Source of the DNA: Takakia lepidozioides
Lineage: Eukaryota > Plantae > Bryophyta
Direction of reading: 5' to 3'
Assembly: GCA_030704615.1 (NCBI GenBank)
Contig: CM060734.1
Location: 31,868,001 to 31,932,000 of the forward strand
DNA length: 64,000 bases
In this document: positions 1 through 64,000 of the stretch, piece after piece
Numbering within the stretch: the stretch's first letter is position 1
Layout of the letters: the number at the start of each line of letters is the position of its first letter
Made by a program: the position numbers and the translations under genes
Notes under the pieces: model-generated
What the model was told of the DNA's origin: nothing
The model's database searches: none
Seen by the model: the letters and a program-made list of their open reading frames with translations, nothing else

Positions 1-249
1 GTAGTCTATACCAACTATAACTCCCAGGTACAGAATAAGCGTTAGTACTTCACATGCAATGTATTGGCCAGTGCACACCACGTCATTCCCACCCAGGTCC
101 AATAGTAGATAACGACTACTGGACATTCACCAAACGTGCTTTGAAACAGATTCTAGACGCTCAGGTGTACAAGACATCCAAATCCTCACACACATAAATC
201 CATCCACAGCAGATAAATGAGCAGGTCCCACCCACCTGTGGCTGCCCTA

Positions 250-575
250 CTTCTCCTGACTGAAAAGGAATTATGTTGATGCAAATCCATTTTTTCCTGA
301 TAACCCCTCTGGACCGACACATCTGCGAACTTCAACCTCTGTCCTAGTATCCCCCTTGCAGAAAATCACAATGCAACCCTCCTCTTTTAGCAAGGAAGAT
401 GCCAGTGTCAATGCATGAGAACTATATCATTTGTCTTTGCATTCCAACCCGGAACAACATGGTCTCTGCCAATCCCTATCACAAATTGTCCATCATGGAG
501 ATCCACTAAAACCAAGTCTGCCGGGCTGCTTTGGTTGACAACATAACACCCCTAGGGACACGGTGGACAAGGTCT
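250..575 (-). pseudogene. Degenerate exon resembling an N4/N6 DNA methyltransferase-like fold; part of the gene interrupted by the 584-10887 insertion
   Basis: Manual minus-strand translation with frameshifts gives ADLVLVDLHDG...VPGWN...HALTLASSLLKEEGCIVIFCKG...KKWICINIIP. The sequence joins across the TSD to minus-strand coding-like sequence at 10888-12211. Confidence 0.35.
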
Positions 576-990
576 GTGGAGCGCCCGGGGGGTGCACTCC
601 TCATTAAATGTACCAGCCACGTGCGTGCACAGGAGGGGGTATTTTAAACCCCCCCATGTACAACATTATACATACAGAGGGGGGTTTAAAACACCTTAAA
701 TATAATTTTACAGGAGGGGGTTGTTGAGTTTTTAGGGATAATGTAGTGGTAAGAATGGCGATTCCGCCGCGATGCATCCCGGGATCGAATCGTGGAATCG
801 TCGTTTTGTATGTTTGTTTTTTTTTTTTTTTTTTCGCTCCACGATCTTTCTCCCCTGACCTCCCGCGGCTTTCTCTTTTCTTTCTCCTCCTCTCCCGCGT
901 TCGCCTTCCCTTCCGCGGGCTTTCTCTTTTTCCTCCTCTCCTCTCCCCTCCTCTCCACAGGGCATGGTAGGACAATGTGGTGAGGGCACC

Positions 991-3974
991 AGAATGTGTG
1001 AGGGCACTGACTTGGGAGAAGGTTTGAGGTTGTGATGTATGTAGAGGGCAGGAATCAAAGGGGATGAAGTAAGTGCGCGGGAATGTGGGGCAGGCCTGGG
1101 CTGATCGGTGATGATATGCGGGTGTGGTGGCGGATTGTTGTGCAGCAATGACAGGAGGACATGGGCATCAAGATTCCCAGTCATCAGAGTTAATGAGCAC
1201 ATTAGGCCTATTTTCTTTCCTAATAATGATTGGCGTGACACAATGGTTGTACTCACTGTATCAGGCCTATTCTCATCCTTATTGAATCCAAACAGCCAGA
1301 GGGACAAGATGCCCCTAAGTGTACAGAACTTGAACGTCCTGAATCTGAAGGATTTGGTACTCAAGAGTTTACACAAGACGAGCAAAATCTACACATGGGG
1401 TAACTGTCCCCCCTTTGCAGAACGGTTGGGCGTCCAGGAGCAATCCCAAGCTACCTAGACGACAAACAATTCACATGCAAAGGGCTGGCTTGCGGCTGGC
1501 CACTTTCAACTTCTCAGGGCTTACTAACCAAAGGAAACAACTCGAAGTGGGACAAGTCCTTCGGACTAATGATATTCATATATGTGCTGGGCAAGAAACA
1601 TGGGAAACTTCGGATAAACTGGTTGGAGATGTCAATGGTTATAAATGGGCAGGTAGGATGTGTACTCTCAAGGCAGCCTCTGCCAAACGCGGTCAAAAAG
1701 GGGTTGGATTCTTTGTCCGTGATTTCTTGTTTGATAATTGTGAGATTATCAACAAGGGTTTGAGGTACGAACATAGTATCTGGCTAAAACTGAATCTGAA
1801 GGGCGGCATGAGTACGAAGGACCTCTTTGTGGGTTGTGTTTACATGCCCACAGAGGGGACCCTTAGTGCTGACGCAGACAAAGCCTTCGAAGATGTAAAG
1901 CTGGACTGTGCTTCGTTCCTTGCCAAAGGTCAGGTAGTGCTATTGGGTGACTTCAATGCCCGGGTGGGCAAAGGGCTCCATCAGGACGATATCATTGGGC
2001 CTTTTGGTGAGGACGAGCCCTCTATAAAGAGTGCTGCAATTTGAAAACCAACAGAGAATTGTGGGCGAGGTACTATCAGCTCCGGAAAGATATCAATCAG
2101 CTTGTTAGGTCTCAGAAGAAATTATACTGGGATAAGTTATACAGTGAAATAAACTCAAACCACCATGGTGGTAATGACAAGAAATTATGGTTGGCCCTTC
2201 AACGTTTGTACAAGCCTAAAAACGGTTAGCAAGTACAAGCGCTGAAGACTACTAAAGGTGCAGTGGTGACTTCATCGGTTGACATTGTCAAAACCTTTGA
2301 AAATCACTACAGTATCCTTGGCAGAACTTCTAGGTCTAACAGTGAGGGGTCTTCTGCTGAATGGAGGGACACAGTTGGAAAAATTGTTCCTATGATTCAA
2401 AACAGCCCTGATGAACTGGAGTATATTTCAATGGCTTATAACGCTCCCATTAGTTCTTCTGAGATTGTGGAAGCAATTGAACATTTAAATGGATATAAAG
2501 CTGGTGGACCTGATGGTATTGTCAACGAGCTTATCAAGCACGGTGGCGATCCCATGATAGAGGCCCTAGTTCTCCTCTTTAACCTTATCTGGAAGACTGA
2601 AATGATCCCCTTTCGTTGGCGACAGGGGGTCATTGTTAGTCTATACAAGAAGGGTGACAGAGAAGAACCGGGGAACTACCGTGGCATCACACTCAGGAGT
2701 AGATTAATTGCGCGAAGAGATACTTTGATCTTTGGGGGCTAGAGGCTAATGTCAGCAAATGTGCAGTGGTAGCATTCAACGACAGAGGAGAGGGAGGAAG
2801 TGATCTTAAGTGGCAGTGGGGTAGCCAAGAGATCCCGGTCCTCCCTTCCTACACTTACCTGGGCGTTGAGTTTTCCTCCAATTGTAATTGGGATGCACAT
2901 ATCCGGAAAGTTGTTCGAACTGGCAAGGGCAAAGCTCTGGGGCTCACTAAATTTTTCCACTGCAGAGGGGTCATCTCTGAGGTTAAGAAAACCATGCTTT
3001 GTCGCGTTATTAGACCTCCCTTGGAGTACGGATCTGCTATATGGGTTGATAACTCCAACCAGGCTAAGTCTCGAGAATCCATTCAAGTGGGGGTGCTTAA
3101 GGAGTGTATGTCAGCATGCTCCAAAACAGACAATGTGGCTGTTCGGGGTGAGTTTGGCATTCCATCCTTAAGCTCCCGACGAGATGAATTTCAAGGTCAG
3201 ATGGTGGGGTCAGCTGCAACATATGCCCAACACCAGATATCCTAAGTTGATTGACTCTGTATCTTGGAAACATGACCGCCCTGTCAAACAAGCTAAGTCC
3301 TGGCAGAAGAGAGTAGAAAAGATTCTCAAGGACCTGGACCTGGATCCGCAAGTCTTGACCCTGCTGGATAAATCTGCCTTAGAGGCTATAGTGTCTGAGG
3401 CCATGTCTGTTGCCATGAGATTGTCTGATGAAAATGAAGTTAGGCAGAGAACTTCCCTGAACTTGTTTCCAGTCAGTGACATGGGGGTGGACATCTTGGA
3501 TGACCTCAAGGGTCTACCCACTCTCGGCACTAGACTGAAATTTAAACTCAGGGCAGGAAGCCTACCTTTGAACAGCAAACAGAAGCAGAGAGGAAAGGGA
3601 GGGTGCAATTGTCCGTTGTGTGGGCAATACAGTATTCATTTTCTGATACGCTGTCCGGGTTCTCTCACCAAAGAGAGGCTCTCTTCAATTCTATCAAGGG
3701 AATTGTGCCTGTACCCCTGTTTACCAACTTTGAAAGTCTCGAGGCTGAGCCAAAAGCCCAGGCCCTCCTGAGGCCTAGTTTTTGGGCAAATCACACACAG
3801 CAGATTGATGCTTGTGTGAAGGGTTTTCTAGAGGATATCTGGAAAACCCGGATTAATTCCTTATACGATGGTAAGTCTTACTACCAACGTCAGCCCTGTT
3901 CCTTTTGTTCCCACTGAAACTGGGCGCGGGGTCAATGGCCACAAGGCTACGGCAAACAACGTCTTATGAGTACA
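991..3974 (+). mobile_element. Internally deleted non-LTR retrotransposon (APE endonuclease, partial RT, CCHC finger; RTE/RTEX-like)
   Basis: APE motifs LATFN, AGQETW, GVGFFV, VYMP, LGDFNARVG (1415-2044). RT start KAGGPDGI...YKKGD...GNYRGITL (2263-2742). YTYLGV and RPPLEYGSAIW; C-terminal LKFKLRAG...CPLCG..HFLIRC. The RT core (YADD region) is deleted; the 5' boundary is approximate. Confidence 0.88.
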
Positions 3975-4486
3975 ATCTCATCCTTATCATCCCTCGCCTT
4001 TTGGAAAATTCCAGCCATAATTGGTTGTTGTACTTAACTGCACGAATGTTCCATTTTCTGTTGGAATGAGCCGCACGTCCTTTCCATGCTGACATACCCT
4101 TTCTTCTTCCTGCAGGATCCTTTGCCCAGCCCTGTTATTTCTATCATTTGTGCCATCATCTTGGCGTTTCCACAGCCTCCCCTCATTGCCAGTGAAGTGT
4201 TTCTTTCTCTTCCCTTTGTCTTTAAAGACACTCCAACTGTTAGCTGCAGTACCCTTCGCTGATTTCTTATTGCCTTTGACCTCATGTATGTTTTCAATCA
4301 TGTTTGAAGGGTGATCACTTGCTGCCATATGCATGACTGTGTCCTTGACTGCTTCTCTTGTCTCAGTATGATGTTTAATTGTTGTCATGTCAGGCTGTGC
4401 TCAGCTGCACCGTGGTGTCTTCAAATGGATCAATTTTTCAGACACGGTCTTGCCAACTGAATGATGCAGGTTTACTTGGGAGAGTG

Positions 4487-5097
4487 CACTCCCCCTTTCC
4501 TCTCTGCTTCTGTTTCATGTTCAAAGGTAGGCTTCCTTCCCTGAGTTTAAATTTCAGTCTAGTGCCGAGAGTGGGTGGACCCTTGAGGTCATCCAAGATG
4601 TCCTCCCCCATGTCACTGACTAGAAACAAGTTCAGGGAAGTTTTATGCCTAACTTCATTTTCATCAGACAATCTCATGGCAATAGACATGGCTTTGGACA
4701 CTACAGCCTCTAAGTCTGATTTATCCAGCAGGGTCAAGACTTGCGGATCCAGGTCCAGGTCCTTGAGAATCTCTTCTACTAAACACCTTTTGATCTCAGT
4801 CCAGAAAGTGGTCAGAGGTACCAATATCAGTTCTGTCGATCAACACATTGGCACACTGGGGGAACAAATTTTTGTCCATTATGATATAGTCCACAATGGA
4901 ACGTTCCCCAGTTTGGGATTTCTCACGAGTCCACTGCACTTGGTCACCTCTTGTCTTGTTAATCAAGGTCAAAAGCTGAAGCTCTTCCAGACAGTTAATT
5001 AACCGTCTGCCATTAGAATTCAGCTCGTCCTCACCAGAAGACCCAATGATATCGTCCTGATGGAGCCCTTTGCCCACTTGGGCATTGAAGTCACCCT
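4487..5097 (-). mobile_element. Second, inverted deleted copy of the same LINE family (endonuclease end fused to C-terminal region)
   Basis: 4487-4780 is the reverse complement of ~3310-3605 (EILKDLDLDPQVLTLLDKS...LKFKLR). 4796-5097 encodes GDFNAQVGKGLHQDDIIG...NGRRL...VDYII...SDHF. Confidence 0.88.
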
Positions 5098-5109
5098 ACA
5101 ATAGCACCA

Positions 5110-5960
5110 CAGAGATGAAGAGAAGCTTTGGAATGAGACACTTTTCTGACCCCAGTCAATGGTGGGACAATGTGGGTGGATGGTCAACTGGAAACAGCAG
5201 CGGCAACAGCGCAATTGATAAAGCAAGGCACTGCTGATGAAAGGTACCTTCTTCAACGTATTTCAGCCTGAGGGCACCTTCTGGTTTGACCTGTTTCAGC
5301 CTGTTTTTCCCTCTCATCAGACTCAGCCCTGAAGCATATGTATTGAATTCTGTAAGTTAGCTCGTTGGGTGGATCTGCGGTGCTCTGGAGTGACTTTGCA
5401 AGTTGCTGCCGAGGTGGTAGCATGACAGTACCTAAAAAAAGATAATAGATAGAACAAGGGACTGCTAATGAAGGTACCTTCTTCAACACATTTCAGCCTG
5501 TTTTCCCTATTATCAGAGTCGTCCCTAGATTTCCAGATGGCGGATTCCAAGCTCCAGATTACCTATGATTCCATGTGGAATGATAGCTACAAGAAACCTG
5601 GGTAGATGGTCAACTGGAAGCCACAGTAGTAGCTGCAGAGGCATGATGTACGCATTGTTAGTGTGGAGGGAGGGGTAGCTGTTGATGCAGGGAGAGGATC
5701 GTGGGTGCAAAATCATCCAAGAGGGCCAGATTTGGAGCAAGGAACAGCGCTGGCAGGAGTTCTATAAATTTGATCCACAGCGGTGGGACAATATTGTCAA
5801 CAAGGTGAGCTTTCTTCATGCAACATCGTAGGGAGTTTGACAGAACTTTGTATTTAAATATGTTAGTGTGGAGGGAGGGCTAGCCGCTGATGCAAGGATG
5901 GACTGTGGGTTCAGGATCACCCAAGAGGGCTACCAGCAGTGGAAGTAGCAGCATTTGGTC
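5110..5960 (+). other. Captured host-gene fragments encoding OSB-type PDF motifs, inside the P-like element
   Basis: Manual translation: KLWNE-FSDPSQWWDN (~5123-5171), ITYDSMWNDSYKKP (~5558-5600), NHPRGPDL (~5711-5734), QRWQEFYKFDPQRWDNIVNK followed by a GT donor (~5745-5806). Confidence 0.7.
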
Positions 5961-6173
5961 AATAGCAGCAGCAAAAATTAACAACATCAAACTCATCAAT
6001 CAGGTACTTGCTTCTGTATACATTTCATCCTCTTATGAACGTAGTTCCTACTTGGACAGCCTATAGGGTTGTATAAAACAGGACTTTGGAACCTTCCAAC
6101 CCGGGTGCTTTGTTATTGGTCTATCAAGGTCTGATTTGAAATGTTTTCATTGCATTTTGCAGGTGAACTCATC

Positions 6174-9100
6174 ATGGAAGAAGAGTTGGAAGTAAAAGTC
6201 CTGCTTGTTGGAGGAGATGCATCACCAAACAGGCTTGGTTCTGTGTTCACTATGCAAGGTGTCACATACAAATGCATCCGAGCAGAAATTATAGGTGATG
6301 AGCTTGTCTCAGCAAAATTTCATTTCTTTCCATGGGGGGTAGTGTCCTTTCAGCCAAGCAAGAAGAGAGGATGGTTCTGAAAGGGGATACTGTACACATT
6401 AAGATTTCAGACCAAAATGATGGGGACCAAGGATTGAAAAGACCTCTATCTTCCAGTGGTTCTACGATCTTGCATGAGGACAGACCAGGCGAGGACCCGG
6501 CACCAGTGTCTACCAAGATGAGGATGGACCCTGATACACCCTTTGTTGGCGATGGTGGAAATGAAGACCATGCACATGAGCATGCACTTCAGCAGAGATC
6601 TGGTAGATTGTGCAGCACGTTGGCTACATCCAACGATATTCAAAATGGCAGAAAGAGATTAGAGCCGTTGAAAGGAAAATCTCTGCAGAAGGACGATGTG
6701 ACAAGTTTGAGCTGATGACAAAGGATCAACAAGGACAAGCAATGTTCCACATATGGTGTGTTGAGTGTGAGGATGTTTATGCACGGTCTGGGAAAAACAA
6801 ACCATATGATGCATGTGCAAACTTTATGAGATCTCATTTGAGGAGTGAGGGGCATCGCATAGCCTATGAGAGGCGTCATGGGAAGGGTTCATCACAATGT
6901 GTCATCAGCCCTGTAAATGCAGATGAAGCATTAGACGCAAAGAAGAAAAGGGTGAAGGAGGCATTAGAGGAAGTCGCTCGGTTTTGTGAGGACAATCCTG
7001 GAAACAGATTTGAGATTGTGGAAGCCACAATTGGAGACTATTCGCAGTTGGGTTCCATAAGGATTAGGTGCCCACTGGATTCGAAGTGGCTACTCTTGTT
7101 TCCAAGGACAGGTTCTTTGCAATCTTCTTTGACAGAGCATGTGAAAGGAAAAACTCATGTCGATGCAGAGATTTGCCAGAAGGTTGGAAGTAGTGAAGGA
7201 CCTTGCAAAAAGAGAGGAAGGCCTCCAAAGCCTATGATTGCCAAAGATGTAAAGCAACGGGATCTAAGCTCTTTCTTGGTCAGTCAACCTGTGTTGCCGT
7301 CCCCACCACTTGACAATCCAATTGTGGCATCAACAATGGGAGCATCCTCGTCACAAACTCCATACGCTTGTGTTGACGCTGCCCAACGGGGAGATCTGAT
7401 CGAGGATTGACAATTACAGCAAAGGTCCCAATGCAACAAAGGAAGAGACAAGTTTGTGTTGGGGCCTATGGGATGAATGGTGGGAGTACAACCAGCAGAG
7501 AATAAGTCTGAAACCATTCCTTCAAGATAGCAAGGGAGGAAAGAAGTGGTATGTCGAGCCGTTGACAAATGCAACCATCACTCTAAACAATCAAGAGCAT
7601 AAGGTTGTTGGTACGTTTCGGCACGCGGATTGTTTTAGAGTGTCATTGGATGGGGAGCCATTTCCAAACTTGAGATGTTCAGCATGTTCTTCCATTCCCT
7701 TGGAAAATGACTTCAGAATGAGGGTATATAGAGAAAGAGGTGCCATGGAATGTAGAGGGGAGAGAGATACTGGCAAGGGAAGAAGGTTGTCATATCTTGG
7801 AAATGCGGAGATTGTCAAACAAGTTTACAAAAACAGACAGGAGTTGAGGCAGTTGAGGTTCAAATTGTGGGAGGCCAGGACCAAAGTGGCATCATTGTCT
7901 GTGCGATGTAGGAGTTTGAAGGAGTCTGGGATTGAGGCAATTGAAAGAGGAGATGTTCTCAAATTTTGTCGTGATATTGTTGATGCACATAGGAGGGGGG
8001 ATTTTGAAGGAAAAGAAAGTTTGTGGGATTTTCTTGTTGATATGGGCAAGAATATTGACAGGTCTCCACAAGGGAAGAGGTATGGTACTAGCACAAAAAC
8101 AATGTTTGAGACTGTGCAGCTTTGGGGGGGTCCGAGATTGCATCATTTTTTGGCTTCAAATGTGGGGGGTCCTTCTATTGATACTACAAGACGGTCTTTG
8201 AGGAAAGGTTTGAAGTATAGAGCGGGAGAAACGGATGATATATTTCAGCATGTGGCTGGAATTTACAGAGATGTGATGGAAGATGCAAATATTCCATTGG
8301 GAAGCATCCCAGTGATGGTGGCCGAAGATGAAACTGTTGTGAAGCGATTGGTACGTTGGATTGCTAGGGATGACACCCTTCTCGGGTTTTGTGGGCTTCA
8401 AGACAACCATGTATGTATTTCAAATTTTGTGGTGCAAGTGGGAGAAGGGGAATCAGGGTACCAACATATTGTGGAGGCATTCAAAAACAATGTGGTTGCC
8501 CATTATGCTAGAGTGTTGATAGCAAATCCTCTACATGTACGGTTACCTCGATTGGTATTGGTAATCCAGCTCACTTGCAATAGATTTGACAACAATTTTG
8601 TGAGATCACAATGGGAAGTGGTGAGACAGTTGTGGGACAAATATGTGAGGGACGTGGTTGGGCCTATAATTGGGCATGCTTCAGACGGAGATAGTAGGAG
8701 GAGAAAAGTGATGTTAGAAGATTATGCCAATGGGGCTGGAAATAGATTTTGCATCCCTTGGGAAGGATGGTTGTTTACAGGTCGAGTGTGCAACGGGGGA
8801 GATATATACGGACTCCATGATCAGGACTTCATCCACAATGGGAAAAAATTGGTAAATCCCTTGGACAGTGCATCACGGACTTTGGTGTTGGGTGATGAGG
8901 TTGCTACATTGAATCATGTGTTATTGGTCTACCATTCATTTTCAATGGACAAGCATGGACTTCGGGAATGTGATATCAAAAGAGAAGATCGACAGAATTG
9001 GGCAGCAGCTCAACGACTGGCATCTCGGAAGGTGCAAGCTTGTTTGAGGGAGTTACAATCAATGTGAATCATCGAAGAGAGAGGACCAAAGGTACTGAAA

Positions 9101-10584
9101 TTTACCTATACATCATTTCATGCTACATCGACATTTTTTTGTCTCCTCACATGTCATTGTGTGAGAGGGTACAATCTGCTGCGAAGGTATCATTTTTTTT
9201 CAGATTGTGGAAGTTGTGGCTATTCCAGCACGAGGTGTATAATCTGAAATCCTTCTTCATTAGCAGGGAAGCATACTTGGATTTACAAATTTCATGCCAC
9301 TATGTGGTTCTACTTATCAAATTGTTCAAGGATAAGTTTAATCATGTGCAAGTTCCTTTGAGCCTTGTTGGTTCAGATGTGTGTGAAATATTCTTCAGCA
9401 AAGTGGGAGGTATGTCACGGAATGAGAGGACATATGACGGGTGTGATTTGATTGAGAGTGCGGGAGCATTAACACGCATATCCGAGTTCGAGGCGAATCC
9501 AAAAGGACCCAAGTTCTCAATAGCTCACAAGAAACAAGAACACATATGGTCTTCTTTGGAGAAGAAGCCAGGTATCTCCCTTGCTGATTTGTCCGACTTT
9601 TCTACTGTCCAATCAGATGATTGCATTGTGGAGGCTTTGAAAACTGGATTTCTAGAAGCGCAACTTTTATGCCATAAACTTGGGATGAAACCAAACAAAG
9701 CAACAAACTTGGATTGGTGGAATGAGCCATGGACAATTGAGAGACAAATGGAGGTCGAGCTATTCAAAAGCATGGAAGAGGAGGGTGATGATGTCAATGC
9801 CATAGATTCTATTTGTCCTCTTAATGCAGACACACATATTCAAAATGAGGTCGTGGAAGATGAATTGGTGTGCGGGCCTTCGAATTCAATGGAGGATGTT
9901 TTGAGCCAACCTTTGGATGATCATGCGGAAGAGGTACTTGTTCAAAGTGAATTGAGACATACTCTGGATGCTGTCATTGATGAGTTTGAACAAGAGAAAG
10001 ATGGATCGAAGGCAGTGGTTCCATTTGTCAAAGTAGACGGGAAGACCATATTCAAAAGCACTTTGGTTAGCCAACTCAATGGCAACCCTACTCTATCCAA
10101 GGATAGATTGACACGAGTAAGAAGTGCATCGATGTTGTTTTGCCGAGAAAACAAACCAACTACCAGCAACAAAGCCACGAGCTTGGGATTGGGTTCGGAT
10201 TGTGCTGTATTTTTTGTTGATGGGGAGACTGCGATCCAAACTACAAACAGGAAAGGTAGACCAGGAAAAACCTGCAGATGAGCAACCAAAGACACTTGGT
10301 ATTTGGGCAGGGTTCAAAGAATGCGGAAGAAAATCAATAAGCGGTTTGTAGAATGTAGGGATTCTGTTGATTTATTGGAGCGTCATTCTCATATGGAGAT
10401 TGGGTTAGCATGGTACCAAAAAATTCGAGGAGGGGTCTATACGTACGATTTGACGGATAACATGATGGTTGATTTGGATTCCATTATCGCGTTAGCATGT
10501 TTAAAGTACAATGTCAAGTCAAACACATATGTTCTTGATGCAAATGACCGAAAAGTCTTTGACAACTTTATCAAAGGCAAATAA
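6174..10584 (+). pseudogene. Frameshifted P-element/THAP9-like DDE transposase with N-terminal zinc fingers and an AT-hook
   Basis: Consecutive ORFs 6141-6380, 6332-6715, 6610-7410, 7454-9067, 8998-10281 and 10303-10584 appear to be one broken gene. Motifs: AEDETV (D ~8327), ASDGD (D ~8684), QDFIHNGKK (DxxH ~8825-8836), EDRQNW, GSDVCEIFFS (E ~9385). Also CVEC...HLRSEGH and CPLD...HVKGKTH fingers and KKRGRPPKP. Confidence 0.72.
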
Positions 10585-10887
10585 TTTTTTTAATTAATTT
10601 GTTAGATTTTATTATGTTTTAAATGAATAAATTCGATATAATATAAAAACATACATATACATATTGGAGGGTTATTTTTAATGATGAAAAATGAGAATAT
10701 ACATACAGAAGGGGGTACTTTTCGAAAATTGTAAATTTTTGTATCTTTACAGGAGGGGATTTTATAATCTTCAAAAAGTATGTACAGAGGGGGTATAAAT
10801 TATCCAAGGACCCGTATACAGGGGGTTTTTTTATTAGGCGACGAACGCACGTGATACGCACAGTTTATAAAGAGTGCACCCCCCGGG

Positions 10888-12211
10888 GTGGAGCGGTGCC
10901 TCTCCAGAAAGGCGTAAATTTCTTCCCTCGGCTCCGCCACCTATTCGTTGTACCTTTTGATGCTAGCCTGCGAATGACAAGCTAAAACCAGTTGAGCTTG
11001 AGGCATGTTATCTCAGTCGTTGCAACCCCCTCTCGTAAGGCTATAGTTTTGTAAAGTAGCACTGATGCAAGCTATATGACCCTGCCCTCACTCGTGCCTG
11101 GCCATAAGGCCCGAGCAGATCTGTTCCTCCACTCAATTTGAAAATTTTGTAAGGCCGTGGTAAAATATGTCCATGTTGTGAGTTATCCTGCTTGTCTGCA
11201 TCCTCTGTTTCATCCACAACCTCCACACCGCTGCTACCGGCACGCGGCCTTCTGACAAGGGAGGTGTCTTGCACTGCGGCGGTTGTCTTCTTGGGTTTCT
11301 GTTTCCTTTTCCTCTGTTTTTTCGTGGCCACTACAGCTACTTCGGCGGCCTCCTCGGCACCTTCAATGTCTCCATGTGTGTTGGTGCATGCAGCTCGTTC
11401 TTTGTGTATTTCTTGTAAACTTCTGCCTCCCCGTCAGGAATTACATTTGGTGGCAAGTCCAACCACCAATAGTAAGGCAGATGAGTGATTTTGACGTACT
11501 CGCCTAGCTGCTAGCTTCCGTTGTACATTGTGCAGTCAGGCCGCGAGCTAGCCCACTGAGTGACCGTGGTTGGCATACACTTAATATGTTTGTTGGCGAG
11601 CACATAAAAGTTCAGGTATCTGCAAAAGTGCACGACTTGTTAGCGTGCAATGGAAGACTTACATACGTTGAGGGTGTGACTACATAAGCCTTCGCCAAGT
11701 GAGGACGGTTATTTAAAGAATCTACTGCTGTAACCTATAAACGATTCTCCGGCCGGTAAAGTTTGCCCAGGTTGCTTAGTTTTCAGCCAGCTTCGCCAGG
11801 CCCATCATTTATCTTGCACCAGAACATTTCCTCCCAATACTTGAGGCGGTAGACGTCCACCCAGTCTGAGACGAACTTGAGCATCGGTGCCTCTACTGGG
11901 TCGGTAGCTGCAATAAGTTTTTTCCAACCAGCATGGCCAGTTGTCGCTCGGCTTCCTTTTTTTGCTGCAGAGTCCACCAAACATGTCAAAACGCAAGTTA
12001 ATGACACAAACACAAACCTCAAACCAAAACGAGGAATGTACGTTTTTACCTGGAACCACCATGTCATTTTGTCACACCACAAGCCGAACACGACATCTGT
12101 TGGAGCGAGAAGAAATTTCGCGTCTAACCTAGTCTTAGAGCCGGAATTCCAGAGCTTTACCCAGGACACTTTCTCCGCAACACTGACTTTACTAGTGGCC
12201 ATCATCTGCAA
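10888..12211 (-). pseudogene. Upstream degenerate exons of an unknown, probably TE-derived gene disrupted by the P-like insertion
   Basis: Minus-strand ORFs 11783-12211 and 11041-11331 (basic NLS-like ATKKQRKRKQKPKK), GT/AG-like junctions and internal stops. Confidence 0.35.
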
Positions 12212-12843
12212 CTCTCATCCACAAAAACTACACCTGGATGAATCTGAAACGGGTTGATTCGGGTTGCCTCGTTCTTTAGGGGTTAAGTTTAGGTCTCTAA
12301 ACCATGGAGTGCAAATATTGGAGAAAGTAAAATGTTCATATATTATGCCTAAACTCAAGCTATTTTATAGCATACAATTCTTTTGTGGTAGCTCCTTGAC
12401 TCATGTTGCCAATATCCTGGTAATATTAGTAAAGCAATCCTAATAAGCGACGTTAAGTTTAGGCTAACCTCATGTGACACCGTGGAAATGCTCTTAGGAT
12501 TTCTAATTAAGGAAGTTTGATGAAGTGGGGTGGAACCTACACGGCACGAAAGCTGGATCTATGTTTGGATCTATGTCTCAAGTAATGTTTGTCTAAATAG
12601 GGCTGAACTTCATAAGTACAAGAAGTTCTATACATAGGGTTGTGTCAAGGCGTTTATTCCAATGGATTGACATCCCCAAGACGCAAAGGTTTTCTTACAA
12701 ATTGTTGTGTCTTGTGTGCGTGTGCGTGTATTGATCATTTACATTTCGTTGGTAAGGTCAGCTATAACACCAAGAAAGCAAGAAAACAAGAAAGCAACTT
12801 AATCTCATATATTCTTACATGTTTTTAGTCTCATTTCTCCAAC

Positions 12844-14495
12844 ATGGAGCTTGCGTCCAATTTATGGTTCTTTCTTGTGGGGTGGTTAGTCTTATACTCT
12901 ACCTCACATGGCTAGCTCCAAAAAGGCGTCTCTACCCCCTGGACCACCTAGGTGGCCCATTGTTGGATCCTTGTTTTATTTGAGCAAACTCCCTCATCGT
13001 TCCATGGAAGAGCTCGCAAAAAAATATGGGCCAATTATGTATTTGCGCCTAGGGTATTTGAATCACATTGTAATTTCAAATGCAGAAATGGCCAAGGAGG
13101 TGCTGAAGATTCACGATGCAGAATTTGCATCTAGGCCTATCTCCATAGCAGGCACATATGCAGGTCTCGTCTATTCTGATATCATTTTCGCACAACATGG
13201 AGATCATTGGCATCTACTCCGCAAAATATCTGCTACAGAGCTGTTCACACAACTTAAAGCAAGACTCAACACTTTTGCAACTGCATGCCATGATGAAGTG
13301 ACATGTATGGTGCAAAGCTTATCCAACCAGGGAGGAAAAATTGTGGAAATGAGGCCTACCTTCCATCAACTAACAAGCAACCAAATTTATCGAATGTTGT
13401 TTGGAAAATGCCGCGAGAAATCAGATGGTCTTATCGGGAATGAAATTGATGATTTCTTCAATTGTATTTCAGAGATAGTGGAAGTTGTGGGAAGATTTAA
13501 CATTGGTGATTTGATGCCAACCCTACGGCCGTTCAATTTACAATGACTTGAAAGACACATGAAACGCATCCGAACACGAATGGAAACTTAACTTTCTAAC
13601 AAAACGAATACAAGAAGGGAACCAAAGTGGTCGATGATTCCACTATCAAAGATTTTGTCGAAATTTTGATGGGTCTTAACGATAAACTTGACGAGAAATC
13701 GATATTGGCAGTTTTGATGGTACGTCATGTGTACGTTACAACTGTTTTATATCTGATAGTTTCCAAGTTATATATTCAATATACATTGGAATTATGTCAT
13801 GTATCTTATAATGCATTTGTCCACTGACAAAATATATATTATTTCTTGAAATTACAGGATATGCTTGGAGCAGGTACAGATACATTTGCAACAATCTTGG
13901 AATGGGTACTGACTGAACTTATCCATCACCAAAATTATATATAGAGCACAAGAAAAACTTGAGAGAGTTGTGGGCAAAAATAAGTCAGTATTGGAGTCAG
14001 ATCTTCCCAATTTGCCTTATTTGCAGGCCATCGTCAAAGAGAATTTTCGTCTACACCCTGCAGTTTCATTGACACCTCCTCATTTTAACAACACTGATAC
14101 TCAAATCCTCAACTACAACATCCCTGCAAAACTCGAATGTACTCGTGAGTATTTGGGCTATTGGTCGCGATCCAAAGACATGGGATAAGCTTCTCGAATT
14201 CAATCCAGATCGTTTTCTGCATTCTGATGTCAATGTTTCAGGATCAAATTACACTATACTACCATTTGGATCGGGTCGTCGAGGATGCCCTGGTTTGAAT
14301 CTTGCCCAACTCATGGTGCAATGCAGTCTTGCAGCAATTCTTCATGCATTTGATTCATCTCCACAACCAGGTGTTAAGCCAGAGGGCATGAATCTGATGG
14401 AAGCCTTTGGGGCTGCGTGCCCAACTGTTGAACCTCTTGTTGCTCTTGCAAAGCCTCGTCTATCAGCCCAAGTATACAAAGACTCATGTAGATGA
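12844..14495 (+). pseudogene. Cytochrome P450 (CYP71 clan) pseudogene
   Basis: LPPGPPRWPIVG, KYGPIMYLRLG, DMLGAGTDT (I-helix), KENFRLHP (ExxR), FNPDRF and PFGSGRRGCPG (heme). One intron ~13720-13857. Premature TGA at 13544-13546 and several frameshifts. Confidence 0.92.
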
Positions 14496-14815
14496 GTAGA
14501 TAGTTGAGGAAGATTATTAGATGTACAATTGAAAATATCTTTCTGCCATGTTAGAGGTAGTAAATGACAAATGAACTTTGTTTCAATTTTTTCAATGATG
14601 ATGAAAAAGATCATCTACAACCAAACTTGTAAACCAATTAGTGTAATTAACAGATAGATGGATGCCATACCATTTCTCAACTTAGGTGAAATTGTGTGAA
14701 GGTTTGATAATAGTTTGAAGTATGACATTCTCACAACTAGGATAAATTTCTAGGGCTCACAAGTTTTAAAGAGAAAAGTTGTAGCTTACAAATAAGAAGG
14801 GAAATTAGGGGGTAG

Positions 14816-15880
14816 TGTCAAGGACGAGAACATGATTGAACACAAACAAGAGATCAGACTAGAGGTACACGACTAGACAAGAAGTTAAGGTCGGCGTGGC
14901 CGAATGCATGATGGGTAAACATGAATCAAGATGATCTTTATAACAAAGGACAAGAGTACAAAATACTGAAATTCGACTTGAATACTGGAATGCTGGAAAC
15001 TAGACTGGATTACCCGATACTGGAGACTGGACTAAAGTACTGGAACTGGACTAGAGTACTCAGAATGGAAACAAGAATAGCTTGAACTTGTGTTGGCGAG
15101 ACTGAAGAGTGTCTAGTTTCGCCTTCTCTATATACTAGCTACTAGGAAGTTCCCTAAGAAGCTTCCCCAATGGAGGTTTCTTGATGGAGAAATTTCTTTA
15201 AATAAAAGAGGTATCTTGATGGAAGCTTCCTGAGCTTTCTCCAAAACAAGATTCCTTCAAATGAAGCTTTCTGAGCAATTTCCCAAGTTACTCTCGATAA
15301 TTTGGTAAACTCTCGGTAACTTGATAACTAATGGTAACTTATGGTAACTCATGGTAGAATGGTAAATTATGATAACTTTCGATAACATGGTAACTTGGTA
15401 ACTTCTGGTATTTACTCCTGGTAAGTTCCTCTGGGCTATGTCCGTGACATCACCCCCTCCTCTAGCGCCAAATTCCTCGAGGAGCAAAATCTTGGACTTG
15501 CTTAGAGTTGGAGAAAATCCAAAATCCGACGAATGGTACTTGCCAATGTATCGGCTCTTCGTTCTTGACTCAAATGATTTATAAGTCCCTGCAACCATCG
15601 ATACTTTCCAACACCTTGAACTTAGGACCACGCAGTGATTTGAGCATTCTGATTTTCGAAGCTGCCTTCAAACATGATTTCGTTGCCCTCTGGGTTCGAA
15701 GCCTCAACATCCAACAGGATTATCAGACTTCGAGTAGGCTCCACTTGCCTTGTACGGGGTCCAGACGAGCAAGTACGGGCCGCATTGGTGGCCCATCGTC
15801 TCGAGAGCGTCGGCGTATCTGTCTGCCATAAACTTGAGACAACTTAACATCGAGCATTAGACTGCAAGATGAGAACTATT
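14816..15880 (-). mobile_element. LTR retrotransposon remnant: 3' LTR (14816-15449), polypurine tract and a short internal fragment (Gypsy-like)
   Basis: LTR bounded by TGTCA (14816) and TGACA (15449). The adjacent 15450-15465 reads CTAGAGGAGGGGGTGA on the minus strand (PPT). Short ACTGGA and TGGTAA repeats inside the LTR; no second LTR seen. Confidence 0.75.
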
Positions 15881-17870
15881 CCAGCATATTCTCTTCTAAA
15901 CTTGGGTTATGATTCACAAATTTTAACATGATGTATGTCTATGTACACTAATGGGACTGCAACCATTGTTGCATATTGTTGCCTACACCAAGACACTGAC
16001 ACGGACTTAGCACCTGACTCTTCTCTGGAAACAAACCATGAAATAGGAAAGAGCCACCTGAATTGAGAGTCCATTTTATTTGAAGTCGTGAGAAATAACT
16101 AAATGGGCTTTCACTTCCGCAAGCTTCATTTATCTTCGGAAAGAACAAAATGTTGATGTTACTCTTCAACAATAATTTTGTAAAATATTTCTTCAGAATA
16201 TTTGTTGAAATATCTTTCGTACTAGGTCAATTAATTTGTGGCAGTAAATAATTCAACAAAATAGATGTATGCTTCATGTCGTAAGGCCCAATGAGAGTGC
16301 ATACGCAATTAACAAACCCAGACGGCCAAATAGTTTAATAAACCCTAATAAGTTTGATGATTAATCACATGAATGAGAAAGGAGGAACCATGTGAAATAT
16401 GCTAACCCCAACTGCAATAGTATGAGTACATATGTGGGAACCTAAACCTTGATTGCCATTGGGCAGAAGACCAAACAATGTTCAATGGTTTTCAATGAGC
16501 CAACAATATATAACGTTCCTATACAACAAAATCTGCTGATACTACTACAATTTATATTGAAAATCACATGAATGTTGCACTTAGCTATATTTGGTTTCAA
16601 CGTTGTATGGCTATGGAACAATTTTCAGCAGGGTCTGAATTGGACATTCACCTTTGATAAAAAAAAAAAAAACTTTGAAGTTTGTAGGATAAAACCAACT
16701 AACACATTGAAACCTCAAATCAGTCAGCTTTGTGTTTGACTGGTTAAAAAATCTTAATGCTAACTCATATGATAGACATATGTATCTTCAAACTAACTCG
16801 TATGATATATAACCCACCATATATTTAAATTGTTTGAAACTTCAATGACTACTCTAAAAACCTAAATTGTTTGGTGATGATTGAAATTTCAAAAAGATTG
16901 GGGTCATGCTACGTATATAGAAAAGATTTTTTGAAGGAAATGAATCACGCAGTTTATACACATGAAACACCAATACAAAGCGACTACCAACTAAAAATTC
17001 ATTGCATTATCAAATTACCAATCTTGAAAAAATAATTGAATGTTTATTGCTTGAAGATGAATTCAAATCTCTTAAATGCTGTTGTTTTTTTATATACTGA
17101 CCAAAATTATATTCACAACTTGATTAGATTAGTGAGTGTAAAGGCTGATTCTAAATCTTGAAAATTTCATATGAAATTTATTGTAGCCAAAGTTTTTGCT
17201 ACCTATTTGGAAGAACGGGACAAAATATCCAATTGTAATAGCTATGTTTGATGCTACAAATGTCTCATGTCTATTGATGTCATATGTCATTCACACTTAT
17301 AACCATATACATTAAAGTAGTGTCAATTTGCATTTGCGTCATATGACAAAAATTATATTTTCACTTTTTTTCTGCAGAAATCATTAGTTTCATGGCTTTA
17401 GTAAGTTTTGTAAGTTGCATTACAACATTAGTTGGTATACAATGGGTTTCTTTTTGGTAAATAATTTGAGTTCTCAAACGTGTTCTTATTATTCCGATAC
17501 ACATGTAATAAACAATTGTTCATTATCAATCATGACAATTACTTCAGCCAATGTCGCATTTGTTTGTTCAAAATATTGTACGTTATCAATGATAAACAAA
17601 TGAGTTACAAAAGATTGGATTATCTCCACGGATTTGGGAGCTCAATACTCCACCTCATACAATAGCATGTTAACATTTGGAAAGCATTACAGAGCAACTA
17701 CAATTGGGATTAACACTTTAACAGTCTCTCTTGACTTAGGTGTCTCATCAATTTTCCAGCATAAGTCCACAAATAGTGGTGGGGAGTTGGTACTTTAATT
17801 CTACATTGATTAGCATGTATCGTCCTCCCAATTTTAGGAGTCAAAGAATCAAGAATGGTGCCAGTGTGTA

Positions 17871-17913
17871 CAGGTCAGATTACTAAGGCACTGTGCCTTA
17901 GTGATCTGACCTG
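17871..17913. repeat. 43-bp near-perfect palindrome
   Basis: CAGGTCAGATTACTAAGGCAC-T-GTGCCTTAGTGATCTGACCTG: 21-bp arms with one G:T mismatch. Confidence 0.9.
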
Positions 17914-20900
17914 CATCATGGTAGTGTTCTCTTTTTAAACTCTCTCATAGCGGAGATTATCTCCAATGTTGTTCATAAGCCGATCTAGTCGTCCATGAAT
18001 TCATTTGTGCTGTTAATATCGTATTCAGAAGCCAGATTCAAGAGGACGATTTGGAGCGAGTAATGACATGTTTCAAAGACTAATGCGACCTCCCCGAACA
18101 GCTCACGGCATGATCAATTGTACGCAAATCCATATCCAAAAACCTAAGCGTGCACATGGTGCTGATTATTTTCATAACAACTGTCCTATACTTCGTATCT
18201 TTTTTTTCAATTAAAGGTCGCAATCTCTTTGTCAATTGCAATACAACCTCTCTGGTCACTCGAAAGTGTTTGATTCATCGCTCTTTTTCATATTGCGTTA
18301 TAAATCTGTTTGAGTATCATGTCGTGCTTCTCGCTTTTATCCAGTCGCCTATTTCTTTACTCAGGGGTAATTCGAAATTGACAGACAACCTAAGGTGGTG
18401 CAGGATGAGAGAATTTTGGATTGCTTCAAACGCTATCTACTTCCAGACTCCGGCCAGAAATCTCTTATCACATCATATCTTTCTCAGCGTCATGGCACAA
18501 CATGATTTGATCATGTGCTTACAAAAGTATAGTGATAGATTGTACAAAAAAAATCGCCTTGTTTGACCTCATGAGAGCTAATAGGAGCACGAAAAATACA
18601 AAAATAAAATGACATTACAGAACACCAAGACTCCAACTCCAAATGAGCAAAAATACATTAAAAAAAACACAAAAAACACAAAACGTAGCTCCAAATGAGT
18701 AGAAACAGTGAACACACTGAAATAAGGATACACAGAGTAATCAGGAATGAGGAGCTACTTCACCTGTAGTGAACCATCAGCGATGCACAAGAGAAGAGTT
18801 CACACTTGAGCTTGCAACTTTATCTCAAGTTCATTAGTGAGATAGTTGAGTCATGATAACTAGGTACCGATATCCACTAACTATTTTCAGGTATGAACAG
18901 AGTTAACTCTAGGATGTGATAAATAGTGAGTGATGATGGCTATCACTCTCAATGAACCCTATTGCGAAGCCCATATCGACAATAGACAATGGCCAGGTAT
19001 AAACATCCCATTATAATACCAATTTGGCCGGTTTATATAGAGAGCTTGGTGGGCCAATATGGCCCGGTAGGCCCAGATTTTATCAATCTATCACCACTCT
19101 CACAATAACCTATGTTCAACACATTTGGAATGTAATAAATATTCACTGAAAATCCGATCCATTGTAAATTATTATTTTTCCCTCTCTCATTTAGGCACAA
19201 TTATTGTAATTTATGATTGTTATTCAAGAAAGCTCTCAAGGGCTTCCTCCCCCCGTTTTTTTTTCTTTCCCTTTTCTAAAATATAATTTTTTTTTGTTGG
19301 AAAACAAATCCAAACATCTCAAAAAGTGATTGCATATCCAGTTTTGAATTAATTTCCGCCGACCCCTGTGGTAAAAGTAAGTTTGGGCGCGAGGACTGAG
19401 GGCCATGGCTCATTATGCGCGTCGGGAGCGGTTGGTCTGTGGATGAAAGGAAGTCTCTGTGGATGAAATTGTGACAGAGTTACCCTGCGTTTATTACTCT
19501 CTTTCTCTCTCGTGTGGTCGGCCCTTGGTTGGTTGATGGTTACAGTGCCTGGAAATTGCTGCAGCAGAGCGAGGTCTCGGTAGAGTTATGTACAGGTGAT
19601 GCAGAAATGGCGGGAGACATAAGTGACACAGGCGAAGAGTGGTCCCGAACCGAGTGGGACGATGGGAGCAGGCTGGAGAGCGTCGAAGAGGGAGAGGAGA
19701 GGAGCAGCATTTGTGAAACCGATGAACAGTTTATGGGACAAAGAGGAGAAATCGGGGTACCAAATGTGAGGTGCATCCGACTTTGTTCGAAAGTCATATG
19801 GAATGACTACGTTGCATAGGACACGCATGCTCTTTGAACAAGTAAAACTCCTTTGAAATAAAAACTTACAATGCACTGCCTTTGTTGGAGGTTGCTGGAT
19901 GATTCACCCAACTACATTGCAACAACATTTTATGTCCAGATCGGTTACTTTAGGTTTTCCGAGTGTATAGAAAAAATGGGCAACGAAATGCTTTAGGTGG
20001 ACAATCAGAAGTGATCCCATTAAGAGGGGGAGTACTCTCAATATAGTAGTCATGGTGGTATTGCAAGCTACCCTTGTCCAAGCTGGCATTATTCTCCTTG
20101 TGAGCTGCACTTACCCCGAATCGAGTATCCTCCGGCCCGGTCTTGGTGACGTGGTGTTTTTTACTGGGATTCAGAATGGCCGTGAGGACGAGGACCATGA
20201 ATTGTGGCGTCCATATGCAGTGTCACAGACTTATAATAGCTCACAGCTTGCGTACATATTAAACCCTCCCCCTGAAGAACCCAGGTACTGTCTTCTTGCT
20301 CCGGCCCCTATTTTCTCTGTTGGTCTTGCGTTTTTTGAGTAAGACCATGTCATCAAATTGAAGAGATGTATTAAAGTGGCAGGCATGATCACAATGCTTA
20401 GAGATGAGATGCGACAGAAACCAGGGCACCTGTAGAAGAACTAGAGGTCAACGAACTTTAGACACAAGGGCTGATATACGGATTCATTGTTCCCTGCAAA
20501 TGTGTGGTTATTGGAAGACCCCCCAGGATATGAACCCTTCCCAGAGCAGGTTCATTTTAATCTACTCTTACAACCACATGGAAACAAGAAACTTCAAACT
20601 CTCATGTCATAAAGAAGTAAGGTTTAATATTGCGTCACAAAACCCATCAATGGTTTGATCCTCCTTGGGACCACAAGGAATTACCGAACTTCCAGCAGAG
20701 TAAAAACATTAGAGGGTACCATGTGATAGCGATGCCAGGCCCTGACTTGGCAGTTTAAGTCCCTGTAGCCACATTGTTCAGATTGAGTTTCCTACCGGGG
20801 TGGATTCGTGTTGTGTCTGACATGAACCCCTTTTCATGATTATATTGAGCTGTTTAGGGTTAAAAATACTTCTCAGTCTGGATGAAGACACTGGTGTGGC

Positions 20901-21248
20901 AGGATGCTGAAGCCCAAAGTGAAGCGTGACTACTTGAAAGAGAACCGTATGGCCATTTCTGAAATGAGCACCTACCTCCATGCCCAGAAGCAGGTCTCTC
21001 TCTCTTTCTCTACAAGATCTGGGGTTGCTATTGGTGTCTCTCTGGCCATGGCCTTCAACTATGATGTCTGGAGTGCCTTGCCTCCTACCTGCGCTAGGCA
21101 CTCTGCTTTCGGCATTTGAGTAGTCCTTGGTTCTATCTTGTCACCATTCCGAAGTATTTCTATGGTTCTGTTCTGTGTCCCTTGGGTTCTTGGGCCTCCC
21201 ACAGATTTAATAAACTCCTTTCTTCCTTTCTTTCTCTTTAGTGCTGTC

Positions 21249-21294
21249 AATGGCCACAAGCCTACGGCAAACAACGTCTTATGAGTACATTTTT
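21249..21294 (+). mobile_element. Extremely 5'-truncated LINE insertion (3' tail of the 991-3974 family) with 18-bp TSD
   Basis: 21246-21289 matches 3931-3974 with one mismatch. TTTCTCTTTAGTGCTGTC is duplicated at 21231-21248 and 21295-21312. Confidence 0.88.
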
Positions 21295-24200
21295 TTTCTC
21301 TTTAGTGCTGTCTTCATCTGGTATCAGTTCTTGTTCCATAGGCTCTCTTGGATTCCGGTGGATATATGAAGTTTCTTTCTTTCTGTCTTTTGGTTTTTTT
21401 GCAAAAATGGAGCAAAGCCCCAGAACAAACATTTCAAGAGCTCTTTGTCACACTGCCTCTCTGCCCCTCTCCATGAACAGGGACAGACGGATTCTTGTAT
21501 CAATAACTACAGTCTGAATGAAATGTCTGGTGCAGCGACAGCAGAGGATAGAAAGCCAAGGACCAGAGGACTGGCTGTGCAAGAGGCAGGACTGCTCTAA
21601 ACTCACAGAAGTAAGTATGTGCTTTAGCTGGTTGATAACCACAAAGCGAACTGCCAGCGTACTCAGTTAGTGTTCACCCAGTGAGTCTTATGGCAGCTAG
21701 CTTGACTGCAGTAAGGCAACCTCCTACATAGCTGTTTGGACTCTAACCATTGATCATCTATGTCTATTGTCTCTGGAGTACTTGAAGGGAGGTTATGTAT
21801 CTCTTTAGCTTTCAAATATCTCTCCAACTGTTTCGTGTCCTGCCTCCCTCCCCTTCTCACATGAAAGTCCCATTCAGAGAAAGATAAAGAGCAACACAAA
21901 TAGTGTTGCAATGAACATGGATGCCATGAAGCAAGTTACAACTCCAGACGCCGAACCAGATCAAGATTGTGGTACCCACTATGATACTCCTGGCAAAGTG
22001 CCTCCCTAGTAAGATTGACCCTCAAGTTTCTTTCTTTAGGTTGTTATTGGCACAATGCAAATACCGTGTATGGGTTCAAGCTACAAGAAGATTGACTTCA
22101 TTAATTACAACCTGCCACAGCATCTGCACCTTTCTAGTAAACCTGAATTAGGAAAAAAGTGGCACTTGCAGGCATAAATGAGTAGTGATGTCTTGAGACC
22201 TCAATTGGACTTTTTGGGCGGGTACTGGATTGGCTTGTAAAGTAAAGCCATCCATGCAAATATTAATTGTGAAACACGGTGGCTGCTGGAAAAACACTAT
22301 CGAGTGTGGGAATGTTGATGGTGAGACTGACTTGTTCATCACTCTCATGCTTGCAGCATCCTCGAGGGGAAAGGCAAGTTGGCACAGAACATTAAGCAGA
22401 GGCAAGCTTTCATTCCCTCTCTACATTGCCCCCTTTCCTGTCTCTATGATTGGGCTGTGAACTGGCGGTGGGAGTTCATGTCCCTATCATAGTTCCATGC
22501 TCCCTGCAAAAGAGCTGCAGTGTGGGATCCCTTGGGCAATACACCTGGTACTGTATTGCCCTCTGAAAGCAAGAATAAAAATGAAGGCTTAAATGCTGTA
22601 TGCAGATTTAACAGAAATAATTTCACTTGCCTTTCAGTCTTGCTTCTCTTCCTGTGATTGCTACATACTTGGAATCACAAGCTCAATGATGTGGACACAG
22701 TTATAGTTTTTGATGATTCCACTTGCCAGGTTTGATTTTCCATTTGTCTGAAACCACTCAGACTGAGCTCACTGTAAGAGTGCGCATTTTGACAGCCCTG
22801 GGAGAGAACTGCATGATATTGTCATCCTACAGGAATGTGTGTTGTCTTGTGGGCTCAAACTATGGCATCTCTGTTAGGGAAGAGTACCATTAGATTGCTC
22901 TCTTGATGTAAAGGATAAATATCATGATGTGTACTTAGGGCGAGAAATGGGGAAATGTGCTAGATCAAGTGTGTATAAACCAAAATCCTTGATCTCAGCT
23001 TTACAACTCGAGAGATGCTGACCATCTGGGCCTTGTAGTTCTATGTCTCATATGCCTGTGGTTGTAAAATAAATATCTTCTCTCTCTTTTGCTTGCAGAT
23101 GATAAAATTCTTTCTTCTTTGTTTCTCTTTGTTTTATTTTGGCGAGGGAACGGAGAAACACCACATATCAGAGTTTATAGACCTAAAACTGTGATCACAA
23201 CTTTGGCAAGGCAAGAACTCCTGTACCTGGAAAGACCAGCAGGCTTTAAAGAAAAAGAAATTGACGATTTCTGGCATGAGGCCCAATGGACACATTTAAC
23301 AACAATCTGCAGAGAAATGCACCAACTGCATAGACACCAGAGGAAGCAATATAAGATCTTTTTTATTAGAGTTCCAAAGCTTCTATTCAAACTGCAGAAG
23401 CGTAGAGGGTGACATTTGGGCAGTGTCAAGTGATTGGCTTTGTTACCTTCCAAAAATTCTTATGATATTGATCTGTTACTTTGTTTCCATGTATGTGAGT
23501 CATTATTTGAATTGAACAGACACACAGAAATGGAGAGTGAAAAGTGTTTGCCTGGCAATGTGCTGATGGCTGAGAGTGTGCGGCAGGCGGCCCGGTTGTC
23601 CCTTGAACAAAGTATCCTCTCTGACCTTTTTTCCCTACGTGGATTCTCCTCCCATGGACAGGGGAGGTGAAAAACAAATCAGGGAGTACTAAACCTCATT
23701 CGTTGGGTATTTCCGAAGTTTTACGAGGATTGAGGTGAAGAGCCAAAATATTGAGGACAGGGAGCAACCTTTTTGGTGGGATGAAGTGCAACAATGATAA
23801 AGCTGCTTTCAATAGGGCTAGCTGCAGTGTGACTGGCATTGCAACCAGTTGTGTGTGTCACAACACAAAGGGAGAGGTAAAGGATTTAGTGGCAATGCTG
23901 GAATTCACATCTGGATTTACGGTAGGATTGTGTAAATGGCAGCCCTTACAATCAAATATGCAACTCTGAGTGCAATTGTCATCACGTGTGAGCACTTTTG
24001 AGTGAGCAGCTGAGTCGTTCTGAGGTTAGTTTCATGCTCAGGCAGACTAATGCACAACCGGCTCTGGGGGTATCATGTCATTCTACATTCTTGCAAATGT
24101 TCAGGAGGTGTTCAATTAGTTCACTCACACCAGTAGAGGACAGTTCCTCATTTCGCTCTCATGTATGTGTTTCAAGTGAGGCTTCAGCTGTTGTTAAACT

Positions 24201-25399
24201 GTGTACAGATTGCCTTCAATTTGAAGGCCACCTAGACATAATTTACTGGAACCGACAGGTGTGATTAGAAATAGCGATCTATCATTCAGCAAACCAATGA
24301 ATGAAATGCAGTGGGCCGATGTGGTTTTAGTGAGATGTCCACTTGCAACCCAATACCAAAGGTGTGTTTCAGTAAAACATTGAACTGTGATAATTGAGAT
24401 TGTCACCGGAATGAAGGTGGTATATCCCACGGGGTCTGTGGCCGAGGTCAAGACCACAAAGGCAGAGTCATCTTAGTAATCCTTAGCAACCGACTCTTTT
24501 GTCTGCTGTTATCTGAATGCTCCTTGACATTCATATGGTGCAGACCAGGCGGAGCTCATATACAGGCTGCAGTCATTTCCATTGGTTGTTGAGACTCCGA
24601 GGCTTGTGAAATCAAAGTCAGCTGTAGAGCAGAAGCTGAGGGAAACTGAGAAAGCTCTTCACCGGTACTCTCAATCCAACGTTCACATTGCTGTGCCCTC
24701 GAAGACTTCAAGCAGAGGAAGCCGAAACTCCACAGCTCTTTCAAGCCCCACAATTAACCTGATTAAAGCATGCATCAGCACTCCAGAAACACTGGAAAAT
24801 GCTCTTCAATGCTTGTGAAGAAGAAGAAGGGCCATATTTGCCATGCATGCTTGCTCGACTGACAAGATATCTTGAAGGCCGAACGATTGTAATCAGCATG
24901 TCATCCAAGCTCACCCCCTCTTCATTTTAGGGGGAGCAATTTGACCTTCCACGCTAACTTCCCAGCCCTTGAAATCCATCAGTTGCTAAACAATGTTCTT
25001 TGTAACAATATTCTTTGATGGAGAACTGGGTTTTGCTGCTAAACTCATCTCTCTTCTATCCAGTGTCTCTCAAGTTTATGGGCTCTGTACCTATTCTCCT
25101 ACTCTCTGCGCCGTTAGATCTGATTTGGATGGCTGTCGGAATCCACGGCCTCAGTCCATGCCACGTTCCCAGGTGCAAGACCTACATCTGACCTACTTCC
25201 CCGCCTAACTACTAATAACTAACTGCCTATCGCCACCTACTCGTGAAAACGGATTCCACTCTTACTCTTGCTAATTGGGCTTTCATCTTTTTACAGGCCG
25301 TCAATTAAGTTAACATCCTTTTTAATTTGGGCAGCCTTCTGTATTTTAGGGTTGGGAATCTTTAATTCCTCGGTCTTAACTTAGAACATTTTAATTTCT

Positions 25400-25755
25400 C
25401 ACCGACACTGACGGCCACGATCTTCGCCGAAAACGTCAGAACCGGTGCCCTGGAGAAGGATGAATGTCCTTCTTCCATCCACCAAACGCTGACGTCCATC
25501 CATGAGCGCCAAGCCCTAAGTAAATGCGCATGCAAGGATCATTTGTGGGGGGTACTTGTTGATACGTGTAGCCTCATTATCGTAGTACACTAAATCATCG
25601 GCTGTGCGTACTAAATAGTCACTAAACTATTGTGTGTAGTAATGAGGCAGTAACCCTCGCGTGTGTGCACTAATCAGTTACTAAACTATCTTGTTTGTAC
25701 TAATGAGCCACTAAACCATCGCGTGCATGCACTAATCAGCCACTAAACTAACCCT
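25400..25755. mobile_element. Solitary Mutator-like (MULE) long terminal inverted repeat with internal ~29-bp subrepeats
   Basis: Repeated CACTAAAC / TACTAAT / GCACTAATCAG units ending ...CACTAAACTAACCCT (reverse complement AGGGTTAGTTTAGTG). No partner TIR found. Confidence 0.4.
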
Positions 25756-25780
25756 AACTGCGACACCCGAAGAGCAGTGA

Positions 25781-25998
25781 AGGGGTTAGCGGGTGAACAG
25801 CGGCACGCTCAGAGGTGGTTCGAGCCTAACCTCCGTGTATTACGGCGAGTTTTGGCTGTTCACTGGTCAGTTTCGCCGTGCTTGCACGTGTGAACCGGCT
25901 ACGCCGCTTTTCTAGTGGCTGGCGGGCTTGGCCTGCCGGTTAGACAAGCTCCCCGAGTCCCCGGGGGTGGGGTGGGCGTACCACCCGCTGGACCCCTA
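25781..25998. mobile_element. MITE-like element (PIF/Harbinger-like termini)
   Basis: Imperfect TIRs AGGGGTTAGCGGGTG and CACCCGCTGGACCCCT, with TAA at the right junction. Confidence 0.45.
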
Positions 25999-26999
25999 AT
26001 CGTCTGCCAATCTATGAAAATAACAAATAAAAAATAAAATCTAGAAAGTATAACAAGGAATTGTGGGATCAAATCCTGGTACCTTGTGGTGTGGTGTATG
26101 GTTGTGGTATACGTCAGTGTTGGTCTGTTATCATATGATTTTTCACATCTGAGTCGGGTCTAACTGAAGTGCTTTAAGAGGAAAATGATTTTGATACTAA
26201 GCAAAAAGTGGACACCATTGTGACACCAATGAACCCAGAACCACTGTCGAGGTGGTATGTGCCCATTACCACTTGGCTAACATATTCTTTCAGGTCATAT
26301 TTGTAGACGTTGATGAGGTTCTACAATCTTAAGTTTTTCAAATGATTATGAGTATGAACATGTTAAGAGCACATTGAGAAAAAAAATCAGGCCAAATAAA
26401 ATAAAAATAAAAATAAAATAAAAATAAAAAAGAGCCATTTTACATGCCCGTTCACCCATGTCCGTTGAATGATGTCACCATTGTCACTGGTACCATATGT
26501 ACCTTTTGACCACCTTCTAGGGGAAAGGGCATTGCTTGAATGTTAGGACGTTAGGACCCTTGGAGCTGCTTTGTAGTGTAGGTGTTTTTTTTTTGTTGGG
26601 GGGGGGGGGGGGGGGGGTTGTGGGGTGAAAGTATCTTTTCTCTCTCAAATTAAAACCATAGGATTTGAGAACCATAATAATAATACAAGACGGCATAAAA
26701 CCTTGTCGGTTCGTTGTTACATCAACAGTCTTTACAGTGCATGTAATAAGCAAGGGGACTACAGACCTCACCCGTGGTTCAGTAGTAACTGGTACGCCAC
26801 TTATTTACAGTACATCCCTCAAGTCATGTCGTGCGGATCAGCACACAGCACCAAGCAACCCTTCCGCCCCAAGTAAACCACCGTCTTCCAAAATCCTTCC
26901 ATCTCCTTGTCTGCACACTCCTCTGGTCCTTGCCTGAGCTCCCACTTTGGGCTATACCTTGCGAATCACCTCAGTTCTAGAACCTTCCCTAGCATTCCT

Positions 27000-27200
27000 T
27001 GGCATGGATTCCATGTGGGCCCCGCATGCTATAGCCACTTTCAAAGGGCATGCAATAGCCATGTGGGCCCAGTGCAAATAGCCAGGCTAGTTGAGCTGAG
27101 TCAGCTTGCTAGATGTTGCATGCAATAGCCATGTGCGCCCCACATGCAATAGCCACTTTGAAGGGGCATGCAATGGCCATGTGGGCCCAATGCACGCTGC
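27000..27200. repeat. Short degenerate tandem repeat
   Basis: GCCATGTGGGCCC and GCATGCAATAGCCA units recur 4-5 times. Confidence 0.6.
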
Positions 27201-30070
27201 CACTTCTATTCGGACAGCGTCGGCTCGCCTCTAGCTGATTTGATTTTTCAGGCGTTTGGGGTACATATTGGCTTTAATAATAATATATGACCCCTCCAGC
27301 AGGAAGCGTAAATTATGGTGTCACTTGACCCCAAAGGGCTACTGCCTTCCAACAAGAAGGTGATATTGGCTTTATACTAGGGACCAAGACCCAGAAAGTT
27401 AGGAATGACATGGCATCTAGGTGGGCCTTGAGAGATTGTTGGTCTAGGAACCCATGTAGTTTGGAAAACCAATTTCTGGACCCTGGACCAAGTATAGAAA
27501 CATTAAAATATTTTTCTCAAATAATCGTGATTGTTTGTTGGCTCCTCTTTAGAATAAAAAGAGACTACGCATATCAAAAGTGGCTAAGCCCCTTTTGCGC
27601 CTTCCCTAGGCGTCACCTCTCTCCTTTGTTGAGAACTACTTCATGAAGTGCCTCCAGATAACACCCTGGGGTAACATCTCTCTTATTGAACAATTTATGG
27701 AGAATACATGGATGAAACCTCAAGTTTACTATGGATGAAAGTAAATTTTGCTATTCACAAAGAGGAGCCATACGCGACTAGCCACTTGTTAGAATCAATC
27801 TGGAATGCTGAGTGGGAAAGATGAAGGTGATGGAAGGTCATACGCCTCATTTCCAGCTTCTTGGTCTTGGTCCAGTGGTCCCATGGCCTTTACACACACC
27901 CACTTTTTTGCCTAGGATATTTATATTTTAATATGCATATGGGGACCAATATCAGGACCTATTTGAAGCAAATTGGTCTGGAAGTTTCTTGGTCTTGTAG
28001 AGTGGCCCTTAAGTCAATACCCTTACTAAGGACCATGCACAAGGTATCGAGTATCGACCAATGTTGGGCGGGTCCACTATGGCCACCACTTGCTCTGTCA
28101 AAAACTTATAGTATTACTAGACTTAGATACTTATTTACCCCCAACATGCCCTCGCTTGCCACCTTGTCTCTCCTTGATCAAGGGATTTTTTGTATCTGTG
28201 CAACTGAATTTATTTTCCTTGGGAGACCAGGTAGGCTTAGAAATTGAAGGCACAACTACCACTTTGTTTATACCTGGATTGGTAACCAGCTGGTATTACA
28301 TTTGGAATACCAGTCCAGTTAATAACCATCTGCAAATACAAAATCTTCTACAGACGGAGGTTAAAATTTTGTGAATATGGAACTGGCTGGTATTGAGAAG
28401 TAAAAATATCTCAATACAAGTGTATTAAAAAGAGTAATACCCACCCAACACTACAATGTTGACCGCGAGTAGACACTCTTGTAATCTCATGGGGCCATGA
28501 CCCCCTGAGATGCACAAGACTTCACATATTGGACATTTTAGTGACCATTCAGGTTGGTTTAAACTTATTTTCTTATAATATTCTTAGGGTTGGCAACCCC
28601 CTGCAGCCGTCAACAATGGTGCAAGGCAACATCCAGGTAGAGTGCATTTTGAAACATTGACAGGGGGAAGATAGAAAGCATATTGAGGGTGAGCATGTAA
28701 AGAGGCTCTAATAACACTTGTACCAGGAGGGTAGGTTTGTTAACACTTAATTAGGGTTAGTCCATGCAGGGAACATTGAGAGGGGACTATAAAGAGCAGT
28801 ACTGGTGAGTGGCCGCACACTAGTAAAATACTGCTGCAAATCATCACTCATGCTCGCCCATCCCTGCCATCATTTTTACTAACTTACTCTGCCCACATTG
28901 GACCGCCAAATTCCCTCCATATCTCATAAAATAAGTGTAATCGAATAGAATAATCCCGCATTTATGATTTTTAAAAAACATCCCGCATTTTTCAGGACAC
29001 ACTTTCACATCATCATTTCAAAGGACCCTTCTCTCAAAAATAAAAATAAAAGAAAAAGATTGCAGTGGGGTGCAAAATGATGGATATTATGGAATATGCA
29101 GCAGTGCAGTAAGTGGAAGTAATAACAGCGGTACTTTGGGGGGGGGAACATCGATGAGGATCCTTCGTCATCCTCTCGGGAGTCGGTTCACAGTCATCCA
29201 TCCGCATCATTGATGCGTTGCAATAACGACGGCCGTAAGGGGAGCGTGAAAGGGGGGCCGGGCGGGGCCGGGTGGGGGCCCGCAGCAGATCGCGGGCGAG
29301 GCAGTTGCAGAGAATGTTGGGGCGGGTCGCGGGGGGGCCGTTTGACTGCGGCTGCGCTTAAGAAGCTGCACAGCGGCTCGCAGAGCAGCAGTGCTGAGAA
29401 GGCCGTGTGGGTGTGGATGTACTGAGGGAGAGCAGTGATGGCCGCTTTCCAGCATTCAATTTCGATCCGGCATCGCTTGCGAGATACACACACACGGTCA
29501 TTTGTACAATACGCAGCTGGGCTGAGCTCACTGGCAGTTGTAGTCGCCGTCGTTTGATTGTAGCTAATAAGGGTCAGCAAAGGAGCAGGAGATATGTTAG
29601 AAGAGGTGGGAAGGAGAGAGACAGAGAGGTGGGCTGCTAGATTTTAACAGGTTGCTAGATTCCTGGGAGTAGATACTTAAGGAGGCGAACAGAGTAGGTA
29701 ATTTGGGCGTGGGGGCCAGGTAGTGGAAAACATGGGGAGGCGCAGAGTCAAGAGTGGCGGCTATATATTTGTTAAAGAGGCTTCTGTCCCGCTCCGTCTG
29801 CAACGTGTATATGCGCTGGTATGATTTTCAACGAGTTTGAAGAGGTGGCATTCCTTTCAAACATCTCCGCAAGTTGTCACGCAGCTTGTCATGAATCTGC
29901 AAGTTTCTCCGGGGTGCTTGTGCACGGGGCGAATTTTTCTACTGTTTTGGTCGAGTTGATTTACTGAGTTTTCGTCACTGCCTTGTCAGATCAAGGAGAG
30001 GAGATAACCGAGTGCGGTGTCCAGGCTAGAAGGGCAGCAGGTTGTAGTGGGCGGGTGAGGAGGTGCAGGC

Positions 30071-32383
30071 ATGGCGACGAGAGGGCTGTCGGAGAGCTGT
30101 ATGGCCACTTCAATTTCATATTCTGAAACACTACCTCAGAAGTACGGGTCTGGAGGTGGAAGGTGGAGGTGGAGGTGTCCAGCTTGGCGACACAAAGACC
30201 AGACATTACTGAAGATCGTCATGACTACAACGGTTCCTCGGTAAGCATTCTTCCTGTTTGTTTGGATTCTTCAAACGTTTACCTCCACCTCTTCCCGTCC
30301 CCTGCCAATACCACCGTCTAGCTCTCGGTTCGATCATAATCCGTCGGAAGACATTGACCGTGATGACACTTACAATCATAGTTAGAGTCTGTCTGCGGAA
30401 AGCATCCGTTGGGAGGATAACCGGGGGGTGTAAGTGGATCTCTCAGCCTTTGCGAAGGTAAACTGCGCTGCATGGTTGGTCGCTGATGCAAATCTTGTTT
30501 CAGACTGCTGCTTCCGTTGGGATTGAGGCTCCTGGACTCTAACCAGAGGAGCCTCAACGGGAAACGGATCAGGAAAGTGCAAAGGTCGTAGAGTCGTCGT
30601 TTTAACTTCCTGGGGTTGTGCATGTCCCTTGTGGGGAGACGCTGGCAGAATTGAATTTAACACACAAGCTAGGTTCAAGCGGGTACGTGCCTGTGAGCAG
30701 TGCTGCGGGGCCCTTATTCCGAGTTATTCTAGCTAACTTCGAGCTATTTTGCCTCAGTTCCGTCATGCTCATTATGTCTATCATAGTGCACCGTGGCCTT
30801 ATGTTGTCGCAGGAAGACAAATCTAGCTGTGAACCCTGGACCTCGCAAAGTTCTCACACCCTACCAGGAGTGGAACAAAGAAAGTGCTCGAGAGATCCCC
30901 ATTGAGAAATTGAAGGTTATCGGTTCCTTGGACAACTGGGCGCAAGAGAATTTGCTACCCCTTTTGAAGCCTGTAGACAAGTGCTGGCAACCCCAGGACT
31001 TCCTCCCTGAAGCTTCATCGGAAAGTTTCTTTGATGAGGTAACGGAGCTCCGAGCCCGGGCCAGGGAACTGCCTGATGACTACGTGGTGTGTTTGGTTGG
31101 GGACATGATAACTGAAGAGGCACTTCCCACGTATCAGACGATGTTTAACACTTTTGAAGGTGTTAGAGATCAGACTGGTTGCAGTCCAACACCCTGGGGG
31201 GTGTGGATCCGGGCTTGGACGGCAGAGGAGAATAGGCATGGAGATCTTTTGAACCGGTACCTCTACCTGTCAGGACGAGTGGACATGCGGATGGTGGAGC
31301 GAACAACACAGTACTTGATCGGCTCTGGCATGGTAAGCGCATGGATCCCACTTGTTTCCTTACTTCTGTACTGAAAGTTGCAATTTGTTACTCTGCTTGA
31401 ACACAGACTGCTACGATGGGAGCGCATTTTTTGTTCATCCACTTCGGTTATGACATTGCTGCCAGGCGGCTGCAAGTAAATTAGATACAGGAATTATTGT
31501 GCAGATGGTGTATTACAGGCCAGCCATGTTTAGTAAGTAGGTGTCATGCAAGTTGCGTCAGCTACCAGGATCTGTTCACAGATAATTGCTGTGGCTGTGA
31601 ATTATACCAGAGAGGCTTCATGATGCAGCACACAGTTGCAACCCTTCAATTGATTCACCATGTGTAGCTGGTGAGATGGCTGAGATAATGCACTTGGGTC
31701 TTGCATGCTGCCAATCTACCCGATGAAGTCTTGAGGGTGCCCTTGGTGTCAGGTTCTATCCCCTTAAATTTTACAGTATGGGTGCCTAACCCTGTCTTCT
31801 ACGGTGAAATGTGCAGGAACCACAGATAGATAACAATCCCTACAATGGCTTCATATACACATCATTCCAAGAGCGTGCTACCTTCATCTCTCATGGGAAC
31901 ACTGCCCGGCATGCCAAAGAATATGGGGAACATAAGCTGGCTACCATTTGTGGCATTATAGCTTCTGATGAAAAGAGACATGAAATTGCCTATAGCCGAA
32001 TAGTAGGCAAACTCTTCGAGCTGGATCCCAGTGGCACCATGCTTTCTTTTCAGGAAATGATGAGGAAGAAGATCACCATGCCTGCCCACCTCATGTATGA
32101 TGGTGTTAATGGGAGTTTGTTTGATGATTATGCTGCTGTTGCACAGCGATGTGGGGTTTACACAGCCCTAGACTATGCAGACATTATGGAGCATTTGATA
32201 TCCTACTGGGGGGTTGAGCGATTGATGGGCCTCTCTGGAGAAGCCCAAAATGCTCAAGACTTCGTTTGTAGCCTGCCAGCCCGCATCCGCAAGCTGGCTC
32301 AACGGACCCAACAGAAAGCCAAGGGCGAAGCTCGGTGGAAGCCTTTTTCCTGGATCTACAACAAGGAGGTGGCACTCATGTAG
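30071..32383 (+). CDS. SAD: Plastidial stearoyl/acyl-ACP desaturase, join(30071..30240,30813..31332,31817..32383), 418 aa
   Basis: In-frame GT-AG splicing gives a transit-peptide-like exon 1, then [46 protein letters not shown] (di-iron ExxH motifs), MPAHLMYDG and FSWIY. No internal stops. Confidence 0.95.
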
Positions 32384-33511
32384 GGGCAATGAAGACCCCA
32401 CTTTCTGCCTCCTGCTCTCCATTTCCTTGGTCTTCAACTTTCCTAGCTATTTTAGATATTTACACGACTAGTGTAAGTATCTCATTCCTATGCACTACCC
32501 CCCATCCCTTCTTGCTGTCTCTGATGCATGTGCTTAGGATTCCAGATATGCCCTTGTCAGCTCTCTTGGTTGAGCAGGGTTGAGCTTCAGGGTAGTATGT
32601 GTCAGAAATGATTTTGGAGGAATGGTGTTCAACTTGGGATGCCAGTTACCCGTCTGCTAGGCGTTGGAGAGTCCGTTGGAGGGTCCTTGTGCCAAGCTAC
32701 ATCATTGGTCTTCACTACGGGTTAATCGGACTAGAGTCAAGGAAGATACAGCTGCTGAAAAGAGACTGACAGGTTCAGGGAACCTTAGACTCTCAAGTGA
32801 TTCTAGATGCAGTGAATGTTATGAGGATTCCTGGTGTTCCAAAAAAGAACCCAACAAGTAGTTGAAAGGAACTGGAGAGGACAAGGTAATCTCCACATGA
32901 TCAAGTGGCCCTCGAAGTGGCCGTATTTTGATCGCATGGAACAAATTTTGCCACAAATCCTAAATGTGTTTGCCATGTGCTGTTGGTACAGGGTTGAATC
33001 TGAATACAAGGTGGCCCACTAAAGATTTTGCAAAGAGATGTGAAGTTGAAATTGAAAATCTACCTTCATGACATGTAAGCACATACTTGTTATTGGAGAT
33101 ATGGTCATATCTCCGTAAGTGATTTGCGATCCAACAATTGCTCCCCACATGAAATACTGGGGATTCTTGCTAGTTCCCTAAAATCCCTCGAAATTCCCTG
33201 TGCAGAAATATAAGCTTGTCTTGGTGTACTTTGTGATATTAGAACATAACAATTCGAACTCTGGTCGCTCTGTATAACAGTTAAAATGTAATCTGATTTA
33301 TTTGTTGGATATATATAAATACACCAATGCAATTTACCCTCATCGAATTGATAAGAAATATTTCTACAATATTATAAATAAAAAACCCCAGTCTAGTGTT
33401 TTCTACAAATGAAAGCGGATGGAGGCCCTTGAAACATATTAAACTAGATATATATTAGAATATAATGAAGATATTTTTATTATGATGTCACCTTTATGCC
33501 CTGATCGCTAT

Positions 33512-34950
33512 GACCTTTGAGAAAGCCTTTGACAAGGTTGGTTGGTCCTTCCTACTGGCAGCACTCCGAAAAACAGGGCTCCCACCTAACTTCTGCCATT
33601 GGGTTCGTTGATGACACTTTCTTGCTACTCGACGCCACCCCTGAGACTTTTCAAGCTGCAGAAGAGACTCTGGCTCAGTTCTGTGAAGTATCAGGCTTCC
33701 GTGTCAACTGGCCAAGACCAAGGCCATTTTAGTTGGGGACCATTCCAAATCAACCATTGGAGTCACCCCCACATGGGGAATCAACATTGGTTTACAATGG
33801 CTTAAACCTGGTGAACCCACTACCCTGCTAGGGCACATCTTTGAGCAGAGAATGAGACCCACCCTCACCAAACTTAAATGAAAAATGTCTCACTGGGGTT
33901 CTAGATTCCTATCCAACACAGGAAGGGCACTCATCCCTAACCAAATCCTTGAGGCTGGGATCTGGTTCTTCGCCTCTATTTGGGGCCCCAACTCCGACTT
34001 CCTGAATGAGGCTAAAAGGTGCATGAGAAACTTTATCTGGGGAGCCCAGAACTCCACTCAAAATATGAGGCCACAGGTGTCATGGAGGCAAACCTGCCAG
34101 CCGAAAAAAGAAAGGAGGTTTAGGAGTTCTCGATCCTGAAATGCAAATCCAAGCACTCCTCGGGAAATGGCTCCCCAGATTTCTGAGGCCAGAGGGAGGA
34201 TGGTGGAAGCTGCTTGTGCATGATAATATAGCCTACAACTCCCCCCTCTTGAGCACGCACTGGAAACAATCTACCAGGTGGATATCTCAGGGTTTCAATC
34301 ATAAGTCAGTGGGCTCACCACTATGGAGATCTATCTAGAAGGCCTGGAACAGATTCAGACCTTTCCTAATCAAATCGGAGCCCACCACCTACCAGGAAAC
34401 AATGAGACAACACCTATTCCTCAACAGGCCAAATCCTCACTCCACTACAAAGGAGCCAAGCCAAACACTGGGCGGCCTGGGAAGCTCGAGGGTACTCCCA
34501 AATACATCATTTATGGAACAACACTCCAGATTCCCTTTGCATGGCTCTAGGGACAAACAGACTAATTGTTGGTATACAGACCATTATCCAGGACATCCCC
34601 GATACATGGAAATTGATCCTCCGTGATGGCAAGGAGCAGCATAGGGAGCACAATTGGGTTCAAACCCCCAACCAACCTTTTTCGGTACTCTTTGCAACTG
34701 CATCCACCCCAGACTCTATCTCTGGAATAGGATTCACGGCTGATCCCTTCACAGGATTGCTCACCATATACTCTAGCCAAGGCCCTACCCATTAGAGTCT
34801 GCCAATGGTCTAGTAAAGACAAAGAAATCAACCCACCAGCCCCAGTGGACAAACCTGCCGTAGACTGGATTGTTTAACAACACCTTTGCCTGGATTGGAG
34901 GGGTTCAAATCCAAGATCTCCAACTTGATCCTGGGGAGTGGGAATGGAAT
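33512..34950 (+). mobile_element. Degenerate L1/Tx1-clade LINE reverse-transcriptase fragment
   Basis: D-FEKAFDKVGWSFL, FVDDTFLLL (FADD-like), SGFRVNW, GRALIPNQIL, NFIWG and VSWRQTCQPK..GGLGV, with many frameshifts. Confidence 0.8.
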
Positions 34951-35662
34951 CTGGATGTGGGCATAATTTGGACCAAGGTGTAGGTGTGAAGAGAGTCACT
35001 CCCTCACCAGAGGGATTTTGAATTTGAGCAATATTTCATTGCATCTTTGTGGAGGCCAAATCCCACTTTCTAAATCTTTGTAATGATGGTAGTTTGACAC
35101 CCCCCCCCAGAAACACTTACAAAGCACCCCCATGCTAAACCTGACTTTTGCCCCTCATTTTTTGCATGGACATGGCATTCCTACTACAGATTAGGAATGT
35201 GTGGAATAAACACTCCACAAAAATCTTAAAGCCTCTCAAATTAGTTGGACAAGGCTAAGAAACAATGTTTTCAAAAACAGAAACAAATAATCCATCCTCC
35301 CTAAAACCATATAATCTCCCATATTTGACGGTGAAACAAGTTCATTTTTGGTGAGTGCATGCAGGTGCCAGATGCGCACTTAGGAGTAAGGTCCATTTTT
35401 CTGGATGATTTTTGATAGGTAGTTAGCCTCATTTTACTGGGCATGGGTAGTAATTTTTAGGTGTCAAAAAATGAACCATATAGGAAGTTAAGGGTTAAGA
35501 CACATTCCTTCAAAATATACCATCAATATGTATTGCTCATATACAAGAATTAAAATAGAGTTTGAGTTCCATTCTTCAATATCAATTCTTAATCCCTAAT
35601 GGACGAGCCCGTTTTTGGTGGGCCCATTCCAAAACGGAACATGCCCTCATGCTTGAGGACAC

Positions 35663-36580
35663 AAGGTAGATGAACCTATTCTGACTCATTTAAGAAACAC
35701 AGCAGAATTGAGAGATGCACCTTTGGTACTAATATTTTCTAACGTTGGCAAATGTAAATAAGAATTATTGCCAAAAAAAACAAATGACGAAATCCGTAAT
35801 ATTGGTGAATATTCAAAGTGAAAATACATAAAATACCCATTGTGGGCCAATAGAGGGTACTATTTTGGCAACCCAACCGCGACGGCCTAATGTCCTTAAA
35901 GAGGCTTTTAATCCCTTTACTGACTAATATGTACTCTAAATGTGATCTAGTCATGCTAGCAAATTGCTCATGCAATTATATAAAATAAACCTTTCGCTCC
36001 TAGGAAATTGAGCTCGAGTAACTACTCTACCTTTCCATCTCCATATGCATGGGGGCCCACCACCATCCCAAAATTGACCACGACTTGCTTACTACTCAAG
36101 TGGAGTGTAAAAACTAATCGTTGGCTTCCTAAAACTGAACAAGATGGAACTCAAATGTGATCAGCGATCGTGACCTTAATTGCTCGGAGGCGTTCCCAAA
36201 ATGACTTAAGTACTTCTCTCTAACTGTGCAGTAATATCTAAAATATGGACCGTCAGTCATTAATCTTTGAGTTAAGAAAATTTACTACAATTACCATTCT
36301 GGCCCAGCACGTGACTTATGTTGGAAAACCACTGGCATGTGCTCGGGCTAGGGATTGAACGAAGGACCCAAGCCCCCATTCCGGTGGGGCTCTACCAGTG
36401 AGCTACCCGTCCCGTTATGTTCTCATAGTGCCGTGCAAACGGCTATAGCCTTGACACCTCCAACAACCTAATCTGGACCACTCATAATGAAAGCGCCTTT
36501 TAGAATTTGCATCTGGTTGGTTTTATATATTTTACTAGGGGTCCATTTTAGAAAGTGGTGCGAATTAGGTTCATCTACCT
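35663..36580. mobile_element. Putative non-autonomous TIR element containing a tRNA-like cassette
   Basis: AAGGTAGATGAACCTA (~35663-35679) is inverted as TAGGTTCATCTACCTT (~36566-36581). TSD not clean. Confidence 0.4.
36345..36413 (-). other. tRNA-like Pol III A/B-box relic (not an intact tRNA)
   Basis: Minus strand TAGCTCACTGGTAGAGC ... GTTCAATCCC with a GC stem-loop between. Similar relics at 736-805, 26220-26280, 37488-37558, 49634-49700 and 49955-50012. Confidence 0.6.
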
Positions 36581-38767
36581 TATTTGTCATTTGACAAATA
36601 TCCAGGGGGTTGAACCGTATGAAAGTAATCCTACCTACTTCAGGAACCTACTGTAAAAATTTCATTTGATTTCACTGTGTCATTACGAAGATTATAACAA
36701 AAATGCAAGCTGTAAATGTTTACTGTGCTGTAGTTTTGGAGTGAAAAAATGGTTTGACCAAGCAATTGGCCTGGCAAAATGAGATTTTCAATTGATACAG
36801 GCCATCCAGATTCTAATTGCCTGGGCATGTAGAGCACCTTGGGCCAAAATTCCAAAACCAAATTCCAAAACCACATGAGGTTTGCTTTGTATGGGAAAAT
36901 AGGTAGGTCAAAAAGACCATCCATTACAATTGACCCCAAATCTGCCTCAAATGTGTCCAATTTGTCATCACAATGTGAATTCCTCTTGTCATATTGGTCC
37001 TTGCGTGGAAACTCACTACCACAAAAAATTTGGAACCATTCTAACATGCATAGATGAATTTTCTAACCTATCTACATGCAAAATGAATTTTCATTGGTAC
37101 AGGCCACCCATATCCTGCCACGTGGGGAGGCCAAAGCTGCTGGAGGGCCCTGAATTGGGTACCCCTGCACACTGAAAAAATTACTGACGGGAGTGCTTTT
37201 ATTATTTTAGGGTGCCATAAAGACAGACAGGTGCATGACTTCACGGCACACAACTTTCACTCAGAAAGATTTTTCATCCGAGGTCATCCAACGATTTGCC
37301 ACAATTTCTGATTTTTGGGTCGCGTCGTCCATTAGGGGTTAAACATGTTAAGAATAGTTGTATGCCTCAAGGCTCATAGATTACTATAGCATGGATGGGT
37401 GGGAGCTGGCCTAATAATAATATATGACGCCTCCTCCTTCAGGAAGCATAAATCATGGTGTCACTCGACCCAAAGGACACAACTTTGTGACACCAATCCG
37501 TGGATTGAACCCACAACCACTTTCGAGGTGGTATGTGGCCATTACCACTCGGCTACAACTTGGTGGGGGCTGGCAGGCTGCAGCGGCCTATTGCTCCTCC
37601 CTTCCACACACATTGCAAAACCTACCACATCTAAGGTGGACCCCGCATGCCCCACCTAAAATTAAGACCCAGACCCTCACCCGCTACACTGGCCCGTAGG
37701 TAGCGGGTTTAAAGGGTTCTGGACCTAGCAAGCGGGTTCGGGTCCGGTTGCAGGTCATTTTAGAAATGAACCCGGGTCTGGTATAGACCCTTAGAGGCAC
37801 CCTCCATAGGCAAATGATATGGGATATGGTTTCTGAATGACCTACATTATGCTAAGGGTGGACCCAGGAGATTGAGGCGCTGCATGTACTTTTCTACAGT
37901 TGTCGCCAAACACTTTCTTACCTTCCGAAACCCCTTTTAGAGCCCTCCCCTCCTTTATATGCCCTCTCATGGCCGCGGGCCCGACCTTGCCAAGCCGTGT
38001 TGGCGGAGCCTTTAAAAGGCTGCTCCATCCCCACACAACCCCCAAACCCCGATTCCCACCAGTTGACACTTGTACCTAGTCTCACCTCCATTGCGAGCCC
38101 GCCATTGGCTCCTCCCATGTACTCTCTGTTTTGGACCTTCGCAAACAAATTACTATGGATTGGGGTACTTATTTTATATACCGTTCCGGTACAAATTTTG
38201 AACGACTAGCAATCATAAAACTTGTCAATTTATGTAGCTATGTTGTATTATGATTTTGCACTTTGCCGTTGGTATTGTACCACCACTGTATGAGAACATC
38301 TAAATGATTGTTAACCCCTAAAGGACTAGCACTTTTTTTGGGTGGGCCTGCTAGAAAAGGGTGCATACCCTCATGGCCGAGGGTCTAACGTTTTATCCCC
38401 AATCATCCATAGAGTTACATCTTATATTTATGTGCATATCTACTACAACTACATCATGTGATAAAATGCAGGCAAAGTTGACCATTGCATTCATGAGATT
38501 ATAGTAAAATAATGTGCCCCAATTTTTAAACGCATTCCAAACTTGCATGTAAAAATGTTTTGACTACCAAATTCAAGTATCGAGTTGAATTTTCCCAAAT
38601 GTATGCCCTCCACAATCTGATTATATGGCACCTAAATGAATGTCTCCCCCAAAAATCAGACCGAAAGTCCAAAAATTGAGATCTAGATTGCTATGTATGT
38701 GAAATATGGGGGATAGATTGTCAGATTTTGGAGCCATAAGGTAATATTTGCTTTCTAATCACAACTC

Positions 38768-40040
38768 ATGACATTAACCCGAACCCCCAATCCCCCCATA
38801 CACCCAAACCCACCTGCCATGAATGGACAACCACAAACACCTAACAACACACCAGCAACACTCAACATGCCCCCCACCACCGGGGCCAGCTCATCTTATA
38901 CCCATGAACTGGAGGAAATCCATGGGATTGCTCGACAGACACAAACATACCAGTATGGGGCACCACGCACAACCACACTATATCACTGCAAATGGAGGAA
39001 CCAACCCGATAAGAACCATACTTGGGAGCCCAACGACAAACTATTTGGCCGACACGTTCCCTACCACAACCTAGAGCGTAACATACAAATAGTAATCGAC
39101 TACCACAGACGCACCAATACCACATATCTAACACATAACCACCAGCAACATGCTACGCAACCACAGCCCAAAGACAACTGATACATACGCCCCCCAAGAA
39201 ACTTGACGAACATCCATATCTCAACCGTGGAATGCAACCCAGACAAAGACATTGCAAAAAACGACCCCAACATTCAAACACACTCTAACATGGCCCATAT
39301 TTACGGACCATTGGGACTCTATGCTGGAAGCATATCACTCACCAGGCTGACATGGCTTTGGACCAAATTCCGACAAAACCCCAAACAAAAGAATCTCCAT
39401 GCCCCAAATCTAACAGCAACCTTTGCCCTTGAAACATCTAGCATGCTGCAACGCTACATGAAAGACCTCCCTCCCAAAAGCCCCCGAACACAAACTTAAC
39501 ATTGCATACTCCCACTCAACATTGCCCGCTCCCCTCCTTGATTTCCTTACTACGGAGCTACAACTCACCCACTCATACTACTCCAACCCCCTCACATGCC
39601 CACTAAGAGCCACTGCCTACTTTAGCCCGTATGAAGCTGATCAATGTTTTGGCTCGTTAGGACAGGCAAGATCCTATCAATGGCAAGGACGTGGATTCGC
39701 TCACCGCCCTAACCCTACCACAGCCGGCGAAGCGTTACACTGGGCCCGCATAGCTGCACATGCATCCATAAACGCCTTTACTGTTTTATTAATCCCACAC
39801 AACAATCTGACCAACTGCGACCACCCCATCGTCACTGACCCTAAAGGAATATTCACAATGGCCACATTTGACCCTCAAACATTGGTCTACCAAAGACCCA
39901 CAAATATCCAATATCTTCCTTCTAAACCTAAGCAAGATGCTAAAACGCCTCTTCGGCCCAACTGCCACAGTGCACACACCCTTACTCTCCCTCCCCCGAT
40001 ATCCTAGAATCAACCCAGACAAGCGATGGCAAGCGACACC
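38768..40040 (+). mobile_element. Retroelement fragment with chromodomain and adenine-MTase-like (Dam/PCIF1-like) domain, cut by the CACTA insertion at 40041
   Basis: HELEEIHG...LYHCKW...HTWEP (chromo). Then LPAPLLDFL...YYSNPLTCP...YFSPYEADQCFGSLG...WQGRGFAH...ALHWA...TVLLIP. C/A-rich coding strand with stops and frameshifts. Confidence 0.6.
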
Positions 40041-40084
40041 CACTACAGCAATGGGGGGGGGGGGGGGGGGGGGGGGGGGGTGGT

Positions 40085-41080
40085 GGTTAGCGACGCCCGA
40101 CCGACCTCCCTGAGGTCGTTAAGGGGGTCTAAAGACGTCGCGGCCAAGTCCCAAATACCGACCCCTAAGGCGTCGCTAAAAAGGCGTCGGTAAATCGGGC
40201 AGTTAAGACCGACCCCCAGGGGATCCCCAACTGCCCCGACGGCCCCTCTAACGCTGTGGAGCTTTGCCCGTGCGACCCCAAGGGGGTCGCACTGTTACTT
40301 TTTTTTTAATAAAAAGAAAACGGTTAAAAGGTTCGGAATATCGACCGACCCCACGGGGGTCGGACTTACCTAGCGACGGATATGGTGGTTCCGGGGGTAT
40401 AGCCATGTTGTGACCCCAAGGGGGTCGGAGTAAGCTGTCGGTGGCAGGAGGTGAGGCGACCCCCCAGACGTCGTATTTACGTAGCGACAGGTCTGGCGGG
40501 TAGGCATAGGTATTGCCACTGTGTGACCCCAAAGCCGTCGTAGGTACCTAGCAACGGGTATGGCGGGGGTAGCGGGTATCGCCACTATGCGACCCCTCGG
40601 AGATTGGTAATACATAGCGACGGGTATGGCGGGGGCCATTGTATCGCGACTGTGCGACCCCTAGGGGGTCGGAGTTACGTAGCGACGGGTATGGCGGGGG
40701 CCATTGTATCGCCACTGTGCGACCCCGGGGGGTCGGAGTTACGTAGCGACGGGTATGGCGGGGGTTGTGGTATCGCCACTGTGCGACCCCCGGGGGGTCG
40801 GAGTTACGTAGCGACGGTATGGATGGGCCAGGGTTTCGCTAGTAGCGACCCCTATGGAGTCGGTTCACGGGCAGTTATTGGGGAGGAGAAAGCGACCACT
40901 AGGGGGTCGGTGGATGGATTTGCTTGTGTTAATCCTAAACCGACCCCCAGGGGGTTGGTGCTTATGAGCGACGCGCAGGACACACCCTAAAGCGACCCAC
41001 GGGGGGTCGGTGTTTCCAGGCGACGGGAAGGGGCATGCCTGGGTGAATCCTAAAGCGACCCCCAAGGGGTCGCCCCTCAA
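40085..41080. repeat. CACTA subterminal repeat field (GCGACCCC...GGGGTCGC palindromes; ~63-bp tandem units at ~40540-40820)
   Basis: For example GCGACCCCAAGGGGGTCGC at 40272-40290, and repeated GTAGCGACGGGTATGGCGGGGG...TGCGACCCC..GGGGGTCGGAGTTAC. Confidence 0.85.
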
Positions 41081-41309
41081 ATGATATTTTCATCTTGTTT
41101 TATTTATTTGCTTTGTATTACCCCCGCACATTGGCCGATCGCCTTGTAAATTGTAGTACCTTTCTTGGGGCCGAGAACCTTCCTAGAGCCTCTTTGTAGG
41201 TGTAACCTATATGTCCACAACAAAGCAAGCCCGCGAAAGAAATAATCAATAGAACATAACAAGGCTCCTATCATGTACAAGCATTATATAATATGCATCT
41301 TCCTTAGTA

Positions 41310-43589
41310 CTAGATACCCTCATGGACTTCGAGGTCCTCGAGGGTCAACATATCATCCTGCGAACCATCATCATCACCCCGATCACTCTCGCCCTCATCC
41401 TCACGTCGCTCACCCTCATCCTCATCCTCACTAGTCTGGCCCTCATCCTCGACATCGGTCACCCTATGGTCAGTAGTGCTACTAGTAATACTTCGTTTTT
41501 TTGTACTCTTTGCGGAGAGGGCCCTATGGGTCTTGATGCGCTCAAGAAGCGGGGGGTATCCTTCATTCTTGACAAATTCTACCTCCTCCACGCTTGGGTG
41601 TCTCCCAAACCTACGATGCTACACAATCACAAACAACCTTAATTAGTTTATGCAAGATATACCAAAGAGATAACCATATGTAGACAAAGCAACACATTAA
41701 AGTGAATGCATCCATGAAATGCTTACAAATCGGGTCGCGAATGACTTGTGCCCTCCTGGACCAAACTTGTGGGTGCGGGTATCTAGCCCTTTCCCTTTGC
41801 GTAATGTGGCCGCCTCACGACCCCTAGCAAATTGAGCCTTCTTCTTGGCATCAGTCTCCTCGGCAATGAGAATGTCCCATGACTCCTAAACAACCAACCA
41901 CTACATTAGCTTTACTTCTTCAAGCATGCATGCATCATTAACATCTTCCACATGTCCAAAATACAATGAATGAAATAGGAAGGAAGGTGTGGAGTTCATA
42001 CCTCACTGATAATGGCTTTGACACCGTTCTTCGCTGCTTGCCGGATCTCCTTCCTTGCACGATATCGCCTATCCTTGAGGTTCTTTCCGATCAACCCCAT
42101 CAAGCGGGACTCACTCCAACCACCCCCAAACTTCTTCTCCAATTCGGCTACAAATCCCTTACGGTGCTCCCATGGTTGTTGATCCCAATCTACATGCAAA
42201 GAGAACCATCATGCCGCTTTTGGAAAGCCTCCTAAACGCTTCCCAAAACTCTCCAACTGGATACCCATACTTGTTGGCCTCTAGAGGTGGGACCTTCTTA
42301 GGCACCTCCAGCCCTCCCTTCTTCCCTCTCCTCCCGCGCTTACGAGGCTCTCCTTCTACTGAACCCTCTCCAATATCTCCCTTCCCACTACCCTCCCCCA
42401 ACTCTCCGACTGTGAGAGGGGTATCCTCAATGCAAGGCTTCTTCTTCTTCTTCTTGCTAAGGGGCTTTTCCACTATCTTTGGTTTCCCTCTTCCCACAAC
42501 AGCCTCAACCTCCTCCATCTCTCTCTCTCTACGTCTCTCTCCGGCTCCCTCGGCAATGACCAGAGGTCTCTCAAGGGACGTGGCACCGGGTCCACAAATG
42601 GAGCCTGCAATTACAATGGGTTTTGTGAGGCCCTTGGCCAATCTCTGCAAGTCATGTACATGTGCAAACCAAATAAAAACAACAAAAACAAAAAGAATGC
42701 AGTAGGCAATACAACAAAATGGCGAGAGAGATACTGGCCTCATGATGCTCCGAGGTGATTGTATCCCTGGGCTTGAGCGCGGGCATCTCAGGCACCTCGA
42801 GTTCAGGTGCCAAAAGTTGTCCCATTGATGGCAATGGAACCCCCATTGCCGCCAAAGATGCCATGAGTTGTGCTTACTCTTCAGGAGAGGCTTGACCCCA
42901 ACTGCCACTAGCTAGAGTCACAGCAGCGAGCTGGCCAAATGCGAGGCCCTTCCTGGCCGAGGACTGGCCACCTATGGAGGTATCATGGACATGAGCAGGA
43001 GAGGTGCCTTGGGTACCATGAGATACATCATGCCATGAAGAACTTCCCAATTTTTCAACAGGAGCATCATTTGGGCCAAGCGGCCTAGCTACCTCCCCAC
43101 GTATGGGACACCTCTCCACCCCCTCTCTCTCTCTCTCTCTTGTGCATTGATCAGCAAATCCCGTTGACATGTCATAACCCTCCTAACCTCGGTGGTTGGA
43201 GAAGCACCGGGAGCAATGTCCAATTGGCCCATCCTAGGACCATCTTGAAAAATCTTTATATTACCCGTATACAATGCTTCTAATGAAGGAGAGAGGGTAG
43301 CGCTAGATACTGCAGGCCCAATGGTGGACTCATCAATAGTACCAGTAGTATCCGGCACAAGAGCCACTTCAACTACAACACCTTGGCCCAAGAGGGGGGC
43401 ATCATCATCAACACGGTGCTCGGGGGGGGCACTGGTACTCTCGGGCTCATGAAATGAAGGAGCAAGCACAAGAGGAGGGGAAGGCCGGGGGGTCAAACCA
43501 GATTTCTTTCGTGTACTTGAGCGATATGGGTTTGTTTCTGGTTTTTTCCTTTTCTTTGCAGCAGGGGTCTTCTCCGAATCCTTGGCCAT
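41310..43589 (-). pseudogene. TnpA-like (Ptta/En/Spm-type) CACTA accessory gene, spliced and frameshifted
   Basis: Exon translations MAKDSEKTPAAKKRKK..., VDWDQQPWEHRK...GKNLKDRRYRARK, ESWDILIAEE...RTHKFGPGGHKSF, and an acidic C-terminal tail. Confidence 0.55.
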
Positions 43590-44949
43590 ATCTGAAATGA
43601 ACTACAACATATGAATTCAAAGAAAATATCCTAAAAAACATAATGAAGACTATAGAGTATTACATAGATTTTTATAGAGCAAAAAAGAATTATACACTGG
43701 AAAAGACACTACAATATATCAACATCAAATAAACCAATAAATAATTAAAAAACTACACCAAATACAGACCATGGGACATACAAGTAGAAATACAAAAAGT
43801 AGGAACACAATAATGTAGCCGTTAGTGACGAGTCTTCTCTCACGAGCTTTGAATCACAAAACACACACTAGAGGAAAACGCGGAATAACCACTCTGGCAA
43901 CCACTCATTTTGAGTGGGAAAAGACACCCAACCACTCTGGCATGTCTAGTGGTATAGAACCAGTGGATCTTAACTCAGCAGTGGTTAAAGACATGACGTG
44001 TCCGAAGTGGTTAACGACAGTGGTTACGATCACTTGCCTCCGAGTCCAGCTGTTCGCTTACGTGTCACAGTGGTAAGCCAGGTCACATCTGACGTGTCAC
44101 AGTGGTAAACTAACCACTTCAGAACATAGACCACTTCCACCGTATGCGACGTGGACGCAGCAACTCCGTCGATCATACTTAGCAATGGATGGACACGTGT
44201 CCGTATCCATATGGACGCGTGGCCGAATCCAGTTAGACGATTATGGGCTCCATTATCTGGACACGTGGCGATATTGCAAATGAGCACGTGCCCTATTTTA
44301 GGGATGTGCTGAAAAATGCAATGATTTCCCAAACAACTCTGTGAGTGAGACTTAAATGACTCTAATAGTCATGATTCGAGAATAAACAATGTATATTATC
44401 ACTGAATGTGTGGTTCTAATAGTATTGATGTGTGCTAAAACCACTTACAGAGTGGTTCTACCAGTATCAATGTAGTGGTTAGGTTGTGTGCTAAAACCAC
44501 TGACGAAGTGGTTCTACTAGTATTGATGTAGTGGTTAGGTTGTGTGCTAAAACCACTGTCGAAGTCATCCAGTGTGTCCCACCAAGTATGAACCATGTTT
44601 TTGAATTATTACTATCAAAGTGGTATGTAAGTGATTGGGGCTACATTTGGAGGAGTACAACCACTCTTGCATACTGTCATAGTCTTACATATACCACTGA
44701 CAGAGTGGTGTGCAAGTGATTCATACATTCCCATATAATTCTCCTACAATTCCCATACATTCGAAGTGAATCTGCAAATCCAAATACTCTTGAAGATTCA
44801 CCATTCAAAAAACAGAATAGAATCCAAGACAGTAAGTGTTGGAACAGAGTCAACAAAATCTAGCCATGATAAAGGGTGACATACTATATCTACACTACGT
44901 CTCCGCAAGCATGCTAAAAGCCATGAACTACTTTCTGCCTTTTGGTCAG

Positions 44950-45480
44950 TGATAGACATCTACCCATGCAGGTTTCTTGTAGCTATTAATCCACAGGGAA
45001 TCATAGGTAACCTTATGCTTGAAATCCGGCCCTCTTGGATGAATCTGGACCCACACTCCATCCCTGCTCTTTCAGCTATCCATGCCTCTGCACAAACCAT
45101 GCATACATCCTTGCCTTGCTGCTAGCAGCTGACAATGACAGCCTACATCTGTTCTAGGAAACACCCAACTGAACTTATCAATCCTAGTTCTTATGCTCCA
45201 TTGCATCTACTACTCTTTGTAATCCATGGATAGCTGAAGGTCCAGATTCATCCAAGAGGGCCATTTCAGCAATAGGGTATGTCACCCTACAAATCGGACA
45301 TTCATCTTTGGCTTGTTGCTAGCAGCTGACAATGACAGCCTAGAGTTGTTCCAGCACGCACTAGTTCCTATGCTCAATTGCATCTGCTACTCTCTATAAT
45401 CCAACAGGCATTCACCTTCTTGCCTCGATCGTCCCACCATTGACTGGGGTCAGAAAAGTATTCATTCCACAGCTTCTCCT
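44950..45480 (-). other. Captured OSB-type PDF-motif gene fragments
   Basis: Minus-strand translation IHPRGPDFKHKVTYDSLWINSYKKPAWVD (~45046-44955) and EKLWNEYFSDPSQWWD (~45478-45430). HEFFTDPS*WWDNRNRK with a GT donor occurs at ~49287-49235. Confidence 0.8.
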
Positions 45481-45529
45481 CGGCCCAGCTGTTACCTGTT
45501 TCTTGTAGCTATTGATCCATCCGGTACAT

Positions 45530-46085
45530 TTCCAGCTTTGGTGATGCAACCATGCACCTCCGACTTTTCCAGGGTTGCCAGGCTTGCACACACACTGCAA
45601 ACGCACACAAACATGATTTGGTCGAACTTCACCCCTTCCCCCATCATTTGCTTTCAGGTCTCCAAAGCCCCATCCAGCGCCCCTGCCCTGCACACCCTGC
45701 AAGCATAACATTCCACAACACCACATCTCATTCAGCCATAGTGTTGAACACTCCCTTGGCATCCTCAATGCTACCATATTTGGCATACATGGCCACCAGA
45801 GCAGTGTTCAGGATGACATCTGGAACAATTGCAGATTTGATCATGACACACTGCAAACACACACAAACCTTATGTCGGCGGGCTTCACCCCTTCCCCCAT
45901 CATTTGCTCATAGGTTGGAGCCTCCATCCCGCACCCCTGCTATGCATACACCGCAAGCATCGCACTCCACGACACCACATCTCGTTCAGCCATAGTGTTG
46001 AACACTCCCTTGGCATCCTCGATGCACCCACATTTGGCATACATGTCCACCAGGGCAGGGGCAGTGTTTAGAATGACATCTGGTA
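45530..46085 (-). pseudogene. Captured PLS-class PPR gene fragments (copy A)
   Basis: ALVDMYAKCGCIEDAKGVFNTMAERDVV and ALVAMYAKYGSIEDAKGVFNTMAE*DVVLWNVMLAGCA repeats, degenerate. Confidence 0.85.
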
Positions 46086-46139
46086 ATCTGACAAACATTC
46101 TCATTTTAGAATTGTTCCAGCAAATGCCCCAACCCTACT

Positions 46140-46293
46140 GACTTAGAGGCTGCAGTGTCCAAAGCCATGTCCGTTTCCAGAAAATTGTCTAATGAAAATG
46201 AAGTTAGGCAGAAAACTTCCCTGGACTTGTTTCCAGTCTGTGACATGGGGGAGGACATCATGGATGACCTCAAGGGTCTACCCACTCTCGGCA
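46140..46293 (+). mobile_element. Third fragment of the 991-3974 LINE family (C-terminal region)
   Basis: Closely matches ~3378-3530 (LEAAVSKAMS...ENEVRQKTSL..FPV.DMGEDI.DDLKGLPTLG). Confidence 0.85.
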
Positions 46294-48262
46294 CCACTTC
46301 AAGTGGACTAGGTTGATCTCTGCTACTCCCACGCTACTTGCTAGGATGCATCTGCAGCAACTTCCACTAGGTCAATGGTAGCAGATGCAATCTAAATCTC
46401 ATACCCAACTCAACAAATGTCAAATTATAGTTTATTGTGTTTACACATCCACTGCATTCTGGTGTATTTGTCAAAGATGGGCTGATTGACTGCATAGTGG
46501 GATCGTGTTTTCTGTTTTATGATGGAGCAGAGAGGCCCCTGAAACTGGATGATTGTTGGCCTACTAGATGGTTGCTGGGCCAACTGCTGTGAGTCCCCAA
46601 TAACCTGGGGCCAAATAGAGCTAGCCAAGGTTCATTGGCAACAGAGCTAAAAGGGTATTGCTGCACACATGCCTGGCAAGTGAGATACCAGTAGAAACAC
46701 AGATTGTCTTGCTGACAAACCCTAGACATAGTTGACATCTACACATGGTGGACACTGGTGTGCGATGGCTACCCCTCCATAAGAAGTAAACAGCCTAAGC
46801 TTTCTTAGGGAAAATGGAAGCGTTCTCCACTCCAGTAAACATTCTATAAGAAAGACTTAGCAAGAGCAACTTGTGAAAGCGTCCAGACCTGCAGATGTGC
46901 TAACAGCATCACGAGTAGAGCATAGGAGCCAATTCCACCATGATAGACCTGAAGAATGCAAATAGGTTCATTAACAAGTCAGATGACCAGCCAACGCTAG
47001 GAACTAAGATCCACAGGGACATGACACAACACATCCAAAATGGCAGGTATACATATTTCAAGAGGTCCTCCAACTTCAATTGAAAACTCCAGCATACGCT
47101 ACACACAATGAGGTATGGAAGGATCGACATTCCCATGCCATCTGACTGAGAAATTTTAGGGTTATTCCACATTCGCAATCCCCACTCCCCAGTGCATACA
47201 GGCTGCTTAAGGTTTCTCGCAAAGTCGATGTTCACGAAATCTGTTTCATGATGTTACGTAATTGTCTTCATTGGGTGCATCTTTGCTGTTAAAAAGGGTT
47301 TCTTGCAGTTCTCTTACATGAATATCATATGCAAAACTAATAACTAGACATACTTCTGGTACTTCTGCTCCTTCTGGTCTTGCAGAGGGAAGAAAGCCCA
47401 CCTCGTTAAGCTCTCGCTGCTGTAGGAATATCTTCAACACAAGACACAAAGGCTTCAAAGGAGGAAGAGCCCTCATTGCACCCTGTAACACAAGACCTTA
47501 ACAAACATCATACATCATGAATATCATAGAAAGTACGCAATATCTGTGATGATTCTTGCAAAAACCAAAGGCAAACTGAATTCAATAGCTCAATTTGACT
47601 GAACACACAAGAGCCTGGGCTCCAACTGCTGGTTCTTGACTGGAAATTTCTGGACAAGGTGCATAAGTAGAGATATACGACGACAGTGAAACAGACCATT
47701 ATAAAATCGGCAGCCTCAGGCCCGTTGGATTCATCAAAGCTGTGCCACACACAGAGGTTTAGAGTGAACTACACCCAAGGATTTGGTGATATCTTGCACA
47801 AATCTGCATGAACTCACATTAACAGCCTCCCAAAAAAGGTCAGTTTTCTGGGACAAAAAGGTCTGGACCTTTTTGGTGCACATGTGCATGCTTGTGAGTA
47901 TATGCAAGTCAATGTTTCATCTCCTATTCAAAGACCATGAGACCATGAGACTATGAGACATTTTTCCTTCTAGCAGGTCATTAGGCATATTAAACTACCA
48001 GTACCCTCCCTGAATGTACGAATAAAAACACTAACTGAAGTACCTTATGTCAAAGGAAATGTTACTCTGAGTCTCCACAAACTTTACAAGAGGTACTCTT
48101 GCTTTTGCAATGACCTGCCACAAGTTGCAAGTCACATCTTACATCCAAATTCAGCAAAGACTGAATTTTACCGATAGCCCCAACTTCAAATGACGTCACA
48201 GGTCCAAACTAAGAAGCAACAGTGGCTTCCCAAGAGGAGCAACCTACTGCAGAAATACATTC

Positions 48263-48925
48263 CATGATCCCTCAGTTTGGAGACTAGGGTATTGTTCAGA
48301 ATGCCATCTGGTACAATTCCACCTCTGAAGATGTCGCCATGCACCTCTTTCCCCATTTCCAAAGCTGCCAGGGCAGTGTTCAGATTGACATTTGGCACAA
48401 TTCTAGCTTTGATGATATCCATATGCACCTCTTGCCCTTCTCCAGGGCTGTCGGGCTTGCATGCACATTGCAAATGCACACAAACATGATGTGCTTCCCC
48501 CATCATCTGCTCATAGCTCTCCAAAGCCTACATCCCACGTCCCTGCCGTGCATACCCTGCAAGCATCGCAATCCACAACACCACATCTCGTTCAGCCATA
48601 GTGTCAAACACTCCCTTTGCATCCTAGATGCACCCACATTTTGCAAACATGTTCACCAGGGTATTGTTCAGAATGACATCTGATACAATTCCAGCTCTGA
48701 AGATGACGCCATGGACCTCTTTCCCCTTTTCCAAAGCTGCCAGGGCAGTGTTCAGATTGACATTTGGCACAATTCCAGCTTTGATGATATCCCCATGCAC
48801 CTCTTGCCCTTCTCCAGGGCTGCCAGGCTTGCACAAGCATTGCAAATGCACACAAACATGATGTGCTTCCACCATTATTTGCTCATAGGTCTCCAAAGCC
48901 TCCATCCAACGTCCCTACCTTGCAT
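48263..48925 (-). pseudogene. Captured PLS-class PPR gene fragments (copy B, tandemly duplicated ~360-bp unit)
   Basis: AALEKGKEVHG.IFRAGIVSDVILNNTLVNMFAKCGCI..AKGVFDTMAERDVVLW; 48263-48560 duplicates 48640-48925. Confidence 0.88.
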
Positions 48926-50083
48926 ACCTTGGACCAAGCTGACTCTCCCAAGAACCTTGTAAACATCAGCGAGGACTTAAGTGCGCAGCAGCGATAGGGC
49001 TGAGTGGAGCTTAATGCTTGAGGGAAAAAAAAAACATCGCATTGGTCCATGAGAACCAGCATGGTGCAGCTAAGCGAGTAGAGATTGAAACACGACCTTC
49101 TAAGACCAATCTGACTCTCCCAAGAACCTTGTAAACATCAGGAAGAATACCAAATCATGGTACTAACAGGAGCCAAAAGCCCACATTTGCAGGATGGACA
49201 AACTTCTTCACATCCTACATTAAGAAAAAGCCACACCTTGCGATTGCGATTGTCCCACCATCATGAAGGATCTGTAAAAAACTCATGCGAGCTCTGCTCC
49301 GTGCTGCAAATTCAGGGCTGAGTCTGATAAGAGGGCAAAACAGGCTGAAATAGGTCGAAGAAAAAGGTGCCCTCACCACATTGTCATCGACCTTGTGTCA
49401 TGACCCATGGAGGATTTGACAGACCATGAACCCAAACGGACCTCTTGTGTGTGTTGTTTGTGTCTGTAGTCAGGTAATGTCAGATTGTCCATAAGAACCA
49501 CCATGGTGCAGCTGAGCGAGCAGAGATTGAAACGCGACCTGCTAAGACCAACCTGCACGAGGACTTAGTGTGCGCAGCAGCGATAAGGCTTAGTGGGGCT
49601 TAATGGGGCTTAGTGCATGAGGGAAAAAAAAACAACGCGAGGAGTTTGAACCCGCGACCCCGCGACACGCAGGAAGAGCCCTTACCGTATGCTACATGCA
49701 CACATTTGAAATTTCCCTCCCAAAAGTATGTATATATTGTACATACGTGATGGGCAACTTTTTAAGTTTTTTAACCTTTTTACAAACCCTATAAGCAATT
49801 TTTTGTTTTTTTTTATAAAAAAAAATTTAAAGCAAACCTCAGGCCCTTGAGGAGGGGGGAAATTAACCCCCTTTCATTTATGGGCCATGAGACCTACAAG
49901 AGGATCAACGCCCAGACATACTGTCGTCACAAACAATCCCACACATGGGGTAATGCAGCGGATTTGAACCCTGAACCACCAGGGCGACACACTCTGCACT
50001 TACCAGCCGATGTGTTTTTTTAAAAATCTTTTGCACTTTGATTTTTTTTTAATTCATTTTAGTGGTTACAAGTGAGCACATAG

Positions 50084-50437
50084 ATGTATTCCATGGAGAT
50101 AAACAAAACTGTTCATCCGGTGTCTTCACGGTGGATGTATCCCATGGAGCGTTACATGAAAGATCTTAAGGGATACGTTAGGAATTACGCAAAGCCAGAA
50201 GGGAATACGGTTGCAGGGTATGTTCTTGATGAGGCAATGGGGTTCATGACTGAGTATATGCAATCATTTGATGCAACTCAACGGCGGACTTGGGATGCAA
50301 ATGCGGAGGAAGGGGTTGAGGACGAGGTCTTCGAAGGTGTCGGCAAAAAGCGGGACATGACTGGAGTTGGGAGAGATGCAGCACAAATTTTGTATGTGCT
50401 GAACAATACCAATGTCATGGCTCCTTGGGTGCAGTGA
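50084..50437 (+). pseudogene. CACTA TnpD C-terminal (DUF4218-like) remnant
   Basis: PVSSRWMYPMERYMKDLKGYVRNYAKPEG...GY..DEAMGF.TEY. Confidence 0.85.
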
Positions 50438-51839
50438 GTACTTCTTTTCATTGCACCTTATTCATATCAAGTTCAATTTCAATTCTGACTGTCACCAGCG
50501 TAATCAAACCACCCACAAAGTCACAAATGTTAGTGGTTTATCTTGATTATAACCAATGTTGTAGTAACGGAATATCTGAGTGAGTGACTTGTTGGAAGAG
50601 CATGTTCATTTACAAGTCATTCTGCTCACTCCTCCAGTGGTTTGAAACAGTGGTTTTCAAAGTATCATTCATGCTAGGTATTTTTTGCTAAGTAATGCAA
50701 TACTTCATTGCTAAACATATGTCATTCTTGTTGCCATTTTGTGACAAAAAGTATGCAACAGAGAAGGCATAATTTACAACAGACAGAGAGACATATGGTG
50801 ATGAGTGGCGTGCCAATCGATGTCTACCTCATCAGATCAGCTAGGTCATTAGATGGTGCCACGGCTCTAAATAAAGAAGACTTGGCTATGTTGGCTACCA
50901 TTCAAGCGGCATTTGTGCAACCAACCGCTATTCCAGTTGAGTAAAGTGATTCAGAGGGTGACGAATATGTTTCAGATTCAGAATAAAGTTTATTGTTGGA
51001 ACCATTTGTTCAATAGCATCATCCCACAATGGTCTGGCCACTTGTCTGTTTTTCAAAGTCTGTCACAGCTGCACAAACCACTTAAAGTTTTTCATGTATC
51101 ACCCAAAAAGTGGTACCAATCACTGTTGTGTAGGCAACCACTCATGAGCAACCACTAGAATAGTGGTTCCAATTACTGCAGTATCTTTCACCACCCACTC
51201 TCCACCACTGTCAAAGTGGTACAAATCAATGAGGTGTCTTTAACCACTCAAGATCAACGTGCACTGTCCCCGTCCACGTGGAATATTATATTAATTAATT
51301 AAAATATATTTCCAAATCATAAATCACAAATAAAATTTGAATTATTACACGTGGAGTAGCAAGTGGTTTCAACCACTTCCCATCACTGAGGTGTCTATAA
51401 CCACTCACAATGTACCACTGCACTTGTCCACGTGGAATATTATATTATATTAATTAAAATGTATTACCAAATAAATAATAATAAATAAAACAAATTATTA
51501 CACGTGGACTATTGAGTGGTTGAAACCACTTCCAACCACTGTCTGTGATGCCACCGTGGCATTTCATTGGGATTAACCACTGGCAAGTGGTCACTAGTGG
51601 TTTATAGAGTGGAAAAAAAACAGTGGTGGTTAAAGGGCCAGTGGTTATTCCGCGTTTTTCCTCTAGTGACAAAGGCAGAGGCAGGGAGTACCAGACCCGA
51701 GCAAGAGGATGGTAGCTGCCAGCGACCAGAGAGAAGTAGCCAACGTCCGTGGGGCGAGGGGGCGAGACACAGAGGTCAATCGCTGCGCGCACCACCGCGA
51801 CCAGCTCCCCGTTCCTGCGAATGTGATCAGGTAGGTCGT

Positions 51840-53725
51840 AAGAGAGATAGATGGAGGGGGTGCCTACATTACCCAAAATCGAAAAGAAAAAAACCCAAGT
51901 GGGCTGGGGTGCCTGCGCGCACCAGTGTGGCCAGCCCCCCGTTGCTGGGAATTGCTTGACAGAGATGGTGAGGGAGAGAGAGAGGGTGCCTGCATCACCA
52001 AAAATAACTAAAAAAAAAAATCCATGTGGGCTGGGGTGCCTACGCGCAGCGGGCCAGCCCCCCGTTGCTGCGAATTGCTTGACAGAGATGGTGAGGGAGA
52101 GAGAGAGGGTGTCTGCATCACCGAAAATAACTAAAAAAAAAAACCCATGTGGGCTGGGGTGCCTGTGCGCACCAGCACGGCCAGCCTCCCGTTGCTGCGA
52201 ATTGCTTGACAGAGATGGTGAGAGAGAGAGAGAGAGGGTGCCTGCATCACCGATCAAAACTAAAAAAAAAAACCCATGTGGGTTGGGGTGCCTGCGCGCA
52301 CCAGTGCGGCCAAGCCCCCCGTTGCTGTGAATTGCTTGACAGAGATGGTGAGGGGGAGAGAGAGGATACCTGCATCACCCAAAATCGGAAAAACAAAATG
52401 CTACGTGGGCTAGGGTGGTTGCGAATTCCCCCCCCCCCCCCCCCTCCCCCCTCCTTGCTGCGAATTGCTGCACAGAGGTGGTGAGGGAGAGAGAGAGGGT
52501 GCCTGCATCACCCAAAATTTAAAAAAAAAAAAACCATGTGAGCTAGGGTGGCTGCGAATTGCCCCCCCCCTCCCCCCCCGTTGTTGCGAATTGCTGCACA
52601 GAGGTGGTGAGGGAGAGAGAGAGAGGGTGTCTGCATCACCCAAAATTTTAAAAAATAAAAAACCCATGTGGGCTGGGGTGCCTGCGAATTGCCCCCCCCC
52701 CCCCCGTTGCTGCGAATTGCTACACAGAGGTGGTGAGGGAGAGAGAGAGGGTGTCTGCATCACCCAAAATAAAATAAAATAAAAACCCATGTGGGCTGGG
52801 GTGCCTGCGCGCACCAGCGCAGCCAGCCCCCCCGTTGCTGCGAATTGTTGCACAAAGGTGGTGAGGAGAGAGAGAGGGTGCTTGCATCACCCAAATTTAA
52901 AAAAAAAGAAATCCCATGTGGGTTGCGGTGCCTGCGCGCACCGCGCGGCCAGCCCCCCCGTTGCTGTGAATTGCTGCATAGAGGTGGTGAGGGAGAGAGA
53001 AAGGGTGCCTGCATTACCCAAAATAAAAAAAATAAAAAAAAACCCATGTAGGTTGCGGCGCCTGCACGCACCAGCGCAGCCAGCCCCCCCGTTGCTGCGA
53101 ATTGCTGCACAGAGGTGGTGAGGGAGAGAGAGAGAGTGACTTCATCACCCAAAATCAAAAAACAAAAATCCATGCGGGCTGGGGTGGCTGCGCGCACCGG
53201 CGCGGCCAGCCCCCCGTTGTTGCGAATTGCTTGACAGACAAGAGGGTGATAGAGAGAGGGTGCCTACCATCACTCAAATTTAAATTAAATAAAAAATAAA
53301 AAATAAAAAAAAACCCCAAAGTGGGCTGGGGTGCCTGCGCGCACCAATGTGGCCAGCCCCCCCCCCCCCCCCCCTTGTTGCGAATTGCTTGACAAAGAGC
53401 ATGCGTGATAGAAAGGGTGTCTGCCATCACCCAAATTTGAAAAACAAAAAGACCGAATAGGCTGGTGTGGCTGCACGCACCAATGCGGCCTGCCTCCCAT
53501 TGCTGCAAATTGCTTGACAGAGAGCATGCGTGATAGGGAGGGTGCCTGCCATCACCCAAATTAAAAAAAAATTAAAGCCCAAGTGGGCTGGTGTGGCTGC
53601 GCGCACCAATGCGGCCAGCTCCCGTTGCTGCGAATTGCTTGACAAAGAGGTAGTGTGAGAGAATGAGAGGGTGCCAGTACCCAAATTCGAAAACCTAACC
53701 AAGCTCAGGTGGGGTGGCTGTAGGG
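51840..53725. repeat. Tandem array of ~15 units of ~125-130 bp inside CACTA #1
   Basis: Unit: (GA)n-GGGTGCCTGCATCACCCAAAAT-(A)n-CCCATGTGGGCTGGGGTGCCTGCGCGCACCAGCGCGGCCAGCCCCCCGTTGCTGCGAATTGCTTGACAGAGATGGTGAG. Confidence 0.92.
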
Positions 53726-54536
53726 TGCTTGCCGAGGAAGGACAGCCGGGGGTGAGTGAGCCAAGCTCGGGTGACCTACCCTGCAGCACATACACACATA
53801 GGCGAGTTAACAGACCGACAGAGGTGGGGGAGCTGGAATCGGCGAGCTCGCCTTGCGAGGAAAAGGAAGACAGAGGGGAGGGTTTGAAGGTGCAAGGAAA
53901 GCAAGGTAAACGAAAGAGAAGGGATCCCTAGCTCACCTCCGGAAGACGCACGGTCGAGGGTGAGCAGCTCAACGTCGGAGCTTGGGAGATTCACAGCCGC
54001 GGCAAATTAAAGCAAGTGGCGCACGAAGCGCGTCTTCCTCCGAGCTCCCCCACGATGAGGTGACCTCTGCACCTCTCACCCTCTTGTTCAAATTCTACCT
54101 TTGCAAGCTGAGTGAAGAGGAGAGGGAGAGGGAGCTGGGCCGTGACAGAGAGAAGGAGGTCACTTGACGATTTTGAATTTTTTTTAATTAACGACGGTAA
54201 TCAAACAAATCGAAATTAGGAAAAGGTTAATCCCGTCGTTGTGTAGCTGCGACCCCCTAGGGGTTGCTTTTAGTACAATTGCATGCACCCATTTCCTGTC
54301 GCTTTCTATTAGCGACCCCCTGGAGGTCGCTTCTGGGGACTTAGAAGTTCTAGAGCCGGATATTGCTAGCTGGTAGTGTGGGCACACATTTCCCATCGCA
54401 TGGTACCTGCGACCCCCAGGTGGTCGCTTCCTGGGGGTTGGAGCTTTTTTGAAAGCATGATGTCTTGTTTCATAGAATTCATATATCTGTTGGATGTGCA
54501 ATTTCAATAGTGAGGTTTTTGGATTTTTTTTATAAG

Positions 54537-56097
54537 TGATAGTACGCTCACAGGCTCGGCCAATCACGGAGGATGATTATCGAAATGTAGTTCCACCCGA
54601 CGAGAACACCTCCAACAATGATGTCCGCATGCTTGATGTACTTCCACCTCTTTCAAGACGTCGTCGACATAGGGATGAGCGGTTGGCGGACGTACCTGGA
54701 GAGCCTCACGTGATTCATGCACAAGGCCTCGAGCATCCCGTTCCACGTCCCAGTTTGCCACCTCAAGGTCCTAGGCCTCTTAGTCCAGAGCCACGAGGCC
54801 CTGATCGAGTCACTTTGTTTTTCCCTCAGGTTGACATAGATAGGGTCCGTGAAACAAGGGGCTTACCCTGTGCTCTTCGATTATTTGGTCGCCGAGCGCG
54901 CAGCCCGCCACCGCTTGCACCAGTGCCTCATCATGATGTCGATATTCCACGTCCATCACCAGTACGCTCTAGTTGTATTAGTCCAACTCCACCTCCTCCA
55001 CCTTCTGATCCTCATCCATCTGTATCTCCTCCTCGTCCATTTTCCACTAGTACACCAGCCCATATAGAGTCACCTGCACCACCTCCACTTTGCATCACTC
55101 CACCAATCCATGAGTCACCTCTACCACCTCCACTTTGCACTAGTACTGCACCGGCCCATGGGTCACCTCTATCACATCCAATTTGCATTAGTACAGCAAC
55201 CCACGAGTCACATCTACTTTCGAGTCCAACCCGTGCACAATCACCTCCCAGCTGCTCACCCGATCAGCCACATATCACTCCACCTCCTAGTTCACATCAC
55301 CAGTCACCCCAACATATTCGGACAGCTGCCCCTTCCCAATCCCAGGCCCCCATAGGTGTCTCACGTGCACGTCCCACCCGGACCCCTAGGAAGTGTAGGC
55401 CACCACCGGTACTTGAGGTACGACGGCCCGATGATCCTAGGGTTACTGACAAGGAGTATAGGATGATGTTGCAGACACCATTCAGGCCTAGCCTTTGGCG
55501 TGCACTAGTGCCTCCGGTCCCCATTCCTCAAAGCCAACCATTTCAGTTTTGGGGCGGCGATATTGTGTGAAAGCCACCACCGATCCTTCCATGGGTCGTG
55601 GGCTATTTGCAATGGAAGATATTGTGGTTCCTCCAGGGAGAGGGCAGACAGTGGACTTATTTCCCTACTTTGGCCCATACTACATGTGGTTCCACTAGAC
55701 GCAAATGCGACGGGTAGCCCCTTGGGTGAGACCTTATGGTCTTTGTGTCAATGACCTCGATGTCTTCAATCGGGTGTTGGACCCTGGAACAAGGGTCATA
55801 TGTGACAGAGATCCCGATGTGTTCGGGAATGTTGCAGGGTTCATCAGTAGTTCAATTGGTAACCCTAAAATGACTAATGTACTATGGGATGAGCGACATG
55901 ACGGGGATGTTAGGCTAGCACAATCGATATCAAATTTTGTTATGACATGTGCATGTACTATGATTCCCGCCGATTCAGAGTTGTTCGCCTCTTATGAGTT
56001 CTCTGATAAGGCTTGGGATGAGAGAGTCCATCGGGAGTGGAGCGAGTTTGACAAACGTTACAAACGTCACTCCCACGGCCGCCAAGGAAACTTGTAG
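54537..56097 (+). pseudogene. Proline-rich protein fused to a SET-domain (lysine methyltransferase-like) module, upstream of CACTA TnpD
   Basis: MGRGLFAMEDI, LFPYFGPYY, GNVAGFISSS..NP..TNV and TMIPADSELFASY correspond to SET motifs GxGxFA, YxG, NxxRFINHS and ELxxxY. One frameshift ~55550 and an in-frame TAG at 55696-55698. Confidence 0.75.
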
Positions 56098-56272
56098 TAG
56101 GGGATGGTGATTAGTCATGTACACATATCATGGCCCCTATTGTGGCACCGGTAGGGATGGTGATTAGGGTTTAGGTTTTAGGCTGAATGTGCCAATGTAC
56201 ATATATTTTTTGGATGCAAATGGAGCAATTCCCAACCATTGTATATTAAATGAATTATGAATGTATTTATAG

Positions 56273-58504
56273 ATCCAAGTACAAGAGCAAATGAGGTCAG
56301 CGAACCCTCCAAGGGGCACGCAGACCGAGGTGGACAACAATACTGGTATTGGCCGCGGAGAACAAGGCCTAGACGACCATATTGCCCAAGACGGCGATCG
56401 ACGAGGTGGAAAATGAATACAATATGGACACTGACGATGTGAGAGCCATGGAGGATTTGTTAATGAACCACTTGGGGGAGGGACAACAAATTGGGGAGGA
56501 TATGGTTTGCCCGGCCACATTGGATGAAGATGTCGACCCAAATCCAATGGAAGCCAAGGCAAAAACAGCCTTGTATAAAGGAGCAAAAGTGAGTCGACTA
56601 TACTGTTGTTGCTTAATTTGCAATCCCGGTTCGGCACAAGCAACATTGGCATATGCGTACAATTGCAGACCACATCCTCGCCCCCCATTTGGAGCATAAA
56701 ATGCCACGTTCTCGAAAAGAGGCAAGACAGGTTCTAGACAGAGTGGGGATGGGCTACAAATTTTCCATGCATGTCCTTGTGATTGCACCTTGTACTATGG
56801 AGAGCATGCGCGTGCTACCACGTGTCCCAAGTGCAAAAAATCTAGATACCGAGATGATGTTCAAGGAAAGAAGATCCCACGAAAGGTACATTTCTCTTAT
56901 ATTCTCTTTCCTGCCATTTATATTTATATACATATATACATGTGTCCACCAATTAATATATCATTTTAGGGTGTAGGGTTTAAGAGGTTGTATCATTCCG
57001 ATATTATTAGGGTATGCATATAGGTTATATGAATCCTTCAACTAATGTAGACTTTACAAAATATCTACATACAAACCTTTGCAAATATATACCCCTCTCT
57101 TACGTACAATATGTGGATCCAAATGACAGAAAGTAAATATTGATATATTTGTTGTGTTTGTGGGGGAGGTTAGAAAATGCATTATTTTCCAGTCATCCCG
57201 CGCTTGAAAGTACAATCGGAGTCCATCATTTGCCCAACTCATGAAGTGGCATGCGGAGCATCATAGCCCTCCTGGAAAGATGTGCGGCACTCACGATTCG
57301 CCGGCATGGAATCACACCGAGGAACAATGGCCTTTTTTTAAGGACGATCCAAGACATGTTCGGCTGGACTTCTCCGCGGATGGTGTAAACCCACATTCAG
57401 TCCAGTCAAGTAGCCATTCAACATGGCCTGTGACTTTGGTTAACTACAACATCCCTCCTTATCTTGCTATCAAGAAGGGTCATATCATGTTGGCTGCCAT
57501 TGTACCAAGTGAATAACACAATTTTTTTTTGTTGCTTTAGGATGTACGTGGTAGTACAATGTCGAATATATATGGAACTAAGAATATCATTTGTTCTGTT
57601 TGAATTTGAAACGATCTTATATATATTGCAAATAATTTGTGTTGTAGGGAAAAAACAAGTTGCAAATATGGATGTGTATATGTGTCCATTGGTTGACGAA
57701 CTCAATATATTTATGGAATGGAGTTCCAGCTTATGATGCATCGGCACCCATTGGCCAACGTTCTTTCCTCTTGCGAGGGCTTTTGCTATGGACAATGCAT
57801 GACTATCCAGGTACATTTTAGTTTGATATTACCTATAATATATATATTCTACCGTATATTATGTGTTTGTATGTGCTCGTCATGATTTTTCTTTAGCAAT
57901 TCATGTTTTTGCTCGGTTCATTGAAATTATACGAGACGACAAATGTTAAATCCCAACTAAATTCATGGTTTTATGCAGGGCTTTCAGTTTGTTCGGGACT
58001 AAGCACAAAGGGGTACGCAGCATGTTCATGTAGTGGGCCGGATAACCTTGATGCAAAGCATTCGAAGAACGTGGCGAAAATGATCTATCCCAACTACCGG
58101 AAAAATTTTCCTCTCAATCATCCATGGAGAACGAGAGACAAGAAATTATTTGATGGGACCGTGGAGAGGAGACCTCCACCCGTGCGTCCCCCCGGGTCAT
58201 TTTGGAAAGCCCGGTGGCAAGAGGTGCTGGAAAAAAAATGCCGGCTCGAGAGGTGTGGCATGTCCCGGCTCTCAATCTTCTACGAGTTCCCTTATTGGGA
58301 AGTACAAGTCCGAAATGCATTGGACCATATATATTTCATTGAATGTCATGACATATTCATATGAAATTGCAGTGAGTTCAGGGTTTATGACAAATTATAT
58401 GGAAATTTCATGATGCGCAGGATCTGAAAATCCGGCACCTCATTGATCCCATGCATATTGAGAAGAATGTGTGTTCATCACTTATTCGTGTACTGGCAAA
58501 CTTA

Positions 58505-58541
<37 letters not shown>

Positions 58542-58985
58542 CGGGGGGAGAATAAACGCGGTGGTGATTCCCTTGGTGTGAGGCGAGAGCTCCAAGCCCA
58601 AAACCGTATGCCACGACTATGGCCTGAAGCTGATGGTGTGGACGTGAACAATGCTCCCAAGTGGAAGTATAGGGCGTCAACTTGGACTTGGACAAAAGAG
58701 TTATACAAGCAAGTGCGGATCACAATACGAGCTATCCGGACCCCGACCAGGTATGGCGCATCTCTACGCAACAAATTTGAGGATGCCACCACTATCCATG
58801 AAGTCTCATGACTACCACAACATTTTGCAAGAATCCTTCCCATTGCAATACGAGGGACACTCCATGAGGGCATTCGAAAAGCCGTCTATCGACTTGCTGA
58901 TTTATTCCGTTGGCTTTGTACAAAAGAGATGGACGAGGCGGATTTTCCACGAATGAAGGAGGAGGCGGCCACGGTCTTGTGTATG
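56273..58985 (+). pseudogene. CACTA TnpD transposase (Transposase_21/tnp2 family), spliced, degenerate, 3'-truncated
   Basis: HDSPAWNH..EQWPFF.DDPRHVRL.FSADGVNP...STWPV.LVNYNIPP, MDVYMCPLVDEL, WTMHDYPG, GLSTKGYAAC, DPMHIEKNVC, KSHDYHNILQ. Confidence 0.92.
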
Positions 58986-59214
58986 ACAATGGTCGACTTC
59001 CTCTAGAATGTCACCGTTTGCCTCAATTGGCTCTCGTTGGTGTCTTCAGTTTATTCCGTGTTTTGGCTATGTGCATGTTTATCTCTTGCATTGTTTTGGG
59101 CTCGTCCCTTACCATCGGGTGTGCATTTGCCTTATGGCCTTCTCGAGGTTTATTTAATTTTTTTCCATTTTTATAAAATTAAGGCTACATAGTGCATATG
59201 TACACATACACACA

Positions 59215-60185
59215 TCAATATATGAAGCCCTCGACGAGCAGGGGTGCACGGGCTTGGTCTCATGATTTTTGGACCTGCGGTGTCTGAGATGTGGAATTTC
59301 AAGTACTTTGGGTCGCTGGAAATTCCCGAAAAATAACAAAGTGGAAATTCCTAGGACAATGGTTGGAGCCTCGAGAGGAGAGATATCAAGGGAAAGGTCT
59401 CCGGTTCAAATCAGGTCGTAAGTTCTGTTAAAAATGATTAGACTTAGATGACTTAGATGACATTGGACACTTGGGCCAACGGCACAAGCTACCCTAGTCA
59501 ATATATGAGGCGTACCACTTTGCTATTTTTCGCGAATTTCTAGCGACCCAAAGTACTTGGAATTCCACATCTCCCACACCGCATGTCCAAAAATCATGAG
59601 ACCAAGCCCGTGCACCCCTCCTCATCACTCTCCTCGTCGAGGGCTTTCCAACGACTCCAAGCACCCGCGCTGGGGCCGCGGTTTGGGAGATCTCAAGGAC
59701 GCTACAAAACAAAACAAAACAAAACAAACATTTCGCTTCATATATTGACTAGGGTAGCCTGTGTCGTTGGCCCAAGTGTCCAATGTCATCTAAGTCATCT
59801 AAGTCTAATCATTTTTAACAGAACCTACGACCTGATTTGAACCGGAGATCTTTCCCTTGATATCTCTCCTCTCGTAAAGTGGTACTTTGGTCACTGGAAA
59901 TTCACAAAAAATAGCAAAAATGGCAAAGTGGGCATTCCTGGGACAATGGTTGGAGCCTCGGTGGGAGAGAGATAAAGGGAAAGGTCTCTGGTCCACATCT
60001 GGTGGTAGGCTCTGTGGAAAAAAAAACTTACTTAGACGACATTGGACACTTGGGCCAACGGCAAAGGCTACCCTAGAGGTTGCATTTGGGCCTCAACATA
60101 GGAGACACACTTTGATACATAGGGGGATTGCACTTGGACTTAGATAGACTTTGGACACTTGGGCCAACGGCACAGTTTACCCTAG
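59215..60185. mobile_element. Composite non-autonomous Helitron cluster
   Basis: Starts A|TCAATATATGAAG (59215) and ends ...GGGCCAACGGCACAGTTTACCCTAG|T (60185). The 3'-end motif occurs at ~59461-59497, 60041-60075, 60151-60185 and inverted at 59749-59785. Confidence 0.75.
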
Positions 60186-60586
60186 TTTATACCAATAATA
60201 TAACATGAAGATGATATTATGTCTTAGATTGATTTTGATTAATGCTGAATATTCCCATGTTATACACGATCATTTCTGAAATCTTGCAGTGCAAGAATAA
60301 TTCATACCTCAAGGATGTCAGGATGATGTCAATATAATTATGTTAACTGATTTTAATGACGAAAAAAAACTTTATGTGGTTCAAGCTTCTAGTACGATCA
60401 AGGTGGAATGTGATAGGTCAACAATATTGAACAACTTAAAATGAAAGTTCTTTGTTATTTATTTTATTTTATTAATCAATTTATATCTTTGTTGGACATA
60501 ATCTATATTTGAGTTTGTGATTCAATCCATTGTTGACTCTTTCAAAAAAATGGAAATTGCATACAAAAATATTATTCGTGATCATA

Positions 60587-63476
60587 TCACATTCTTGAAG
60601 AATCCCGTCCAAAAACAAATCGTTTGGTCCAATCAAAAATGACCAATGTGCGTGTGCGCCAACTCACTTGTTTGCTGGCATAGACAGAGTACCAAAGCCA
60701 TTGTGTGCTTCGCCCAATGGAAACCCAATCTCCAGGAAGCTCGTAAGCTGCCTTTTCTCCTCCCAATGGCGCAAATTGGCCGAAATGTCGATATTGGAAA
60801 GGTTGAAATCTGTGGCGACCTTTTCCGCGGATCCGCATGGGGCCTTCAGGTGCTACATTGTCATGTACCTCAGCTGCCATGTGGTTGAAGCAATTAGCCA
60901 AATATTCTCCTTGTTGTGCTGCCACTTGGGCAGTGGCTGGCATGGATTTCATCTGACTATCAACCTGTCACATCAAATTGTTCGTCACAATATATAATTA
61001 GCTACAAACTAGATAGGAAATTAAATTTATATACATGCATATAAAAAACAAGGGAAAAAAAAAGCACCACCAGTTTGAGTGTTAAAAGCAATAACACATA
61101 ATTAGCTGCTATCATGAGGTTGACATGCATTAAAAAATCAAACTTTTATGGCAATAATATACAACAACTATAAAGTACGATATGTCTACAGGTTTATCAC
61201 TATCTCTAAGTGGTAAATATTATTAATGTAATTCTCACTAAGACCAAAAAAAAAATTATTTTTGTCAATTAGAGGCATATGTGCTTCGCTACAATGTAAT
61301 TATAGGCAAGATAAACAAGTCGACTGTATCTTCTACTAATCTCATGTAACATACATATTAAGAGAATGACTAAAGCAATATTGTGGAGTGACCCCTTCTC
61401 CCTAGGGGAAACAATAAAAACTATCAAGTAGGTTTGGTTTATAATATTATTACTTTCAATCTTCTTGTGTTTGTTGTGGATTGAAGACCTAACATCTTTT
61501 GGCATGATGAACTTTAAATAACTAACATTGAACTACTCTATATCTCAGTCAAGTTGTTTGGATTATTTGCCAATTCATTTTGGAGATGATTTGGCTTTCA
61601 AAATAATTACATAAGGTTGGTTGTTTTGTTGTTTTTCTCGATGTGGGATGTAGGTAAAAAGTATCACGTCTTTAGTGGCACATGTATATATTGACTATAA
61701 AGAAATAAAAAACCAAAGAAAGATACAAAAATTATCCTATAAAAGCGATACAACATGTCACATATACATGTATATATGACACTTCCCCAAGTAAGCATAA
61801 AAACATGTCACAAACTATATAAGTAGGTATATGTGACAAACCTTAGAGATTGCTTGTCTGAAATTCTCCAGCTCAAGCTTGACAGACGATTGACGCCCAT
61901 CTTTTATGGCACCAGCAAGAAGCCCAATTACACCTTTCATTTGTTGGCGTTCCATGTAAATATCTATCTGAGGGTATCGTTGTCTAACTAGTTCCATTGT
62001 GTCAACAAATTCCTCTGCACTTAAAGTACCAGAATTGTCTTTGTCGGCCAACTTGAATAAGAAAGTCACATCTTCCACAATTCGTCGTTGCTCGATGGAG
62101 GCGCAGTCTCCAATACCAAAAGTACCTTCACAATTTTTGACACGGAGCCATTCGTCCGTCGCCAACACTCTCCGGTCGGTTTGTCCGATTTGTGACATAA
62201 AATCAGCCACCACTGGACGAGTGCCAATACCTATACCAATAAATGCACAAAATCAATGGTGGATATGCGTAGTGTTAACTAATCTAAAATCTGCAATAAA
62301 TATGTTTATTAGAATAAATTCAATTTTTATTTGCAATTCTAGAGTAGATTGTCATCCTCTAAACAATGAAGCGAAAGTAGAGAAACTACTCATTTAGATT
62401 TTAGATAATGAGATGACAACATTTATAAATTGATATATGAAGAGGTCAAATGGAGGGTATAAATAAATATCGATATAAATTATTTAATAAGATTACTTGA
62501 AAGTCAACGAGCTAGCACTTGCAAGGAGTTTGTTTCATCTATTTTGCAAGGTCCCGTTAGACAATAGTCATCTAAATTATATCAAAATTAAAAGACTAAT
62601 AAATATATAAATACTTTATTTTATTTAGAATAAAGTATCAAGGATCATTCCTATGTCAAGGAGGTTTTGATTACATTTGTTTCATCCATCGGAGAAGTTT
62701 TTACTCAAGTATCTTCAGAGATTTTCCAAAGAAACAAAACAAAGAAGAAACTATAAAGCACATGAATACAATCTGAATAAGTATACGGTATTGTTGGTAT
62801 TGTCAGGTTTGTAGATATAATATTAGAATATTCAAAACAAGAAAGTTTGTTCATCATCTCCATCTTGGGTTATACTTTACATCATAATTTGATATTCTTA
62901 TTTTAATTTATAAATTAGCTGTTATAACATACTCAATACATTAAATAGATCATTTTATAGGATTATTCGTCAAATTTTGTAAAAACAAATCTTAAACATT
63001 GTGGAATAAGCTCCCAATGTTGAATTGAAGAACATATGATGGGAGACCTAATTATCTTTTATATTCAACTGATTCTAAGTTTCATACCAGTTATAATACG
63101 TGAAATGCACTGTTCACAACATCACTGGATGGACATATTACCAGTAGACCAGACAATCATGCCATATGGTACATTCATAAGTTGGCCTGTCGACTTGACC
63201 TTGAAAGAAATATCACCCTCATTCACTCCAAGCACCCGACATCCTGTCTTGACATCTATGCCCTCTCTTGTGAATTTCTGTTCTGCATATTTGCTGATTC
63301 GTTCATCATACGTATTGAGAATATGGTCGCCTGATTGCACAAGTGTGATCTTTACGTCGTTGTGTAAATGCGGATAGAGGTTTAAGAGATCTTCATGGAT
63401 TAGATCATGGAGCTCGGCTGCAAACTCGACACCCGTGGGACCTCCTCCCACCACCACAAAGCTAAGCAATTTTTGC
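60587..63476 (-). CDS. NDB: External type II NAD(P)H dehydrogenase NDB (EF-hand); 3' exons complement(join(60587..60964,61842..62230,63142..63476)); 5' exons not identified, presumably beyond the window
   Basis: FVVVGGGPTGVEFAAEL, ITLVQSGDHILN, VWSTGIGTRP, IGDCA, EF-hand DKDNSGTLSAEEF, PATAQVAAQQG.YLA, FQYRHFGQFAPLGG, WLWYSVYASKQVSWRTR, FGRDSSRM. In-frame GT-AG introns. Confidence 0.93.
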
Positions 63477-64000
63477 CTGACATAAATCACGTGGATTAGG
63501 TCATCAGTCAATAAATTATAAGAAAGACATTGAAAATAAGACAAATCAAGATTCATTTGCAATGTTAATAATTCAATAAATAAAATTGATGGGATCAAAA
63601 GATTTTCAAGCATAATTAAATGTCGATATTTTATATGTCCAAACTTTTCGAATATTGATTGATTGACACTTAATTTAAAGTGATAGATTTCAGTATTGAT
63701 TCTAATAAATAATCTTGAGTCTAATCAATAATGTGAATGGGACTGAGGGTCATTGTTTCTTATGAATAGCTCATTACGCACACTTATGGGATGCAATGAA
63801 CAATGAGACCTCACATAGTATGTTTATCCAAAACTTGTGTGTTCTTTGGAAGTTGAAATATGGTAGGATGAATGCAAGAGGTGACAAATACAAATTTATT
63901 GATTGATAGATTAAAAAAACACATCAATCCAACAATCAATAAGTTTAAATGAAATGATTGAAGTAACCGAGTGATTGATTGATTGAATTGGGAGACCAAA

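What the first reader, a model, noticed from the sequence alone, without database searches (positions are those of the whole stretch)
584..10887. P-element-like DNA transposon with atypical CCCGGGGGG termini in a land-plant genome
Seen: perfect 16-bp TIRs, an exact 8-bp TSD, and D..D..DxxH..E motifs (AEDET, SDGD, QDFIHNGKK, DRQNW, GSDVCEIFFS). Established: an 8-bp TSD and D(2)H / (Q/S)DxxExFF motifs characterise P/THAP9 transposases. P elements are not a standard part of land-plant TE catalogues, and canonical P termini start CA, not CCCGGG. Inference: a distinct P-related lineage. The intact TSD and TIRs beside a broken transposase suggest trans-mobilisation by a functional copy elsewhere.
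Basis: partly seen in the sequence, partly recalled or inferred. Interest (0 to 1): 0.8.

Follow-up and report, generated by a model that had tools for sequence, protein, structure and literature searches.

The report
Decayed P-element-like transposon in a land plant
This is a real but broken 10.3-kb cut-and-paste jumping gene whose enzyme folds like the fruit-fly P-element transposase; its family is widespread in liverworts and ferns, and plant transposon lists and Pfam-based screens miss it.

Summary
There are perfect 16-bp inverted termini (584-599 / 10872-10887), an exact 8-bp target duplication GTGGAGCG (576-583 / 10888-10895), and all the quoted motifs.

The transposase footprint is larger than stated, about 6628-10584 out of a roughly 1,500-aa protein. 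It is broken by at least two frameshifts and one in-frame stop.

No Pfam family matches it. A confident AlphaFold model of an intact natural homologue matches the Drosophila P-element transposase at Z 24.5 (rmsd 3.4 Å over 372 residues). Transib scores 11, RAG1 10 and Hermes/hAT 8. ESM-Atlas neighbours carry THAP9/TNP-like domains.

Kolobok is excluded by its TTAA duplication and RR/YY ends. No Pfam match to KDZ/Zisupton, hAT or MULE was seen.

Intact relatives elsewhere (1,423-1,528 aa, single ORF) share the CYCGGGGGG ends, 8-bp duplications and a CACGTGCG box about 34 bp from each end.

The family lacks a THAP domain. It has C2H2/BED-like zinc fingers plus an AT-hook at the N-terminus and a probable BAH-like chromatin-reader domain at the C-terminus.

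Named land-plant sequences form one clade that includes this copy. Formal membership of the P superfamily by phylogeny is untested, and trans-mobilisation is not needed to explain the data.

This scan had already found the same family twice on other DNA of this genome (s1-459453, s1-469989).

The parts
576..583 (.). Left copy of the 8-bp target-site duplication, GTGGAGCG
   Evidence: identical to 10888-10895
584..599 (+). Left terminal inverted repeat, CCCGGGGGGTGCACTC (similarity to the right end continues to 626 at 79%)
   Evidence: It aligns with the termini of intact relatives L001 and L005
618..625 (+). Left subterminal CACGTGCG box, 34 bp from the end; candidate transposase-binding site
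   Evidence: It sits at the same offset at the right end and in L001, L005 and L007. The binding role is inferred
626..725 (.). Left subterminal G-run repeats (ACAGGAGGGGG / TACAGAGGGGGG type)
   Evidence: D2, I8, I9
1415..2041 (+). LINE apurinic-endonuclease fragment; foreign to the element
   Evidence: Pfam Exo_endo_phos, E 1.4e-6
3312..4780 (.). Pair of 296-nt inverted repeats (3312-3607 and 4485-4780, 94% complementary) in the rearranged 5' part
   Evidence: I1; origin not resolved
4796..5096 (-). Second LINE endonuclease fragment, in the opposite orientation. It forms the 74-nt inverted repeat with 1945-2018
   Evidence: Pfam Exo_endo_phos_2, E 7.1e-5
6628..7287 (+). Transposase remnant, N-terminal part (frame 1): two CxxC...H(4)H zinc-finger modules and an AT-hook-like KKRGRPP
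   Evidence: tblastn to residues about 158-385 of full-length relatives; alignment A3
7454..9058 (+). Transposase remnant, middle part (frame 2): Cys-rich module, coiled coil, helical DNA-binding region, and the RNase H N-half with D (8327), D (8684) and D(2)H (8825-8836)
9061..10584 (+). Transposase remnant, C-terminal part (frame 1): the rest of the helical insertion domain, the catalytic E (9385-9387, within DVCEIFFS), the C-terminal region, and a BAH-like domain at about 10177-10551. An in-frame stop lies at 10279-10281
   Evidence: The BAH-like fold comes from the homologue model
10745..10830 (.). Right subterminal G-run repeats
   Evidence: (D2)
10846..10853 (-). Right subterminal CACGTGCG box, 34 bp from the end
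10872..10887 (-). Right terminal inverted repeat; exact reverse complement of 584-599
10888..10895 (.). Right copy of the 8-bp target-site duplication, GTGGAGCG

Best explanation
The stretch 584-10887 is one insertion of a cut-and-paste (class II, TIR) DNA transposon. Its transposase belongs to a P-element-related lineage that is widespread in seed-free land plants.

Shown: the element has 16-bp perfect inverted ends and an 8-bp target duplication. It encodes the remains of a roughly 1,500-aa transposase. The catalytic core of that family (an RNase H-like fold with D, D, D(2)H and E, and a large helical insertion domain before the E) has the same fold as the Drosophila P-element transposase. 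The copy is dead: it has at least two frameshifts and one stop, and LINE fragments sit in its 5' part.

Inferred mechanism, by analogy with P. N-terminal zinc fingers and an AT-hook bind the conserved CACGTGCG boxes 34 bp inside each end. A coiled coil pairs the subunits. The DDE site cuts the ends, so the transferred strand ends in G as in P, and joins them to target DNA cut with an 8-bp stagger. Repair of that stagger gives GTGGAGCG on both sides.

The C-terminal BAH-like domain may steer insertion towards particular chromatin. Whether the insertion domain binds GTP, as in P, is unknown.
For: Ends and duplication.

Family: 70 and 147 homologues at E values down to 1e-232, none carrying a transposase Pfam domain. 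Named members come from Riccia, Calypogeia and Adiantum, and also from Aurelia and Amphiura.

Fold:
- The AlphaFold model of homologue P0026 has pLDDT 80.8 and pTM 0.80.
- Foldseek against the PDB puts P transposase 6p5a_A first at E 1.6e-8, probability 1.0. Hermes follows at 0.027.
- VIA-align gives 6p5a_A Z 24.5, rmsd 3.4 Å over 372 residues (model 1-467 against chain 168-566). Transib scores 11.0, RAG1 9.8 and Hermes 8.2.
- The ends of the aligned ranges fit model E432 pairing with E531 of P.
- ESM-Atlas neighbours are THAP9-like clusters carrying PF21787, PF21788, PF21789 and PF12017.
- One homologue matches PF21787 over the first-D region at E 2.6e-4.

Conservation: the catalytic residues are nearly invariant across the family and are present in the window.

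Family-level cis features:
- Two 99.86%-identical intact copies, L001 and L002, have CTCGGGGGGG ends and exchanged 8-bp flanks.
- A second lineage (L004-L007) has the same kind of ends.
- Seven termini align in two conserved blocks.

Plant clade: support 99.
Against: - No Pfam TNP-like or P family reaches its threshold in the window pieces or in more than 70 homologues. The best score is 21.7 bits against a cut-off of 24.6.
- A profile of the family finds no P transposase among PDB sequences, so the link rests on structure.
- There is no THAP domain.
- The termini are not the CA...TG of P.
- Kolobok, Dada, MuDR and KDZ have no solved structure, so the fold match cannot rank P against them.
- The fold was computed on a homologue that is 51% and 36% identical to the window's two pieces, not on the window's own broken protein.
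- The binding site, GTP use and chromatin targeting are all inference.
Confidence: 0.8

Rival explanations
1. The family is not P proper. It is a separate superfamily-level branch, or a Kolobok relative, within the group of transposases that share the C/DxxH signature (hAT, P, MuDR, Kolobok, Dada). It looks like P only because P is the nearest solved structure.
For: There are no Pfam P-family hits above threshold. The N-terminus is not a THAP domain. The termini differ from those of P. The best-matching Atlas cluster is an unannotated Basidiomycota cluster (row 1). Kolobok and Dada have no solved structures to compare with.
Against: Kolobok makes TTAA duplications and has 5'-RR..YY-3' ends (PMC9587614). 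Here the duplications are 8 bp and not TTAA, and the ends are 5'-CC/CT..GG/AG-3'. Z 24.5 over 372 residues, including the insertion domain, is a close match. Atlas neighbours with names are THAP9/TNP-like. The only Pfam hint is to the TNP-like family.
Confidence: 0.13
2. It is a hAT, Zisupton/KDZ or Mutator-like element. These superfamilies also give 8-bp or similar duplications.
For: hAT and Zisupton make 8-bp duplications (PMC12730594). The C/DxxH signature is shared. Some structural neighbours come from Basidiomycota, where KDZ elements abound.
Against: Hermes scores only Z 8.2 at rmsd 7.7 Å, against 24.5 for P. No hAT, MULE or KDZ Pfam family appears in scans of 25 and 46 homologues at E up to 0.1 and 1. 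The Basidiomycota clusters carry no common Pfam family, whereas KDZ proteins have their own Pfam models.
Confidence: 0.03
3. History of this copy: it was already defective when it inserted and was moved in trans by an intact relative, and did not decay where it sits.
For: The ends and the duplication are perfect while the gene is broken. The 5' part holds about 4.7 kb of foreign DNA compared with the 0.85-kb leader of intact relatives. Earlier notes of this scan report other copies in the genome, one with a roughly 1,470-aa transposase (unchecked).
Against: Only 48 bases need to have stayed unchanged. At a few percent divergence that is expected, while a 4.4-kb ORF would collect several disabling changes. 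No second copy sharing the same lesions was examined.
Confidence: 0.3

Closest known systems
Drosophila P-element transposase (PDB 6P5A/6PE2) and the P superfamily (P, 1360, Galileo, THAP9)
   Same: - 8-bp target duplication and short inverted ends with internal binding-site-like boxes.
[quoted passage not shown]
- The D(2)H signature and a DxxExFFS-type E motif.
- A coiled coil upstream of the core.
- A fold match of Z 24.5.
- The element starts with C, so the transferred strand ends in G, as in P.
   Different: - No THAP domain; C2H2/BED-like fingers and an AT-hook stand in its place.
- About 120 residues lie between the first two D residues, against 73 in P, and they hold a conserved C/H/C cluster.
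- The protein is about twice as long and has a C-terminal BAH-like (or, in some relatives, Tudor) domain.
- The termini are CYCGGGGGG, not CATGATG.
- It scores below every Pfam TNP-like threshold.
- GTP dependence is unknown.
Kolobok superfamily
   Same: A DDE transposase with the C/DxxH signature, considered close to P, hAT and MuDR (PMC9587614).
   Different: Kolobok makes TTAA 4-bp duplications and has 5'-RR..YY-3' ends. Neither is seen here.
Zisupton / KDZ
   Same: 8-bp duplications, large transposases with Cys-rich N-terminal modules, and presence in Basidiomycota.
   Different: No KDZ Pfam match in any scanned homologue. The structural neighbours that have names are THAP9-like, not KDZ.
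hAT (Hermes)
   Same: 8-bp duplications, an insertion domain, and the C/DxxH and ExFS-type motifs.
   Different: A weak fold match (Z 8.2, rmsd 7.7 Å), no hAT dimerisation domain, and termini that are not of the hAT type.
Chromoviruses (Ty3/Gypsy elements with an integrase chromodomain)
   Same: A mobile-element enzyme fused to a histone-reader-type domain at its C-terminus. This is an analogy for targeted integration.
   Different: An unrelated enzyme and element class. Reader function here is only suggested by fold: Z 7.2 to the plant BAH readers AIPP3, EBS and SHL.

Membership tests
P superfamily | 7-8 bp target-site duplication | tested here: met
   GTGGAGCG lies on both sides of the window element. 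L001 and L002 carry the 8-bp flanks GCTTTGAG and TGTAAAGG, exchanged between the two copies.
P superfamily | Catalytic core with the fold of P transposase: a split RNase H domain with a helical insertion domain before the E | tested here: met
   6p5a_A scores Foldseek E 1.6e-8 and VIA Z 24.5 at 3.4 Å over 372 residues. The next folds score Z 11 or less. Atlas neighbours carry PF21787, PF21788 and PF21789. The test used homologue P0026, not the window's broken protein.
P superfamily | D, D, D(2)H, E signature | tested here: met
   AEDET, SDGD, DQDxIHNGKK and DxCExFFS are nearly invariant across the family and present in the window.
P superfamily | Sequence membership: Pfam TNP-like/P models above their gathering score | tested here: not met
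   The window pieces give no hit. The best score among more than 70 homologues is 21.7 bits, against a cut-off of 24.6, for PF21787. A family profile finds no P chain among PDB sequences.
P superfamily | [quoted passage not shown] | tested here: not met
   Eight full-length proteins show no THAP domain in Pfam. The N-terminal model shows no THAP-like match. The alignment shows CxxC...H(4)H fingers and an AT-hook in that position. A review states that THAP domains are restricted to animals (PMC7776569).
P superfamily | GTP as cofactor, bound by the insertion domain | not testable with these tools
   The insertion domain superposes on that of P, but no residue-level alignment or assay was available.
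P superfamily | Placement within the P clade in a transposase phylogeny | not tested
   No reference P, Kolobok or Zisupton sequences were obtainable through the tools. The tree built here covers this family only.
Kolobok | TTAA target duplication and 5'-RR..YY-3' termini | tested here: not met
   The duplications are 8 bp and not TTAA, and the termini are CC/CT..GG/AG. The criteria come from PMC9587614.
Zisupton/KDZ | KDZ transposase domain (Pfam) | tested here: not met
   No KDZ family appears among the matches of 25 and 46 homologues at E up to 0.1 and 1. The 8-bp duplication alone is shared.
hAT | Hermes-like fold and the hAT dimerisation domain | tested here: not met
   Hermes scores Z 8.2 at rmsd 7.7 Å, against 24.5 for P. 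No hAT Pfam domain was found.
BAH domain (C-terminal module) | BAH beta-barrel fold and a sequence match | tested here: inconclusive
   Model residues 701-853 match AIPP3, EBS and SHL BAH domains at Z 6.5-7.2, rmsd 2.8-3.3 Å, over 83-87 residues. Foldseek gives weak hits to the DNMT1 BAH region. One of 46 members hits Pfam BAH at E 3e-5, and two carry a Tudor domain there instead. The Atlas feature search was blank.

The most novel reading that the evidence does not exclude
Seed-free land plants harbour an old branch of the P-element superfamily that Pfam cannot see and that is still active in some species. In this branch the animal THAP domain is replaced by C2H2/BED-like fingers that read a CACGTGCG box. 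A histone-reader domain (BAH, or Tudor in related lineages) has been added, and it directs insertion into particular chromatin.
Probability: 0.3. Interest if true: 0.75.

Novelty: new variant of a known kind. Interest (0 to 1): 0.6.

Why it matters
A 2022 review lists six TIR superfamilies in land plants, and P is not among them. A 2025 survey of 1,007 plant genomes screened for P with Pfam models and reported none. This family shows why: it has the P fold but scores below every Pfam threshold.

If the placement holds, three things follow:
- The P superfamily extends into land plants as an old, diversified clade covering liverworts, ferns and this genome.
- Pfam-based plant transposon surveys have a systematic blind spot.
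- Intact, apparently recently active natural elements become available to test whether GTP dependence and the P mechanism are ancestral, and whether a fused BAH or Tudor reader guides integration.

Tried and rejected
- Pfam scans of the window's pieces and of more than 70 homologues gave no transposase family above threshold.
- Profile searches of PDB sequences gave only coiled-coil noise (Vipp1/PspA).
- The 74-nt inverted repeat at 1945-2018 / 5023-5096 looked like a nested TIR element. It lies inside LINE endonuclease coding sequence in two orientations, so that reading is rejected.
- The third terminus-like match at 43419 has no partner and was not pursued.
- Short-read contigs L004-L007 give the termini, but their two flanks do not match. 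I take these contigs as repeat-collapsed assemblies and did not use them as evidence on the duplication.
- The N-terminal model gave only weak matches, Z 6.2 or less.
- The Atlas feature search of the C-terminal domain was blank.
- A literature search by guessed Repbase names was useless.
- Yuan & Wessler 2011 and Bao et al. 2009 are not held in the library.
- Accessory ORFs downstream of the transposase in relatives have no Pfam match.
- Its 150-row list would probably also be filled by close family members.
Its pieces were searched apart, and folding was done on intact natural homologues.


Full report
**Observation**

The left end at 584-599 reads CCCGGGGGGTGCACTC, and 10872-10887 is its exact reverse complement. 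The 8 bases outside each end are both GTGGAGCG (576-583 and 10888-10895). The repeat finder extends the inverted similarity to 43 nt at 79%. With up to three mismatches the 16-mer is expected 0.30 times in the window. Three matches were found, and no shuffle in 100 reached that number. A perfect 16-bp inverted pair abutted by an exact 8-bp direct repeat is far beyond chance, by my arithmetic about 0.3 x 1/65,536.

**The gene**

Full-length relatives of about 1,500 aa map onto 6628-7287 (frame 1), 7454-9058 (frame 2) and 9061/9076-10572/10581 (frame 1). The footprint is therefore about 4 kb, larger than the 7454-10281 first given. It carries a frameshift between 7281 and 7454, another at about 9059-9060, and an in-frame stop at 10279-10281. 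They were searched apart, and folding was done on intact natural homologues.

The 5' 5.5 kb of the element is much longer than the 0.85-kb leader of intact relatives. It holds two LINE endonuclease fragments in opposite orientation (1415-2041 on the + strand and 4796-5096 on the - strand). These explain the 74-nt inverted repeat. It also holds a 296-nt inverted pair. The copy is dead.

**What the protein is**

Pfam finds nothing in the window's pieces. The word search finds 70 relatives of the middle piece, with E values down to 1e-232 and at most 61% identity, and 147 relatives of homologue P0026. Almost none carries a Pfam domain. The named ones come from the liverworts Riccia and Calypogeia and the fern Adiantum. 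More distant ones come from the jellyfish Aurelia and the brittle star Amphiura.

An AlphaFold model of P0026 (865 aa, covering the core and C-terminus) was built from a 46-row alignment and is confident, with pLDDT 80.8 and pTM 0.80. P0026 is 51% and 36% identical to the window's two pieces.
- Foldseek against the PDB puts the Drosophila P-element transposase first, at E 1.6e-8 and probability 1.0. Hermes follows at 0.027, and RAG1 and Transib near 0.1.
- VIA-align gives P transposase Z 24.5 at rmsd 3.4 Å over 372 residues (model 1-467 against chain 168-566). Transib scores 11.0, RAG1 9.8 and Hermes 8.2.
- The range ends fit the family's E (P0026 E432) pairing with E531 of P. D230, D303 and E531 are the catalytic residues of P, and its GTP-binding domain is inserted between beta5 and alpha4 (PMC7776569).
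- In the ESM Atlas the structural neighbours are THAP9-like clusters carrying PF21787, PF21788, PF21789 and PF12017, together with unannotated Basidiomycota clusters.
- One Adiantum homologue matches PF21787 over the first-D region at E 2.6e-4, scoring 21.7 bits against a cut-off of 24.6.

The D, D, D(2)H and E residues are nearly invariant across the family. In the window they map to 8327, 8684, 8825-8836 and 9385.

**Rivals**

- Kolobok makes TTAA duplications and has RR/YY ends (PMC9587614). Neither is seen here.
- Zisupton makes 8-bp duplications (PMC12730594), but no KDZ, hAT or MULE Pfam family appears in any scan.
- Hermes fits poorly.
- What cannot be excluded is that the family forms its own branch beside P, not inside it. 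Kolobok, Dada, MuDR and KDZ have no solved structures, sequence profiles do not reach P, and I had no reference sequences for a cross-superfamily tree.

**Family-level cis features**

The intact relative P0076 (1,423 aa, one uninterrupted ORF) occurs twice on one 1.26-Mb contig, in 7.74-kb elements that are 99.86% identical. Both start CTCGGGGGGG and end CCCCCCCGAG. One copy is flanked by GCTTTGAG on the left and TGTAAAGG on the right, and the other by TGTAAAGG and GCTTTGAG. The two copies lie inverted about 55 kb apart. Exchanged 8-bp duplications are the signature of an inversion by recombination between two insertions, the same logic used for P-family elements in PMC3698922. This shows 8-bp duplications and recent activity in the family.

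A second lineage (P0075, 1,479 aa, 14 contigs) has CTCGGGG(A/G)GG ends. Seven termini from three elements align in two conserved blocks: CYCGGGGGG..CAcT at the tip, and a (C)ACGTGCG box about 34 bp inside. In the window that box lies at 618-625 and 10846-10853. Internal boxes at a fixed distance from the ends recall the transposase-binding sites of P. That these boxes are bound by the transposase is inference.

**Architecture**

Alignment of full-length proteins shows, before the core:
- a small N-terminal domain;
- two CxxC...H(4)H modules;
- a GRP AT-hook;
- a further Cys-rich module;
- a coiled coil.

The window's 6610-7407 ORF keeps the fingers and KKRGRPP. Pfam finds no THAP domain. The N-terminal model (pLDDT 71) gives only weak matches, Z 6.2 or less: a C2H2 finger of the U1/TUT type, and coiled coils.

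At the C-terminus, model residues 701-853 match the plant histone readers AIPP3, EBS and SHL (BAH domains) at Z 6.5-7.2 and rmsd about 3 Å. One family member hits Pfam BAH at E 3e-5, and two relatives carry a PTM/DIR17 Tudor domain at the same end. The window keeps this region at 10177-10551, at 35% identity to P0026. A chromatin-reader role is plausible but untested.

**Phylogeny within the family**

In a FastTree tree of 47 rows, all named land-plant sequences and the window's copy fall in one clade with support 99. The Aurelia and Amphiura rows fall elsewhere. The window's nearest rows are unnamed sequences at 63% identity, next to Adiantum lineages. The intact elements (L001, L004) belong to a second plant sub-lineage together with Riccia. 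The conserved ends therefore span the plant clade. The root is a midpoint root only, and no donor or direction of transfer can be inferred.

**Literature**

A 2022 review of land-plant transposons lists six TIR superfamilies: Tc1-Mariner, hAT, Sola, MuDR, PIF-Harbinger and CACTA. P is not among them (PMC9033089). A 2025 survey of 1,007 plant genomes screened 17 superfamilies, including P by Pfam models at E below 1e-5, and found active elements in seven, none of them P (PMC12973397). This family would be invisible to that screen. My searches found no paper linking the P superfamily with Marchantia, Physcomitrella or Selaginella. Repbase and Dfam themselves could not be queried.

**Earlier notes of this scan**

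The same family was reported twice on other DNA of this genome. One note (s1-459453) describes the same CCCGGGGGG ends, an 8-bp duplication and a roughly 1,470-aa transposase. The other is s1-469989. These are unchecked AI notes. My fold result was obtained before I saw them and agrees with them. They imply that the family is multi-copy here, which bears on the trans-mobilisation idea but does not test it. Other notes suggest the genome is the moss Takakia. I did not verify that.

**Verdict**

This is a real, dead copy of a P-element-like cut-and-paste transposon. It is a new variant of a known kind: it has the P fold and the 8-bp duplication, but a non-THAP DNA-binding region, different ends, an added BAH-like domain, and no recognition by Pfam. 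Confidence is 0.8 that P is its closest characterised relative. Formal superfamily membership awaits a cross-superfamily phylogeny.

Noticed in passing
L001:9139-16895 and L002:9140-16894 (ENA ERZ25073694, ctg132431, about 55 kb apart, inverted): Two intact 7.74-kb copies, 99.86% identical, carry exchanged 8-bp flanks (GCTTTGAG/TGTAAAGG against TGTAAAGG/GCTTTGAG). The segment between them was probably inverted by recombination between the two insertions.
   Followed up: partly
window 1415-2041 (+), 4796-5096 (-), 3312-3607 / 4485-4780: Two LINE endonuclease fragments in opposite orientation and a 296-nt inverted pair (94%) sit inside the element's 5' part. Whether they are nested insertions, a rearrangement or captured DNA was not resolved.
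   Followed up: partly
window 43419-43434: CTCGGGGGGGGCACTG resembles the terminus of the second plant lineage (the L001 type). No inverted partner was found in the window. It could be a solo or truncated end, or chance.
   Followed up: partly
window 5110-5960: Direct repeats with units of about 205-230 bp (families D3, D6, D8, D11) lie just upstream of the transposase remnant. Another first-stage note (s1-447920) calls this a cargo shared with a CACTA element 40 kb away.
   Followed up: no
P0145, P0146 (relatives; C-terminal residues about 1160-1217): Some distant family members end in a PTM/DIR17-like Tudor domain (E 1.6e-8) where the plant members have the BAH-like domain. This suggests repeated fusion of chromatin-reader modules to this transposase.
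   Followed up: partly
L004:6877-7455 and the same ORF in L005-L007: A 192-aa ORF downstream of the transposase is conserved in all four contigs of the P0075 lineage. It has no Pfam match and may be an accessory gene. The window's element has only about 300 bp after the transposase.
   Followed up: partly
P0026 residues 92-154 (family alignment A2): A nearly invariant C92, H98, C100 and C154 cluster lies between the first and second catalytic D, inside the roughly 46 extra residues this family has there compared with P. It may be a zinc site within the RNase H domain.
   Followed up: no
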